NCBI GenBank assembly: GCA_050177605.1
Contig: JBFXGX010000005.1
Span: 22,047-86,046, forward strand
Direction of reading: 5' to 3'
From: Candidatus Izemoplasmatales bacterium
Lineage (GTDB): Bacteria > Bacillota_I > Bacilli_A > Izemoplasmatales > Hujiaoplasmataceae
Length of the DNA stretch: 64,000 nt
The notes under the pieces are model-generated. The model made no database searches and was not told where the DNA came from. It saw only the letters and a list, made by a program, of their open reading frames with translations. Position 1 is the stretch's first letter; every line of letters begins with the position of its first letter. Shown here one piece after another: positions 1 to 64,000 of this stretch. Position numbers and translations under genes: made by a program.

Positions 1-189
1 CGTAAAAGTTGGTGAATTTACAGTTTCAGTAATTCCTAAATGACGCGCTAAAAATTTAGTTAATGTTGTTTTTCCACTTCCTAAATCACCTTCAAGCCCA
101 ATAATAGACCCTGGAAAACAGAAAGGGATTAATTTCAGCGCGAATGCATTCATTTCTTCTAAAGAATGTATTAAATATTTCTTTTCCAT
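1..189 (-). CDS. tsaE: tRNA threonylcarbamoyladenosine biosynthesis ATPase TsaE (3' part outside window)
   Basis: Manual translation from ATG at 189: MEKKYLIHSLEEMNAFALKL...GLEGDLGSGKTTLTK...VNSPTFT. Walker A plus SPTF motif; SD AAGGTG upstream. Confidence 0.92.
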   Translation of the reverse strand, partial: MEKKYLIHSLEEMNAFALKLIPFCFPGSIIGLEGDLGSGKTTLTKFLARHLGITETVNSPTFT

Positions 190-386
190 CTTTTCACCTT
201 AAAACTCTTTTAATGATGATTAAATTATATCATAAAGTAGCTACTTTATTGCTAGATTTTAGCCAAACTAATTAAAAAAATATCATCGATTAAGAAGTCA
301 TTATATCAAACCAACGAACCTATGTTATAATGTATTTAAGGAGTATAGTACGATGAAAAAGTAATGAAGTGCTATAAAAGGATTTC

Positions 387-1253
387 ATGTTATTAATTGT
401 CCACAATCCGTTATCAAACAACAGAAAATCTAAAAAAACAACGAATCATTGGGTAAAATATTTCAAAAAACATCAAGTACCAATTACCGTTCGATCAACA
501 CTCAAAATCGATGATTTAAGTATCTATTTAGAAAAACACCCCAATATTAAAGATGTATTATATTTAGGTGGCGATGGTTCAATTAACTATCTTGTGAACC
601 AAGTAGATGTGTCTAAAATCAAACAAAATATATATTTAGCGAAAAGTGGCTCCGGTAATGATTTTTTACGAACATTAAAACAAATAAAAAAGGGAGATAT
701 CTCTATTGGTTTAGCGAAAACGAATGTTGGTGAAACACGCTTTATCAATGGTTGCGGTATTGGATTTGATGCGCTTGTTGGCCATTATGTCAATAACGAC
801 ACCAAGAAATCAAAAATCTCTTACTTTAAAAATGTATTTAAAGCAGTGTATCGCTATCAAAAATCCCCTATTGATGTAAGTGTCGATGGAAAAGACTATC
901 ATTTTGAAAAAGCGTACTTTATTGCAATTCAAAATGGAAAGTATTTTGGCGGCGGAATGAAAATCACACCAAAGGGTAATCCCACAAAAGATTCTTTTCA
1001 AGTCTGTGTAGCCCACAATTTAAATACAACGATTTTATTAACTTTATTCCCAACTATTTATTTTGGCGTTCATCCAAAATTCAAAAAATATATTACGGTT
1101 CTTGAAGGAAAAACAATTAAAGTGAAAGTACCGAGTCCAAGATACTTCCAAGCGGATGGAGAAGTCCTTGAAAATGTTGAAGAAATGATTATCACAAAAG
1201 ATATGACGAAAGAATTTACAGCCTTCAACAAGTCAGATTATTTAAATCATTAA
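387..1253 (+). CDS. Diacylglycerol/lipid kinase family protein (YegS/DAGK-like)
   Basis: NP near N-terminus, GGDGS, GSGNDF, GxGFDA, NGKYFGGG, QADGE motifs. Confidence 0.88.
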   Translation: MLLIVHNPLSNNRKSKKTTNHWVKYFKKHQVPITVRSTLKIDDLSIYLEKHPNIKDVLYLGGDGSINYLVNQVDVSKIKQNIYLAKSGSGNDFLRTLKQIKKGDISIGLAKTNVGETRFINGCGIGFDALVGHYVNNDTKKSKISYFKNVFKAVYRYQKSPIDVSVDGKDYHFEKAYFIAIQNGKYFGGGMKITPKGNPTKDSFQVCVAHNLNTTILLTLFPTIYFGVHPKFKKYITVLEGKTIKVKVPSPRYFQADGEVLENVEEMIITKDMTKEFTAFNKSDYLNH

Positions 1254-1254
1254 G

Positions 1255-1289
1255 AAAAAAACAACTCAGCCGAGTTGTTTTATTTTTTT
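1255..1289. terminator. Bidirectional intrinsic terminator between the lipid kinase gene and pgi
   Basis: AAAACAACTC-AGCC-GAGTTGTTTT hairpin flanked by A and T runs. Confidence 0.8.
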
Positions 1290-2624
1290 TTATTGTAGTT
1301 TTGCTTCTAGTTTTGCTTTTAATTCTTCGTAACCAGGTTTTCCAAGTAATGCAAACATATTTTTCTTGTATGCTTCCACGCCAGGCTGATTAAATGGGTT
1401 CACATCTAAAACATAACCACTGATTCCACATGCTAATTCAAAGAAATAGACAAGGTAACCAAAGGTATAAGCGTTTACGCTGTCAACATTGACAACAATA
1501 TTTGGGACCCCACCTTCTTGATGAGCTAACAAAGTTCCTTGGAAAGCTTTTTTATTGACATAATCCACAGATTTTCCTGCTAAATAGTTTAAACCATCAA
1601 GATCAGATGGAGCTTTTTCAATGAACATTTCTTTTTCAGGAGTCAAAACATTTAAGACTGTTTCAAACATAATACGTTCGCCTTCTTGAATATATTGTCC
1701 TAAAGAATGTAAATCCGTAGAAAATGATGCACTTGCGACAAATAATCCCTTATGATCTTTTCCTTCAGATTCGCCAAATAATTGTTTCCACCATTCTGTA
1801 ACATAATGGAACTTAGTTTCATAATCTACAAGCATTTCAACTGATTTTCCATTGCGATATAAAAGATTTCTCATCGCAACGTATTTTAAAACTTCATTTT
1901 CTTCAAGATTATTTTTCTTTGTATCTTTAAGACAGGCTTTTGCGCCTTTCATCATCTCTTTGATGTTGATATTCATTGCGGCGATTGGAAGTAATCCAAC
2001 TGCAGTAAGAACAGAGTATCTACCTCCTACATTATCTGGGACAACAAATGTTTCATATCCTTCTTCTGTAGAAAGATTTCTTAAAGCACCTTTTTCTTTA
2101 TCTGTTGTAACATAGATTCTTTCTTTTGCTTCAACTTTGCCGTATTTTGTTTCAAGTAAATCCTTGAAAACACGGAATGCGATTGCTGGTTCAGTCGTTG
2201 TTCCTGATTTCGAAATAACATTTACAGAAAAATCTTTGTCTTTTACATATTCAACCAACTCATTTAAGTAAGTTGAAGACATATTATGTCCAGCAAAAAT
2301 TACTTCTAATTTTTTCTTTTTTTCGAAATAGGGTGTTAATAAATCTATCGCTGCTTTCGCTCCAAGATAAGAACCACCAATTCCAATCACGATTAATACT
2401 TTTGATTGACGACGAATTTTCTTTGCAGAGTTTAAAATCCTTGCAAATTCTTCTTTATCATAATCATTCGGTAAGTTTACCCAGCCAAGGAAATCTGAGC
2501 CTTCGCCAGACTTGTCAGTTAATGTTTTTTTAGCTGCAAATACTTCTTTTTGAATCTTTTTAAGTGCTCCTTCTTGTACGAAAGGAAGCGCGTGTTTTAA
2601 CTCAACACTGATTACTTTATCCAT
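1290..2624 (-). CDS. pgi: Glucose-6-phosphate isomerase
   Basis: [43 protein letters not shown]. Confidence 0.97.
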
Positions 2625-2715
2625 AAAATACCTCCATTATTAGACCAAACGTTATTATATCACAAACTAAAACAACATCAAAGGAATATTGCTGAAGTTT
2701 TGAAAGAAAAAACGG

Positions 2716-3054
2716 CTAGGATTTCCCGCCGTTCTTCTGATATTTTTCAATCCATTGTGGTAACATCGTTTCAAACGGTTTAAATCCAGCTTGAAGCTCA
2801 ACTTCCACATACTTTTTGCGTCTTTTTTTGTTTGTTCGTTTGAAGCTAAGGCTTACTTTGCCATCTTCTCCGACACTGATTACTTCTAAAGACACGGTTT
2901 CGCCAACGCTAACAAAGTCTTCAATACTCCTAACAAACCCATCGCTGAACTCACTAATATGAATAAGTCCATCAGTTTCATTCTCAAGTTTTACAAACGC
3001 TCCATAGGGTTTGATTCCAGTAATCCGACCTTTGACGATGTCTCCTTGATTCAT
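2716..3054 (-). CDS. S1 RNA-binding domain protein (YugI/GSP13/CvfD-like)
   Basis: GDIVKGRITGIKPYGAFV...GLIHISE; start moved to ATG 3054 because SD GAGGTG lies at 3061-3066. Confidence 0.88.
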   Translation of the reverse strand: MNQGDIVKGRITGIKPYGAFVKLENETDGLIHISEFSDGFVRSIEDFVSVGETVSLEVISVGEDGKVSLSFKRTNKKRRKKYVEVELQAGFKPFETMLPQWIEKYQKNGGKS

Positions 3055-3166
3055 ACATAACACCTCACATAGATTACTGACTTTATTATACCATAAATGA
3101 GCTATTTTCGAAAGCAAAGAAGAAAAAAAGATATGAACGAGTCATATCTTTAAATGTTTATAAAAA

Positions 3167-3664
3167 TTATTGTTGAGAATTATGCGCAACACTACTAGCT
3201 GCAGCTGCTGCTATCGCACCGATAATGTCATCTAAGAAAGTATGGCATTTGTCTGTTTCTTTACCTAACTGATCTAACTTACCAATAATTCCTGGCTTAA
3301 CCTTATCTACATACCCAAAATTCGTTAATCCAATTGATCCATATACATTGCAAATTGATAGCACTAATATTTCATCAATACCATATAGTGGATTATCAGA
3401 GTCAATCAATGTTTGTAATGGTTCGGATAATAATTTTTTTTCTGCCAACACATCAAGTTCAATTCCAGTCAAAATCGCATTGTGAACTTCTCTTTTCGAT
3501 AAAACACGATCCACTGCTTCAGCACAAGTGTCGATTGTCAAATCTGGAATATATTTTTTTTGTAATCCATAAACAATTTCGGCAATATCACTCAGCTCTA
3601 CCCCGCGATTTCGAATCGATTTAATACAGATTTCTTTCATTTCTACCGTTTTAATTCCTACCAT
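3167..3664 (-). CDS. Phosphatidylglycerophosphatase A family protein (YutG-like)
   Basis: KREVHNAILTGIELD, LYGIDE, YGSIGLTNFGYVDK, FLDDIIGAIAAAA. Confidence 0.9.
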   Translation of the reverse strand: MVGIKTVEMKEICIKSIRNRGVELSDIAEIVYGLQKKYIPDLTIDTCAEAVDRVLSKREVHNAILTGIELDVLAEKKLLSEPLQTLIDSDNPLYGIDEILVLSICNVYGSIGLTNFGYVDKVKPGIIGKLDQLGKETDKCHTFLDDIIGAIAAAAASSVAHNSQQ

Positions 3665-3894
3665 GTTTGTTCTACTCCTATTACGCCTGGCACTCTTTCA
3701 AGTAAAGTGTCTTCTACCAGTTCTCTCAATGTGCTTTCAACACCGCCACATCCAACGCATGCTCCCATGAGTTGAACATAAACGATGCCATCTTCGAATC
3801 GAATGAATTCGATGTCGCCGCCATCTCTTCTAATATATGGTTTGATTAGATTAATTACTTCTTTGATTTCAACAAGTATTTCATCATATGTCAT
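3658..3894 (-). CDS. NifU/Nfu Fe-S cluster scaffold domain protein
   Basis: PYIRRDGGDIEF...LMGACVGC (CxxC). Confidence 0.9.
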   Translation of the reverse strand: MTYDEILVEIKEVINLIKPYIRRDGGDIEFIRFEDGIVYVQLMGACVGCGGVESTLRELVEDTLLERVPGVIGVEQTW

Positions 3895-3909
3895 TTTCGT
3901 TTCCCTACC

Positions 3910-4194
3910 TTATTCATCTCTTTTTTTGTTTGGATCGAAATGTGGGTTTTTCAAGATGAAATAAGCACAATTCATCGGACATGATTCGACTAAATAATCC
4001 GGAATGAATTTATATGAATTTGTTTTTCCGTTTTTTGTAAAACCTTTTAATCTTAAGATGCCTGCGGAATAGTCACCAACGATATAAGGATAAATATCAA
4101 AGGCATCGGTATATCTTTTATTAAAGTCATCTAAAATAAAAGCGTCACGATAATCTTTGATCATTTCAAAATCTCCATGGATGGTATCAATCAT
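3910..4194 (-). CDS. YutD/DUF1027 family protein
   Basis: YIVGDYSAGILRLKGF, IPDYLVESCPMNCAYFIL. Confidence 0.85.
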   Translation of the reverse strand: MIDTIHGDFEMIKDYRDAFILDDFNKRYTDAFDIYPYIVGDYSAGILRLKGFTKNGKTNSYKFIPDYLVESCPMNCAYFILKNPHFDPNKKRDE

Positions 4195-4294
4195 GTTCTC
4201 ATCTCCTCAGCATATCTATTGTATCATAAAACAACGAAAATCAAGTAATTTATGTCTTTTAAATAAAAGAAAAGGAGTCCATTGATGGATTCCT

Positions 4295-4780
4295 CTAATA
4301 AATCAATTCATGTTCTAACAAACAGATTGCTTCACATATAATCGCTTGCTCGGTTCCAACAATTCCTAGTCCCTCAAATGTCGTTGCTTTGATGGATATC
4401 TTTGAAACATCTTCTTCAAATATCGCCGCGATATGATTTCTCATATCATCGACATAATCTCTTAGTTTTGGTTTTTCTAAGGATACCATGCAATCTAGAT
4501 TTACCAAATAATATCCTTTGCCTTTAGCGTAATCTACCACTTCTCGTAATATTTTACTAGAATCGTAATCTTTAAACCTAGGATCAGTGTCAGGGAAATA
4601 TTTACCTAAATCACCTAAAGCTAGGGCCCCTAGAATTGATTCTGCAATTGCATGTAACAAACAATCCGCATCCGAATGTCCAAAAGGACCTTTTGGATGG
4701 TCGATTAATACACCGCCTAAAATAAATGGTCTTCCTTCTACTAAAGGATGGACATCTTTTGAGAAACCTATTTTGTACAT
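4295..4780 (-). CDS. ispF: 2-C-methyl-D-erythritol 2,4-cyclodiphosphate synthase
   Basis: IGxxxDVH, GHSDAD, GDLGKYFPD, KATTxEGLG. Confidence 0.96.
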   Translation of the reverse strand: MYKIGFSKDVHPLVEGRPFILGGVLIDHPKGPFGHSDADCLLHAIAESILGALALGDLGKYFPDTDPRFKDYDSSKILREVVDYAKGKGYYLVNLDCMVSLEKPKLRDYVDDMRNHIAAIFEEDVSKISIKATTFEGLGIVGTEQAIICEAICLLEHELIY

Positions 4781-5430
4781 AATATTTCCTCCAAAATCAT
4801 TAGATCAACTTGTGTTGTTGCCTTTATATTATATTCGTCCCCCATCACCACATAAACATCTTGATGAAGTTCTTCTTTATATAGTGTAGCATCATCTGTA
4901 TACTCATGATGATTGTTGAAAGCCAATTTGTGGGCACGGATAATATCCTCTGTAAAAAAAGCTTGCGGCGTTTGAAGCGACACTGTATTTTCTCTTGGAA
5001 CAGTGTTTCCAAGTAGCTGATGTTCAACGGTCTTTAGTGTATCCTTCACTGGGATACCTAAGGTGATTGCTTTATGCTTTTTAACTTCATCGATACATTT
5101 ATTCAATAATAATGGGTGAAGATTAGGTCTAGCACCATCATGGATAATCGTAATATCAGATGATACTTGATGTAACCCATTCATCACACTTTCTTGTCTT
5201 GTGGCGCCGCCAAGGACAAGCATCACTTTTTCAGAAAACACTTTTTCATTCATTTCAGAAAAATCGTGACTTGAAACAACCAAAATGATTTTATCACATT
5301 CGAGGTCATTTTCGAAGGGGAGTAATGTAAAATCTATTAAAGATTTACCTCCAAAATTATAAAAAACCTTATTGAAGCCTAGATTTGACCTTGTACCTTT
5401 ACCAGCAGCCACAATAACAGCTGTATACAT
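4768..5430 (-). CDS. ispD: 2-C-methyl-D-erythritol 4-phosphate cytidylyltransferase
   Basis: AAGKGTRS, GGATRQESV, IHDGARP, QTPQAF, TDDA. Confidence 0.96.
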   Translation of the reverse strand: MYTAVIVAAGKGTRSNLGFNKVFYNFGGKSLIDFTLLPFENDLECDKIILVVSSHDFSEMNEKVFSEKVMLVLGGATRQESVMNGLHQVSSDITIIHDGARPNLHPLLLNKCIDEVKKHKAITLGIPVKDTLKTVEHQLLGNTVPRENTVSLQTPQAFFTEDIIRAHKLAFNNHHEYTDDATLYKEELHQDVYVVMGDEYNIKATTQVDLMILEEILCTK

Positions 5431-5432
5431 AT

Positions 5433-5963
5433 CTATTCCTCCTCGCTAACGAGTTCATCAAGAAGCGTATCAAATTCACTTAATTCAAATGCATCAATTC
5501 TTTGAAATCCATACATAACTCCAATTTTTTTTACTGAAATGTCTTTCAAATACTTATCGTAAAATCCTTTGCCATATCCAATCCTGCCACCTTCATTCGA
5601 AAACGCGACACCAGGGACTAGAAACAAGTCAATATCATGGCCTGAAACATACTTCCCTGTTGGTTCGTGAATTCCAAATGCAGATATTTCATAGGTTTCT
5701 CCTGGCTCAAAAAAATCCATCATTGATGTAGGAAAACTAATGACTTTAGGAAAACAAAATATTTTATCATCTTTTAGTAAATCAAGTAAATCAACTTCTT
5801 GATTCATTGGATAGTAAATGGCAACGATTTTCGCTGTTTTATAACTAGGCAATGCACGAATATTATCAACAATTTTTTTTGATAATTGTTGAACCTCTTC
5901 ATTCGTTAATGCTTTTCTCTTTCGAATAAATTCTTGTCTAATTGATTCTTTACTAAAACTCAT
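5433..5963 (-). CDS. 5-formyltetrahydrofolate cyclo-ligase
   Basis: FGIHEP, VPGVAFS, RIGYGKGFYDKYL. Confidence 0.94.
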   Translation of the reverse strand: MSFSKESIRQEFIRKRKALTNEEVQQLSKKIVDNIRALPSYKTAKIVAIYYPMNQEVDLLDLLKDDKIFCFPKVISFPTSMMDFFEPGETYEISAFGIHEPTGKYVSGHDIDLFLVPGVAFSNEGGRIGYGKGFYDKYLKDISVKKIGVMYGFQRIDAFELSEFDTLLDELVSEEE

Positions 5964-7135
5964 TATTCCCCAAATATTGCGTAATTCTTTTTAATATTTG
6001 TGATTGCTTCATTTAATGCTTTATTCGAAAGATTGATTAGTTCATTCATAGAATAGTTAGACCAAGGGTCCCTTTTAACAATTCCTAAGTTAGGATAAAT
6101 AACTTGTTGGATTCCACCTATCGCAAGTGAAAGATTGATTAAATCTCCTCCACTTTGAAGTGCTCTTAACAAGACTTCGTATTTTCGTTGCTCTTTAATG
6201 ATTAATGCAAATTGGATTCCTGTTATTCTAAAGATCGAATTGATATCTTTCGCAAAATGATATCTCATCTTTTTGATATATTCCGCAATCATTAAGTTCC
6301 CAACTTCTCTTCCGAAACGACTATTGATATCTGGAATATTTGTTAAATGGATCATCACGACATAGAACGGTTCGGTCTCTTTCATGATTTGGTTTAAATA
6401 TTGGAATAATTGTGGTTCTTGTGGAAGCGAATCAATCTCATGAATACTCGTTTCAGGAAATAGCTTTAAATCAATTCCTTTAATCGTCGAAATCAACTGT
6501 GTCTTCTTCTCAAACTCGAAAACTTTCACAGTTTCCATCACCCAAACATAAATTCCTGATTTTAATACGCGATACTTCATTTCAAAACTCGGATTTTTTT
6601 TACTAGCTTTTCGAATATTTTGCAAATACGCACTTTGATCATCTTTATGGATTAAAGAAGCGTATTCTTCTAAAGATAAATTATTTTTCTTCGTGCCAGT
6701 AATTTCCAAAAATTGATCCGTCGCAAATAGTCCATGAAGATCTTCATCATAAAAAATAAGTCCGACCGGTAACAGCGAAATTGTGGAAATATATCTTAGT
6801 CTTAATAATTCAGATGATGACTTAATTTCATCTAGCTCTTTTTCTAACTCAAAGAAATCATAATCCGTTAAGTTTTGGGTTATTTTAATTTTGTTTTTAA
6901 ATGTTAACGCAAAAAGTAACACACTAACGAATAAACCATAAGGAAAATAGCTTTCAACGACAGCCGTATCCACAAAGGTAATCAGCGCTTGAAAGTAAGT
7001 TAACACAACATAAACTCCAATCATAAGAAAGGAAATTACAAACTTCCACCATTTAAATGCTTTATAAAATAATCCGCTTAAGATTGGTAACAAAAGTATC
7101 AATCCAAGGGAAGAATAAATTAGATATTCGTTCAA
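5963..7135 (-). CDS. Membrane protein with PAS domain and degenerate GGDEF-like domain
   Basis: About 3 N-terminal hydrophobic helices; PAS-like LPVGLIFYD...IHKDD...YRVLKSGIYVWV; GGDEF-fold INSRFGREVGN but active site reads RITGIQF; TTG start. Confidence 0.75.
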   Translation of the reverse strand: MNEYLIYSSLGLILLLPILSGLFYKAFKWWKFVISFLMIGVYVVLTYFQALITFVDTAVVESYFPYGLFVSVLLFALTFKNKIKITQNLTDYDFFELEKELDEIKSSSELLRLRYISTISLLPVGLIFYDEDLHGLFATDQFLEITGTKKNNLSLEEYASLIHKDDQSAYLQNIRKASKKNPSFEMKYRVLKSGIYVWVMETVKVFEFEKKTQLISTIKGIDLKLFPETSIHEIDSLPQEPQLFQYLNQIMKETEPFYVVMIHLTNIPDINSRFGREVGNLMIAEYIKKMRYHFAKDINSIFRITGIQFALIIKEQRKYEVLLRALQSGGDLINLSLAIGGIQQVIYPNLGIVKRDPWSNYSMNELINLSNKALNEAITNIKKNYAIFGE

Positions 7136-7156
7136 GAATGTCCACCCTTTCTTTGA

Positions 7157-9508
7157 TTAATTTTTGATATTTGTTTTTACATAAAGTACCGGATAATAAT
7201 AACTTAGAAAAATACCTAAAAAGATAAAATTATATAACACAGAAACATATCTTTCTCCCGAAACAAACGTCATTACGAAAATGCCAAGGAAGACAAGTGC
7301 CCACAAGAATGTTAACCCATTATTGATAACTCTAAACAAAATGCTATGTGCATAATCTTCTTTGAAATCATATCGATGAAAATCGTATACCACTGGAAAA
7401 TTCAAAGCCCAAGAGATGAAAAATGTTGATCCCATCACAATTAAATAAGGGCTGTCTGTGTAGATATATCGAAAGCCAGGCAAGAATATTCGCAACATTA
7501 TAAAAACAAAGTACGTTGCCAACAAGAATATTTCAAACCAAGTAATCTTTAAATAGAGTCGATATCTAAAATAGATGCCAATGCCACTAATGAATAGTGC
7601 TGGCGGCATTAACCATATTGGGTCAATATAATTTGTTAAGAATGAAGCCCCACCATAAACGAGCAGATAAGCAAATAAAAACTTGATACCTAGAAAATAG
7701 ATTTTATGTTTTTGATACTCCGTGCTTGAGTATTCTTGGAAATCATCTAGTCCAAAATTATTGACCACTTCATAAAGTGTATCCATATTCCCTAAATATC
7801 GAAAACTCCCTGATTTTAGTACTTCAGTAAAGGTTGTCTTCTTCAGCAATAAATTAGATAATTTATCGTTCGTAGAATAAATCGTGACATCTGCGTCTTG
7901 ATACACACCGCGGTGAATCGTGATATTTTTCTTTTTAGTACGAACAAAATAGTCGCTTTTCCCAATATGAAAATTGATATGTCTTTCTTTATTGTTAAAT
8001 TCCGAAGGTTGATAATTATGACGAATCATCATCATAATTTCATCGTTAGTAAGATAATAAAAAGAATCATCATCTTCCCCATAGTATAATCTTTCTTCAA
8101 TTTTATCCGCAAGAACAATACCAGAGTGGAGCCATCCAAACATAGATGCTTCAGGTCTTAACCATTTTCCTACGACATATAGATTATCAAATAACTGTGT
8201 ATGTTCTCCTGATTCAATTGAAATTTGATCATTAATAGACAATCCTTTTCGAACAGATTCTTCACTTAACATAGACAAATATCTTTTTGGTTTTCCAAGT
8301 TTTGTACCGACAACTGTTTTCTTCATTTTTGGAAAAACATCATAAAGTCGTTTTAAAATTTCATCAACGGCAAATGGTGATTCCTCATCATAACAAAAAT
8401 CAAGACATAATGCACTATGACTTGCAAGGCAAACATCTTTATCAAATTTTTGATAATTAAATAAACGAATCAGTCGATGTGAATCATCATAATTATTTTT
8501 AAAGAAGTAATTAAGTTCATCAATTCCTATAGCGGCTGCTTTTTGATTTAGCGCCAAATACAACGTATTGATGTATGTTGTGGTTTTGATATTTGGATAG
8601 TACTGTTCTAAATGTACAATTTCTTCTTTTTTCTCCGGAAAATGTAACGTATAAAAATCAACAGGGTCACTTTGAACCACGAGATACTTAGCGCGATATT
8701 CTTTCTTATCATCCGAAACAAATCCAACCACTTTATTCTGGTCATCCTTAATATAATGATGAACTTTGGCGCTCATTAGCATCTTAGGATTGATAATCGT
8801 TAATTTTTCTTTAAGTGCTTTTTCAATTTCGATTGAATTTTGATCCAAATAAACCCAACCATCTTTTAAACCTAAAAAGAAATTCATAAAGAAATTATAA
8901 CTATTTATTTTCGATGGTGAGATTCCATTGATAGGACTATTCAATAAAAATTCTTCAATCAGTCGACCATCATTAAAGTATTTACTTAATAAATCCAGAA
9001 GCGAATAGTCTCCCCACTCAATCATTAAGCTTGTTAATGTATAATCCGTATTTTTAAGCATTGCTGTATATTGTGTAACGTAATTTTGATAATGTCGATC
9101 TAAATCGTTAAAAAAACGATGAATATGATCTCGTTGTTTTGGATAATACCTTACTAGATAAGTTCGATATTGATCAAATGAAAGAATTCTCTCTCTCATC
9201 GATTGGTTTAAATCGATGATCATATCTTTTTCATAGGTTGCCTTATGTGATTTTAACTCTAGCCCAATCGTCTTCAAATATTTTGAAATCAAAGATCCCT
9301 CTTCAAAAGCAGGAAACAACGAATTTCTTTGATACTCGAAATGATATTTACGGTTCTCAGGATCAGTAATTGTCATCACTTCGAAATCGTCTTCTTTATA
9401 CTCTTCATTCACGACAACAAGGACATTTCTCATTTTACGAGCTAAAAACAATGCCGTGGTTAAAGAAAAGATGTCTTCACCAATAACAATACAATCGAAT
9501 TGTTCCAA
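7157..9508 (-). CDS. Phytoene-desaturase-like FAD oxidoreductase fold fused to an SCP2-like lipid-binding domain and C-terminal TM helices
   Basis: FDCIVIGEDIFSLTTALFLAR (degenerate Rossmann), FDNLYVVGKWLRP...SGIVLADKI, SCP2-like ITIHRGVYQDADVTI...LKSGSFRYLGN, hydrophobic last ~180 aa. Confidence 0.7.
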   Translation of the reverse strand: MEQFDCIVIGEDIFSLTTALFLARKMRNVLVVVNEEYKEDDFEVMTITDPENRKYHFEYQRNSLFPAFEEGSLISKYLKTIGLELKSHKATYEKDMIIDLNQSMRERILSFDQYRTYLVRYYPKQRDHIHRFFNDLDRHYQNYVTQYTAMLKNTDYTLTSLMIEWGDYSLLDLLSKYFNDGRLIEEFLLNSPINGISPSKINSYNFFMNFFLGLKDGWVYLDQNSIEIEKALKEKLTIINPKMLMSAKVHHYIKDDQNKVVGFVSDDKKEYRAKYLVVQSDPVDFYTLHFPEKKEEIVHLEQYYPNIKTTTYINTLYLALNQKAAAIGIDELNYFFKNNYDDSHRLIRLFNYQKFDKDVCLASHSALCLDFCYDEESPFAVDEILKRLYDVFPKMKKTVVGTKLGKPKRYLSMLSEESVRKGLSINDQISIESGEHTQLFDNLYVVGKWLRPEASMFGWLHSGIVLADKIEERLYYGEDDDSFYYLTNDEIMMMIRHNYQPSEFNNKERHINFHIGKSDYFVRTKKKNITIHRGVYQDADVTIYSTNDKLSNLLLKKTTFTEVLKSGSFRYLGNMDTLYEVVNNFGLDDFQEYSSTEYQKHKIYFLGIKFLFAYLLVYGGASFLTNYIDPIWLMPPALFISGIGIYFRYRLYLKITWFEIFLLATYFVFIMLRIFLPGFRYIYTDSPYLIVMGSTFFISWALNFPVVYDFHRYDFKEDYAHSILFRVINNGLTFLWALVFLGIFVMTFVSGERYVSVLYNFIFLGIFLSYYYPVLYVKTNIKN

Positions 9509-9602
9509 AATATCACCTCAATTCTATCTTTGATTACATCAAATTATATCACATAAATTCTAAAAATACTATGAATCAAAAAAGAAAAAGTGCCGAAGCA
9601 CT

Positions 9603-10352
9603 TTACTTAATTTTAAGGTATTTTTCGAAATATAACGACATTGTTTCCTTCGATACATTGTAGTCAATTTGGCGATTTATCGTTACACTAACATGTCCTG
9701 TCTCTTCAGATACTACAATCGTTAATGCATCGCTTTGCTCGCTAATTCCAATTGCGGCGCGATGTCTAGTTCCAAATTGAAGCGGTAAGTCGGTTCTTTC
9801 CGTAGAGGGATAATAAGCTTTTGCACAAAGGATATTTCCTTCTCGAATAATTACGGCTCCATCATGAAGTGGCGTAGTAGGAATGAAAATCGAAGCAAGT
9901 AATTCTGAAGTCACTGGGGCATTAATCATCAACGCCTTTGAAATAAATGCAGATAAATTAATATTTCTTTCGATTGTAATCAATGCACCAATTTTACGGT
10001 TGGCAAGAAACTCGATTGTATCCAATAACTTATCAGCTAAATCATTATCCGTTTGGTTTTTTTGTCCCTTTTTGTGAAAAAAACCAATTCTCTTTAATAG
10101 CGTATGTAATTCATTCACATAGGTTGCAAAAACCATATAAAGTGCAGGAACAAGGACAACAATCTCGGTCGCAAGTGTAAGTCCAGTACCTGGGTTCATA
10201 ACAAATAAAACAATATCAAGCGCAAATAAAGCAAGTAATAATCCTTTAAAAATTCGGATTGATTTGTGTGATATTTTAGCTCTTAAAACGATGACATAGA
10301 TTGCAAACAAATAGGTAGCAGATACGCTTAAAATAAAATTATCCATTCTCAA
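9603..10352 (-). CDS. cdaA: Diadenylate cyclase (c-di-AMP synthase, CdaA/DacA type)
   Basis: 3 N-terminal TM helices; GALITIER, PLHDGAVII, GTRHRAAIG, VVSEETG. Confidence 0.93.
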   Translation of the reverse strand: MRMDNFILSVSATYLFAIYVIVLRAKISHKSIRIFKGLLLALFALDIVLFVMNPGTGLTLATEIVVLVPALYMVFATYVNELHTLLKRIGFFHKKGQKNQTDNDLADKLLDTIEFLANRKIGALITIERNINLSAFISKALMINAPVTSELLASIFIPTTPLHDGAVIIREGNILCAKAYYPSTERTDLPLQFGTRHRAAIGISEQSDALTIVVSEETGHVSVTINRQIDYNVSKETMSLYFEKYLKIK

Positions 10353-10432
10353 ACCTTCTTTCTTAAAGAATTATTCTTTGATATTTCTATTATACAAAAA
10401 GAACTATTGAATATAAAGTGTTTATCAAAAAA

Positions 10433-10888
10433 TTAACTCATTTTAATATCTGTTTTTTTAAATACAAAATCAAGTGCAAAATAAGCAATTGGAATTAATA
10501 ATGCTGAAGCCATAAATGGCGCAACTGCAGATAAATAAGGATGTAAATCATAATTTGCATGAAGCAAACTCACCATCATGTAATTAAACAGAAGCGCTAA
10601 ACCGTTACTGGTCATCAAGCGAACGAAATAAACCGCCATGATAACTGAAAACTGTGTTGCATTTCTGTTTTTTGGCTTGAACGTGATAATTGCATTCATA
10701 AAGTAAGAAAATACTGAAGCAACGATAAACGCAACCGTGTTAGACCAAAAAACACCCGCATGAATTACATGAAAAAATAGTTGATATACCGCTAAATCGA
10801 TAACTGTATTTAATACACCAATAATACCAAAAGTAAGAAATTTCTTGGTCAAAAAATTCTTAACAACAAATTGCCACAACTTACGCAA
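10433..10888 (-). CDS. GtrA family lipid-linked sugar flippase
   Basis: FLTFGIIGVLNTVID, SNTVAF...FSYFMNAIITF, 4 TM; probable TTG start at 10888 with GGAGG (ORF open to 10915). Confidence 0.88.
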   Translation of the reverse strand: MRKLWQFVVKNFLTKKFLTFGIIGVLNTVIDLAVYQLFFHVIHAGVFWSNTVAFIVASVFSYFMNAIITFKPKNRNATQFSVIMAVYFVRLMTSNGLALLFNYMMVSLLHANYDLHPYLSAVAPFMASALLIPIAYFALDFVFKKTDIKMS

Positions 10889-11807
10889 GAGTAGAGTCCT
10901 CCGATGATTCTTCAATTAAGTAAATAGGTCGGTTGAGTAGTTGTCTTCTCATTTGATATAGCAAATAAAATATAGCGTATGTAGAAATGCCTAACACAAA
11001 CACGACCACGAATAAATATAGCCCCAAGATAAATTCTGATAGTGACAAAACACTAAAAGCGAACAATAATGCATCGCTGACTAATAAAAGCACACTGGTG
11101 AGTAACACTAAGATAGGTACAATCATCAATATCGTAGAAAATTGATTCATACCATTAAAAGCATATCTTAATAGAGATTTAAAACTCCATGAACTTTTAC
11201 CATTTAGTCTTGGAATAAAATCATATTCCAAACATTTTCTTTTATAGCCGACCCATGAGAATATCCCTTTTACAAAGCGGTAATTATCGTTTAATTTCAA
11301 GAATGCTTCCACAACGACTTTATCGAGCAATTGATAATCTTTTGCGCCATTATCGAGTGGCATATCTGAATGAGCATTATAAATTCTATAAAACCAATTT
11401 GCAAAAAAAGTTCTTAACTTTGGTTCCCCTTTTCTGGTTTTTCCTTTGGTGTAAACAATTTTGTATCCCTCTTCATAATAGGATAACATTTCAGGAATCA
11501 ATGATGGTGGTTGTTGGAGATCGCAATCAATCATAATAACGGCATCACTATCTTTTGATTCCATTAACCCCGCATGCATCGCACTTTCTTTTCCAAAATT
11601 ACGAGAAAAACTAATATATCGGACTTTTTTATCGAGTTCATGTAGTTTTTTCATTTCACCAAGGGTATCATCCTTCGATCCGTCATTTACATACAAAAGT
11701 TCAAACTCATAATTAGGATGATTGATATATTTTGAAACTTCATCATAAAAAGGTCGAACATTTTTCTCTTCATTAAAGGACGGAATGATGATCGTTATTT
11801 TCTTCAT
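10881..11807 (-). CDS. GT2 polyprenyl-phosphate glycosyltransferase (GtrB/CsbB-like)
   Basis: IIPSFNEE, VNDGSKD, SRNFGKE, IDCDLQ, 2 C-terminal TM, RPIYLI. Confidence 0.93.
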   Translation of the reverse strand: MKKITIIIPSFNEEKNVRPFYDEVSKYINHPNYEFELLYVNDGSKDDTLGEMKKLHELDKKVRYISFSRNFGKESAMHAGLMESKDSDAVIMIDCDLQQPPSLIPEMLSYYEEGYKIVYTKGKTRKGEPKLRTFFANWFYRIYNAHSDMPLDNGAKDYQLLDKVVVEAFLKLNDNYRFVKGIFSWVGYKRKCLEYDFIPRLNGKSSWSFKSLLRYAFNGMNQFSTILMIVPILVLLTSVLLLVSDALLFAFSVLSLSEFILGLYLFVVVFVLGISTYAIFYLLYQMRRQLLNRPIYLIEESSEDSTLA

Positions 11808-14800
11808 TTAAACTCAACTCCAACTCTTTCTTTTTCTTATTTTTTTTGATTACAAAACTAGGAACAAAAATAGCTAAATAAACCAAACTACCCGCAAGAG
11901 TACCATAGATTCCATAGGTTAATCCTTTTGGATGGAAAACAAATGTAACATCAATTGATGTTTCGCCATAAGGAATAATAATTCCTAAAAATCCACCACT
12001 TGCTGAGACTGTTTCATATTTTGTTTCAGAAGTAATCGTCCATTCTTCCGAATAAGCAACTGGTATAACAACGATTTGATCTAGCGTGCTTTCACTTATT
12101 CTATCATAATGCAAGGTGATTTTTCCACCTTCAATTGTTAAAGATTGATTATCCGCAAGATTAGAAACCGCATTTTCCTCATAAAAACTTAAATCATCAT
12201 AAGCATACTTCAGACTGAATAAGAACAAATCTGATTGTTCGTACATTTTCGATGTTTTATAGATATACATCTTACTTGGTGTCTCATTGAAATAATAATA
12301 CCCATTAAAACATTCTGTTTCATTGCCAAAGCTATCTTCTACAAAAACACGATCGAAATCAATGGATGAAGATAAACTAAAATATAACATACCTTCTGTG
12401 CTTGTGTAATTAATTCCACTTAAGTCATAAACCAAATATGCAGCACCATCAATTGCGCGCTCCATGCGGTACTCTAATACTTTATTGGAATTAAATAAAG
12501 TTGTTTGTTCGAAATAGATTGCGGTAGGTTCGTTCCAAAACTCACACTTTACTTGATGAGAAGTTCCGCTGGATATGGTACAACTAGATCTACTTCCATC
12601 CTCAAACTCCATAAATACTTCACCATAAGCATCAACAGTTAAATAGTGTGACTTTAGATAAATCGCACCCGTACTAAATCCAATACGAATATCATCGTTA
12701 GAATATTTGAAAAATGTTCTTACAGAAGAATCTACAACACCGGTTGTCGTTACAGCTTCTGCGTCACTTATGGTTTGATAGGACGTAATGCTTCTTAAAT
12801 TAACTTCATTGGACACAGAATCATGCGTTAAGTTAATGTCGGAAAAGTCAAATCTTTCATCCTCGAAATCTAATAGAACATCAACCAACAATAACTTTTG
12901 TCCAGCTATTTTGGTATTAATCGTTGCGAATGTCTTATATTCACTGTAATTTAAATAAGACTCATATACACTAAATGGTTCTGCTTTGACGATTTCATAT
13001 AATTGAAACTGTTCATTTTCGTCAATCAAAGTATAAAAACTATCTGGAAGATAATAATTATAGTCATGGTTCACAAGGATATATTTATAACCAAGGAATT
13101 GATTTAAATAAATCGCCTGAATTTCAAGTTTCGATTTTGATTGATATTCACTTGATCCAAATAACAAGTAACTAATCATATTTGTTTCACTATCTGTCCA
13201 CGAGTGGAAGATTTGAGTATTTGTTGGAAAAGTTGTCATTCGATTGAAATTCAAATCTTCCACATCAAATCGACTTAAATCCACATATACGCGATAAAAC
13301 TCATCATGATCTAAAACTTCATTTAAATATTCATTAATCGAGTGCATTTCATCAAATGTATCAATTTTATTTCGAATCGCAAATGGACCAGAATAAATGT
13401 AAACAATCGCGACTATAAACTCAATCCAAAAAATAGTTTTAATTACTTTGTGTTTTTTTAACCATCCAAACACTAAAATCAAAATCAAAATAAGACCAGC
13501 AACTCCCATCAGGACGGTATCTGCGGTCATTACATCGCGAGAGATATAACTTGTATTGGCCTCAAAAGTTGCGGATAGACTACTTCGAATAATCTCCCAA
13601 TAATCTGGGCTAAGATAATCTGCGGTTGATGTTAGTCTTGTAATATAATAATGCATCACAAATCCGTCAAGCATTAACAAAATAACAATCGGAATGGTTA
13701 AAAACTTCATTTTCACTTTTTCGAAACCATATTCATTAAATACGTGAGCTAAGATCATTGCCTCAACAAGCGGGAAGGTATTAATCCATCTTGTATATGG
13801 TGAATCGGTCGTTCCTGAGAAGACAAAAGAGAAAATAGGTAGAATAATGAGAACTAAACTGAAAGGAATCAAGAACTTGTATACTCTAGCGACTCTTCCC
13901 TTCATAAACCAAATATAATTCATGTAAACAAATCCAACCACAGTAATAAAAAGCGAAATATGTTCTTGCCCGTAATTGTTTTCAAAGCCATAAAATCCAA
14001 TTGGTTTTTGCTCGGTAAATATTTTGGCGATTACTCGCAAATAGATGGTTGGTTGGAATAACTTAAGTTCATACCCGTGAATCGTCACTAACCAATAATC
14101 AAAATATCCTTCTGGTCGATATGTATCTTCGATAATAAACAGAATGGATGGATATAAAATAACAAGTGCCATTAAAACGCCAAGTAACAAAAGAAGTAAG
14201 AAAATCAGTCCATCTAGCACAAACTTAAAGAACTTAAAATTGGGTTCCTTAAAGTATTCCACAATGAACATAATACTGACAAATGCAAGCGCCATGTACC
14301 CTAAATAAAAGTCATAAAATACAAGTGCCATCGCAAAAAGTGGGACAATCCACCTTTTTTTATGGAAAAAGAAATGAACAACGACTAACCCTAAAGGAAG
14401 ATAAAACGCTAAGGATAAAAACACAGGGAACGCCATAAAACTGACAGAGCCTCCACTGATGAAATAAACAATCCCCATCCAAAAAATCGTTCTGTTTTTC
14501 ATTCCTTTTAGGTTGAGATAATAAGCGAAAATCATCACACCGGCAAATATTTTTATGAGTTCTGTAGCGGAATATGCAATTTCAACTGGCATAATGTACG
14601 ATAAAACAAAAGTAATGAATGTAAACACATCAAGAGGAACGTAATAAATGTCGGAAAAGAACGATGCACCTAAGTAATTATTTAAATTAAACCACGATAA
14701 AGATCCATCTTTTACAGAAGTGATAAAATCATTGATAATTGCATAATATTGGATAACATCATCAGAAAAGTTATTGTAAAAACTATTATTGATTAGCATA

Positions 14801-14955
14801 ATTGCTGCATCAATTGTGAAAAGGACTAAGAAGACAAAAACCGCTAAAAAAAGAAATGTTTTCTTTCGACTACTAAAAACATCCTCTATAAACAGCTGGA
14901 ATTTAGTTTGAATGTGTTTTATTCCTTCTTTTAGCTTCAATATCTTAGTTTTCAT
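11773..14955 (-). CDS. YfhO-family GT-C integral membrane glycosyltransferase
   Basis: DDVIQY after TM1, WFNLNNYLGASF, many TM helices, C-terminal IPVAYSEEW...GFLGI...FHPKGL; ATG 14955 has SD GAGGT. Confidence 0.85.
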   Translation of the reverse strand: MKTKILKLKEGIKHIQTKFQLFIEDVFSSRKKTFLFLAVFVFLVLFTIDAAIMLINNSFYNNFSDDVIQYYAIINDFITSVKDGSLSWFNLNNYLGASFFSDIYYVPLDVFTFITFVLSYIMPVEIAYSATELIKIFAGVMIFAYYLNLKGMKNRTIFWMGIVYFISGGSVSFMAFPVFLSLAFYLPLGLVVVHFFFHKKRWIVPLFAMALVFYDFYLGYMALAFVSIMFIVEYFKEPNFKFFKFVLDGLIFLLLLLLGVLMALVILYPSILFIIEDTYRPEGYFDYWLVTIHGYELKLFQPTIYLRVIAKIFTEQKPIGFYGFENNYGQEHISLFITVVGFVYMNYIWFMKGRVARVYKFLIPFSLVLIILPIFSFVFSGTTDSPYTRWINTFPLVEAMILAHVFNEYGFEKVKMKFLTIPIVILLMLDGFVMHYYITRLTSTADYLSPDYWEIIRSSLSATFEANTSYISRDVMTADTVLMGVAGLILILILVFGWLKKHKVIKTIFWIEFIVAIVYIYSGPFAIRNKIDTFDEMHSINEYLNEVLDHDEFYRVYVDLSRFDVEDLNFNRMTTFPTNTQIFHSWTDSETNMISYLLFGSSEYQSKSKLEIQAIYLNQFLGYKYILVNHDYNYYLPDSFYTLIDENEQFQLYEIVKAEPFSVYESYLNYSEYKTFATINTKIAGQKLLLVDVLLDFEDERFDFSDINLTHDSVSNEVNLRSITSYQTISDAEAVTTTGVVDSSVRTFFKYSNDDIRIGFSTGAIYLKSHYLTVDAYGEVFMEFEDGSRSSCTISSGTSHQVKCEFWNEPTAIYFEQTTLFNSNKVLEYRMERAIDGAAYLVYDLSGINYTSTEGMLYFSLSSSIDFDRVFVEDSFGNETECFNGYYYFNETPSKMYIYKTSKMYEQSDLFLFSLKYAYDDLSFYEENAVSNLADNQSLTIEGGKITLHYDRISESTLDQIVVIPVAYSEEWTITSETKYETVSASGGFLGIIIPYGETSIDVTFVFHPKGLTYGIYGTLAGSLVYLAIFVPSFVIKKNKKKKELELSLNEENNDHHSVL

Positions 14956-15110
14956 ATACAACCTCATTAAAATATAATGGCTGTTTTATTATAACATAAA
15001 ACAAGGTACGAAGAGTCGATGATTTTTTAAAAGCCGCAATTTAATAAATGAATGATAACTAATCGCTATATAGACTAAATATCTAAAGCCAGATAACAAA
15101 ATAATCGATT

Positions 15111-15187
15111 ATTCCCTTACGGTAATTTTTTAATATTATTTAATTGAAAACGCCTGAATAGGTAGTATAATATTACCGAGAGGTAAA
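15111..15187 (+). promoter_or_regulatory. Sigma-A promoter of hipB-hipA/hflX with two putative HipB operators
   Basis: TTGAAA 15144-49, TATAAT 15166-71; palindromes TTCCC-TTAC-GGTAA (15112-25) and TTACC-GAGA-GGTAA (15173-86). Confidence 0.7.
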
Positions 15188-15190
15188 AAA

Positions 15191-15394
15191 ATGAACGCAA
15201 AAGAATTTGGAAAGATAATTCAAGATAAAAGAAAACAAATTGGCATAACACAAAAGTATTTAGCGGCTATTTCAAATACAGGAATCCGATTTATAAGCGA
15301 TTTGGAAAACGGGAAGCCGACAGTACAACTTGATAAAGCTTTTATCGTGGCAAAAACATTAAACATTGAAATTAGAATGATTAGTCATGAATAG
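15191..15394 (+). CDS. hipB: HipB-like XRE/Cro HTH antitoxin (y4mF type)
   Basis: RKQIGITQKYLA...GIRFISDLENGKPTVQLDK; overlaps the hipA start. Confidence 0.88.
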   Translation: MNAKEFGKIIQDKRKQIGITQKYLAAISNTGIRFISDLENGKPTVQLDKAFIVAKTLNIEIRMISHE

Positions 15395-17855
15395 AGTGCT
15401 GAAAGTCTATCTATATAACACATATATCGGTGATCTTATTGAAAAAAACGGTAAAAATCTCGATTTTTTGTATTTAGATACTGCAGAATACCCCATTTCT
15501 ATTGCTATGCCAATTCAACGTGAGAAATATCATAACAATATTGTAAAACCATTTTTTGAGAACTTACTGCCTGAAGGAGATTTACTTAAGGCGATTGCGA
15601 GCACATACCGTGTTTCTGTAAACAATCCTTTTTCTTTACTTGAGATGATTGGCGAGGATTGTGCTGGGGCAATCAGTCTATCCAATGAACCTATAACAGA
15701 AAAATTATCCAAACACCTTTCAAAAAACGAATTCGTTCAATTATTAACAATTAATTCAAGTAGTGAATTATATTACCGAAAGGAAATGCGCTTGTCTTTA
15801 GCTGGAGCTCAAAATAAGACAGCAATCATTATTAACGATAATGAATACTATATTCCTAACATTACTCATCCGTCGACACATATCATAAAATATGATAATA
15901 AATTCTACTCGGACATTCTACTAAATGAATATTTTGTGACTTCATTAGCAAAAAGCGTAAAGTTGCCTACATCAGAAATTGAATTAAAACGAGTTGATAA
16001 ACTTGAGTATCTCCAAATCAAAAGATATGATAGATTATGTTATGGTACAACGGTTTCGAGGATCCATCAAGAAGATTTTTGCCAGATACTAAGCATCTTA
16101 TCTTCTAATAAATACCAATCTGAAGGTGGCGTAGGGCTGAATAAGATTGTAAGTGTCATTCGTGAATATTCTAGCGTTTCCGCTAGTGATATAGTTTTAC
16201 TTGCAAAAGTGGTGGTCTTTAATTTGCTTGTTGGCAACTGCGATTATCATGGGAAAAACCTATCGATGCTCCACCTTGATAATAACAAGTATCAATTATC
16301 TCCGTTTTATGACTTAGTTTCAACAGTTGTCTATCCAAATATGTCAAAGAAAATTGCAATGTCTATCAATAAAAAATATTCTATCGATGAAATATCCAAA
16401 AATGACATTATCAAGGAATTTAATTCTTGGGGTATTAAGGGAGAACAAATTTTATCACTGATCATGACTGATTTTAAACAAATTGCAAATCAGGCAAGAC
16501 AATTATCAAAGCAACCTAGTTTTTTTTCTAATACCAATATCGTCGATAAAATAATCGAATTTTTAGAACAACAATATCATAAATTTTCCCAAAAAAGAGA
16601 AGCAGGTGTAACTATGGAAAAAGCAATTTTAATCGGTCTAGATACCGGAACAGACGTGAATTTTAAAGAATCAATCCTGGAATTAGAGAACTTAGCAGAA
16701 GCCTGCAATGTTGACGTTATCGGAAAAACATTTCAAAAAGCAGACTCGCCAACCGCGAATTATTATGTTGGTTCAGGAAAAGTACAAGAAATCAAAGAAT
16801 TAATAGCAACCCTCGACGCTAATCTCGTCATTTTTAATGATGAGCTCAGTCCATCTCATATCCGAAATTTAGAAAAAGCTCTCGATTGTAAAGTGATTGA
16901 CCGCACAATTCTTATTTTAGATATATTCGCTCGTAGAGCAAAAACCAAAGAAGCCATGCTTCAAGTTGAACTTGCACAATCTGAGTACATGCTTCCTCGT
17001 GTCGTTGGAATGTATTCATCTCTTTCAAGACAAAAAAGTGGAACTGGATCAAAAGGACCTGGTGAACAACAATTAGAACTTGATCGTCGGTTGTTAAGGT
17101 CAAGAATAACGAAACTAAAACACGAACTCAAAGATATCGTAGAAATCAGACGAACTCAACGAGAAAAAAGAAAAAAATCTGAAGTGAAGACGGTTGCTTT
17201 GACAGGATACACAAACTCAGGCAAATCAACTTTGATGAATTCTCTACTTAATTTTTCGGTCGTCAATCAAGAAAAATATGTGTTTGAAAAGAACATGTTA
17301 TTCGCAACACTAGAAACACAAACAAGAAACATTACCCTTGAGAACAATCACCAATTCTTAATAACAGATACCGTAGGGTTTATTTCAAAACTGCCTCATC
17401 ATTTGGTAGAAGCATTTAAATCCACCCTAGAAGAAATCAAAGAAGCATCGCTCATCTTACATGTTATCGACACTGCAAACCCTTATTATTTAGATCAGAT
17501 ATCTGTTGTCGAACAAGTTCTTCAAGATATAGGTGTAAAAGATGTACCTATCATTTATGTTTTTAATAAAATAGACTTACTTACTGATATTCCTGTTATA
17601 GAGTACCATCCTTATGTTTTTGTAAGTGCGCTAGAAAAACAGCATTTAAACATTTTAATTGAAGAAATTGAAAAGATTCTTTATTCTTCAAATCATCGTG
17701 TAAAAATGTTATTGCCATTTACAAAAGGTGATATCTACAATCTATTAAAAGAAAATGCAAATATTATTGAAACTAACTACACCGATGAAGGCATTCAAGT
17801 TGATGTTGAATTAAGTGATGTGTACTATCATAAATTTGAAGAATATATTGAATAA
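15387..17855 (+). CDS. In-frame HipA-family Ser/Thr kinase toxin (aa 1-~401) - HflX GTPase (aa 410-822) fusion ORF
   Basis: HipA: PFFENLLPEG, IGEDCAGA, RLSLAGAQNK, THIIK, RYDR, HQEDFCQ, GNCDYHGKN, LSPFYDLVST; no stop before the HflX part. Confidence 0.88.
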   Translation: MNRVLKVYLYNTYIGDLIEKNGKNLDFLYLDTAEYPISIAMPIQREKYHNNIVKPFFENLLPEGDLLKAIASTYRVSVNNPFSLLEMIGEDCAGAISLSNEPITEKLSKHLSKNEFVQLLTINSSSELYYRKEMRLSLAGAQNKTAIIINDNEYYIPNITHPSTHIIKYDNKFYSDILLNEYFVTSLAKSVKLPTSEIELKRVDKLEYLQIKRYDRLCYGTTVSRIHQEDFCQILSILSSNKYQSEGGVGLNKIVSVIREYSSVSASDIVLLAKVVVFNLLVGNCDYHGKNLSMLHLDNNKYQLSPFYDLVSTVVYPNMSKKIAMSINKKYSIDEISKNDIIKEFNSWGIKGEQILSLIMTDFKQIANQARQLSKQPSFFSNTNIVDKIIEFLEQQYHKFSQKREAGVTMEKAILIGLDTGTDVNFKESILELENLAEACNVDVIGKTFQKADSPTANYYVGSGKVQEIKELIATLDANLVIFNDELSPSHIRNLEKALDCKVIDRTILILDIFARRAKTKEAMLQVELAQSEYMLPRVVGMYSSLSRQKSGTGSKGPGEQQLELDRRLLRSRITKLKHELKDIVEIRRTQREKRKKSEVKTVALTGYTNSGKSTLMNSLLNFSVVNQEKYVFEKNMLFATLETQTRNITLENNHQFLITDTVGFISKLPHHLVEAFKSTLEEIKEASLILHVIDTANPYYLDQISVVEQVLQDIGVKDVPIIYVFNKIDLLTDIPVIEYHPYVFVSALEKQHLNILIEEIEKILYSSNHRVKMLLPFTKGDIYNLLKENANIIETNYTDEGIQVDVELSDVYYHKFEEYIE
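16614..17855 (+). CDS. hflX: Ribosome-splitting GTPase HflX (internal start inside the fusion ORF)
   Basis: SD-like GCAGGTG then ATG 16614 (MEKAILIG); DRTILILDIFARRA, GPGEQQLE, G1 GYTNSGKS, G2 LFATLET, G3 DTVG, G4 NKID. Confidence 0.9.
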   Translation: MEKAILIGLDTGTDVNFKESILELENLAEACNVDVIGKTFQKADSPTANYYVGSGKVQEIKELIATLDANLVIFNDELSPSHIRNLEKALDCKVIDRTILILDIFARRAKTKEAMLQVELAQSEYMLPRVVGMYSSLSRQKSGTGSKGPGEQQLELDRRLLRSRITKLKHELKDIVEIRRTQREKRKKSEVKTVALTGYTNSGKSTLMNSLLNFSVVNQEKYVFEKNMLFATLETQTRNITLENNHQFLITDTVGFISKLPHHLVEAFKSTLEEIKEASLILHVIDTANPYYLDQISVVEQVLQDIGVKDVPIIYVFNKIDLLTDIPVIEYHPYVFVSALEKQHLNILIEEIEKILYSSNHRVKMLLPFTKGDIYNLLKENANIIETNYTDEGIQVDVELSDVYYHKFEEYIE

Positions 17856-17886
17856 AAAAAGTTCACAAATTGTGAACTTTTTTATT
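17852..17886. terminator. Bidirectional terminator between hflX and dusB
   Basis: AAAAAAGTTCACA-AAT-TGTGAACTTTTTT. Confidence 0.85.
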
Positions 17887-18859
17887 CATTTAACGCATCA
17901 AAAAAATCATCAATAATCTTTATAACTTCCTCAACTGTTTTTGCGGAAGCTAAAGACGTTTTAGCAGAAGTCGCGTTTTTTAGCCCTTTTAGATACCAAG
18001 GTCCATGGCTTCTCATTTCTAAACAAGCAATCTTTTCACCTTTTAAATCGACAAGATAACTCAGATGTTTTAACATCAGTTCTTTCACTTCTAAAGGCGT
18101 AACCGAACTAATTTCCTCTTTCTTTTCTAAGAATAAAACGAGTTCCTTTATTAGCCAAGGATTCCCTAGCAACCCTCTACCAATCATCACTGCGTCACAA
18201 CCAGTTTCTTCTAACATACGAAGTGCATCTTCTTTTGTTCGAATATCTCCATTCCCAATCACAGGAATTTTTACCGTTTCTTTAATTGCTTTGATAATTG
18301 ACCAATCCGCTTGTCCTGAATACATTTGTGACCTAGTTCTTGGGTGAACAGCGATGGCACTTACACCTGCTTTTTCCAATATCTTCGCAACTTCAATCGC
18401 ATTAATTGAAGAATGGTCCCAACCAGACCGTATCTTAACTGTTACAGGTTTTTTTACAGCGTTTACTACCGCACTCACCAACCTGTAAATATGCTCAGGA
18501 TTTTGAAGTAAAGCTGATCCCGCACCTGCCTTTACCACTTTTTGAACCGGACACCCCATATTGATATCAATGATGTCTGCGCTTGTATATTGATCGATGT
18601 ACTTCGCAGCTTCGACCATACTGTCAATATCACTTCCAAATAATTGAAGTGCTATTGGGTGTTCGTCTTCACCGATTTCAAGCATATCTAATGTTTTATG
18701 ATTATTATGACCTAGTCCCTTATCAGAAACCATTTCAGTATAGATTAGCCCTGTCCCAAAATCTTTCAATATTTGTCTGTAAGCAATATTTGTAACACCT
18801 GCCATTGGCGCCACAACAACTTGATTTTGGATGACTAAATCCTTGATTTTCCATTCCAT
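17882..18859 (-). CDS. dusB: tRNA-dihydrouridine synthase B
   Basis: [43 protein letters not shown]. Confidence 0.95.
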
Positions 18860-18966
18860 AGTATCAAAACCTTTCGCCTATTCATTATATCGTAAAATAA
18901 GCCAAAAAACAAAACAATATGAATTTGAAATGAATATGATATAATAGTCCACGAGGAAGTGAACAA

Positions 18967-19848
18967 ATGAAAGATTATTTAGTAAAAGCCTATGCTTTTG
19001 ATGGAACAGTAAGAATATATAGTGCTTCAACAACGATGCTTGTGGAAGAAGCAAGAGTCATTCATGATACCTGGCCAGCCGCAACCGCCGCTCTAGGAAG
19101 AACATTAACAGCCAGCGTTATTATGGGCGCAATGTATAAGGAAGATCAAACGTTATCGATTCGTATTGATGGCGGTGGTCCTATCGGGAAAATAATGACT
19201 ACGACGAATGCACACGGAGAAGTCCGCGGTTTTGTATCCAATCCGCACGTGCATATGTCAACGAACGCAGGAAAATTGGCGGTCGGACATGTTGTTGGAA
19301 ATAATGGATTTATCCACGTGACTAAAGATGTCAAAATAAGGGAAACATTCACCAGTTCGGCATCATTACAAACGGGAGAAATCGCGGAAGATTTCACCTA
19401 TTATTTTGCAAAAAGTGAACAAATCCCTTCATCGGTTGGACTTGGTGTGTTAGTCGCTGATGATAATTCGGTTATCGCAAGTGGTGGTTTTATTCTTCAA
19501 ATCATGCCTGGTTGTACTGAAGAAACCTTATCTTTGATTGAAGAAAACATAAAGTCCATGAAACCTGTTAGTGAATTGATTCATCTGGGATTAACTCCAG
19601 AAGAAGTTGTTCAAGAATTAACCAAAGGAAATCACGAGTTTGTTCAAAAAATGGATTTACATTACGCTTGTGATTGCTCAAAAGAACGATTCGCAAGGGG
19701 ATTAATTTCTTTAGGCGAGAAAGAACTTGAAGAAATGATACAAGCAGGCGAGACGATTGAAACAACTTGTCATTTTTGTGGAAAAGAATATCACTTTGAT
19801 ATTGAAGAACTAAAAGAACTCAAACATATTACTGAAAAAGTAAGTTAG
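18967..19848 (+). CDS. hslO: Redox-regulated chaperone Hsp33
   Basis: ALGRTLTA, GEIAED, SEQIPS, GGFILQIMP, CDCS and CHFC zinc motifs. Confidence 0.96.
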   Translation: MKDYLVKAYAFDGTVRIYSASTTMLVEEARVIHDTWPAATAALGRTLTASVIMGAMYKEDQTLSIRIDGGGPIGKIMTTTNAHGEVRGFVSNPHVHMSTNAGKLAVGHVVGNNGFIHVTKDVKIRETFTSSASLQTGEIAEDFTYYFAKSEQIPSSVGLGVLVADDNSVIASGGFILQIMPGCTEETLSLIEENIKSMKPVSELIHLGLTPEEVVQELTKGNHEFVQKMDLHYACDCSKERFARGLISLGEKELEEMIQAGETIETTCHFCGKEYHFDIEELKELKHITEKVS

Positions 19849-19855
19849 TAAAAAG

Positions 19856-19884
19856 AAAAGACGATATCAAAATCGTCTTTTTTT
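19856..19884. terminator. Bidirectional terminator between hslO and the GH16 gene
   Basis: AAAAGACGAT-ATCAAA-ATCGTCTTTTTTT. Confidence 0.8.
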
Positions 19885-19889
19885 ATTAA

Positions 19890-21149
19890 TTAAGTAATAA
19901 TTGCAGTTTCAAGCGGTGTTCCTAAGTTTCCAGCATAATCTTCCGCAATGATAATAATCATATTCGTATCATCTGCTTTTAGATTCGTTAGCAATACCCC
20001 TGTCAGACTTGTTTTCTTCGCTAAAACACCATTCACATAAACATAATATTTAGCTACTTGTTTATCGTCTGAAGCTGCTGTCCAAATTAGATATGCAGAT
20101 GTACCTGTTTGGTATAAAACTCTTGGGTTTGTTGGGTTATGTGGCGCCTCACTATCACCATAAACATAATCTTGTTGGTAAACACGTACATAATCAACTT
20201 TATAAGATTGTGGGAAGATTGAATCATCAACACCTTGTGCTCCACCCCAATTACCGCCAATTGCGAAATTCAAGATAAGGTAGAAGTATTGGTCAAACGG
20301 CCAATCAACTGACGTATCATAAAGAACGGTTTGTGACAAATAAGGACTGTAAGATTCACTCGCATACTCATGCCCATCAAAATACCAAGTAATACTATTT
20401 TCGTCCCATTCGATGCCATATACATGGAATTCATTTGCGACATCAATGGATGCTAGTACATTTTGTGTAATTAATGAATTTGTAGAACCTCCACGTCCAT
20501 TTGAACCATTAAAACGATCCGTATGGATGGTTCCATAAACAACATTCATATCATATCCAACATGTTCCATAATATCGATTTCGCCGCTATCTGGCCAACC
20601 ACCGTATTTTGAAGTAGAAGGCATCATCCAAAATGCAGGCCAAGTACCTCTACCAGCTGGCAACATAGCACGCATTTCAAACTTACCATATTTCCAATCA
20701 ATTTTTCCGTTTGTCCAAATTTTAGCGGAGGTATAATTATACCCACTAAAAGATTCTTTTTTACCAACAATATTTAAATAATCTCCATCAACATATAAGT
20801 TATCTGTTCTAGAAGTGTAGTATTGTAACTCATTATTACCAAATCCGCCACCGCCAGTTACAACATTCCACTTAGTTGAATCAACGCCACCAGTGTAATT
20901 AAATTCATCGCACCAAACGGGTACCCATCCATCCACAATTTCGATTGACGAACATTCTGAAGGAATAGAATTCGATAATGCCGTTGCGGTGTTGGTGATT
21001 AATTCTCCGGACGTCGTTGTCGTAGTAGTAGTTGTATCAGATGAAGTCGTTGTGGTTGTTGTGGTTGTACTTGTGGTTACCGTCTCACAACCTACAAGCG
21101 CTATAATGGTTAATATCATGACCCCTAGCGTTACAATTTTCTTTTTCAT
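19890..21149 (-). CDS. GH16 (laminarinase/beta-1,3-glucanase-like) lipoprotein with Thr-rich linker and FN3-like C-terminal domain
   Basis: Lipobox LVGC, poly-Thr linker, WCDEF, GNNELQYY, WPAFWMM, catalytic EIDIME, VDYVRVYQ; WTAASDD...YYVY...AEDYAGN. Confidence 0.9.
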   Translation of the reverse strand: MKKKIVTLGVMILTIIALVGCETVTTSTTTTTTTTSSDTTTTTTTTSGELITNTATALSNSIPSECSSIEIVDGWVPVWCDEFNYTGGVDSTKWNVVTGGGGFGNNELQYYTSRTDNLYVDGDYLNIVGKKESFSGYNYTSAKIWTNGKIDWKYGKFEMRAMLPAGRGTWPAFWMMPSTSKYGGWPDSGEIDIMEHVGYDMNVVYGTIHTDRFNGSNGRGGSTNSLITQNVLASIDVANEFHVYGIEWDENSITWYFDGHEYASESYSPYLSQTVLYDTSVDWPFDQYFYLILNFAIGGNWGGAQGVDDSIFPQSYKVDYVRVYQQDYVYGDSEAPHNPTNPRVLYQTGTSAYLIWTAASDDKQVAKYYVYVNGVLAKKTSLTGVLLTNLKADDTNMIIIIAEDYAGNLGTPLETAIIT

Positions 21150-21168
21150 AAATTAACTCCTTTTTGTA

Positions 21169-21197
21169 TGTAAACTGTTACACACAAAATAATACCA
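21169..21197 (-). promoter_or_regulatory. Extended -10 promoter and cre/LacI-like operator upstream of the GH16 gene
   Basis: TGnTATTAT at 21197-21189; palindrome TGTAA-ACTG-TTACA at 21169-21182. Confidence 0.55.
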
Positions 21198-21255
21198 TAA
21201 TAAAAGCGAAAAAAAAAGGAAAAACGCATATGAAATTCGTTTCCTTTTTATTTTG

Positions 21256-22122
21256 CTATAAGATTTTGTTGATTTCGTTAGATAAACGGACAAATGATTC
21301 GATTGGCAATGCTTCTGCTCGAACTGAAGGTTCGATTCCTGCATCTTTTATTGCGGTCTCAATCATCTCTTTATCTACATTTGGATATGCATTTCTTAGG
21401 TTGTTGTATAATGTTTTTCTTCTTTGCGCAAAAGTTTGTCTTACTAATCCAAAAAAGAATTCTTCATTTTCAACTTTAAATAGCGGTTTATCCCTTAATT
21501 GGATTTCAATGATTGCGGAATCAACATTGGGTTCTGGTATAAAAACTGTTCTTGGCACTTTAAATAATATTTTCGTTTCTGCTCGGTATTGAATAGCGAT
21601 ACTGAGTGAGTTATAGTCTTTTGAGTTAGGTTTTGAAGCCATCCGGGATGCAACTTCAAGTTGAACCATCAAAATTAATTTGGATACTCTTTTCGATGTC
21701 TCTAAAAACTTCATTAAAATAGGTGTCGTAATATAATAGGGTAAATTTGCTACCACAACGACTTCTGTTTCATCTTTAAAAAACTTATCAATGTCATCAT
21801 CAATGTGAGCTTCTAAAATATCTTGATGTAATAAGTAAAAATGAGATTCGTCTTTAAACTCGGATTCAAGAATCGGGATTAAATCCTTATCAATTTCATA
21901 AGCGAGTACTTCTTTTGCATTTTCTAGAAGTTTTTGAGTTAATGATCCTAGACCAGGGCCAATTTCAATCACTGAAGTAGCTTTTGAAATACCAGAAGAA
22001 GCAACGATTTGATTTAGAATATTTTGATCAACGAGAAAATTTTGGCCAAAATGTTTTTTTACATGCAGGTCATTTTTTTTCATTGCTGATTTAATTTCGT
22101 TAATCGTTCCAATTTTCTTCAT
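21256..22122 (-). CDS. rsmA: 16S rRNA m6,2A dimethyltransferase KsgA/RsmA
   Basis: KHFGQNFL, IEIGPGLGSLT, ANLPYYITTP, PNVDSA, FAQRRKTL. Confidence 0.97.
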   Translation of the reverse strand: MKKIGTINEIKSAMKKNDLHVKKHFGQNFLVDQNILNQIVASSGISKATSVIEIGPGLGSLTQKLLENAKEVLAYEIDKDLIPILESEFKDESHFYLLHQDILEAHIDDDIDKFFKDETEVVVVANLPYYITTPILMKFLETSKRVSKLILMVQLEVASRMASKPNSKDYNSLSIAIQYRAETKILFKVPRTVFIPEPNVDSAIIEIQLRDKPLFKVENEEFFFGLVRQTFAQRRKTLYNNLRNAYPNVDKEMIETAIKDAGIEPSVRAEALPIESFVRLSNEINKIL

Positions 22123-22657
22123 CGATGATTTCACTCAATTCTTTTAATGATAGTTGAAGCATATGACAATATTTTAACAACGTCTTACCATTACAATAAG
22201 GAATGTGTAGTCGTTCACAAATACGAATTCTTCGCTCTTTCGAACCAGAATGACCATTTAACTCTAAATGAAATAAATCCTTCATTGAGAGAGCGGGCAA
22301 TACATCACTTGAAAGTGAAACAACACCCTCTAAACAAGCAATAATATCTTCTTTTGTCGCATGTTCAATACCAATTTTCTTTCTATTTTTACTATAAGCC
22401 AAATGACGACTTAATGCTGCTATTTTAATATTACTAATACCTGGAATGTCTAAAATTTTTTGAGTGATTTGTCTGCCAGGATAATCAGGATCCAACATTA
22501 AAATAACACCTCGTTCAATTGAAGCTTGATAGATTAATGACTTTGTTTGTTCACTAATTTCGCTTCCTCCTGTTACAATAACAGAAGCATCTTGATAGAT
22601 TGATTTAATTTTCTGTTCGTCATGAAGACCTTCGACGACAATGATTTCTTTAAGCAC
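22100..22657 (-). CDS. rnmV: Ribonuclease M5 (Toprim)
   Basis: KEIIVVEG, DPDYPG, IGIEHA; adjacent to ksgA as in Bacillota; probable GTG start at 22657. Confidence 0.92.
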   Translation of the reverse strand: MLKEIIVVEGLHDEQKIKSIYQDASVIVTGGSEISEQTKSLIYQASIERGVILMLDPDYPGRQITQKILDIPGISNIKIAALSRHLAYSKNRKKIGIEHATKEDIIACLEGVVSLSSDVLPALSMKDLFHLELNGHSGSKERRIRICERLHIPYCNGKTLLKYCHMLQLSLKELSEIIDEENWND

Positions 22658-23579
22658 AAGACACCTCATCCTCTTGATGAATGAAATATCTCTTTTTGAT
22701 ATGTTTTGGAATGATGATACAAATTGCTTGCCTCATCACGTGAATATCTTGATTACCTATCCCACCTGATTCACCATCTACATTCCATCTACTTCTAATA
22801 TTGGTGACTACTTTTAAATTGGAAGTTGTAAATCTTTTTACTAATGGTGTTGACCAAAATGGAAGTAAAAATGATGTGAAATAAAGCACGAAATTAAAAG
22901 GAAAGATATTTCTATATAAAACTACATTCACTTTGCCATCGTCTAGTTTAGGTCGATAGATCATATTGATACCTGCAACTCTCTTAGAATTGATAATCAA
23001 CATTAAACTAAATTTACCCCTAAACTCTCCACCATCATGCTTAATCTTCATTCTCATTTTTGGGATTGTAAATAACTCTTCCGCACCTTTAATTAAATAT
23101 GCAAAATATCCAATCTTCTTCTTCAATTTAGAATCCGTTACATAAGATATATCGATAAATGCACCATTCCCAGAAACATAACAAAAATACCTATCATTTG
23201 ACTTAACAATATCCATCTTCACAGGATGGTTATTAAGCATGACATCTAATGCTTTTTTGATGTTTTTCTTAAGCCCTAATGTATGTCCTATGTCGCAACA
23301 TGTTCCAGCTGGAATATAGCCAATTACAGGCCTTTTATCAAAGTCCATTAAACCGTTAACGACCTCATTAAAAGTGCCATCTCCACCAACAATAACAATC
23401 ATATCGACTTCATCTTTACACGCTTGTTTTGCTAATTCTGTCGCATGTCCCATATAACTTGTAGGTAAAGGAAAAACGTCATGTCCTCGCTCTGCTAAAC
23501 GGTCTATGACGTAATGTAAGCTTTCTGTGAAATTTTGTTTTCCGCTCATCGGATTATAAATCAAATATGTTTTCTTCAC
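22650..23579 (-). CDS. YegS/Rv2252/BmrU family lipid kinase
   Basis: IYNPMSG, GGDGTFNEV, IPAGTCCD, NVDGE; probable GTG start at 23579. Confidence 0.9.
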   Translation of the reverse strand: MKKTYLIYNPMSGKQNFTESLHYVIDRLAERGHDVFPLPTSYMGHATELAKQACKDEVDMIVIVGGDGTFNEVVNGLMDFDKRPVIGYIPAGTCCDIGHTLGLKKNIKKALDVMLNNHPVKMDIVKSNDRYFCYVSGNGAFIDISYVTDSKLKKKIGYFAYLIKGAEELFTIPKMRMKIKHDGGEFRGKFSLMLIINSKRVAGINMIYRPKLDDGKVNVVLYRNIFPFNFVLYFTSFLLPFWSTPLVKRFTTSNLKVVTNIRSRWNVDGESGGIGNQDIHVMRQAICIIIPKHIKKRYFIHQEDEVSCA

Positions 23580-23697
23580 GAAATCACCTAGCAACATTAT
23601 ATCATACCAAAAGTAAATTTTCTACTTAGACTTGCCCTTCTTTAATTACTTTACAAAAACACCTCAATTTCTGTTATAATAGAGGAGGTGAATATAA

Positions 23698-24357
23698 ATG
23701 AAGATAAATACAATTCTATTCGATTTGGACGGAACACTCGTTGATTCCAACGAATTAATCTTAGAATCTTTTCGAAGAACTTTCCTCAAATTCGATCCTA
23801 CGAAAAATTATTCAAAAGCAGCGCTACTAGAAATGATGGGGCCGCCTCTTTACGAAACATTTAGAGAAGTGACCGATGAAGAATCGGTCATTCATGAAAT
23901 GATTGATTATTATCGTAAAATATATGTTGAGATAGAGTTTGATTATGTTAGGCTATATCCTTACACTTTAGAGATGCTCTCTTATTTCAAAAACAAAGGA
24001 TATAATCTCGCAATAGTAACAACTAAATTCTTAGTTTCTGCAGTTCCTTCCATCGAGGAGTTTCATATTAACGATTATATTGATGTCGTAATTTCTCTAG
24101 ACGATGTAAAAAACCATAAACCACATCCAGAACCAGTTCTTGCGGCATTAAATCGATTTGATAACGTTATGAACGCCGTGATGGTTGGAGATAATTATAC
24201 GGATTTAGAATCTGGAAAAGCTGCCGGTATTTTGACTTGCGGCCTAGAATGGTCTTTTAAAAAGGACACGCTTTTACAAACGAATCCAACCTTCTGGATT
24301 CACTCATTTAAGGATTTAATTACACAGATTGAAGAATATAATAAGGAGGAATCATAA
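23698..24357 (+). CDS. HAD-family hydrolase (PpaX-like pyrophosphatase)
   Basis: LFDLDGTLVDS, IVTTK, KPHPEP, MVGDN. Confidence 0.88.
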   Translation: MKINTILFDLDGTLVDSNELILESFRRTFLKFDPTKNYSKAALLEMMGPPLYETFREVTDEESVIHEMIDYYRKIYVEIEFDYVRLYPYTLEMLSYFKNKGYNLAIVTTKFLVSAVPSIEEFHINDYIDVVISLDDVKNHKPHPEPVLAALNRFDNVMNAVMVGDNYTDLESGKAAGILTCGLEWSFKKDTLLQTNPTFWIHSFKDLITQIEEYNKEES

Positions 24358-24773
24358 TGGATTGTGTATTTTGTAGAATCGTTGCCGGGGAAATACCTTC
24401 CTATAAGGTGTATGAAGATGAACATATTCTTGCGATTCTTGATATTTCTCAAGCAACAAAGGGTCACACATTAATTATTGCAAAAGAGCATTACAAAAAT
24501 CTTTACGACATCGACGAAGATTTAGCAGGAAACATTTTTAAAACAATTCCAAAGATTGCGCGAGCAATCCGAGACGCTTTTCATCCCATTGGTCTTAATG
24601 TTTTAATCAACACAGAAAAGCCACTTCAAACCGTATTTCATTTTCACGTGCATTTAATTCCACGATATCACATGGATGGTGTTGATATTGATTTCATTAA
24701 CAATCAAGGGATTACTACCAAAGAAACCTATCTTGAAACGGCAAAATTAATTCAAGATCATATTCAAGAATAA
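24357..24773 (+). CDS. HIT family nucleotide hydrolase
   Basis: DCVFC, GHTLII, HFHVHLIPR. Confidence 0.93.
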   Translation: MDCVFCRIVAGEIPSYKVYEDEHILAILDISQATKGHTLIIAKEHYKNLYDIDEDLAGNIFKTIPKIARAIRDAFHPIGLNVLINTEKPLQTVFHFHVHLIPRYHMDGVDIDFINNQGITTKETYLETAKLIQDHIQE

Positions 24774-24776
24774 GAA

Positions 24777-24810
24777 AAAACACGAGGAAATCGGTCCTCG
24801 TGTTTTCTTT
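24777..24810. terminator. Bidirectional terminator
   Basis: AAAACACGAGGA-AATCGG-TCCTCGTGTTTT. Confidence 0.85.
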
Positions 24811-24825
24811 ATTTATGCGATAAAT

Positions 24826-25464
24826 TTATCCGTTGATGCATGTTTGATAATTGTTATATACTTTTGTAGTACTTGTTCCTGATTTTTTAAACATATTTCT
24901 GACTTGACTCATAAGGTCTGTCCCAACACCAATATAACGATCTTTTGAGAAAGCTGCTAAATGACTATAAGATGCGTTTTGAAGTGCTGTAAATACGTCT
25001 CTAACATCATCAGGTAAATCTTGACCTAAGAAGGCTGCATACATTGCGATATTCATTTCTTCTGCTTGAATACCTGTTGCTAAAGCGCTAGTCACTGAAT
25101 CTGGAACGACTACATAATCAGCTGCTGTGTTTTCTGGAACGCTGATTCCATAGGCTTCAAATAAAGGTAATAAAAGACTAATATGAGTTCCTTCTGCTAA
25201 AATAACGTTTGTGAATGGGCGAATTTCTCCATAGGTGCTAATGATTGCTTGGTATTCTGCTTGCGCCATATATTCATCTTGAAGAGCGTAAACCAACATT
25301 TCTTCTAGCGTATAACTATCTGCAGATAATGCATCTGCGCTACCATAATTAATACTTGCTGTGTCATAAACAGCGTCTGCGCTGACAGTTGATAATGTAA
25401 ATGTAAGACCAAAAGTTAAAACCACCGCGGCAATGATTGCCACTTTAATCATATTTTTTTTCAT
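24826..25464 (-). CDS. Secreted ferritin-like DUF2202 family protein
   Basis: Signal peptide; ALQDEYMA...PFTNVILAEGTH...AEEMNIAMY...ASYSHLAAF. Confidence 0.78.
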   Translation of the reverse strand: MKKNMIKVAIIAAVVLTFGLTFTLSTVSADAVYDTASINYGSADALSADSYTLEEMLVYALQDEYMAQAEYQAIISTYGEIRPFTNVILAEGTHISLLLPLFEAYGISVPENTAADYVVVPDSVTSALATGIQAEEMNIAMYAAFLGQDLPDDVRDVFTALQNASYSHLAAFSKDRYIGVGTDLMSQVRNMFKKSGTSTTKVYNNYQTCING

Positions 25465-25594
25465 TGTTAAATTCCTCCTTGAATTTTGTTTTCGGAAGAT
25501 ATACGCTTTGAAAAAATCAATTATTGGGATTTAACAAATCCATCACAAAACCCTCAAAAAAGAAAGACACCCTTCCCGGATGTCTATTCAATCA

Positions 25595-26869
25595 TTATTT
25601 AATAAGGTCTGTCCCCATATATTTACGGAGTACCTCAGGAACAACAATCGTTCCATCTGCTTGTTGGTAGTTTTCCATAATTGCAATAACGGTACGACCA
25701 ACCGCAAGTCCAGAACCGTTTAACGTGTGGACATATTCAAGTTTAGAATCGTTATCTCTTCTAAATTTGATATTCGCTCTTCTTGCTTGGTAATCTTCAG
25801 CATTAGAAATTGATCCTATCTCACGATACTTATTTTCGGATGGTAACCAAACTTCAATATCGAATGTTTTTCTCATACCAAAACCTAAATCTCCAGTACA
25901 TAACTCAACGACACGGTAAGGTAGTTCTAAGAGTTGTAATACTTTTTCTGAATTTGCAAGCATCTTATCTAATTCTTCATAACTATCTTCAGGCTTTGTG
26001 AATTTAATAAGCTCTACTTTGTTAAATTGATGTTGTCTTAAAATTCCTCGAGTATCTCTACCAGCAGAACCAGCTTCTTGGCGGAATGCCGTTGTATAAG
26101 ATACATATTTAATTGGTAATTCTTGTACATTTAATACTTCATCACGATGTAGATTAATCGTTGGAACTTCAGCTGTAGGATTTAAATATAAATTTCTTTC
26201 GTCATATAATTTAAACGCATCTTCCTTAAACTTAGGAAATTGCCCTGTCGCATACATTGATGCTTCATTAACGATATAAGGAGGAATAATTTCACGATAT
26301 CCATGTTCGTTGGAATGAAGATCCATCATCCATTGAATTAATGAACGTTCCAGTCTTGCGCCTAGCCCTTTGTATACAACAAATCTAGATCCACTAATTT
26401 TACCCGCGCGATTAAAATCAAGAATATCAAGTTTTTCACCAAGTTCGTAGTGTCCTAAAATTGGAAAGTTAAATTCTGTCGGAGTCAGATACTTCTTTAG
26501 TTCTTTGTTTTCAGAATCGTCTTTTCCAATGGTTATGGATTCGTTTGGAAGGTTTGGCGTCATCATTAAACTGAATTTAATTTCTTCCTCAGTTTTACTG
26601 ATAAATTCATCAAGTGTCTTAATATCAGTACTATAAGAATCCATATCATTTAAGATAGTTGTTACATCTTTACCTTCTCTTTTATACTGTCCAATCATCT
26701 TGGAAACTTCATTTTTCTTTTGCTTTAACGCTTCTGCTTTTTGAATTGCATAACGTCTTTCTTCATCTTTTTGAACAACATCGCGAAGATAACTAAAATC
26801 TCCACCTCTGCGATTTAAAAGTTCAATTACTTTATCTGTTTCTTCACGAATTAATTTAAGATCTAACAT
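25595..26869 (-). CDS. serS: Serine--tRNA ligase
   Basis: [47 protein letters not shown]. Confidence 0.98.
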
Positions 26870-26879
26870 GAGAAACCTC

Positions 26880-29465
26880 CTAATAGCTTTCGCTTAAAAT
26901 ATCATCTATTGTATCATTATCTTCTTCGTTTGTTGACACAACTTCAGAAGTTTCTACAACTTTTGTTTCGTTTTCTACTTCTAACTCTAAATTTTCTGCC
27001 GTTTCAGCCACTGGCGTAATCTCAGAATCTTCATCTTTAGGAACAATTGCGATGGTTGCGACAGTGTGTCCTTCTAATAGATTAATAATTCTAACGCCTT
27101 GTGTAGAACGTTTTGTTTGTGCAATTTGATCAATCGGTACACGAATAATCATTCCTTTATCTGTCACAACAAGTAAATCTTCTTCACCGGTCACAGATAT
27201 TAATTTCTTAAGGTTACCATTCTTTTCCGTAACATTAATTGTCTTTACACCTTTACCACCACGGGATTGTTGGCGATATTCTTCGACAATTGTACGTTTC
27301 CCATATCCAAACGCTGTAATTGCTAGAACTTCTTCTTGCTCATCACTCACGCTCGTAACGCCGACAACTTCTTCTTTGTTTTCTAAATAAATACCACGAA
27401 CACCGGCAGCATTTCTACCCATATCACGAACGTCTTGTTCGTTGAAACGGATTGCTTTACCGTTTGAAGCACCAATGATAATGTCTTTCGTTCCGTCGGT
27501 TAATTTAACTGAATGCAATGTGTCGTCTTCTCTTAATGACAATGCACGAATACCGTTAACACGAATGTTTTGGAAATCAGATACTTTTGTACGTTTTACA
27601 ACACCTTTAGATGTAGTAAAGAATAGATAGCCATTTTCAAAATCTTTAACACTCATGACTGCCGCTAAAGTTTCGTTTTCTACTAAATTAAGTAGATTAA
27701 CAATAGGTAATCCTTTGGAGTTTCTTCCGTAACTTGGTATACGATATCCCTTAATCTTATAGACACGTCCTAAAGAAGTAAAGAACAACAAGTAATCATG
27801 CGTAGAAGTAGAAATGATTGAATCAATTACATCATCTTCATTCATCTTCATACCGGATTTACCTCGTCCACCACGATTTTGAGATTTATAAACATCAATG
27901 TTCATTCTCTTAACATAACCATTGGTTGTGACTGCGATAATTACATCTTCAACAGGAATTAAATCCTCGTCTTCGATGTCATAATCACCATCTAAATCGA
28001 TATCTGTACGACGAGCGTCGCCATATTTTTCTTTGACTTCATTTGCATCTTGAATTAATAATTCTTTTCTTAACTCTTCACTCGATAAAATTTGGTTGAA
28101 GTAAGAAATTGATTCTTCGATTTCTTTTAACTCTTGATGAATTTTATCTCTTTCAAGCCCGCTTAAACGTCTTAATTGCATTGCAAGAATAGCTTTTGCT
28201 TGAATATCAGATAACCCAAATCGTTCAATTAGTCTTGATTCAGTATCATCATAAGAATCGCGAATTAATTGGATCACTTCATCGATATTATCAAGAGCAA
28301 TGATAAATCCTTGTAACAAATGTTCTCTTTGTAATGCTTTATTTAGGTCAAAATTCGTTTTTCTAATTAAAACTTCAACTTGATGGTTGTAGTAATGGCG
28401 AATCATATCAACAAGAGGTAAAATTTCAGGTTTCATATCAACAAGCGCCAGCATGTTGATACCGAAAGAAACTTGAAGTTGAGAGTTTTTATATAGATTG
28501 TTTAGTAAAACTTCTGGATTAACATCTCTTCGAAGTTCCATCACAACTCTCATACCATTACGATTAGATTCATCTCTTAAATCTGTAATGCCATCAATTC
28601 TTTTATCTTTTGCAAGTTCCGCAATACGTTCGATTAAAGTCGTTTTGTTTACTTGGTAAGGAATTTCTTTGATAATGATTTGTTTTTTCCCAGAAGCATA
28701 CTCAATCGTTTCTGTTTTTGCTTTAACACGAATAATTCCTTTTCCAGTTTGATAGGCTTCTCGAATACCGCTTTGGCCAAGAATAATACCCCCCGTAGGA
28801 AAATCAGGACCTTTAATATAATCCATTAATTCTTCGGTTGTAATTTCAGGATTGTGAACGTATGCAATATACCCGTCCAATACCTCAGTTAAGTTATGTG
28901 GTGGAATATTGGTTGCCATACCTACAGCAATCCCCGTAGAACCGTTGATTAATAAGTTTGGTATTCTTGTTGGTAACACTTTTGGTTCTTGTTCTGAACC
29001 ATCGTAGTTATCCATAAAATCAACTGTATCTTTTTTTAAGTCACGAAGAATTTCCATCGTGATTTTTTCCATTTTAGCTTCGGTGTAACGCATCGCTGCA
29101 GCACCATCACCATCCACTGAACCAAAGTTTCCATGCCCATTGACAAGTGGATATCGATAACTAAAATCTTGCGCCATACGAACCATCGATTCATAAATTG
29201 CAGAGTCACCATGAGGGTGATACTTACCCATGACATCCCCGACAATACGTGCGCTCTTTTTATATTGTTTATCAGGATAAACACCTAGTTCGTCCATACC
29301 ATATAAGATACGGCGATGAACAGGTTTAAGTCCATCTCTTACGTCTGGTAATGCGCGTTCAACAATAACGCTCATTGCATAACTTAAGAAGGAGTTTTTC
29401 ATTTCGTTTGATATGTTGACTTCAATCACTTTACTAGGATTAAGTACATTTTTTACATCTTCCAT
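26880..29465 (-). CDS. gyrA: DNA gyrase subunit A
   Basis: [25 protein letters not shown], GyrA-box QNRGGRG, acidic tail. Confidence 0.97.
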
Positions 29466-29477
29466 GTGTTCTCCCCC

Positions 29478-32461
<2,984 letters not shown>

Positions 32462-32469
<8 letters not shown>

Positions 32470-32686
32470 CTTGTTTTCTCTCAATCTGAAGTACTACTTC
32501 ATTATTGATAACAATTTGATCACCAGGATAACATTTCTTTCCTCTTCTGTTTTCTGCTTCGCCATTAAAGGTGATATCATTCTCCATCAAGAAAAATTTT
32601 GTTTCTCCACCGCTTGAAATAACGTTTGCAAATTTAAGTAATTGGCCCAAAGTGATATAAGGGCTTGTGATATAAACTCTTTGCAT
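32462..32686 (-). CDS. yaaA: S4-domain RNA-binding protein YaaA
   Basis: YITLGQLLK, SGGETK, NGEAENRRGKK. Confidence 0.93.
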
Positions 32687-32715
32687 TGGGGCCTCCTAAC
32701 ATAACTGAAATCTCG

Positions 32716-32760
32716 ATATATTATATATAATATTATATAATATTATTATATAATTTTCAA
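32716..32760 (-). promoter_or_regulatory. Sigma-A promoter of the yaaA-recF-gyrB-gyrA-serS operon, inside a pure A/T tract
   Basis: TTGAAA (32760-55), 17 nt, TATAAT (32737-32); further TATAAT copies nearby. Confidence 0.7.
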
Positions 32761-32810
32761 CTTATATTTTTTTGCTTTTGAATTTTATCACAATGCTCTA
32801 AAAAAGCAAA

Positions 32811-32841
32811 AATAAAAGAGCATAATTTGAATTTATGCTCT
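32811..32841 (-). terminator. Intrinsic terminator after mfd
   Basis: GAGCATAA-N7-TTATGCTC hairpin followed by a U-rich run on the minus strand. Confidence 0.65.
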
Positions 32842-35800
32842 AATTTATTTTCGTGTTTTTGTTCATATTTTTAATAACCAAGTCAAAAAATTCTGTTGCT
32901 GTAAATAACCAATGTTTTTTCAGTTCAATCGTATCAATTGTAATATGTATTTTTTCTTCCTTGTACGAAAAACGAATATAAGGGGATATTTTATACCCAG
33001 ATGCAAATAAAGTATCTCCTGCGAGGAATTTACTGCCCTCTACGCTAACAATGAATGTAATGTTTGTTTTTGTTTCATGAATTTTTTCAATATCGATGAA
33101 TTTTGTTTGCACTTCGAACAAACGTTCTACCATATAAATATGTAATTCTTCATCAACTTTCCCAAACCTATCTTTTAGTTCATCAAGCAAATCTTGAACA
33201 TCTTCCATGTTCGTGATTGCTTGAATCTTTTTATGCATTTCGATTTTGATGAAGTCATCTTCGATATATACCTGATCAATATATTTTGAAACTCTTGCCT
33301 TAACGCCTTTTGCTGTTTCTTGTTTTTCAGACAATCCTTGCTTTTCTTTAATTTCTTCTTCCAAAATCCGCATATAAAGGTCAATCCCAACTGAATCGAT
33401 GAATCCCGATTGTTCACTTCCTAGCACATCTCCAGCACCTCGTATTGACAAATCTCTAATCGCGATTTTAAATCCACTACCCAACTCTGTGAATTCTTTT
33501 ATTACTTTAAGCCGCTTAACGGCGTCTTCAGTAAGGACTTTTTCTTTTTTGTACATTAAATAGGCATAAGCGATGCGGTTTGTTCTACCTACTCGGCCTC
33601 TGATTTGATACAGTTGTGATAGTCCGAGTCTATCGGCATCGTGTACAATAAGTGTGTTTGCATTCGGAATGTCAATTCCGGTTTCAATTATTGTCGTCGA
33701 CAATAATACATCAATCTCTTGTTCAATAAAATCGTCTACAACCCGTTCAAGCGTATCTTTGTGCATTCTTCCGTGAGCAACTTGAATTCTTGCCTCTGGT
33801 ACTAATTTTTGAAGTTTCGCTGCAATATTATCAATATCTTCAATTTTGTTATAAAGGTAGAAGACTTGACCTCCCCGCATTAATTCTCTTTCAATTGCGT
33901 CTTTGACTAGTATCTCATTGCGTTCTAAGACGTAAGTTTGAATAGGATACCTATTTTCAGGAGCGGTTTCGAGTAAAGACATATTTTTTACACCCATGAT
34001 TGCCATTTGAAGGGTTCTTGGAATCGGCGTTGCGGAAAGAGAAAGAACATCAATCGATACTTTCATCTCTTTAATCCGTTCTTTGTGAAGTACACCAAAT
34101 CTTTGTTCCTCATCAATCACAAGCAATCCTAAATCTTTAAACAAAATATCTTTGCTTAAAATACGGTGTGTTCCAATTAACACATCGATTGTTCCTTCTT
34201 TTATTTTCTTTAAAATCAAAGTTTGTTCTTTTTTGGTCACAAAGCGATTTAATAACGCAACTTGAATGCCATATTTTTCCATACGATCTCTAAAAGTATG
34301 AAAGTGTTGTTTTGATAAAACAGTTGTGGGTGCTAAATATGCAACCTGCTTGTTGTTGAGGACGGCGCGGAAAGCAGCTCGTAAAGCAACCTCGGTTTTC
34401 CCAAACCCGACATCGCCACATAATAATCGATCCATCGGTTTAGATAGTTTCATATCTTGTAAAACTTCAAGAATTGCTTTCTTTTGATCAATTGTTTCAG
34501 AATATGGGAAATCATTCTCAAATTCACGTTCCATATCTGCATATTCAAGAAAAGCAAAACCAGGAGAGTTTTCTCGTTCTGCATACAACTTGATTAATTG
34601 ATCCGCAATATCTTTCGCTTTATCCCTAACACGTTGTTTAGTTTTTGCCCAATCACTTCCACCAAGTTTAGAAAGCCTTGGAACGAACCCCTCACTTCCA
34701 GAGTACTTTTGAATCTGGTGAATAGACTCAAGAGGGATGTATAGTTTATCGCCATCTCGATACTCAAGATGAATATAATCATTCATTACATTTCCTAAAT
34801 CCATCGTCTTGACTTCAAGAAATTTACCAATACCATAATCGTAATGAACAATATAATCGCCAGGCTTTAAATCATGGATTGAAGACAGCCTCTTGCTTGT
34901 CTCAAAAACAGAAACATATCTCCCTTTTTTCTTGATGTTTTTAAGTTGAAAAATCGTCGAATCTGTGATGATATGAAGCTTAAGAACATCACTGTTCAAA
35001 TCAAAATAATGGTCAGACTCAATTAAATTCAAGGCGTTTTTTTGAAACGAAGTTTCATCACTTCTTAACACATAAGGAATCTTGTTTTCATCGAATATCG
35101 ATTTAATTTCAACAAAATTCTTTTTTGATGAAACCGCTATAATTAGCGTATTTCTACCAATTTCAGTTCGAATGTCAGAAACAAACAAATCAAGATTCGA
35201 TCGGTAGGATAAGATTTCTTTTCCAAAGAGTGAAAATTGGTTTTCATAATCTCCCTTATCGGCATAATCAAAGTAATCAACATCTACACGTTTTTGAAAT
35301 TCCATCTCATCAATTGGATAGATTAAATCAAAGCCCATTTTCGGATAATCGCTCGTGGATAAATACCAATCTTTGATTTCTTCAATCATAATTTTTACTT
35401 GTTCTTTTATGCGGTGATTATCCATAAAAAAGACTGTAGGTTTTTCAACATAATCTAAAATTGTAGTTCGTTTTTGAGTTATAAAAGGAATATATCTTGT
35501 TAATCGATCAAGTTCTGTATGGTCTTTAAGATGAGCTAAATCTTGATTGATTTTATCTAATGACTCCTTTGTAAATTCCACTTCATTTATTCTGTTTTTT
35601 ATGTATTTTTCCAATTTTAAGTAATCGTCTTCTTGATAGATGAATTCCGTAAAGGGTATGATTTTAATCTCGCCAACACTTTCAAAAGAGCGTTGGGATT
35701 CAATATCAAATCGTTTAATTGTATCGATTTCATCCCCAAAAAAATCAAGTCTAAATGGATGCTTTTCACCAATTAAATAGATATCAACAATTCCTCCTCG

Positions 35801-36331
35801 AACAGAATAATCTCCAGGTTTTTCGACAGTATATTCTTGTGAGTAACCTAAGTCAAACAATTTTGACATTAAAGTTTCACGGCTGATTTCTCCTCCTGTT
35901 TTCAAGGTGAATATTGCTTCTTTCCATGCGTCTTGTTCAAGTTCCGGTTTCATTAAACCCGCAAGGTGTGTAACTAAAATTCTTGGAGCAGAATCAAATA
36001 TCGTTGCAATAGTAGACATTCTTTCCATTTTAAGTTCCATGGAAGATACTAATAATTCACTTGTGATGAACTCATCTTGAGGAAAGAAAGAAACTTGTTT
36101 ATCATTTAATATCGTAGAAATCTTATCATAGACCATCTGTGCAGAATACAGATTTGGACAGACTAAAACAACATTCTCTTGGTAAGTTAAAAAGTAATGA
36201 AGGATGTATAAAAGCGCATTTTCTTCATTGGTGTTTTTAATATGAACGTTGACCTTCTTTTGATGAATTGATTGATTCAAAGAAGAAATAACTTGATTTT
36301 CATCTAAGAATGTTTGTAGTTTTTTCATCAT
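32840..36331 (-). CDS. mfd: Transcription-repair coupling factor
   Basis: RGGIVDI, FFGDEID, MDRLLCGDVGFGKTE, IDEEQRFG, SATPIPRT, QIRGRVGR, DLSIRGAG; start ATG 36331 or 36328 after GGAGG. Confidence 0.97.
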   Translation of the reverse strand: MMKKLQTFLDENQVISSLNQSIHQKKVNVHIKNTNEENALLYILHYFLTYQENVVLVCPNLYSAQMVYDKISTILNDKQVSFFPQDEFITSELLVSSMELKMERMSTIATIFDSAPRILVTHLAGLMKPELEQDAWKEAIFTLKTGGEISRETLMSKLFDLGYSQEYTVEKPGDYSVRGGIVDIYLIGEKHPFRLDFFGDEIDTIKRFDIESQRSFESVGEIKIIPFTEFIYQEDDYLKLEKYIKNRINEVEFTKESLDKINQDLAHLKDHTELDRLTRYIPFITQKRTTILDYVEKPTVFFMDNHRIKEQVKIMIEEIKDWYLSTSDYPKMGFDLIYPIDEMEFQKRVDVDYFDYADKGDYENQFSLFGKEILSYRSNLDLFVSDIRTEIGRNTLIIAVSSKKNFVEIKSIFDENKIPYVLRSDETSFQKNALNLIESDHYFDLNSDVLKLHIITDSTIFQLKNIKKKGRYVSVFETSKRLSSIHDLKPGDYIVHYDYGIGKFLEVKTMDLGNVMNDYIHLEYRDGDKLYIPLESIHQIQKYSGSEGFVPRLSKLGGSDWAKTKQRVRDKAKDIADQLIKLYAERENSPGFAFLEYADMEREFENDFPYSETIDQKKAILEVLQDMKLSKPMDRLLCGDVGFGKTEVALRAAFRAVLNNKQVAYLAPTTVLSKQHFHTFRDRMEKYGIQVALLNRFVTKKEQTLILKKIKEGTIDVLIGTHRILSKDILFKDLGLLVIDEEQRFGVLHKERIKEMKVSIDVLSLSATPIPRTLQMAIMGVKNMSLLETAPENRYPIQTYVLERNEILVKDAIERELMRGGQVFYLYNKIEDIDNIAAKLQKLVPEARIQVAHGRMHKDTLERVVDDFIEQEIDVLLSTTIIETGIDIPNANTLIVHDADRLGLSQLYQIRGRVGRTNRIAYAYLMYKKEKVLTEDAVKRLKVIKEFTELGSGFKIAIRDLSIRGAGDVLGSEQSGFIDSVGIDLYMRILEEEIKEKQGLSEKQETAKGVKARVSKYIDQVYIEDDFIKIEMHKKIQAITNMEDVQDLLDELKDRFGKVDEELHIYMVERLFEVQTKFIDIEKIHETKTNITFIVSVEGSKFLAGDTLFASGYKISPYIRFSYKEEKIHITIDTIELKKHWLFTATEFFDLVIKNMNKNTKIN

Positions 36332-36405
36332 TACCTCCACGTCGTTTTAGCGAGTCTTGTGGACTCGCTGGGGTATCGCTATTTAATTATGGTTATATTA
36401 TATCA

Positions 36406-37164
36406 CTAGTTTTTCTTTTTTGTTTGTATTTTATACGAGACTTTTAGAATTAGTCCGGTCGGAATAAAACGTAATGCAAACCGCATTAATTTCATCTGTA
36501 CACCTGGAATAATCACTGGTTTTCTCTTAAACATTCCATTGACCGCGACTTTAGCGCAATACTCGGCACTAATACCAGGAAGACCAAAATTATCCGCTTC
36601 AGCAACTTGTCCAAACTCTGTTTTCACTGGTCCAGGACATAATACACTTAATCGTAAGTCTTTCTTTTGTTTTTTTAATTCGTAGTTTACTGCTTGGCTA
36701 AATGAAACAACGTAACTTTTAGAAGCTGCATAAGTCGCAAGTAACGGTGTAGGCAGGAAAGCGGCCATACTTCCTACGTTTAAAATAATCCCTTTTTGCA
36801 TTGATTTTGAATATAACTTTGTTAGCGTATGAAGTCCAATGATATTGAGCGATAACATCTCAATTTCGCTTTCAAGAGGGATGTTCTCAAATCGGCCGGT
36901 CTTTCCAAACCCTGCGTTATTTACAAATATCTCAATAGGATATTCTTTGGTTTCTTCATGAAGTTTATAACAGTTTTCTAGCACTGAAAGATCTTTGACA
37001 TTTACTACAACATCAACTCCATATTGCTTTGAAAGCTCTGTTTTTAGTTCTTCAAGTCTTTCTTTCCTTCGTGCAACTAAAATAAGATCTATTTTCTTTG
37101 CGGCTAATAATCTCGCAATTTCTCTTCCGATTCCGCTACTAGCTCCTGTGATTACTGCGTACAT
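36406..37164 (-). CDS. Short-chain dehydrogenase/reductase
   Basis: ITGASSGIG, NNAGFG, YAASK, LCPGPV. Confidence 0.93.
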   Translation of the reverse strand: MYAVITGASSGIGREIARLLAAKKIDLILVARRKERLEELKTELSKQYGVDVVVNVKDLSVLENCYKLHEETKEYPIEIFVNNAGFGKTGRFENIPLESEIEMLSLNIIGLHTLTKLYSKSMQKGIILNVGSMAAFLPTPLLATYAASKSYVVSFSQAVNYELKKQKKDLRLSVLCPGPVKTEFGQVAEADNFGLPGISAEYCAKVAVNGMFKRKPVIIPGVQMKLMRFALRFIPTGLILKVSYKIQTKKKN

Positions 37165-37183
37165 ATGATCCCTCGATTCATCT

Positions 37184-37957
37184 CTAATTCGTTTGATTTT
37201 TTTTCCTTCTAATTAACATAAATGCTGCGATAATAAACATAATAATACTAATATATTGTGAAGGTGTTGGGAAATTGGAATAAGTCCCCTGAATAATCGT
37301 TAGAAATTCACCACGATCATCACCACGAATAAATTCAATTAAAAATCTCCAAGCCCCATATCCAATTAAATAGACTTCAAATTCGATTCCTTTGAATTTT
37401 TTTGCTTTATTTAAAACAAAGAAGAAGATAAATAAGAAAATTGCTTCAAATAATTGCGTTGGATAGACTGGTATTCCTCCTGATTCTCCATAAGGAAACG
37501 AAACTCCGAGGAATGAATCGGTTGGAATTCCATAACAACATCCTGCAAAAGTACATCCAATTCGGCCAAAAGCATGTGCTAACACAACACCTACAATTAG
37601 CGTGTTAAGAATCGGTTTTAGTTTTGGTTTAAATTTCTTGTTTCCTAAGGTGATTAGTAATAAAAAAGCAACAAGGCCACCAATTAATCCCCCTAAAAAG
37701 GTAATCGATCCAAATGCGGCTTCGCCTTCATGTAAACTGTGAAAAATTCCATCAGACAGCCAACTAAACCCTAAAGCTCCTGCTAAACTTATTGCAATAT
37801 AAATGAGTAACGTGTTCGCTTCTTGTCTTGTAAATCCATCTACTTTTTCGAAACGATCACCAACATAAAGAAGCATAAAAAAGATACCGATGGCAATCAT
37901 TACATTGTAAAGTGGTACATTATAGCCTAAAATATCTGGTAATAAAAATGGGTACAT
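37184..37957 (-). CDS. lgt: Prolipoprotein diacylglyceryl transferase family protein
   Basis: Multi-TM; GRIGC...GCCYG, YPTQLFE, RFLIEFIRGD, SQYIS. Confidence 0.8.
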   Translation of the reverse strand: MYPFLLPDILGYNVPLYNVMIAIGIFFMLLYVGDRFEKVDGFTRQEANTLLIYIAISLAGALGFSWLSDGIFHSLHEGEAAFGSITFLGGLIGGLVAFLLLITLGNKKFKPKLKPILNTLIVGVVLAHAFGRIGCTFAGCCYGIPTDSFLGVSFPYGESGGIPVYPTQLFEAIFLFIFFFVLNKAKKFKGIEFEVYLIGYGAWRFLIEFIRGDDRGEFLTIIQGTYSNFPTPSQYISIIMFIIAAFMLIRRKKNQTN

Positions 37958-38034
37958 GTCTTCCCCTCCTTAATAAAGATTATATCATAAACATTTCTTT
38001 CTTGATTATTTATAATCGGAATAAATTTTCAACT

Positions 38035-38066
38035 AAAAAAATAGCAGACTTTTGGTCTGCTATTTT
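38035..38066 (-). terminator. Terminator after pth
   Basis: AAAATAGCAGAC-TTTTG-GTCTGCTATTTT. Confidence 0.8.
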
Positions 38067-38068
38067 AC

Positions 38069-38626
38069 TTATAACGAATTATATTTAGTCATAATATTAG
38101 AAAATGGTACTTCACGAAAGAAATCATCAATCATTTGGTCAACAGAGATTGCTAGGTCTGATAATTCTTTCAACTCTTGCTTAGAAAAATTACTTAAAAC
38201 TTGTTCTGCAGCATCTGCAAATTGATCTCTATCGATGCCAACACGACAACGTTTAAAGTTTTCAGAACCTAAAGAAGAAATAATCGATTTTAATCCATTA
38301 TGCCCTCCGGCGCCGCCCTTTTCTCTTAATCTAAGTTTAGAAAATGGTAAATCTAAATCATCAGAAATCACCAAAACATCCTCTGGAGCAATATTATAAT
38401 ACTCCGTAAGAGCTCTAACAGAATTTCCTGATAAGTTCATATACGTTTTCGGCTTCAAAAGATAATCTTTCCCGATTTGTAATACTTCACCTTGAAACTT
38501 AGGTTCCTTTTTAAAATGGAGCTTGTTTGCTTTAGCATATTGGTCTAAACAGATAAAACCAATGTTGTGTTTAGACTTTTCATAAGCCTTGCCAGGATTA
38601 CCAAGTCCAACAACTAAGCGAGCCAT
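38069..38626 (-). CDS. pth: Peptidyl-tRNA hydrolase
   Basis: VGLGNPG, HNIGF, KPKTYMNLSG, GGHNGLKS. Confidence 0.97.
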   Translation of the reverse strand: MARLVVGLGNPGKAYEKSKHNIGFICLDQYAKANKLHFKKEPKFQGEVLQIGKDYLLKPKTYMNLSGNSVRALTEYYNIAPEDVLVISDDLDLPFSKLRLREKGGAGGHNGLKSIISSLGSENFKRCRVGIDRDQFADAAEQVLSNFSKQELKELSDLAISVDQMIDDFFREVPFSNIMTKYNSL

Positions 38627-38628
38627 AT

Positions 38629-39249
38629 TTATTTGTTTCTAGGTTTAATCACAACGTAACGATTTGGTTCTTCGCCTTCTGATTCCGTCGTGACATCACG
38701 CCAATCTGCTAATTTTGTATGGATAACTCTACGTTCGTAGGCATTCATTTTGCTTAAACGAACAGCAAATCTAGAATGAGCAACTTCTTTTGCGGTTTTT
38801 GTCGCCAAAATTTCAAGTTGTTTCTTTCTTTGTGCTTTATATCCACCAACATCCACAAGAACCATATAGTGTTCGTCAGTAAAAATATTAATATAGTTTT
38901 TTAGAAGAACTTGGATAGCGTCCAATGTTTTTCCGTTCTTGCCAATTAAAATTGGGTTTTCGTTTGCATCAACAAGGAAAGTGATTTGTTTGTTATCTCC
39001 TGGTCTTGCTTCAACAACAGCTTCAATTTCCATATCTGCAAGAACTGCTTTTAAATACATAATGGAGTCTTTAACAACATCAAATTTTACGCTAGCTTCA
39101 ACGATGTATGTTTTATTTAACCCTAGAATACTTTTCTTTTCTTCTACAATTTCTAAATTGACATAATCTTTATTTACACGAAGTTCTCCCGCTGCATATT
39201 TTAGGGTTGCTTCGTTCATTGCTTTTGCTTCAAATTGAATTGATTTCAT
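38629..39249 (-). CDS. jag: Jag/EloR (KhpB) KH-R3H RNA-binding protein
   Basis: LIGKNGKTLDAIQ, MNAYERRVIH, SEGEEPNRYVVI. Confidence 0.94.
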   Translation of the reverse strand: MKSIQFEAKAMNEATLKYAAGELRVNKDYVNLEIVEEKKSILGLNKTYIVEASVKFDVVKDSIMYLKAVLADMEIEAVVEARPGDNKQITFLVDANENPILIGKNGKTLDAIQVLLKNYINIFTDEHYMVLVDVGGYKAQRKKQLEILATKTAKEVAHSRFAVRLSKMNAYERRVIHTKLADWRDVTTESEGEEPNRYVVIKPRNK

Positions 39250-39259
39250 TTTTCTCCCC

Positions 39260-40366
39260 CTAGAACTGCTTTCTTAATTCTTCTTGTCTTTTATCGGACT
39301 GTCTATGAGAAATATAACTTTGGAATAATTGGTAGGTATTACCAATAATCCAATAGAAGGCGATACCTGCGTTTTGTAACGCAATGGATCCCATCATCAC
39401 AATCATACCATACATAAAAATTTGCATTTGGTTTTGAGTTTTTTGTTGTTGAGGTGATTGATATCTTCTACGTTGATTTTTCTTTTGACGAACTTGCATT
39501 AATTTTTGACTTAAGTACATTGTCCCCACAACGACTAAAGCTAAAGGTAAGTTAGCTAACCAACCTGTGTTTCCTAGGTTTGTCCACAAGAATACAGTGT
39601 TCATATCAATTCCAGATCCACCGAATACCGATGTTTCAGTTACAGGGAATCTTTGAACTACTTGATACATCGCGATAAAGATAGGCATTTGTAATAAAGG
39701 CATCAGACATCCAGCAAAATTGATCTTATATCTTTTATAGATATCCATCATTTCCATTTGTTTTCTTTGTTGAGAAGCTTGATCTGTTCTACCTTCGTAT
39801 TTTTCGTTTAATTTATCTAGTTCAGGTTGAGCTAATTGCATTTTTAATGTCATATCATTACTTTTAGCATAAACTGGCCAAGCTGCAGTTCTTACAACTA
39901 AAGTCATAATTAATAATCCAATCCAATAATAATAACTATCGCCTAATAAACCGAAAAGGTTACTCGCGTGGAAAGTAAAAGAGCCTAGTTGTAATATAAT
40001 CCAATCCCAAACCCCTCCGTTTTCAACAATAGGAGTTTTATAAATCGATTGATAAAGTCCTGTTTGTGTTTTGTTGACAGCATCAAAATCTACAAAATAA
40101 ACTTTAACATCATAATCGGATGAGGTCCACTCTAAAGAACCAGTTCCTGTTGAGTAATTGTATTGTGAATCATCTGTAGCATCGCCAAGTAAAACGATTA
40201 CTTGGTTGGTTGAACTAACATTAGCAATGTCAACCCCTGAAGCAGGAACAACAATAGATGTATAGTTGTTATACGATACTTCTCCTGTTTTCGTTCCACA
40301 CGATACGACACCAAACAATAAGAAAATGCTTAGTGCAATCATTAATAGTTTGTTTTTTTTCATCAT
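39260..40366 (-). CDS. yidC: Membrane protein insertase YidC
   Basis: TLVVR, QPEL, GCLMPLLQMPIF, YWIIGN; lipobox VVSC; lies between rnpA and jag. Confidence 0.93.
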   Translation of the reverse strand: MMKKNKLLMIALSIFLLFGVVSCGTKTGEVSYNNYTSIVVPASGVDIANVSSTNQVIVLLGDATDDSQYNYSTGTGSLEWTSSDYDVKVYFVDFDAVNKTQTGLYQSIYKTPIVENGGVWDWIILQLGSFTFHASNLFGLLGDSYYYWIGLLIMTLVVRTAAWPVYAKSNDMTLKMQLAQPELDKLNEKYEGRTDQASQQRKQMEMMDIYKRYKINFAGCLMPLLQMPIFIAMYQVVQRFPVTETSVFGGSGIDMNTVFLWTNLGNTGWLANLPLALVVVGTMYLSQKLMQVRQKKNQRRRYQSPQQQKTQNQMQIFMYGMIVMMGSIALQNAGIAFYWIIGNTYQLFQSYISHRQSDKRQEELRKQF

Positions 40367-40372
40367 AAATTT

Positions 40373-40708
40373 TTATCCTTCTAATATTTTCGCACGCGCG
40401 AATAGTTTTGTTAATTTTTCTTCAATTTCCTGAAACGAAAGACTGTTTGCCTTTGGTTTTACAATGATAAAGAATTCTAAATTTTGTTGAAATTTGTATT
40501 TTCTTACAATTTCACGAATCCTTCGTTTCATTAAATTTCTTGAAACAGCAATTCCGTACTTTTTTGGAACGCTAACTGCAAAACGAAAATGAGGTAACTC
40601 GGATCCTCTTTTTTTGTAAATTACAAAATAGCCATCGCCGACGCTATCCTTTTGGTTCATTATGATTTCAATTTCAGCGCTTTTTTTTACACGATAAGCT
40701 TTTTCCAT
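40373..40708 (-). CDS. rnpA: Ribonuclease P protein component
   Basis: RFAVSVPKKYGIAVSRNLMKRRIRE. Confidence 0.95.
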   Translation of the reverse strand: MEKAYRVKKSAEIEIIMNQKDSVGDGYFVIYKKRGSELPHFRFAVSVPKKYGIAVSRNLMKRRIREIVRKYKFQQNLEFFIIVKPKANSLSFQEIEEKLTKLFARAKILEG

Positions 40709-40804
40709 TTTTACCTCCTAAAAAAACAAAAAAACCACCAAAAATATAATATTCAGGTGATTACAGGTATCATTATATATTAGGTGTGAAATGATATTTT
40801 GTTT

Positions 40805-40945
40805 TTAACGGTCGGATACAGTTAATGACTTGCGGCCTCTTGCTCTTCTTCTTGCTAATACTTTACGGCCGTTTGCAGTTTCCATTCTTGCTCTAAAACC
40901 ATGTGTACGTGCTCTTTTGATTTTACTAGGTTGATATGTTGGCAT
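40805..40945 (-). CDS. rpmH: 50S ribosomal protein L34 (46 aa, below the ORF-track cutoff)
   Basis: Manual translation [54 protein letters not shown]. Confidence 0.97.
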
Positions 40946-41308
40946 ATTGGCACCTCCTAACAATTTTATCCAAAAACCATGCTATATCATTATAATTTAT
41001 TTATATCTCTATGTCAACAATTATTCTCTTTAATTACATAATTTTTTTGATAATTATCCACAATTCAAAATCGCTCAATTAGGGCCTCATTTTATCTTAT
41101 AAACCTTTACACATTTCGTGTTGATGGAACGATTTCAACACAATGTGGAAAACTGTGTTTAAGCGCCATATTTAGATATATTTTTTCCACATTTTGATGG
41201 TTGATAAGATTTTTTTAGTAAAAGTTATCCACATAATTTGTGGAAAAGTATTTTCTTCATTTTTTTGAAGTTGTGATATATTATTTATAAGATATAGGGG
41301 TAACGAAA
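40946..41308. other. oriC, upstream DnaA-box cluster
   Basis: TTATCCACA at 41054 and 41225; TTTTCCACA at 41183 and reversed at 41144 and 41239; TTATCCAAA at 40966; lies between rpmH and dnaA. Confidence 0.88.
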
Positions 41309-42688
41309 ATGGAACAATTCGAATTAATCTGGAACAAAATAAAAAATCAACTTCAAATTTCTCTAGATGAAGATGTATATAATGAGCAATTTGCTAATAT
41401 TACAACTGTTTTTAAGGTTGTCAATAATACGGTTTATTTGATCGTACCGAACTCCTTCATCAAAGGTAAAATTGAATCTTTTTATTTGAATCGACTCAAT
41501 GGAATGTTGAATGAATATACTTCTGAAAAGCATATGTTTCGTATTATGACAAAAGATCAAGCTGCAGAAGAATTAGCAAAAGCCAATGTATATGAGATTA
41601 ATACGCCAGAAAAAGATTTGGAAAACAAATACAAAACTGGATTAAATAATATCTATACCTTTGAAAATTTTGTTGTTGGAGCATCCAACCGTCTTGCCTA
41701 CACTAGTGCGATGAAAGTAGCGGATCAACCAGGAGTTTTTGCAAATCCTCTTTATGTTTTTGGTGATGTTGGTCTAGGAAAAACTCATCTAATGCAATGT
41801 GTTGGTAATTTTATTTTAGAAAACGATATAAACAAAAAAGTACTCTACGTAAAAACAGATCAATTCATTGAAGATTATGCAAAAGCTGCTCAAAAGAAAT
41901 CCTTCGATGATTTTTCAAAAAAATATGAAAATGTTGATATTTTACTTGTGGATGATATTCAATTTCTTTCAGGGAAGACACAATCTCAATTAGAATTTTT
42001 CAAAATATTCGAAAAATTAAAAGAATCGAACAAACAAATTGTTATTACTTCAGATCGCCCTGCATCAGAATTATACGATATCATGTCCAGATTAACCTCT
42101 CGATTTGAATGGGGATTGTCTGTTGATATTAATCGTCCAAATTTAGAACATCGTATTCTCATTCTTAAAAAGAAACTTCATGCAGAAACCGCTGATCCTG
42201 ATTTAATTCCTGATGAAATACTAGAATATATTGCAAGTATCTTTGATAATAATGTTAGAGAATTAGAAGGTGCTTTAAAACGTGTATTATTCTATTGTAC
42301 CGCTTTCGATTATAAATTTACAATTTCTAACGCTGAAGAAGCGCTAAAAAATTTAGTAAATTCTAAAAATATATCTAATAAATCGATTGAGATAAGCAAT
42401 TATAATAATATTTTAGATATCGTGTCTTCTTATTATAATATAACTACTTCTGATTTGTTATCGAGCAAAAGAAAAAAGCAATACGTCTTTCCTAGGCAAG
42501 TATCGATGTATATTTTAAAAGAATTGTTTGATTTAACTTATAAGAAAATCGGTCAAATATTTAACGGAAGAGATCACTCTACAGTTATTTATAGTATCGA
42601 ACAGATTTCTAACGATTTGGAGACAGATAAAATCAAGAAAAACGATGTGGAAAAATTGTTATTGAAATGTGGAAAAAAAGCGTCATAA
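41309..42688 (+). CDS. dnaA: Chromosomal replication initiator DnaA
   Basis: YTFENFVVG, GDVGLGKTHL, LLVDDIQF, RLTSRFEWG, NVRELEGAL, GRDHSTV. Confidence 0.98.
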   Translation: MEQFELIWNKIKNQLQISLDEDVYNEQFANITTVFKVVNNTVYLIVPNSFIKGKIESFYLNRLNGMLNEYTSEKHMFRIMTKDQAAEELAKANVYEINTPEKDLENKYKTGLNNIYTFENFVVGASNRLAYTSAMKVADQPGVFANPLYVFGDVGLGKTHLMQCVGNFILENDINKKVLYVKTDQFIEDYAKAAQKKSFDDFSKKYENVDILLVDDIQFLSGKTQSQLEFFKIFEKLKESNKQIVITSDRPASELYDIMSRLTSRFEWGLSVDINRPNLEHRILILKKKLHAETADPDLIPDEILEYIASIFDNNVRELEGALKRVLFYCTAFDYKFTISNAEEALKNLVNSKNISNKSIEISNYNNILDIVSSYYNITTSDLLSSKRKKQYVFPRQVSMYILKELFDLTYKKIGQIFNGRDHSTVIYSIEQISNDLETDKIKKNDVEKLLLKCGKKAS

Positions 42689-42812
42689 ATAGACTTATTA
42701 ACATCAAAAAAAGTATACTTATATCGCGAAATATGGTATAATATAAGTAATGTTTAAGGTTCGTTTTCCGTGTTTTCCACAGCCTTAATAATAACAATAA
42801 TTAAAAAACTTA
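42646..42812. other. oriC downstream part: DnaA boxes, DnaA-trio-like repeats and AT-rich unwinding region
   Basis: TGTGGAAAA at 42646 and 42668, TTATTAACA at 42695, TTTTCCACA at 42773 followed by GCC and TTA-ATA-ATA-ACA-ATA. Confidence 0.8.
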
Positions 42813-42845
42813 AAAGAATGTATAAAATATACAGGAGGTCGTTTT

Positions 42846-43970
42846 ATGAATTTTTCTATTTTAACGGAAGTCTTACTGAATAATTTATTGATTGCACAAA
42901 AAGCTTTATCTACAAGAACACCAGCTCCTTATTTACAAGGTATTAAGTTAGAAGTATATCCTAAAGAAATTGTGATGATCACAAGTAATGCGGATATTTC
43001 TATTAAATTATCAATTAAAGATGAAAGCTTAGAAGTGAATACTACAGGAGAAGTTTTAATCCCTGGGAAATTCTTTGTAGATATCATTCGTAAGTTAAGT
43101 GGTGAAACAACGAAATTATCAACCATAGAGAATAATATTTTAAGAATAGAAGCTGGAAACAGTGATGTTACTTTAAATTTATTGAATGTTGAAGATTATC
43201 CAGAACTTGATTTCGTTTTAAACGACACACCAATTCGTTTAGATTCTAAAGTGATGAAAGCTATTATTCGTCAAACAACATTCGCGACTTCAGCGATTGA
43301 GAACCGTCCAATTTTAACTGGGGTTAATATCCGTGTAGACGGTGAAAGATTAGTGGCGATTGCGACAGATTCATTCCGTTTGAGTCAAAAAATAATTGAT
43401 GTTCCTTCTAATTTTGAAAACATGAATGTTGTTATTCCTGGAAAGAGTTTAGACGAACTATTTAAGGTGCTAGAACTTAATTTAGATGAAATTTTAATTC
43501 ATTTAGATCATAAATCAATTTTATTTGAATACGGAAATGTTTTATTCCAATCTCGTTTACTGGATGGAAACTTCCCAGAAACTTCAAGACTAATACCTGC
43601 AGATTTTCCAATTATTATTAAATTTAAAAAAGATGATTTATTTGTCGCAATTGATCGTGCGTCATTATTATCTCAAAAAGATGGATCTACAAGCATTGTT
43701 AAGTTACATTTACGTAATGACAATCAAGTAGAAATCACTTCAAACTCTCCTGAAATTGGTAAAGTTACTGAAGAAGTTTATCCGTTAGAAAAAGCCGTTG
43801 GCGTTCCAATTAAAATTGCATTTAGTTCTAAATATTTCTTGGATGCATTAAAAACATTTAATTCTAATGAAATTTATGTTAAATTTACTGGAGAAATTCG
43901 TCCATTCGTTATTGAAGGAGACGAGGATCCAGGGCTTATTCAATTAATTTTACCTGTTCGTACAGAATAA
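42846..43970 (+). CDS. dnaN: DNA polymerase III beta sliding clamp
   Basis: RPILTGV, ATDSFRLS, SRLLDGNFPE, QLILPVR. Confidence 0.97.
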   Translation: MNFSILTEVLLNNLLIAQKALSTRTPAPYLQGIKLEVYPKEIVMITSNADISIKLSIKDESLEVNTTGEVLIPGKFFVDIIRKLSGETTKLSTIENNILRIEAGNSDVTLNLLNVEDYPELDFVLNDTPIRLDSKVMKAIIRQTTFATSAIENRPILTGVNIRVDGERLVAIATDSFRLSQKIIDVPSNFENMNVVIPGKSLDELFKVLELNLDEILIHLDHKSILFEYGNVLFQSRLLDGNFPETSRLIPADFPIIIKFKKDDLFVAIDRASLLSQKDGSTSIVKLHLRNDNQVEITSNSPEIGKVTEEVYPLEKAVGVPIKIAFSSKYFLDALKTFNSNEIYVKFTGEIRPFVIEGDEDPGLIQLILPVRTE

Positions 43971-43983
43971 ATTTAAAAACAAG

Positions 43984-44012
43984 AGAAGATGAAAAAATCA
44001 TCTTCTTTTTTT
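43984..44012 (+). terminator. Terminator after dnaN
   Basis: AGAAGATGA-AAAAA-TCATCTTCT followed by a T run. Confidence 0.78.
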
Positions 44013-44078
44013 AAACATTTATTGCATTTTCAATCCTTTAATGATATTATCATTACGGTTTCAAAGAAGGAGAAGACT

Positions 44079-45488
44079 ATGAATAAATTTTATGATGTTG
44101 TCATTGTTGGTGCTGGTCCTGCGGGAACGATGTGCGCTTATGAACTTACAAAACAAAATCCAGCATTAAAAATTCTACTTGTAGACAAAGGAAATGATAT
44201 TTATCATCGTCGTTGTCCTATTTTAGAAAAGAAAATTGCGAAATGTCCGGTTCAAAAAAACGGATTTGTAGGATGTTTACCTCATTGTTCAATCACCAAT
44301 GGATTTGGTGGTGCAGGGGCTTATTCAGACGGTAAATTTAACATTACTAGTGAATACGGCGGCTGGATGGATGAATATATGGATGCGGATGAATTAGAAA
44401 GTTTGATTAAATATGTTGATCAAATCAATCTTGAATTTGGTGCACCGCTCGAAATTACCGATCCTACAACAGATAAAGTGAAAGAAATTGAAAGAAGAGG
44501 TCTTGCGGTAGGATTAAAATTACTACGAGGACAAGTCCGCCATTTAGGTACCGAAATCAACTTACAAATATTAAAGAACATCTTTGAATATCTTCAAGAA
44601 AAAATAACAATGATTTACAAAACAGAAGTCAGTAATATATATGTCGAAGACGATCAAATTAAGGGTATTTTGTTAGAAACTGGCGAAAGAATCGACGCTA
44701 GACACGTAGTTATCACCCCAGGAAGAGATGGGTCAAGTTGGTTAACATCGATTTGTAATACTCATAAAATTCCGATGACCGCAAACCATGTAGATGTTGG
44801 AGTACGCGTTGAGACAAACAACGAAATTATGGAAGAAATTAATACTCATTTATATGAAGGAAAATTTATTTTCCGTACAAGTTCAGGATCAAGAGTAAGA
44901 ACATTCTGTTCTAACCCATCAGGACATGTTGTTATCGAAAATCATTCAGGTACGATATTAGCCAACGGTCACGCTTACGCTGATTCAGCTTTAGGATCTA
45001 AAAATACAAATTTTGCACTATTAGTATCACATAATTTTACAGAACCATTTAATCAACCAAATGAATATGCACAAAGCGTTTCAAAACTCGCTAATATGCT
45101 TAGTAACGGTTCTGTGATTATTCAGCGTTATGGGGATATATTAAAAGGCAGAAGATCAACAGAAAAAAGAATTAAAGAAGGATTCGTTACACCTACTTTA
45201 AAAGAAGCTGTTCCTGGAGATTTATCCTTAGTTTTACCGTTTAAGACGATGAAATCAATTATCGAAATGATTGAAGCGCTCGATCATGTAAGTCCTGGTG
45301 TAGCATCAGAACATACATTATTATATGGTGTTGAAGCGAAGTTCTATTCGGCAAGACCAGAAGTTAACGAACATTTTGAATCTAAAATCAAAGGGTTGTA
45401 CTTCGGTGGAGACGGTGCAGGAATCACAAGAGGGCTAGCGCAAGCTGGTGCAAACGGCGTTTCAATCGCAAGAGATATAGTGAAATAA
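44079..45488 (+). CDS. Uncharacterised FAD-dependent oxidoreductase with Cys cluster (COG2509-like)
   Basis: IVGAGPAG, CP..C..C..C, GFGGAGAYSDGK, GDGAGITRG; ATG 44079 with AAGGAG. Confidence 0.85.
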   Translation: MNKFYDVVIVGAGPAGTMCAYELTKQNPALKILLVDKGNDIYHRRCPILEKKIAKCPVQKNGFVGCLPHCSITNGFGGAGAYSDGKFNITSEYGGWMDEYMDADELESLIKYVDQINLEFGAPLEITDPTTDKVKEIERRGLAVGLKLLRGQVRHLGTEINLQILKNIFEYLQEKITMIYKTEVSNIYVEDDQIKGILLETGERIDARHVVITPGRDGSSWLTSICNTHKIPMTANHVDVGVRVETNNEIMEEINTHLYEGKFIFRTSSGSRVRTFCSNPSGHVVIENHSGTILANGHAYADSALGSKNTNFALLVSHNFTEPFNQPNEYAQSVSKLANMLSNGSVIIQRYGDILKGRRSTEKRIKEGFVTPTLKEAVPGDLSLVLPFKTMKSIIEMIEALDHVSPGVASEHTLLYGVEAKFYSARPEVNEHFESKIKGLYFGGDGAGITRGLAQAGANGVSIARDIVK

Positions 45489-45492
45489 AACG

Positions 45493-45518
45493 AAGACTGA
45501 CACGGTTCAGTCTTTTTT
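45493..45518 (+). terminator. Intrinsic terminator
   Basis: AAGACTGA-CACGGT-TCAGTCTTTTTT. Confidence 0.78.
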
Positions 45519-45589
45519 CTTTCATAGAAAGTTATCTTCTCAATTAATGTTACCTATGATATAATGATAGGTGTTTTGAAAGGGGATAA

Positions 45590-46879
<1,290 letters not shown>

Positions 46880-46909
46880 TAGATAAAAGACAAGAAAAGA
46901 GGTTGAGTC

Positions 46910-48145
46910 ATGAGTAGATTTATCGTTGGAGAACATGCAAAGACGAAAAAATTAGAATCAAACATTCTCCAAATTTCTCAAGATGCAAAAAATTTAAAGA
47001 AAGAGTATGATGATGTAATTGACGGAACTGTTGGGATGCTTTTTCATGAAGATGGAACTGTATTTAAGTTTCCTTCAGTAGAAGAATTACTTCACGGATT
47101 AACGGATGCGGAAATTTATCATTATGCACCTGTGAGAGGAACAAAAGCATTTCAAGAAGGTGTATTTAATTGGGTTTTTGGACCGCACAGCGAAACACTT
47201 AAAAAAGAATTTTTTTATAGTGTAATGCCGACCACAGGCGGAAGTGGAGCAATATCAAACACATTTTTTAATTTCAATGATTTTGGACAAAAAATATTGG
47301 TTCCAAATCATTATTGGACTCCTTATGAAAATTTTGCTTTTGAAGCAAATGTCGGATTAACTACCTTTTTAATGTATGATGACAATCTTGCATTTAATCG
47401 TCAAGATTTCAAAGAAAAAGCACTTGCATTAGCAACTTCTCAACAACGATTAACATTACTATTAAATGATCCATGCAATAATCCTACAGGACTATGTCTT
47501 GGACGTACAGATTGGGACTTTGTTGTTGAAGTATTGAACGATATTTCAAACCAAGGTATTCCTGTGGTTTTAATACAAGATATTGCTTATATCGATTATC
47601 AAATGAAACCAACAGAACTTTCTAGAGATAATTTTTTATCTTATCTTAATTTGAATAAAGATATTATGGTTGTTGTTATATTTTCAGGGTCAAAAACATT
47701 CTCAATGTATGGTTTTAGAGTTGGTGCTCAGATAGGTTTATCGAAATCTAAAGAGAACATTGATGATTTTACAAGAGTTGGCGATTATTCAGTTAGAGGA
47801 AGATTTTCAAGTGTTAGCCAACCTGCAATGAGTATAATTGGTAAAATATTTAATGATCAACATTATTTAGATGAGTTTGAATCGGATTTAAAAGTATCCC
47901 GCAAATTACTTCTTGATCGCGCTACCTTATTTTTAGAAGAGGCAAAGAAAAACGATTTACAAATATTGCCTTATAGTGGAGGATTCTTTATTGGTGTTAG
48001 AACAGATAACCCAAATATCTTCACAGATTTGAAAAACGAAAGAGTATTTGTTATTAAGATGGATAACCTAATTCGGATTGCGATCAGTTCCTTGAAACTT
48101 CCAGACATTCCTAGATTAGTTAAAATATTAAAAAAACACATATAA
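46910..48145 (+). CDS. PLP-dependent aminotransferase class I/II
   Basis: GGSGAI, NDPCNNPTG, DIAY, SGSKTFSMYGFRVG. Confidence 0.88.
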   Translation: MSRFIVGEHAKTKKLESNILQISQDAKNLKKEYDDVIDGTVGMLFHEDGTVFKFPSVEELLHGLTDAEIYHYAPVRGTKAFQEGVFNWVFGPHSETLKKEFFYSVMPTTGGSGAISNTFFNFNDFGQKILVPNHYWTPYENFAFEANVGLTTFLMYDDNLAFNRQDFKEKALALATSQQRLTLLLNDPCNNPTGLCLGRTDWDFVVEVLNDISNQGIPVVLIQDIAYIDYQMKPTELSRDNFLSYLNLNKDIMVVVIFSGSKTFSMYGFRVGAQIGLSKSKENIDDFTRVGDYSVRGRFSSVSQPAMSIIGKIFNDQHYLDEFESDLKVSRKLLLDRATLFLEEAKKNDLQILPYSGGFFIGVRTDNPNIFTDLKNERVFVIKMDNLIRIAISSLKLPDIPRLVKILKKHI

Positions 48146-48175
48146 AAAAAGCGTTCAATCGAACGCTTTTCTTTT
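48144..48175. terminator. Bidirectional terminator
   Basis: AAAAGCGTTC-AATC-GAACGCTTTT. Confidence 0.8.
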
Positions 48176-48178
48176 GCT

Positions 48179-49582
48179 TTATTGTTGATTCAAATAGAAG
48201 TATTCTACAAAACTTTTGACCATAACACCAGTGGCTAATCCGTTGGAAGTAGAACTTGTTCCAGCAATATCTAGATGAATCCAAGACGTACCTTTTTCAA
48301 CAAATTCTTCAAGGAACGCAGCGGCTGTAGAAGCTCCTGCATTCTTTCCGCCTTTATTCTTAATATCTGCGACATCACTCTTAATATCTTTGTGATGAGC
48401 TCTAGATACAGGCATTTCCCAAATTGATTCATCAACATTTACTGTCGCGTTTTTGAATGATTCTAAGAATTCTTTGTCGTTTGTAAAGGCACCAGTAAAA
48501 TCTCCACCCAAAGCAGCGACCATTGCGCCAGTTAGTGTGGCTACATCGATGACCTTCTTAGCGCCTTCTTTTTGAGCAAACCAGATAGCATCTCCGAGTG
48601 TTAGTCTTCCTTCGGCATCCGTTGATATGATTTCCACTGTTAATCCCTTAGCGCTGGTTAAAATATCATCCGGAACAATTGCATATTCCCCCATGCGGTT
48701 ATCTGTTGCGGCAACGATACCAATTAAATTGACTTTTAATTTTAATTTGGCGATTGCTTCAATTGCTCCAAGAACCGCTGCTGCACCAGCCATATCACCT
48801 TTCATTCCAGGCATTGAAGTAGGTGTTTTTAATGAATATCCACCAGTATCATACATTACACCTTTTCCGACAAGGGCAGTTGGGTTTTCAAAAGTATCTA
48901 GACCTTTGTATTGAATATAAATTAATTTTGGATCGTCATAACTTCCTTTATTAACACCTAGAAATAATCCCATGTTCATTGATTCGATTTCTTTCTTTTC
49001 TATAATTTTTACAGAAATAGCGTCGTATTTTTCCAATCCCTTTGCGTGTGCAGCTAATTTTGCAGCGTTTAGATAATTATAGGGAGCGTTCACCAAGTTT
49101 TTAGTAACAAGAACAGCTTTAGTTGTATGGAATGCTTTAGTGATTACTTTTTCAACATCTAAATCACCATAAAATGAAATTAGACGGTTAACATCTTTTT
49201 TCTTTGATTGAAACAAGATTAAGTCTTCTTGACGATCAAGTAAAGCTTCCGTTAAGTCATAAATTGTCTCTTCGGTAGAATCATTTTCAAAAGTATCTAA
49301 CAAATAAACAGAATCCTCTTTGATATCAGAGAGTTTTTTGAATAATTCTTTTCTTTTTTCTCGGCAGGATAAAACATCGCTTTTTACAAGAACAATTTTT
49401 TTGGTTTTTATGTTTGATGATGGTCTAAGTACAACGACATCATCAGACATTGCTTCATCAAGCAATCCATTTAAAGCAACATTTAAATCTTTGACATAGG
49501 TTCGATTTTGTTTATTGGTTAGTACAATTGTTTTTTCCTCTGTTAGCACATCAAACGTGCTTTGTTCAATAATATCTATCAT
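48179..49582 (-). CDS. pepA: Leucyl aminopeptidase (M17)
   Basis: VGKGVMYDTGG, MKGDMAG, TDAEGRL, ATLTGA, WIHLDIAG. Confidence 0.93.
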   Translation of the reverse strand: MIDIIEQSTFDVLTEEKTIVLTNKQNRTYVKDLNVALNGLLDEAMSDDVVVLRPSSNIKTKKIVLVKSDVLSCREKRKELFKKLSDIKEDSVYLLDTFENDSTEETIYDLTEALLDRQEDLILFQSKKKDVNRLISFYGDLDVEKVITKAFHTTKAVLVTKNLVNAPYNYLNAAKLAAHAKGLEKYDAISVKIIEKKEIESMNMGLFLGVNKGSYDDPKLIYIQYKGLDTFENPTALVGKGVMYDTGGYSLKTPTSMPGMKGDMAGAAAVLGAIEAIAKLKLKVNLIGIVAATDNRMGEYAIVPDDILTSAKGLTVEIISTDAEGRLTLGDAIWFAQKEGAKKVIDVATLTGAMVAALGGDFTGAFTNDKEFLESFKNATVNVDESIWEMPVSRAHHKDIKSDVADIKNKGGKNAGASTAAAFLEEFVEKGTSWIHLDIAGTSSTSNGLATGVMVKSFVEYFYLNQQ

Positions 49583-49657
49583 TTCTATTCCTCCTCAATT
49601 CATTATCTATTATATCACAACTATTAATAATAAAAAAACAATGATTTTACTCATTGT

Positions 49658-50677
49658 TTAGTGTGTTAAGGTACGATCAACAGCGAGTGCTATTTTCTCA
49701 CATTTATCTACTAATTCTTTAAAACGCTCTGGTTTCAGTGATTGTTGGCCATCTGATAATGCTTTTTCAGGTTCATGATGAACTTCAATAATCAACCCAT
49801 CTGCACCAGCAGCGATGGCTGCTTTGGATAATGATTCAATGTATTCCCATCTACCTGCAGCATGTGACGGATCAATAATAATTGGTAAATGACTTAATTT
49901 TTTTACCACCGCAACTGCGCTGATATCCAAGGTGTTTCTTGTGGAAGTTTCATAGGTACGAATTCCTCTTTCACAAAGAATAACATTTGGGTTTCCACCA
50001 GCCATGATGTATTCAGCTGACATTAACCATTCTTCAATGGTATTTGCTAAACCTCTTTTGAGTAGAATTGGTTTGTTTGTTTTACCAAGTTCTTTTAGCA
50101 AAGAGAAGTTTTGCATATTTCTAGCGCCAACTTGGATAATATCTACTTTTTCAACGAATAATGGAACATCTTCAATACTCATTACTTCGCTGACAATTGG
50201 CATATTATATTTTCTTTTCATTTCCTGCAAAATATCTAAACCAGGGATTCCTAAACCTTGGAATGAATAAGGGCTAGTTCTTGGTTTATATGCGCCAGCT
50301 CGTAGCATAGAAGCGCCATACTCTTTTACTAGAGGAGTGATAATGTTCATTTGTTCTTCTGTTTCGACAGCACAGGGACCACCAATAATGACGACATTTT
50401 TTCCGCCAATTTTTATACCGTCGACATCGACAATTGTGTCATCTGGTTTAAATTTACGATTGACCTTTTTAAATGGTTCTTGAACTCTGAGAACTGAGTC
50501 AACGAAATCATAGACATAAAAAGATTGTATGTCTATTTTCGAGGTATCGCCAATGACCCCAAAAATAGTAATGGTAGAACCAATACTTTCGTGGATATCA
50601 AACCCTTGGCTTTTTAGATTGGAGCGTAACTGCTCAATCTGTGCTTGTTTGGTTCCTTCTTTTAACTTAATAATCAT
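49658..50677 (-). CDS. aroF: DAHP synthase class I-beta with N-terminal regulatory domain
   Basis: GPCAVE, KPRTSPYSFQG, GARNMQN, LKRG, CERGIR, DPSHA. Confidence 0.95.
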   Translation of the reverse strand: MIIKLKEGTKQAQIEQLRSNLKSQGFDIHESIGSTITIFGVIGDTSKIDIQSFYVYDFVDSVLRVQEPFKKVNRKFKPDDTIVDVDGIKIGGKNVVIIGGPCAVETEEQMNIITPLVKEYGASMLRAGAYKPRTSPYSFQGLGIPGLDILQEMKRKYNMPIVSEVMSIEDVPLFVEKVDIIQVGARNMQNFSLLKELGKTNKPILLKRGLANTIEEWLMSAEYIMAGGNPNVILCERGIRTYETSTRNTLDISAVAVVKKLSHLPIIIDPSHAAGRWEYIESLSKAAIAAGADGLIIEVHHEPEKALSDGQQSLKPERFKELVDKCEKIALAVDRTLTH

Positions 50678-51108
50678 GATTGTTGTCCCTTTCTAAAGTA
50701 AGCAATAGCTTCAATATATCCATCGAAGCCTTTTCCTGAAATTTGTTTGATACATGCATCTTTGATGACGGATACAGCACGAAATGGTTCACGACTATAA
50801 ATATCAGAGATATGAACCTCAATCGCTTCGTATTTGCATGCTTTGATAGCATCATAAAGTGCATAAGAATAATGTGTGAGAGCACCAGGGTTGATGACAA
50901 GACGATGAAATGCATCCATTTTTTCTTGTAATAAATCGATTAGTTCTCCCTCATGATTTGACTGGTATATTTCACAATGAATTTTTTCCTTCGTTGTGTA
51001 GTCAAGAATCATATTCACAAGATCGTTATAAGAGGCAGTTCCATAAATTCCTGGTTCACGAACGCCTAACATATTTAAATTTGGTCCATTAATAACTAAG
51101 ATATTCAT
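50674..51108 (-). CDS. aroQ: Type II 3-dehydroquinate dehydratase
   Basis: INGPNLNMLGVREPGIYG, QSNHEG, NPGALTH, EVHIS; ATG 51108. Confidence 0.96.
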   Translation of the reverse strand: MNILVINGPNLNMLGVREPGIYGTASYNDLVNMILDYTTKEKIHCEIYQSNHEGELIDLLQEKMDAFHRLVINPGALTHYSYALYDAIKACKYEAIEVHISDIYSREPFRAVSVIKDACIKQISGKGFDGYIEAIAYFRKGQQS

Positions 51109-52339
51109 CAATGATACCTTCCATTTCTTTTGAATGATACACTGTATCGTGTTCAATATGAATGATATAATCAGCGTATTTCTTATAGAGTGGATATCGT
51201 TCTTTTGCTAGACGATATACATCATCCGAACCTTTGATTAAAGGTCTGTTTTGAATTGATAAATTTGCGATACGATCTGGGCTTTTATCCAAAAAGAAGA
51301 CAAGACCATTTTGTTTTAGTTTCATCATCAACGAATCGTTTAGGACCATTCCCCCACCAGTTGAAATGACTTGATTCAGCGATTTATAGATACTATCAAC
51401 AAGATCAGATTCCATTTGTCGGAATGGTTTTTCACCAAATTCCTCGAAAATTTCAGAAACTTTTTTTTCTTGTTGTTTTTCAATCAAAGCATCGGTATCA
51501 ACAACAATTTTGTCAGTGATTTCTCCAAAGATTTTAGCATACTTTGATTTGCCACTTAATGGCAATCCAATTAATACTATATTATACATCATTTTTTTGA
51601 TTTGACGATAAGTTTGCTCGATTTGTAACGAGGATATTGATAAATTGAAAAAAAGTTCATGCGCTGTGGCTGCTTGAGCAACGAGCATATACAAACCACC
51701 AACTGCTTTGATGCCTAAAAGTTTGGCTTTTAAGACAAGATTAGTTTGTAATGGTTGATAAACTAAGTCAATTACTTCGGTAAGCGTAGGTATTTCTTCT
51801 AAAGGAAAGAAAAGTTCATCTTCATTATGAGGATACATTCCAATCGGTGTTGTATTGATTAAAATATCATAATCTTTCACTAAAGGTAAGTCTTGAAGAC
51901 TAATCTCACCCTCGTTTTTTGGGTGACGACATATTTTTTTAACACTAGAAACGTGCTCGTTTACGCAAACAGCTTCAATTGTTTTTGAGGATCCTCCGTT
52001 ACCAATAATAAGTACTTTTTTATACATCAAATTGATATGATAATGGTTGAGTAACTGTTTAAAACCGTCGTAGTCTGTATTATAGCCTATCCAACTTCCG
52101 TTTTTTTGAACGATTGTATTTACTGCGCCAGCGAAACTTGCATAGCCTTCCAAATGATCTAAATAAGGGATGATTTGTTCTTTATAAGGAATAGTTACAT
52201 TAAAACCAGTAAAATCTTTCATTGTTAAAAACGAAGAAACATCATCTGTTTCTACTAAATGATAGGCCTTGTTTCCAAAGGACGCATGAATTTCTTTGGA
52301 AAGGGAGTGTTTTAATGTTTTTCCTAGTAATCCAAACAT
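51089..52339 (-). CDS. Bifunctional shikimate dehydrogenase (AroE) / shikimate kinase (AroK)
   Basis: HSLS, NVTIPYK, GAVNT, NTD, GLYMLVAQA followed by LIGLPLSGKS, DTD, GEKPFR, STGGG, RPL. Confidence 0.93.
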   Translation of the reverse strand: MFGLLGKTLKHSLSKEIHASFGNKAYHLVETDDVSSFLTMKDFTGFNVTIPYKEQIIPYLDHLEGYASFAGAVNTIVQKNGSWIGYNTDYDGFKQLLNHYHINLMYKKVLIIGNGGSSKTIEAVCVNEHVSSVKKICRHPKNEGEISLQDLPLVKDYDILINTTPIGMYPHNEDELFFPLEEIPTLTEVIDLVYQPLQTNLVLKAKLLGIKAVGGLYMLVAQAATAHELFFNLSISSLQIEQTYRQIKKMMYNIVLIGLPLSGKSKYAKIFGEITDKIVVDTDALIEKQQEKKVSEIFEEFGEKPFRQMESDLVDSIYKSLNQVISTGGGMVLNDSLMMKLKQNGLVFFLDKSPDRIANLSIQNRPLIKGSDDVYRLAKERYPLYKKYADYIIHIEHDTVYHSKEMEGIIDEYLSY

Positions 52340-52340
52340 G

Positions 52341-53435
52341 TTATTTCATCCAATCTTTATTTTTTGAAAAGGTCATAAAATCTAAGATTCCAAAATAGAG
52401 AACACTATTTATGACATGTACTACACGGTTAACAATCGCTGGATCGTGTCTACCTTTAATTTCTAACATTTCCTCTTTCATCGTTTCTAAATTAACGGTT
52501 TGTTGAGGAAGCGCAATAGAAGGGGTTGGTTTAACCGCGACGCGGACAACCACAGGCATACCTGTCGTGATTCCACCTAAAATTCCTCCATTATTGTTGG
52601 ATTTTGTGACGACTTTTCCATCAATAATTTGATATTCATCATTTGCTTCTTTTCCGGTTAGTTTTGTAATATCAAAACCAAGACCAAATTCAACCCCCTT
52701 AATAGAAGGCACACTGAAAAGTAAAGAAGATAAGTAACTTTCTAGAGATAAAAACAAAGGATCTCCCAGCCCAGCTGGTAATCCAACAATGGCGGATTCT
52801 ACTCTTCCACCGACAGAATTAAGGCTTTCTTTGGCAGAAGCAATTCGCTCTTTCATTGCTTCTTCTTTTTGGTGATCAATCAAAGGAAAATCTTCAGTTT
52901 CTAATTTTTGAATCAAATTTTGTGAAACAGTTACTAAATCAAAAGAAGAATCAAAAATATCATTTAACGAAAGGATATGAGATCCAACAAATATTCCTGA
53001 ATCATTTAAGACTTGTTTGGCAATTGCCCCTGCAATAACCATCAAAGCCGTTAGTCTACCTGAAAAAATACCTCCGCCACGAGGGTCTTGGAAACCGTTG
53101 TATTTCACTTGAGCAGGATAATCTGCGTGAGATGGACGAGGACGTTGTTTCAAAGACGAATAATCACTGGAAATTTTATTTTCATTTTCAATGATAAAAG
53201 TTAATGGAGCCCCGGTTGTATATCCTTCATATAAACCAGTGATTATTTTATAATGATCGCTCTCACTGCGTGAAGTAGAATAGATTGATTTTGGTCTTCT
53301 TTTTGTAAGTGCGTTTTGAATTAATTCTTCATTGAGTAAGATTCCTGGCGCAAGACCATCAATAGTGATACCCATAGCGTCACCATGGGACTCGCCAAAA
53401 AGAGTCATTTTTACGCTTAGTCCAAAGGTATTCAT
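52341..53435 (-). CDS. aroC: Chorismate synthase
   Basis: FGESHG, RPSHAD, SGRLT, NNGGILGG, KPTPSI, GRHDP. Confidence 0.96.
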   Translation of the reverse strand: MNTFGLSVKMTLFGESHGDAMGITIDGLAPGILLNEELIQNALTKRRPKSIYSTSRSESDHYKIITGLYEGYTTGAPLTFIIENENKISSDYSSLKQRPRPSHADYPAQVKYNGFQDPRGGGIFSGRLTALMVIAGAIAKQVLNDSGIFVGSHILSLNDIFDSSFDLVTVSQNLIQKLETEDFPLIDHQKEEAMKERIASAKESLNSVGGRVESAIVGLPAGLGDPLFLSLESYLSSLLFSVPSIKGVEFGLGFDITKLTGKEANDEYQIIDGKVVTKSNNNGGILGGITTGMPVVVRVAVKPTPSIALPQQTVNLETMKEEMLEIKGRHDPAIVNRVVHVINSVLYFGILDFMTFSKNKDWMK

Positions 53436-53447
53436 TTTTTCACCTCT

Positions 53448-54434
53448 TTATAATTGAAATGTTGATTTGGTAATAACACTCTCACCGATTGTGAGTACAT
53501 CAACAATATTCAGTAATTCACCACGATTTTTTTTATCGCGATTAATATATTCTTTTAGTTTTGGTAATTCCACCGCGTCATCGGTTGGAAGATGATATTT
53601 TTTAAGTACTTCGACAAGTTCCTTACGTACATCATTCTTCGATAAAACCATCACCATACCAATCGCAACTGCCTCACCGTGCAAGTATTTTTGGTAGGCA
53701 TAATAGGATTCAATTGCATGTCCAAACGTATGTCCAAAGTTCAGTGATTGACGAAGTCCATTATCGAATTCATCCTTTTCAACATAACTCTTTTTAATTA
53801 ATAAAGAACGATAAATAAAATCGACGAAATTTTTATAAACATCTTCATTCTTAATTTTATAAAAGAGTTCTTTATCCGCAATCATTCCATACTTAATCAT
53901 TTCTGCCATACCATTTGATTTTTGTCTGTCAGATAAAGTATCTAATGTGGTAGGATCAATAAAGACGGCAACAGGTGGATAGAAACTACCAATTACATTC
54001 TTCCCCTTCGAAGAATTAATCGCCACTTTTCCACCAACGCTTGAGTCAATTTGAGAGAGTAAAGTCGTGGGGATTTGAATAAAGTCAATTCCACGTAAAT
54101 AAACACTGGCTACAAAGCCGACTAAGTCTCCTGTAACCCCGCCACCAAGAGCGATTAAACACGCATCTTTTTTAATATTTAATTCCAGTAACTTTTCAGT
54201 TATTTCTTCGAAAACCGCTAAGGATTTTGAAGATTCACCAGCAGGAAAAGAAAGGAAAATAGGGTTTTTACATGCGTTTTTCACTTTTGTAATATAGACT
54301 TCTGGTATGCAGTTATCTGAGATGATTACATATTGTTTTGTCGGATCTAAATATTCTTTTAAATGTCCAAGAAGATGGTTTTGAATATAGACAGTATATA
54401 TGCCTTTCGAAGAAGTAACATCTATTTTTTTCAT
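53448..54434 (-). CDS. aroB: 3-dehydroquinate synthase
   Basis: GGGVTGDL, PTTLLSQIDSSVGGK, LNFGHTFGHAIE, HGEAV. Confidence 0.97.
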   Translation of the reverse strand: MKKIDVTSSKGIYTVYIQNHLLGHLKEYLDPTKQYVIISDNCIPEVYITKVKNACKNPIFLSFPAGESSKSLAVFEEITEKLLELNIKKDACLIALGGGVTGDLVGFVASVYLRGIDFIQIPTTLLSQIDSSVGGKVAINSSKGKNVIGSFYPPVAVFIDPTTLDTLSDRQKSNGMAEMIKYGMIADKELFYKIKNEDVYKNFVDFIYRSLLIKKSYVEKDEFDNGLRQSLNFGHTFGHAIESYYAYQKYLHGEAVAIGMVMVLSKNDVRKELVEVLKKYHLPTDDAVELPKLKEYINRDKKNRGELLNIVDVLTIGESVITKSTFQL

Positions 54435-54439
54435 TTATT

Positions 54440-55705
54440 TCACTCCTCTACATAAGTAATTTCAGCACCTAATTTTTCTAAATCTTTAAAAAAGTCAGGA
54501 TAGGATTTGTTTATCGCTTCTGCGTGTCTAATATAGACATTACTTGAAGCTCTAGAAGCCGCGACTGCGACACTCATAACAATACGATGGTCTTGGTAAC
54601 TATCAAAAACTCCGCCTTCAAGTGTGTCTTTACCTTCAATCACGAGATAATCTTCGCCCATTGTCACATTCACCCCAAGTTTAACCAAGGTTTCATAAGT
54701 AGATAAGAGTCGATTCGATTCTTTCATTTTTAGCCTTGAAGCATTGATAATTCTGGTTGTGCCTGAACTTAATGCACCTAATATACCCAGTATTGGAGCG
54801 ATATCTGGACACTGCGAAACATCAATATCGATACCATTGGTCTCGGAACGATAGAAATTGATTCCGTTTTTGGTATATTCGAATTTACCCCCCATTTGTG
54901 ATACATAGTCGAGGATAGCCTTATCAGGTTGTTTTGAGTTAAAAGGTATATTTTTACAATAAATATCATCACTAATCGAACCAAGTACTGCGAAAAACGC
55001 TAGTTGAGAATAATCTCCTTCAACCGTTATATTGTTACTATGATATGTTTGATTTCCAGGAATCAAATATCCTTCGTTGGTTTCAATGATTCGAACTTGG
55101 AATTCTCTTAATGTATCAATTGTCATATCAATATATTGCTTGGATTCCAAATTACCCTCAATAATAATCGTTGAATCACCCTTTGTTAAAGGCAAAGCAA
55201 ATAGTAATCCGGAGATGAATTGGGACGAAATATTTCCAGGAACACGGAAAGTTCCATTTGTTAATCCTCCAGAAATAATGATGGATTCATCGTTTTTTTG
55301 AAATGACATTCTATTTTGATCGAATAAATCTTCATAAACACTCATTGGTCTTTTAAAAAGACTTCTTTTACCGGTAAAAACAACTTTTTCCTTTGCAAGT
55401 GCAAATATTGGAATAATGAAACGGAGAGTCGAACCTGATTCATTGCATTCAACAAAGTTATCATCACTTACACTTATTTTTTTTATACCTGTGACAACTA
55501 ATTCGTGCTCGCTTTTCGTGAATTTTGCGCCAAGTTTTTCCATAGCGCCAATCGTTGCGAGAACATCTTCGCTATAGGCGATATTGGATATTACAGATTT
55601 TCCCCTAGATAAAGAAGCTGCGATAATCGCACGATGAGATTGACTTTTTGATGGTGGAATGACTACGCTACCTTTTAAAGGTTTAGGTCTAATAATCACA
55701 TTCAT
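54440..55705 (-). CDS. aroA: EPSP synthase
   Basis: PPSKSQSHR, ESGSTLR, SSQFISG, KESNR, DHRIVM, KSYPDF. Confidence 0.96.
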   Translation of the reverse strand: MNVIIRPKPLKGSVVIPPSKSQSHRAIIAASLSRGKSVISNIAYSEDVLATIGAMEKLGAKFTKSEHELVVTGIKKISVSDDNFVECNESGSTLRFIIPIFALAKEKVVFTGKRSLFKRPMSVYEDLFDQNRMSFQKNDESIIISGGLTNGTFRVPGNISSQFISGLLFALPLTKGDSTIIIEGNLESKQYIDMTIDTLREFQVRIIETNEGYLIPGNQTYHSNNITVEGDYSQLAFFAVLGSISDDIYCKNIPFNSKQPDKAILDYVSQMGGKFEYTKNGINFYRSETNGIDIDVSQCPDIAPILGILGALSSGTTRIINASRLKMKESNRLLSTYETLVKLGVNVTMGEDYLVIEGKDTLEGGVFDSYQDHRIVMSVAVAASRASSNVYIRHAEAINKSYPDFFKDLEKLGAEITYVEE

Positions 55706-56547
55706 GAGTTATTCTTCTTTTCAATTTTAAGACGTTTTTCTCTCGAATCGACCATCAATCGTTTTAATTCTTCCCTGTTTTCGGTTAACATTGCATTTTT
55801 ATATTGATCTAGATAATTTTCAAACGCTTCGATTTTTTCTAACAAAAACTCTTTGTTTGATAAAAAGAGTTCACTCCATAATCCTTCATTAATCATCGAT
55901 ATTCTAGTTAAATCGCGGTAAGAATCTCCGATAAATTTGGAGGTATCAAATGCATTTGATTCACTATTGACTAGCGCTAAAGAGATTACATGCGTTAATT
56001 GAGAAGTATAAGCAATGATATTATCATGTTCTAGTGGAGATAAATAGGATATATTTTTAAATCCCATTGTTGTCGCAAGCATTTCGACAACAGCTAGCGT
56101 CTCCTTCGTGTTTCTTGATACGGGAACGATGACAAAATTAGCCTTTAGAAAAATCGAAGGATTCGCGAATTCAACTCCCTTTTTTTCTCTACCAGCAATT
56201 GGATGAGTATACACAAGCTCATAATGAGGCATTTGGACTTGTTCAAGTTCAGAAATCAAAGCCGATTTTACCCCTGAAATTTCCACAATGATTGTGCCTG
56301 GTTCTATATACGGATTCGCTTTTATTAAGAATTCTTTGATGGAGTGGGGGTATAAGCAAATGAATACAACCTTGGTATTATGAAAAAAAAGTTCAAGATT
56401 CAGCGTACCTTCTTGAATGATTTTATTTGTTTTTGCATACGATAAAGCATCTGAATTGATATCAAACGCAATGATTTCGTTATTTTGATTTAAAGACAAC
56501 GCGATTGAGCCCCCCATGAGCCCTAATCCAACAATTCCGATTTTCAT
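55702..56547 (-). CDS. tyrA: Prephenate/arogenate dehydrogenase
   Basis: GLGLMGGS, HPIAGRE, HD..IAYTSQLTH, SYRDLTRI, LW. Confidence 0.93.
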   Translation of the reverse strand: MKIGIVGLGLMGGSIALSLNQNNEIIAFDINSDALSYAKTNKIIQEGTLNLELFFHNTKVVFICLYPHSIKEFLIKANPYIEPGTIIVEISGVKSALISELEQVQMPHYELVYTHPIAGREKKGVEFANPSIFLKANFVIVPVSRNTKETLAVVEMLATTMGFKNISYLSPLEHDNIIAYTSQLTHVISLALVNSESNAFDTSKFIGDSYRDLTRISMINEGLWSELFLSNKEFLLEKIEAFENYLDQYKNAMLTENREELKRLMVDSREKRLKIEKKNNS

Positions 56548-56686
56548 AATTTACCTCGTTCTTATTTGTATCTATTTTATCATAAATATAGAGAAATACA
56601 TCGAAAAACAAAAAAATCAATGATTTCGTCTTTTAGAATTTGATTTATATCAAATCTAAACTATGATATAATTAATTGTTAAGAAG

Positions 56687-57208
56687 GTGAAGCTAGTGTA
56701 TACAGAAATTAATGTATTTGATTATGCAAATGAAGTCTTAAAAAAGATGAGTCCTGGGTTGTTTCTAAACACCTCTTTTGAAGGAATAGATAATACAATG
56801 ATTATCGGTTGGGGTGGAATCAATGTAGAATGGGGAAGACCTATTTTTATTGTACTTGTAAGAGACTCTAGAGCTACCTATGATTTGATTGAAAAATCAG
56901 GTGAATTTACCGTTAGTGTCCCAATGAAAAATAAATTGTTACGTGAAATTGGAATTTGTGGGACTAAATCGCTAAGAGATATGGACAAATTTGATGTCTG
57001 TAATCTTACTAAAGTAAAAGGTAGAAAAGTGAATACACCAATCATTGGTGAATGTAATCTTCACTATGAATGTAAGGTTGTCTATAAACAAACATTAAAT
57101 GCAAGTGCAATCCCTGGATATATCACCTCAAGATATTATAATAATAATGCGATTCATACAGTTTATTATGGAGAAATCATCGATCAATATTTATACGATA
57201 AGGAATGA
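56687..57208 (+). CDS. Flavin reductase-like family protein
   Basis: NTMIIGWG, GEFTVS, CGTKSLRDMDK, YECKV, HTVYYGEI; start may be GTG 56696. Confidence 0.85.
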   Translation: MKLVYTEINVFDYANEVLKKMSPGLFLNTSFEGIDNTMIIGWGGINVEWGRPIFIVLVRDSRATYDLIEKSGEFTVSVPMKNKLLREIGICGTKSLRDMDKFDVCNLTKVKGRKVNTPIIGECNLHYECKVVYKQTLNASAIPGYITSRYYNNNAIHTVYYGEIIDQYLYDKE

Positions 57209-57212
57209 TAAT

Positions 57213-58067
57213 ATGATAGTAATTGATGGAAGCGAAGTAGCAAAGCAAATCAGAATAAAAGTAAAAAAAGAAGTAGCGTCCCTTGTGGAAAAATATCAAG
57301 TCGTGCCACATTTAGCCGTCATTTTAATTGGAAATAACCCCGCAAGTGAATCCTATGTTAGCGGGAAAGAAAAAGCATGTGAAAAAACAGGGATTCAAAG
57401 CACGGTGATCAGGCTCAATACCGATGTGACTACAAAAGAAGTATTCGAAGTAATTGAAAACTTGAACCAAGATCCTTTGGTTCATGGAATTTTACTACAA
57501 TTACCCATTCCTCAACACCTAGATAGCGAGTTCTTGATTGATGCCATTCGTGACAAGAAAGATGTCGACGGATTTACTTCAAAAAACATCTCTAAATTAT
57601 ATGCCGGAAAAAAAGGAATGGTTCCTTGTACGCCAAAAGGTATTATGACGCTTCTCGATTACTACAATATTGATATCGAATCAAAACAATGTACTGTTTT
57701 AGGAAGAAGTCAAATCGTCGGAAAACCGATGGCCAACCTACTACTAAACAGGAACGGAACAGTAACAATTTGTCATTCTAGAACCAAAGATCTAGCTACA
57801 GTATGTAAAAACGCCGATATTCTAGTCGTTGCGGTAGGAAAACCAAAAATGGTTGACAAATCGTTCGTTAAAGAAGGCGCAACTGTCATTGATGTAGGAA
57901 TTAACAGAGTCGATGGCGTCATTGTAGGCGACGTTGATTTTGAAAGTGTTTCATCGGTTGCGGCTTATCTAACCCCTGTTCCAAAAGGCGTGGGGCCAAT
58001 GACCATTGCAACTTTACTAGAAAACACCTTAGAGTGTTATAAATTGATTGTTGGAGAAAACATATGA
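57213..58067 (+). CDS. folD: Methylenetetrahydrofolate dehydrogenase/cyclohydrolase
   Basis: IDG, HGILLQLP, KDVDG, PCTP, GRSQIVGKP, PVPKGVGPMT; true start ATG 57213. Confidence 0.97.
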   Translation: MIVIDGSEVAKQIRIKVKKEVASLVEKYQVVPHLAVILIGNNPASESYVSGKEKACEKTGIQSTVIRLNTDVTTKEVFEVIENLNQDPLVHGILLQLPIPQHLDSEFLIDAIRDKKDVDGFTSKNISKLYAGKKGMVPCTPKGIMTLLDYYNIDIESKQCTVLGRSQIVGKPMANLLLNRNGTVTICHSRTKDLATVCKNADILVVAVGKPKMVDKSFVKEGATVIDVGINRVDGVIVGDVDFESVSSVAAYLTPVPKGVGPMTIATLLENTLECYKLIVGENI

Positions 58068-59359
58068 TAGAACGTTATTCAAGAGAAAAAATGGTTTCGG
58101 TTTGGTCTGACGAGTCAAAATTCAAAGCTTTTTTAGAAATCGAATTACTCAATATGGAAGCTTTAAATAAGCTTGGTTTAGTCACGTCCGAAGAAGTATT
58201 ATTAGCTAGAAAAAACGCTAAGTTTGATATTTCAGAAATTGAATCTCTTGAACAAATACATAAACATGATGTCATCGCTTTTACTCGTAATGTATCCTCC
58301 TATTTGGGAAATGAAAAAAGATGGATTCATTACGGTCTCACTTCTACAGATGTTGTTGATACAGCACTTGGCATCAGATTTAAACAAGCAAATGATATTA
58401 TCGAAGAAGATTTATTAGAGTTTCAAAACGTATTAAAAGAAAAGGCCTATCTTTATCAAAACACCTATTGCATTGGTAGAACTCATGGAATTCATGCGGA
58501 TATCACTGTTTTTGGTTTAAAATGGGCGTTATGGTATGATGAATTTAATCGTCACCTATCACGTTTTAGAAACGTTAGAAAAGAAGTAGAAGTTGGCAAA
58601 ATTAGTGGAGCCGTAGGAAATTATGCGTTTGTAGATCCTTTTGTTGAAACCTACATCTGTCAAAAAGCTGGATTACAACAAGCTCATATTTCAACACAAA
58701 CTTTACAACGAGATCGTATTGCCTCCTATTTATCCGTTATTTCGTTGATTGCGACCTCTCTTGAGAAGATTGCTTTGGAGATAAGGCATTTACAAAGAAC
58801 AGAAGTTGGTGAAGTCATGGAATCATTTTCTTCTAGCCAAAAAGGCTCTTCTGCTATGCCACATAAAAAAAATCCAATATCTAGTGAAAATATTACAGGA
58901 TTAGCGAGAGTGATAAGAGGGTATATGATTCCTGCATTTGAAGATATCCCATTATGGCACGAGCGCGATATCTCTCATTCCTCTGTGGAAAGAATTATCT
59001 TACCTGATGCGACGACTTTGATTGACTATATGTTGAATCGTTATCAAGGTGTTCTGTCTACTTTGATTGTGAATGAAGATCAAATGCTTCAAAATATTCA
59101 AAAAACCCATGGCGTTATCTTTTCTCAAAGAATTCTTACAAAACTCATTGAAAAAGGTGCATCCAGAGAAGAAGCCTATGATCTTGTTCAAGGCTTAACG
59201 AAACAAGCTTATCTTTCATCCACGCCTTTCCAACAACTATTACTAGAAAATTCAGCTATCCAATCAAAATTAACTACGGATGAAATCAAAGATTGTTTCA
59301 CATTAGAATTTTATAAGTTACATGTTCATGAAATATATCAAAAAGTATTTTCTTCCTAG
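58064..59359 (+). CDS. purB: Adenylosuccinate lyase
   Basis: MIERYSR, HYGLTSTD, GRTHG, GSSAMPHKKNP, WHERDISHS. Confidence 0.98.
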   Translation: MIERYSREKMVSVWSDESKFKAFLEIELLNMEALNKLGLVTSEEVLLARKNAKFDISEIESLEQIHKHDVIAFTRNVSSYLGNEKRWIHYGLTSTDVVDTALGIRFKQANDIIEEDLLEFQNVLKEKAYLYQNTYCIGRTHGIHADITVFGLKWALWYDEFNRHLSRFRNVRKEVEVGKISGAVGNYAFVDPFVETYICQKAGLQQAHISTQTLQRDRIASYLSVISLIATSLEKIALEIRHLQRTEVGEVMESFSSSQKGSSAMPHKKNPISSENITGLARVIRGYMIPAFEDIPLWHERDISHSSVERIILPDATTLIDYMLNRYQGVLSTLIVNEDQMLQNIQKTHGVIFSQRILTKLIEKGASREEAYDLVQGLTKQAYLSSTPFQQLLLENSAIQSKLTTDEIKDCFTLEFYKLHVHEIYQKVFSS

Positions 59360-59370
59360 GAGGGATTCGT

Positions 59371-61305
59371 TTGAAAAAACTCGGACTCGTTATTATCCTA
59401 TTTATGGTGTTTCTAACACCTTCTTTGGTAATGGCCGATGCCGACACCTCATCCTTAACAACCTTAAGAAATCAAGTATCGGATTGTATTAATGTTCAAA
59501 ATGCATCGGCGCATTATGAAGAGAATTCATATAATGCATTCTATAATGAACTCACATCACTTGGTGGTTTAGCGGCAGTGGATGCAATCATTTCAGATCC
59601 ATTATCTTTACAAACGACGATCGATCAAATGAGCGCTGATTTAGAACGAATCTTATCCTATCTTACAATAGACTCAACTTATATCGCAGTGATGAATCAT
59701 TATTATACTGAGAAATCACGAGTACTGACTACTTATACCGCAAGATCCATCGCAATCTATGAAGCCGAACTATCTAGAATTAAGAATTTACTAGATGATC
59801 CAACAACTGGAGAAGCAATGTTTGCGACGCTCAATACAGATATTACTGCTTCGTCTAGTCTTCTAGTATTATTAGGAGACAAAACCGATTTGTTAAGCGC
59901 TTCAGCTGAGGCGGAGGCTATTTATCTAGATGGTGATTTATATTTGCCACAAACCTACATATTATTTGTTCAGGCATATGATGCAATTAACGGAATACTA
60001 TCGGTATCCATCGGGTTTACCAAAGAACAAGTGATTGCTAGCGCTGACGCTTCAGTTAACGAAGTGAATGAGACTTTGGTTGAAATCAATCATGCACTCA
60101 GTCTCTTAGTAATGAAACCAGATAAAACAGATTTTACTACCTATTATGATAATCTTCTAATTTCTTTAGATGAAGAATTGTATACACCAGATTCTGTTTC
60201 TAATTACAAATCAGAAATAGAATCAATCAACCAAGAAGCACTGAAAGATGAAACGACATCAGCGGAATTAGAGGGGTATCTAGCAGACCTAGTCAATGCA
60301 AATAATCTTTTGGTTCTTCGCGCAGATACATCGATTCTGGAAGAATTAAACAATCAAGCAATTATTGGATATTATGAAGAAAAATCACTTTATACAGAAG
60401 ATAGTTATCAATTATTTAAAACAGCTGTTTTAGCTTATGGAAGTTATCTATCGATTAACGCCAAAATGAATGACGCGAATATAACGCAAGCTGAGGTGGA
60501 TGCCTTATCTGCGGAGATTCAAAACGCGTTAGATCTTCTAGAACGCCAACAAGACAATACTGTATTACTTGAAATTTATCAAGAACGGATTTTATCAGAC
60601 GATACAATATATACACCAAACTCGGTTATTTTATATAATGATGAACTTGCGCGAATATCCGTATTAATCGAAAGCAAAAATTTAAATGAATCTCTTTATA
60701 ACGAAACATTATTAGCACTAAATAATGTTAGCCAATTATTAGTTTTAAAAGCAGATTACAGCCTATTAGTTGCGTTATATAATACTGCGCTTACCTATGA
60801 CAAAGAAGATTATTCGAATTCGTCCTATTTATATTTACAACGGATGATTGATGAAAGCGAAGCAATCATCACCAATCCAAACATAGATCAAACGTCTGTT
60901 AATACAATGGTTGCCTCCCTGCATACCGCTATAGATCAGTTAAAAAAACCAATTGGATTAATCACAATCCATGCTGGGGATGAATTTAATATTTTAGACT
61001 ATGTAACGATGGGAGAAGCGTCTATTCAAGGAATCACTTCAAGTAATAGTAGTGTCCTATCTGTAGATGGATTTGGAAACACACACGGTATTAAATTTGG
61101 TGAAAGTGTTGTGACCGTTTATTTGTCCAGTGGAATTACAGAAACAATTCAAGTATTAGTGAAAGAAAATGTATCTACATTAACTTTGTCGCTTGCTATT
61201 TTAGTTCCTGTACTTGCGAGTGGTTTGGCCGCGATGACATTATACTTTAAACCAGAAGCTTTTAAGCTTGGAGTAAATCGATTATGGAAAAAAATCAAGA
61301 AATAA
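59371..61305 (+). CDS. Membrane-anchored surface protein with ~7 FIVAR-like helical repeats and an Ig-like (Big_2-like) domain
   Basis: Signal peptide; recurring Y-T-x-x-S...Q..V/ID...L repeats; SSNSSVLSVDGFG; C-terminal TM plus basic tail. Confidence 0.7.
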   Translation: MKKLGLVIILFMVFLTPSLVMADADTSSLTTLRNQVSDCINVQNASAHYEENSYNAFYNELTSLGGLAAVDAIISDPLSLQTTIDQMSADLERILSYLTIDSTYIAVMNHYYTEKSRVLTTYTARSIAIYEAELSRIKNLLDDPTTGEAMFATLNTDITASSSLLVLLGDKTDLLSASAEAEAIYLDGDLYLPQTYILFVQAYDAINGILSVSIGFTKEQVIASADASVNEVNETLVEINHALSLLVMKPDKTDFTTYYDNLLISLDEELYTPDSVSNYKSEIESINQEALKDETTSAELEGYLADLVNANNLLVLRADTSILEELNNQAIIGYYEEKSLYTEDSYQLFKTAVLAYGSYLSINAKMNDANITQAEVDALSAEIQNALDLLERQQDNTVLLEIYQERILSDDTIYTPNSVILYNDELARISVLIESKNLNESLYNETLLALNNVSQLLVLKADYSLLVALYNTALTYDKEDYSNSSYLYLQRMIDESEAIITNPNIDQTSVNTMVASLHTAIDQLKKPIGLITIHAGDEFNILDYVTMGEASIQGITSSNSSVLSVDGFGNTHGIKFGESVVTVYLSSGITETIQVLVKENVSTLTLSLAILVPVLASGLAAMTLYFKPEAFKLGVNRLWKKIKK

Positions 61306-62129
61306 GTTATCAAGAAAAATTGAATACCGCTTTTCAATACCTTCAGAAAACATTGTTATTGAAACCAGAAATACTACTTATTTTAGGATCCGGACTGGGT
61401 GGATTTACGGATCATTTATCTATCATTCAAACCGTTCCATTTTCCGCTATCCCTTATTTTCCAACGACTCAAGTCGTTGGACATCAATCAACACTTGTCC
61501 TTGCGAAGTATCTTGAAACACCTTTATTAATTATGAAAGGAAGGAATCATTACTATCAAGGGTTTACCGATGAAGAAATGAGACTTCCTCTTCAGCTTTT
61601 TGCATTGTTAGGGGTTAACAAACTAATCAACACCAACGCTTGTGGTGGCATGAATCCAACATTCCAACCAGGAGATATTATGTTGATAGAAGACCATATT
61701 AATATGATGGGAAGAAATCCTCTGAATGGAGACAATCTAGATTCGATTGGCCCTCGCTTTTTTGATATGAGTGAACCCTATGATCAAAAATGGATTCAGA
61801 TGGTGCAGAAAATTGCGGTGAATCATAAGATCCTACTTCAAAAAGGTGTTTATGTTAGTTATTTTGGTCCAAACTATGAAACGAAAGCCGAAATCAAAGC
61901 CTTTCGTCAACTGGGAGGAGATGCTGTTGGAATGTCCACAGTTCCCGAAGTTTTGGTTGCAAGGCACGCCGGAATGCGAGTTCTCGGACTCAGCGTTATT
62001 ACCAATATGTCCACTGGCTTAAGTGAGAAACAATTATCTCATGATGAGGTGATTGAAGTATCGAGTAGAGTATCAAAAAACTTATCTACTTTATTGCAAG
62101 AATTTATTAAACATATAAATAATTCTTGA
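61284..62129 (+). CDS. punA: Purine-nucleoside phosphorylase (trimeric type)
   Basis: ILGSGLG, GRNHYYQG, TNACGG, GPNYET, VGMSTVPE, ITN. Confidence 0.95.
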   Translation: MEKNQEISYQEKLNTAFQYLQKTLLLKPEILLILGSGLGGFTDHLSIIQTVPFSAIPYFPTTQVVGHQSTLVLAKYLETPLLIMKGRNHYYQGFTDEEMRLPLQLFALLGVNKLINTNACGGMNPTFQPGDIMLIEDHINMMGRNPLNGDNLDSIGPRFFDMSEPYDQKWIQMVQKIAVNHKILLQKGVYVSYFGPNYETKAEIKAFRQLGGDAVGMSTVPEVLVARHAGMRVLGLSVITNMSTGLSEKQLSHDEVIEVSSRVSKNLSTLLQEFIKHINNS

Positions 62130-62173
62130 TTAATGAACTCGTTTTACATATAATGACTTTGGGGAGTGATAAA

Positions 62174-62446
62174 ATGTCGACAAAAAGGTATTTATATCGA
62201 GATACTGAAAACCAAAAAATATTTGGTGTCGCGAAAGGATTAGCAGATTATTTAGACCTAGATGTAACTGTGGTTAGAGTTATTTGGCTAGTCTTAGTTT
62301 TCTGTGCAGGGACAGGAATCTTAGCTTATATCATTATGGCCTTAGTGGTTGATCCAAAAGATGTAGTTATGGCCAAAGCTTATCAAGAAGAAAAAAAGAA
62401 GACTGTAGTGGATAACGACGATCCATTCGCAAAATACGATAAATAA
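62174..62446 (+). CDS. PspC domain protein
   Basis: LYRD...IFGVAKGLADYL...VRV...YIIMALVV; ATG 62174 after GGGGAG. Confidence 0.9.
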   Translation: MSTKRYLYRDTENQKIFGVAKGLADYLDLDVTVVRVIWLVLVFCAGTGILAYIIMALVVDPKDVVMAKAYQEEKKKTVVDNDDPFAKYDK

Positions 62447-62453
62447 TCAATTT

Positions 62454-62482
62454 AAAGGCACCGTGTCATCGGTGCCTTTTTT
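62454..62482 (+). terminator. Terminator after the pspC-like gene
   Basis: AAAGGCACCG-TGTCAT-CGGTGCCTTTTTT. Confidence 0.88.
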
Positions 62483-62483
62483 C

Positions 62484-62549
62484 TTTACATTTCTTTTACA
62501 TAAGGTTTACGAACCTTTGATATTTTGATTTTACATTGTTTTGTACAAT
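62484..62549 (+). promoter_or_regulatory. Pho-box-like direct repeats and -10 of the pst operon
   Basis: TTTACA 62484, TTTACA 62495, TTTACG 62506, TTGATA 62517 (11-bp period); TTTACA 62530; TACAAT 62544. Confidence 0.75.
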
Positions 62550-62591
62550 AGAGTCGTAATCAAATATAAAAAAGGGAGAGTTTTTATACAA

Positions 62592-63542
62592 ATGAGAAAA
62601 ATATTATTAACCTTAAGCTTTTTATTCGCGGCAGTTGCTTTCTATGGATGTAGCGGCGATACAACTACAGAAGCAACCTTTGATTCTACTAGCAACATCA
62701 CAGTTTATACTAGAGATACAACCTCTGGAACAAGAGAAGCGTTCTTCAAAGGCATTGGCTATGATGAAGCAGTGAAAGATAACACAAAATTAGTCAGCAC
62801 TTATGTTGAAGTTGACGGAAACGGTTCAATGATTACCAGCGTTCAAAATGATACATTCGGTATTGGATATATCAGTTTATCCTCTTTAGAAGGTACTGGA
62901 CTCGTTGGATTAAACTTTGAAGGCGTTGAAGCAACAAAAGACAATGTGTTAAATGGAACTTACGGATTACAACGACCATTTAATTATATTGTAAGATCTG
63001 ATTGGTCAGGAATGGATACAGAACATCAAATCGTTGAAGCGTTTGTGGCTTATATGTCTACAGTAGATGGAAAAGCTACAATTGCCGCTAAACATGGTAT
63101 TTTAGAATCTTCTTCAAATGATGTATTATGGGATAGCATTAAATCAAATTATGAAGTATGTAGTTTAGATAATTCAAACGTAACAATCTACTTTGGTGGG
63201 TCAACATCGGTAGAATCTATCGCAAAAGCATTATCCGCTGAATTCAGCGCAAAATGTGGTAACTTCATTGCAGAACACAACCATACAGGTTCGGGAGATG
63301 CTTATATTCGTACCCAAGGAAGCGAAGCTGATGGCGCAAACAAACTACATATCGGATTTGCTTCACGTGCTTTCAGTTTAACGACAACTGAACCAGCTGC
63401 CGCAAATACAACAGGATTAATCTGTTTAGATGCAGTTGTTATCGTACTCAATGGTGACAACCCATTAATTACCAACATTACAGCTGATGAAATCAAAAAG
63501 ATTTATGCAGGTGAATTAACCACTTGGAGTGAAGTAGAATAA
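62592..63542 (+). CDS. pstS: Phosphate ABC transporter substrate-binding lipoprotein (circularly permuted PstS)
   Basis: Lipobox FYGC; RDTTSGTR, GIGYIS, RPF precede GGSTSV, TGSG, IGFASR, IYAGELTTW; followed by pstC. Confidence 0.88.
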   Translation: MRKILLTLSFLFAAVAFYGCSGDTTTEATFDSTSNITVYTRDTTSGTREAFFKGIGYDEAVKDNTKLVSTYVEVDGNGSMITSVQNDTFGIGYISLSSLEGTGLVGLNFEGVEATKDNVLNGTYGLQRPFNYIVRSDWSGMDTEHQIVEAFVAYMSTVDGKATIAAKHGILESSSNDVLWDSIKSNYEVCSLDNSNVTIYFGGSTSVESIAKALSAEFSAKCGNFIAEHNHTGSGDAYIRTQGSEADGANKLHIGFASRAFSLTTTEPAAANTTGLICLDAVVIVLNGDNPLITNITADEIKKIYAGELTTWSEVE

Positions 63543-63560
63543 TTATTCAAAAGTTTAGTG

Positions 63561-63584
63561 CTAGACACCTAAGTGGGTGTCTAG
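63561..63584 (+). other. Intercistronic stem-loop between pstS and pstC (mRNA stabiliser or partial terminator)
   Basis: CTAGACACC-TAAGTG-GGTGTCTAG. Confidence 0.65.
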
Positions 63585-63607
63585 TCTTTGCTGTTTAAGG
63601 AGTTTAC

Positions 63608-64000
63608 ATGGAAAACAAACTGACACTACCTTTATCTAAAAACAAAAGTGCGCACAACAAAATCGTGGATCAAACCGTTAAGTCTTTCCTCCTTATTCCA
63701 ACGATTTTGAGTGCGTCATTTGTCATATTAATCCTCTTTTTCATCGCAAAAAGAGGAATCTCACCCTTTATCGCAAGTGACACGCTTGAAACACCGGTAA
63801 ATTTGTGGCGTTTTATCTCTGGAACAACGTGGTTTCAACCTCCGATAACGTATGGAATATTCTTTGTTGTGATCAATACGTTATATATTGTTATACTTGC
63901 AGGACTGATTGCGGTTCCGATTAGCATTGTGACAGCACTATTTATTGCCAAGATGACACCCAAACCAATTTCAAATTTTTTTCAAACAATTATTGAATTG
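63608..64000 (+). CDS. pstC: Phosphate ABC transporter permease PstC (truncated by window end)
   Basis: Manual translation MENKLTLPL...FISGTTW...YGIFFVVINTL...IAVPISIVTALFIA...IIEL; SD AAGGAG. Confidence 0.88.
   Translation, partial: MENKLTLPLSKNKSAHNKIVDQTVKSFLLIPTILSASFVILILFFIAKRGISPFIASDTLETPVNLWRFISGTTWFQPPITYGIFFVVINTLYIVILAGLIAVPISIVTALFIAKMTPKPISNFFQTIIEL

Follow-up and report, generated by a model that had tools for sequence, protein, structure and literature searches.

When the gene of a toxin kinase runs in a single reading frame into that of a ribosome-splitting GTPase, does this signify a new bifunctional protein, or the loss of the stop codon that once separated two neighboring genes? 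The question is raised by a stretch of 64,000 nt from a Candidatus Izemoplasmatales bacterium (hereafter, the window; all positions refer to it). An earlier note on this DNA described an HipA kinase fused in frame to HflX within a hipBA operon and considered that such a fusion could carry the kinase to the ribosome or couple dormancy with ribosome rescue.

Architecture of the HipA–HflX reading frame

On the plus strand of the window, 822 codons are open at 15387..17855 (translation table 11), with hipA, a linker, and hflX in a single frame, in line with the 822-aa ORF claimed earlier. The predicted product comprises HipA (residues 1–401), a linker of eight residues (QKREAGVT, 402–409), and HflX (410–822, beginning at M410). 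The length of 413 aa initially given for HflX stands, and the “~400 aa” given for HipA is refined to an end at residue 401, followed by the linker. The sequence of the HipA/HflX junction is KFSQKREAGVTMEK. Pfam domains are found along the whole product: Couple_hipA (5–98, 82.1 bits) and HipA_C (136–341, 157.7 bits) in the HipA half, and GTP-bdg_N (428–515), GTP-bdg_M (517–595), and MMR_HSR1 (602–728) in the HflX half. The linker is encoded by a former intergenic spacer of 24 nt (16590..16613, +), i.e., a multiple of three, devoid of any other in-frame stop and harboring the Shine–Dalgarno motif of hflX (AGGTG, 16604–16608, 5 nt ahead of the ATG). Its first codon, CAA (16590..16592, +; Gln402), stands in the column of the stop codon of standalone relatives and is one transition away from TAA, suggestive of a stop loss by a TAA-to-CAA change.

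The hipA-coding part (15387..16589, +; residues 1–401, Couple_hipA plus HipA_C), together with the upstream hipB, is a complete predicted HipA-family toxin kinase. The score of PF07804 (HipA_C) at residues 136–341 compares with a gathering score of 30.5, and the matches to PF13657 (Couple_hipA) and TIGR03071 (82.9 bits) mark the protein as a HipA of the long type rather than one of the split HipS/HipT kind. The three motifs listed in the earlier note are all present in the fused ORF, namely RLSLAGAQNK (135–144), GNCDYHGKN (283–291), and PFYD (306–309). When the HipA half is aligned to the structures of E. coli HipA (3tpd, 3dnt, and others; E = 1.9e-38), their counterparts are RISVAGAQEK, GATDGHAKN, and PFYD. 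The Ser of the Gly-rich loop and the catalytic and Mg-binding Asp motifs are conserved relative to E. coli HipA, where the residues with these roles are S150, D309, and D332; the target of the E. coli kinase is GltX. In the whole genome (G000), this is the only HipA_C protein.

The HTH antitoxin gene hipB (15191..15394, +; 67 aa) scores 38.9 bits against HTH_3; against TIGR03070, the model for HipB-type antitoxins, it reaches 64.4 bits, slightly below the cut-off of 71.65. Its 3′ end overlaps the hipA ORF by 8 nt (ATGAATAG), which bears out the claim of a HipB-like HTH gene overlapping the fused ORF. A promoter-like site, TTGAAA–16 nt–TATAAT (15144..15171, +; 11/12 matches), is situated 20 nt 5′ of the hipB ATG and scores highest among such sites in 14900–18000. 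An imperfect inverted repeat at 15109..15189 (arms of 27 nt at 15109–15135 and 15163–15189, 74% complementary, with the cores TTACGGTAAT and ATTACCG) surrounds the −35 element of this promoter and runs over its −10 element. Autoregulation by HipB is known from E. coli, and it is by this analogy that the repeat is considered to be a candidate HipB operator.

The cassette thus shares with E. coli HipBA the Couple_hipA plus HipA_C composition, the upstream overlapping HTH antitoxin gene, and the inverted repeat over the promoter. At the same time, the HipA part is shorter (401 aa vs. 440 aa in E. coli), HipB has 67 aa here, and hipA lacks a stop codon, so that the kinase bears a 413-aa GTPase. 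C-terminal additions to HipA-family kinases have a precedent in the HipL kinases with their HIRAN extension (PMC8262856, Gerdes et al. 2021), likewise a kinase plus an extra C-terminal domain; in contrast to the single case described here, however, the HipL kinases form a recurring family whose extension spans ~200 aa. The text of that article mentions neither a GTPase nor fusions.

The hflX gene proper (16614..17855, +; 413 aa plus stop) has its native start codon kept in frame. Its product matches the HflX equivalog model of NCBIfam, TIGR03156, with 441.9 bits (cut-off 216.75) over profile positions 1–350 of 351, contains the HflX-specific PF13167 and PF16360 as well as the G domain PF01926, and aligns with the HflX of PDB entry 8a57 (E = 6.1e-113). 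The earlier note held HflX to be complete with the motifs G1–G4 intact; the full-length match agrees with the former, and from among the motifs G1 (GYTNSGKS, 607–614), G3 (DTVGF, 661–665), and G4 (NKID, 727–730) were located. It is the single HflX above the TIGR03156 cut-off in the genome (66 contigs, 89% complete), and this half is, as judged by its sequence and position, a complete HflX GTPase in the orthologous place and in single copy. Downstream, a terminator-like hairpin (17855..17883, +; 13-pair stem, loop of 3, T run), expected from the earlier description, is shared with a convergent dus-like gene (17882..18859, −). No promoter-like site on the plus strand reached the scan threshold in 16032–16613, ahead of hflX, where weaker promoters may nevertheless occur. 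Hence, the gene resembles known HflX (TIGR03156; 8a57, 5ady) in its full-length match and conserved gene position but differs from other hflX genes in that no consensus promoter of its own was detected, in its location downstream of hipBA, and in that it can be read as the second half of a fusion with HipA. N-terminally extended HflX proteins do occur in nature, e.g., clostridial ones of ~596–600 aa with the HflX domains starting from about residue 200. Such long forms (the clostridial 596-aa protein, P0258, P0358) also carry ~180–210 extra residues ahead of the HflX core, but no Pfam domain lies in their extensions, which show conservation between species, whereas here the extension is a whole kinase and private.

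The hflX locus in related genomes

In all 19 related hflX loci compared, hflX lies ~100–190 nt from a divergent membrane-protein gene, and neither hipA nor hipB is found there (0/19); the dus-like gene follows hflX in 16 of them. This arrangement indicates that hipBA is an insertion into the short divergent intergenic region ahead of hflX. A DNA search across 71 genomes of the family detected hipA DNA only in the genome under study, and the similarity of the other matching family genomes to the window starts at 16604–16615 in 17 of 18, i.e., around the ribosome-binding site of hflX. The corresponding place in one relative (G001) displays GGTG, then 5 nt, then ATG.

Of the ten closest HipA proteins that stand alone, nine terminate at the alignment column of S401 and the tenth one residue further on. 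The closest of them, P0121 (403 aa, 81% identity), ends in ...KFS, and the closest HflX, P0388 (413 aa, 96% identity), starts with MEKAI. Each is encoded on a single Logan contig of 5,335 nt, and since both source contigs have this same length, the two proteins are very probably neighbors on one contig, called as two genes. In a third lineage (run X4 from another study, ~84% identical), a 639-nt contig bridging 16416–17055 places hipA directly 5′ of hflX with 2 nt missing at 16591; with a spacer 2 nt shorter, an in-frame fusion is impossible there. The order hipA before hflX is, therefore, present in at least three related lineages.

Outside this group, a search for related loci in metagenome and genome contigs returned HipA relatives at 31–51% identity only. 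HflX was found near hipA in 0/80 metagenome loci (61/80 extending 600 nt or more beyond hipA) and ~2 kb downstream of it in 3/80 genome loci (74/80 with at least 600 nt downstream). These three loci, L150, L153, and L158, all belong to Solirubrobacterales; L153 was rejected as a hipA–hflX operon, having two opposite-strand ORFs in between.

As for proteins containing both halves, the best 120 of 7,815 matches (452–1439 aa, top 443 bits) were all HflX only, as were the best 150 of 23,046 matches among 1.84 billion representatives. No HipA domain was recognized by Pfam in seven long or two-stretch matches, and the fused architecture was not found in 60 relatives. The earlier note, which knew of no described HipA–HflX architecture, agrees with these best protein matches and with the literature mentioning both HipA and HflX, where the matches listed include no such protein. 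Among the matches listed, HipA–HflX does not appear to recur as a family.

A probable stop loss and competing readings

The relatives possess separate genes, the X4 spacer is 2 nt shorter, and a lone hflX occurs in 19/19 loci; because of this, the fusion is reduced to a private stop loss. The earlier note had named separate hipA and hflX genes in all relatives, together with the detection of free HflX alone in vivo, as the observation that would lead to this view, and it largely applies (403-aa HipA and 413-aa HflX; hflX alone in every one of the 19 loci). We consider it likely that the fusion represents a lineage-private read-through that arose when hipA lost its stop codon. A hipBA cassette, bringing along its promoter and a candidate operator, would have landed ahead of hflX within the genus, leaving ~14 nt between the hipA stop and the native ribosome-binding site of hflX. 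Codon 402 would then have changed from TAA to CAA, an ancestral TAA being suggested by the protein ends and the indel table. Ribosomes arriving from hipA would cross the Shine–Dalgarno motif and ATG of hflX and run to the hflX stop, yielding the 822-aa HipA–linker–HflX, while the intact motif (AGGTG, 5 nt, ATG) would allow internal initiation and a free HflX of 413 aa. Since the mutation left both the Shine–Dalgarno motif and the start codon as they were, the cell probably continues to produce free HflX from this internal site. A single hipB–hipA–hflX transcript would start at the hipB promoter (15144–15171) and end at the terminator (17855–17883). We infer co-transcription, internal initiation, and the TAA-to-CAA change, as well as a fusion that is not selected but neutral or slightly harmful. 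An origin by frameshift (A6 to A5, with a stop at 16609) was regarded as less likely than the substitution because the ends of the relatives coincide with ...KFS instead of lying five residues further on.

It might be argued that the fused frame is an artefact of sequencing or assembly and that codon 402 is in reality a stop or the A run is of another length. The source assembly is split into 66 contigs and 89% complete, an A6 run (16591–16596) adjoins codon 402, where one A fewer would give ...SQKEKQV and then a stop, and the support examined consists of contigs. Still, a 17.6-kb Logan contig assembled independently from run X1 (depth 38), which may be the source of the window itself, is identical over 14900–18000, including the fused ORF, and a contig from X2, a second sample of the same study, is identical over 16587–18000, with CAA and A6 both present; between the two X2 contigs, 16489–16586 is uncovered, and neither bridges hipA to hflX. 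The contigs compared display no variant at 16590–16596 for either sample. Carried out on contigs, the check for an assembly error at the junction suggested by the earlier note revealed CAA and no stop in both X1 and X2, and what separates this codon from a stop is a base substitution and not just a matter of homopolymer length. With the fused allele in contigs of two samples, an artefact is therefore highly unlikely.

Two further readings take the fusion as biologically meaningful. A selected bifunctional protein, where HflX tethers HipA to the 50S or 70S particle with its new local substrates or couples dormancy to ribosome splitting and rescue, would accord with the completeness of both halves and the retention of every checked motif, with the fused allele being the one assembled in two samples, and with the tolerance of HflX to natural N-terminal extensions; it is also conceivable that the two activities are functionally linked. 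This reading is nonetheless improbable: the best protein matches contain no second example, the nearest lineage has separate genes and that of X4 an out-of-frame spacer, the linker is a former intergenic ribosome-binding region of eight residues rather than an evolved linker, and a single point mutation suffices. The function envisaged in the earlier note, with the kinase brought to the ribosome and dormancy coupled to rescue, finds no support. Decay or taming of the toxin, in which the C-terminal HflX load would cripple or destabilize HipA and the stop loss would be tolerated or favored for lower toxicity with hflX kept, is likewise rather unlikely. Chromosomal toxin genes often decay, and relative to the nearest lineage HipA has changed much faster than HflX (81% vs. 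96% identity), but toxins are expected to evolve faster than housekeeping GTPases anyway. Moreover, no inactivating change is seen in HipA, whose loop Ser and catalytic and Mg-binding motifs align with those of E. coli HipA, and hipB is intact.

Possible implications for dormancy and ribosome reactivation

Read as a private stop loss, the HipA–HflX case illustrates how one point mutation in tightly packed genes can mimic a striking new architecture, and it cautions against deducing a function from a fusion seen in one genome. The fused allele is, at the same time, a natural construct for the effect of HipA–HflX tethering on toxicity or substrate choice.

A more far-reaching scenario, which we hold to be improbable, is that hipBA captured hflX into its operon in at least three lineages, so that loss of HipB would free the toxin and simultaneously derepress the splitting factor needed to wake up; the stop loss would here have created a stable HipA–HflX, placing the kinase on the ribosome or tying the dose of the toxin to that of the rescue factor.

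The more durable point is the presence of a toxin–antitoxin cassette directly 5′ of the cell’s only hflX, recurring in at least three lineages. Should the HipB-controlled promoter indeed drive hflX, a toxin of dormancy and a factor for ribosome reactivation would be co-regulated. Such co-regulation, if true, would bear on the entry into and the exit from persister-like states.

The fused reading frame and its expression signals

The + strand ORF at 15387..17855 comprises 822 codons without a stop and shares 8 nt with the end of hipB (15191..15394; 67 aa). Its first part carries the Pfam domains Couple_hipA (residues 5-98) and HipA_C (136-341), and its second part carries GTP-bdg_N (428-515), GTP-bdg_M (517-595) and MMR_HSR1 (602-728), along with a match to the NCBIfam HflX equivalog TIGR03156 (441.9 bits at a cut-off of 216.75; profile positions 1-350 of 351 covered). 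Hence, the in-frame HipA-HflX ORF overlapped by hipB, pointed out in an earlier note, is real. The HipA part aligned with E. coli HipA structures (E 1.9e-38), the kinase motifs named in that note being present (RLSLAGAQNK against RISVAGAQEK, GNCDYHGKN against GATDGHAKN, and PFYD in both). The HflX part aligned with the solved HflX structure 8a57 (E 6.1e-113); the claim of intact G1-G4 motifs holds for G1 (GYTNSGKS), G3 (DTVGF) and G4 (NKID), all seen in the sequence. The genome assembly (1.94 Mb, 66 contigs, 89% complete; window G+C 34%) harbors a single HflX above the cut-off and a single HipA_C, both within this ORF.

The region's best-matching promoter-like site, TTGAAA-16 nt-TATAAT (15144-15171; 11/12 matches), lies 20 nt 5' of hipB and is enclosed by an imperfect inverted repeat (arms 15109-15135 and 15163-15189), a candidate operator. 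The reported terminator was recovered as a 13-pair hairpin after the ORF (17855-17883). Between 16032 and 16613, the promoter scan, which weak promoters could escape, reported no + strand promoter-like site. The transcript would probably start at the hipB promoter and end at the terminator after hflX, with the 8-nt overlap coupling the translation of hipB and hipA.

The junction between hipA and hflX

The HipA part ends at residue 401 (...YHKFS) and is followed by the linker QKREAGVT (residues 402-409, nt 16590-16613; CAA AAA AGA GAA GCA GGT GTA ACT), 24 nt without an in-frame stop, and by M410 (ATG 16614), which is residue one of HflX. When aligned with the HipA part, nine of the 10 closest standalone HipA proteins (45-82% identity, 393-405 aa) stop at the S401 column, and P0129 extends one residue further; in the window, the next codon is CAA, separated from TAA by one transition. 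The linker DNA includes AGGTG (16604-16608) 5 nt ahead of the ATG. Since the similarity of the relatives' DNA to the window begins at 16604-16615, and the same-genus genome G001 has GGTG, 5 nt and ATG at the corresponding place, the linker is, judging from this comparison, the former intergenic spacer carrying the native hflX ribosome-binding site.

It is highly improbable that the fusion is a sequencing or assembly artefact. In the sequencing run X1, a 17.6-kb contig (depth 38) is identical to the window over 14900-18000, although this run may be the window's own source. In a second sample from the same study (X2), the window is matched without differences by two contigs, over 14900-16488 and 16587-18000, of which the latter includes codon CAA and the run of six A; 16489-16586 is uncovered, and neither contig joins hipA to hflX. 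No variants at 16590-16596 are listed in the contigs of either run, a check made on contigs, which drop rare variants, and not on raw reads.

In a genuine fusion, ribosomes translating hipA would not terminate at codon 402 but would proceed for 8 codons into hflX, giving a HipA-HflX protein of ~94 kDa. Free 413-aa HflX should still arise by internal initiation, since the hflX Shine-Dalgarno sequence and ATG are unaltered and the start MEKAI is the same as that used by standalone relatives. Additions to the HflX N-terminus can seemingly be tolerated, by analogy with natural forms bearing extensions of about 180-210 aa: in P0258, P0358 and many ~596-aa proteins (Clostridium, Haloimpatiens), a conserved extension of this size, without a Pfam domain, precedes the HflX core.

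HipA and HflX in other proteins and lineages

The search for other proteins combining HipA and HflX returned none among the matches considered. With the whole protein as a query against proteins of 452-1439 aa, the best 120 of 7,815 matches were all HflX-only (top 443 bits, query cover of at most 61%); among 1.84 billion representatives, each of the best 150 of 23,046 matches had its best stretch wholly within one query half, so fusions scoring below these ranks would escape both searches. A Pfam check of seven long or two-stretch matches revealed no HipA domain. Unrelated C-terminal additions to HflX do occur, e.g., a GNAT acetyltransferase in P0277 (720 aa) and a dUTPase in P0330 (733 aa). 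Among papers mentioning both HipA and HflX, none on a fusion of the two was found by title or by title and abstract, those listed by title dealing with persistence in general and naming neither protein there; the words "GTPase", "fused" and "fusion" are absent from the available text of a HipA family survey, which describes HipL kinases with a C-terminal HIRAN extension (PMC8262856).

HflX was found at 0/80 metagenome loci and 3/80 genome loci with HipA relatives. The three (L150, L153, L158) are from Solirubrobacterales MAGs, where the two genes lie on the same strand about 2 kb apart, probably a clade-level coincidence; at L153, an operon was ruled out by two opposite-strand ORFs between them.

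Among 5.8 billion proteins, the closest HipA, P0121 (403 aa, 81% identical), ends in ...YIKFS, and the closest HflX, P0388 (413 aa, 96% identical), starts with MEKAI. Each is reported from one Logan contig, given as 5,335 nt long in both cases, and their genes are taken to be neighbours on one contig. As gene calls end at stops, hipA in this nearest lineage is terminated directly after ...KFS, and hflX is a separate gene. The identities also imply a several-fold faster divergence of the toxin gene than of the adjacent housekeeping gene. In X4, a run from another study, a 639-nt contig about 84% identical to the window (104 differences) spans 16416-17055, running from the end of hipA into hflX, and lacks 2 nt at 16591, seemingly its only indel (the record counts 2 gaps); with the spacer 2 nt shorter, the two genes cannot join in frame. 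Beside this relative, short X4 contigs outside the junction (15051-15310 and 17712-17923) are 98-100% identical to the window, so a near-identical strain is present outside the source study too.

By these comparisons, the hipBA-hflX order appears in at least three lineages and the fusion in only one of them. The new functional architecture proposed in the earlier note is thus not supported: with separate genes in the nearest lineage, an outcome that the note itself had set against its reading, the fusion probably reduces to a private stop loss within a clade having hipBA directly before hflX.

Insertion of hipBA before hflX

The gene at 11773-14967 (- strand) encodes a 1,064-aa multi-pass membrane protein, kept and divergent from hflX in 19/19 relatives' hflX loci; a dus-like gene follows hflX in 16/19, and hipA or hipB occurs in 0/19. 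In 17/19 loci, about 100-190 nt separate the start codons of the membrane-protein gene and hflX (tblastn coordinates). At L022 (genus g4), the seeming 1.1-kb gap proved on inspection, which left out L028 of the same genus, to reflect a much longer membrane-protein N-terminus, 122 nt actually remaining. The corresponding gap of the window measures 1,646 nt and is occupied by hipBA. A whole-protein search of 60 relatives gave 45 near-full-length HflX matches, in none of which the similarity continued into the HipA half. The HipA-like matches in these genomes did not exceed 32% identity and were located on other contigs or 37 kb or more away.

Since the relatives' gap is short and free of hipBA, and hipA DNA was found only in the window's genome among 71 genomes of the family, sequence comparison indicates that hipBA was inserted, within this genus, into the short divergent promoter region before hflX. 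Only the membrane-protein side of the intergenic region still aligns with G001 (window 14968-15100 against L010 1408-1513; e.g., TTATATTATA.CATA); the G001 hflX promoter segment is without a clear counterpart in the window, which leaves the exact left edge of the insertion undefined.

The hipBA-hflX gene order is of more interest than the fusion itself: transcription of hflX from a HipB-controlled promoter would be a plausible way of coupling the toxin with the ribosome-splitting factor.
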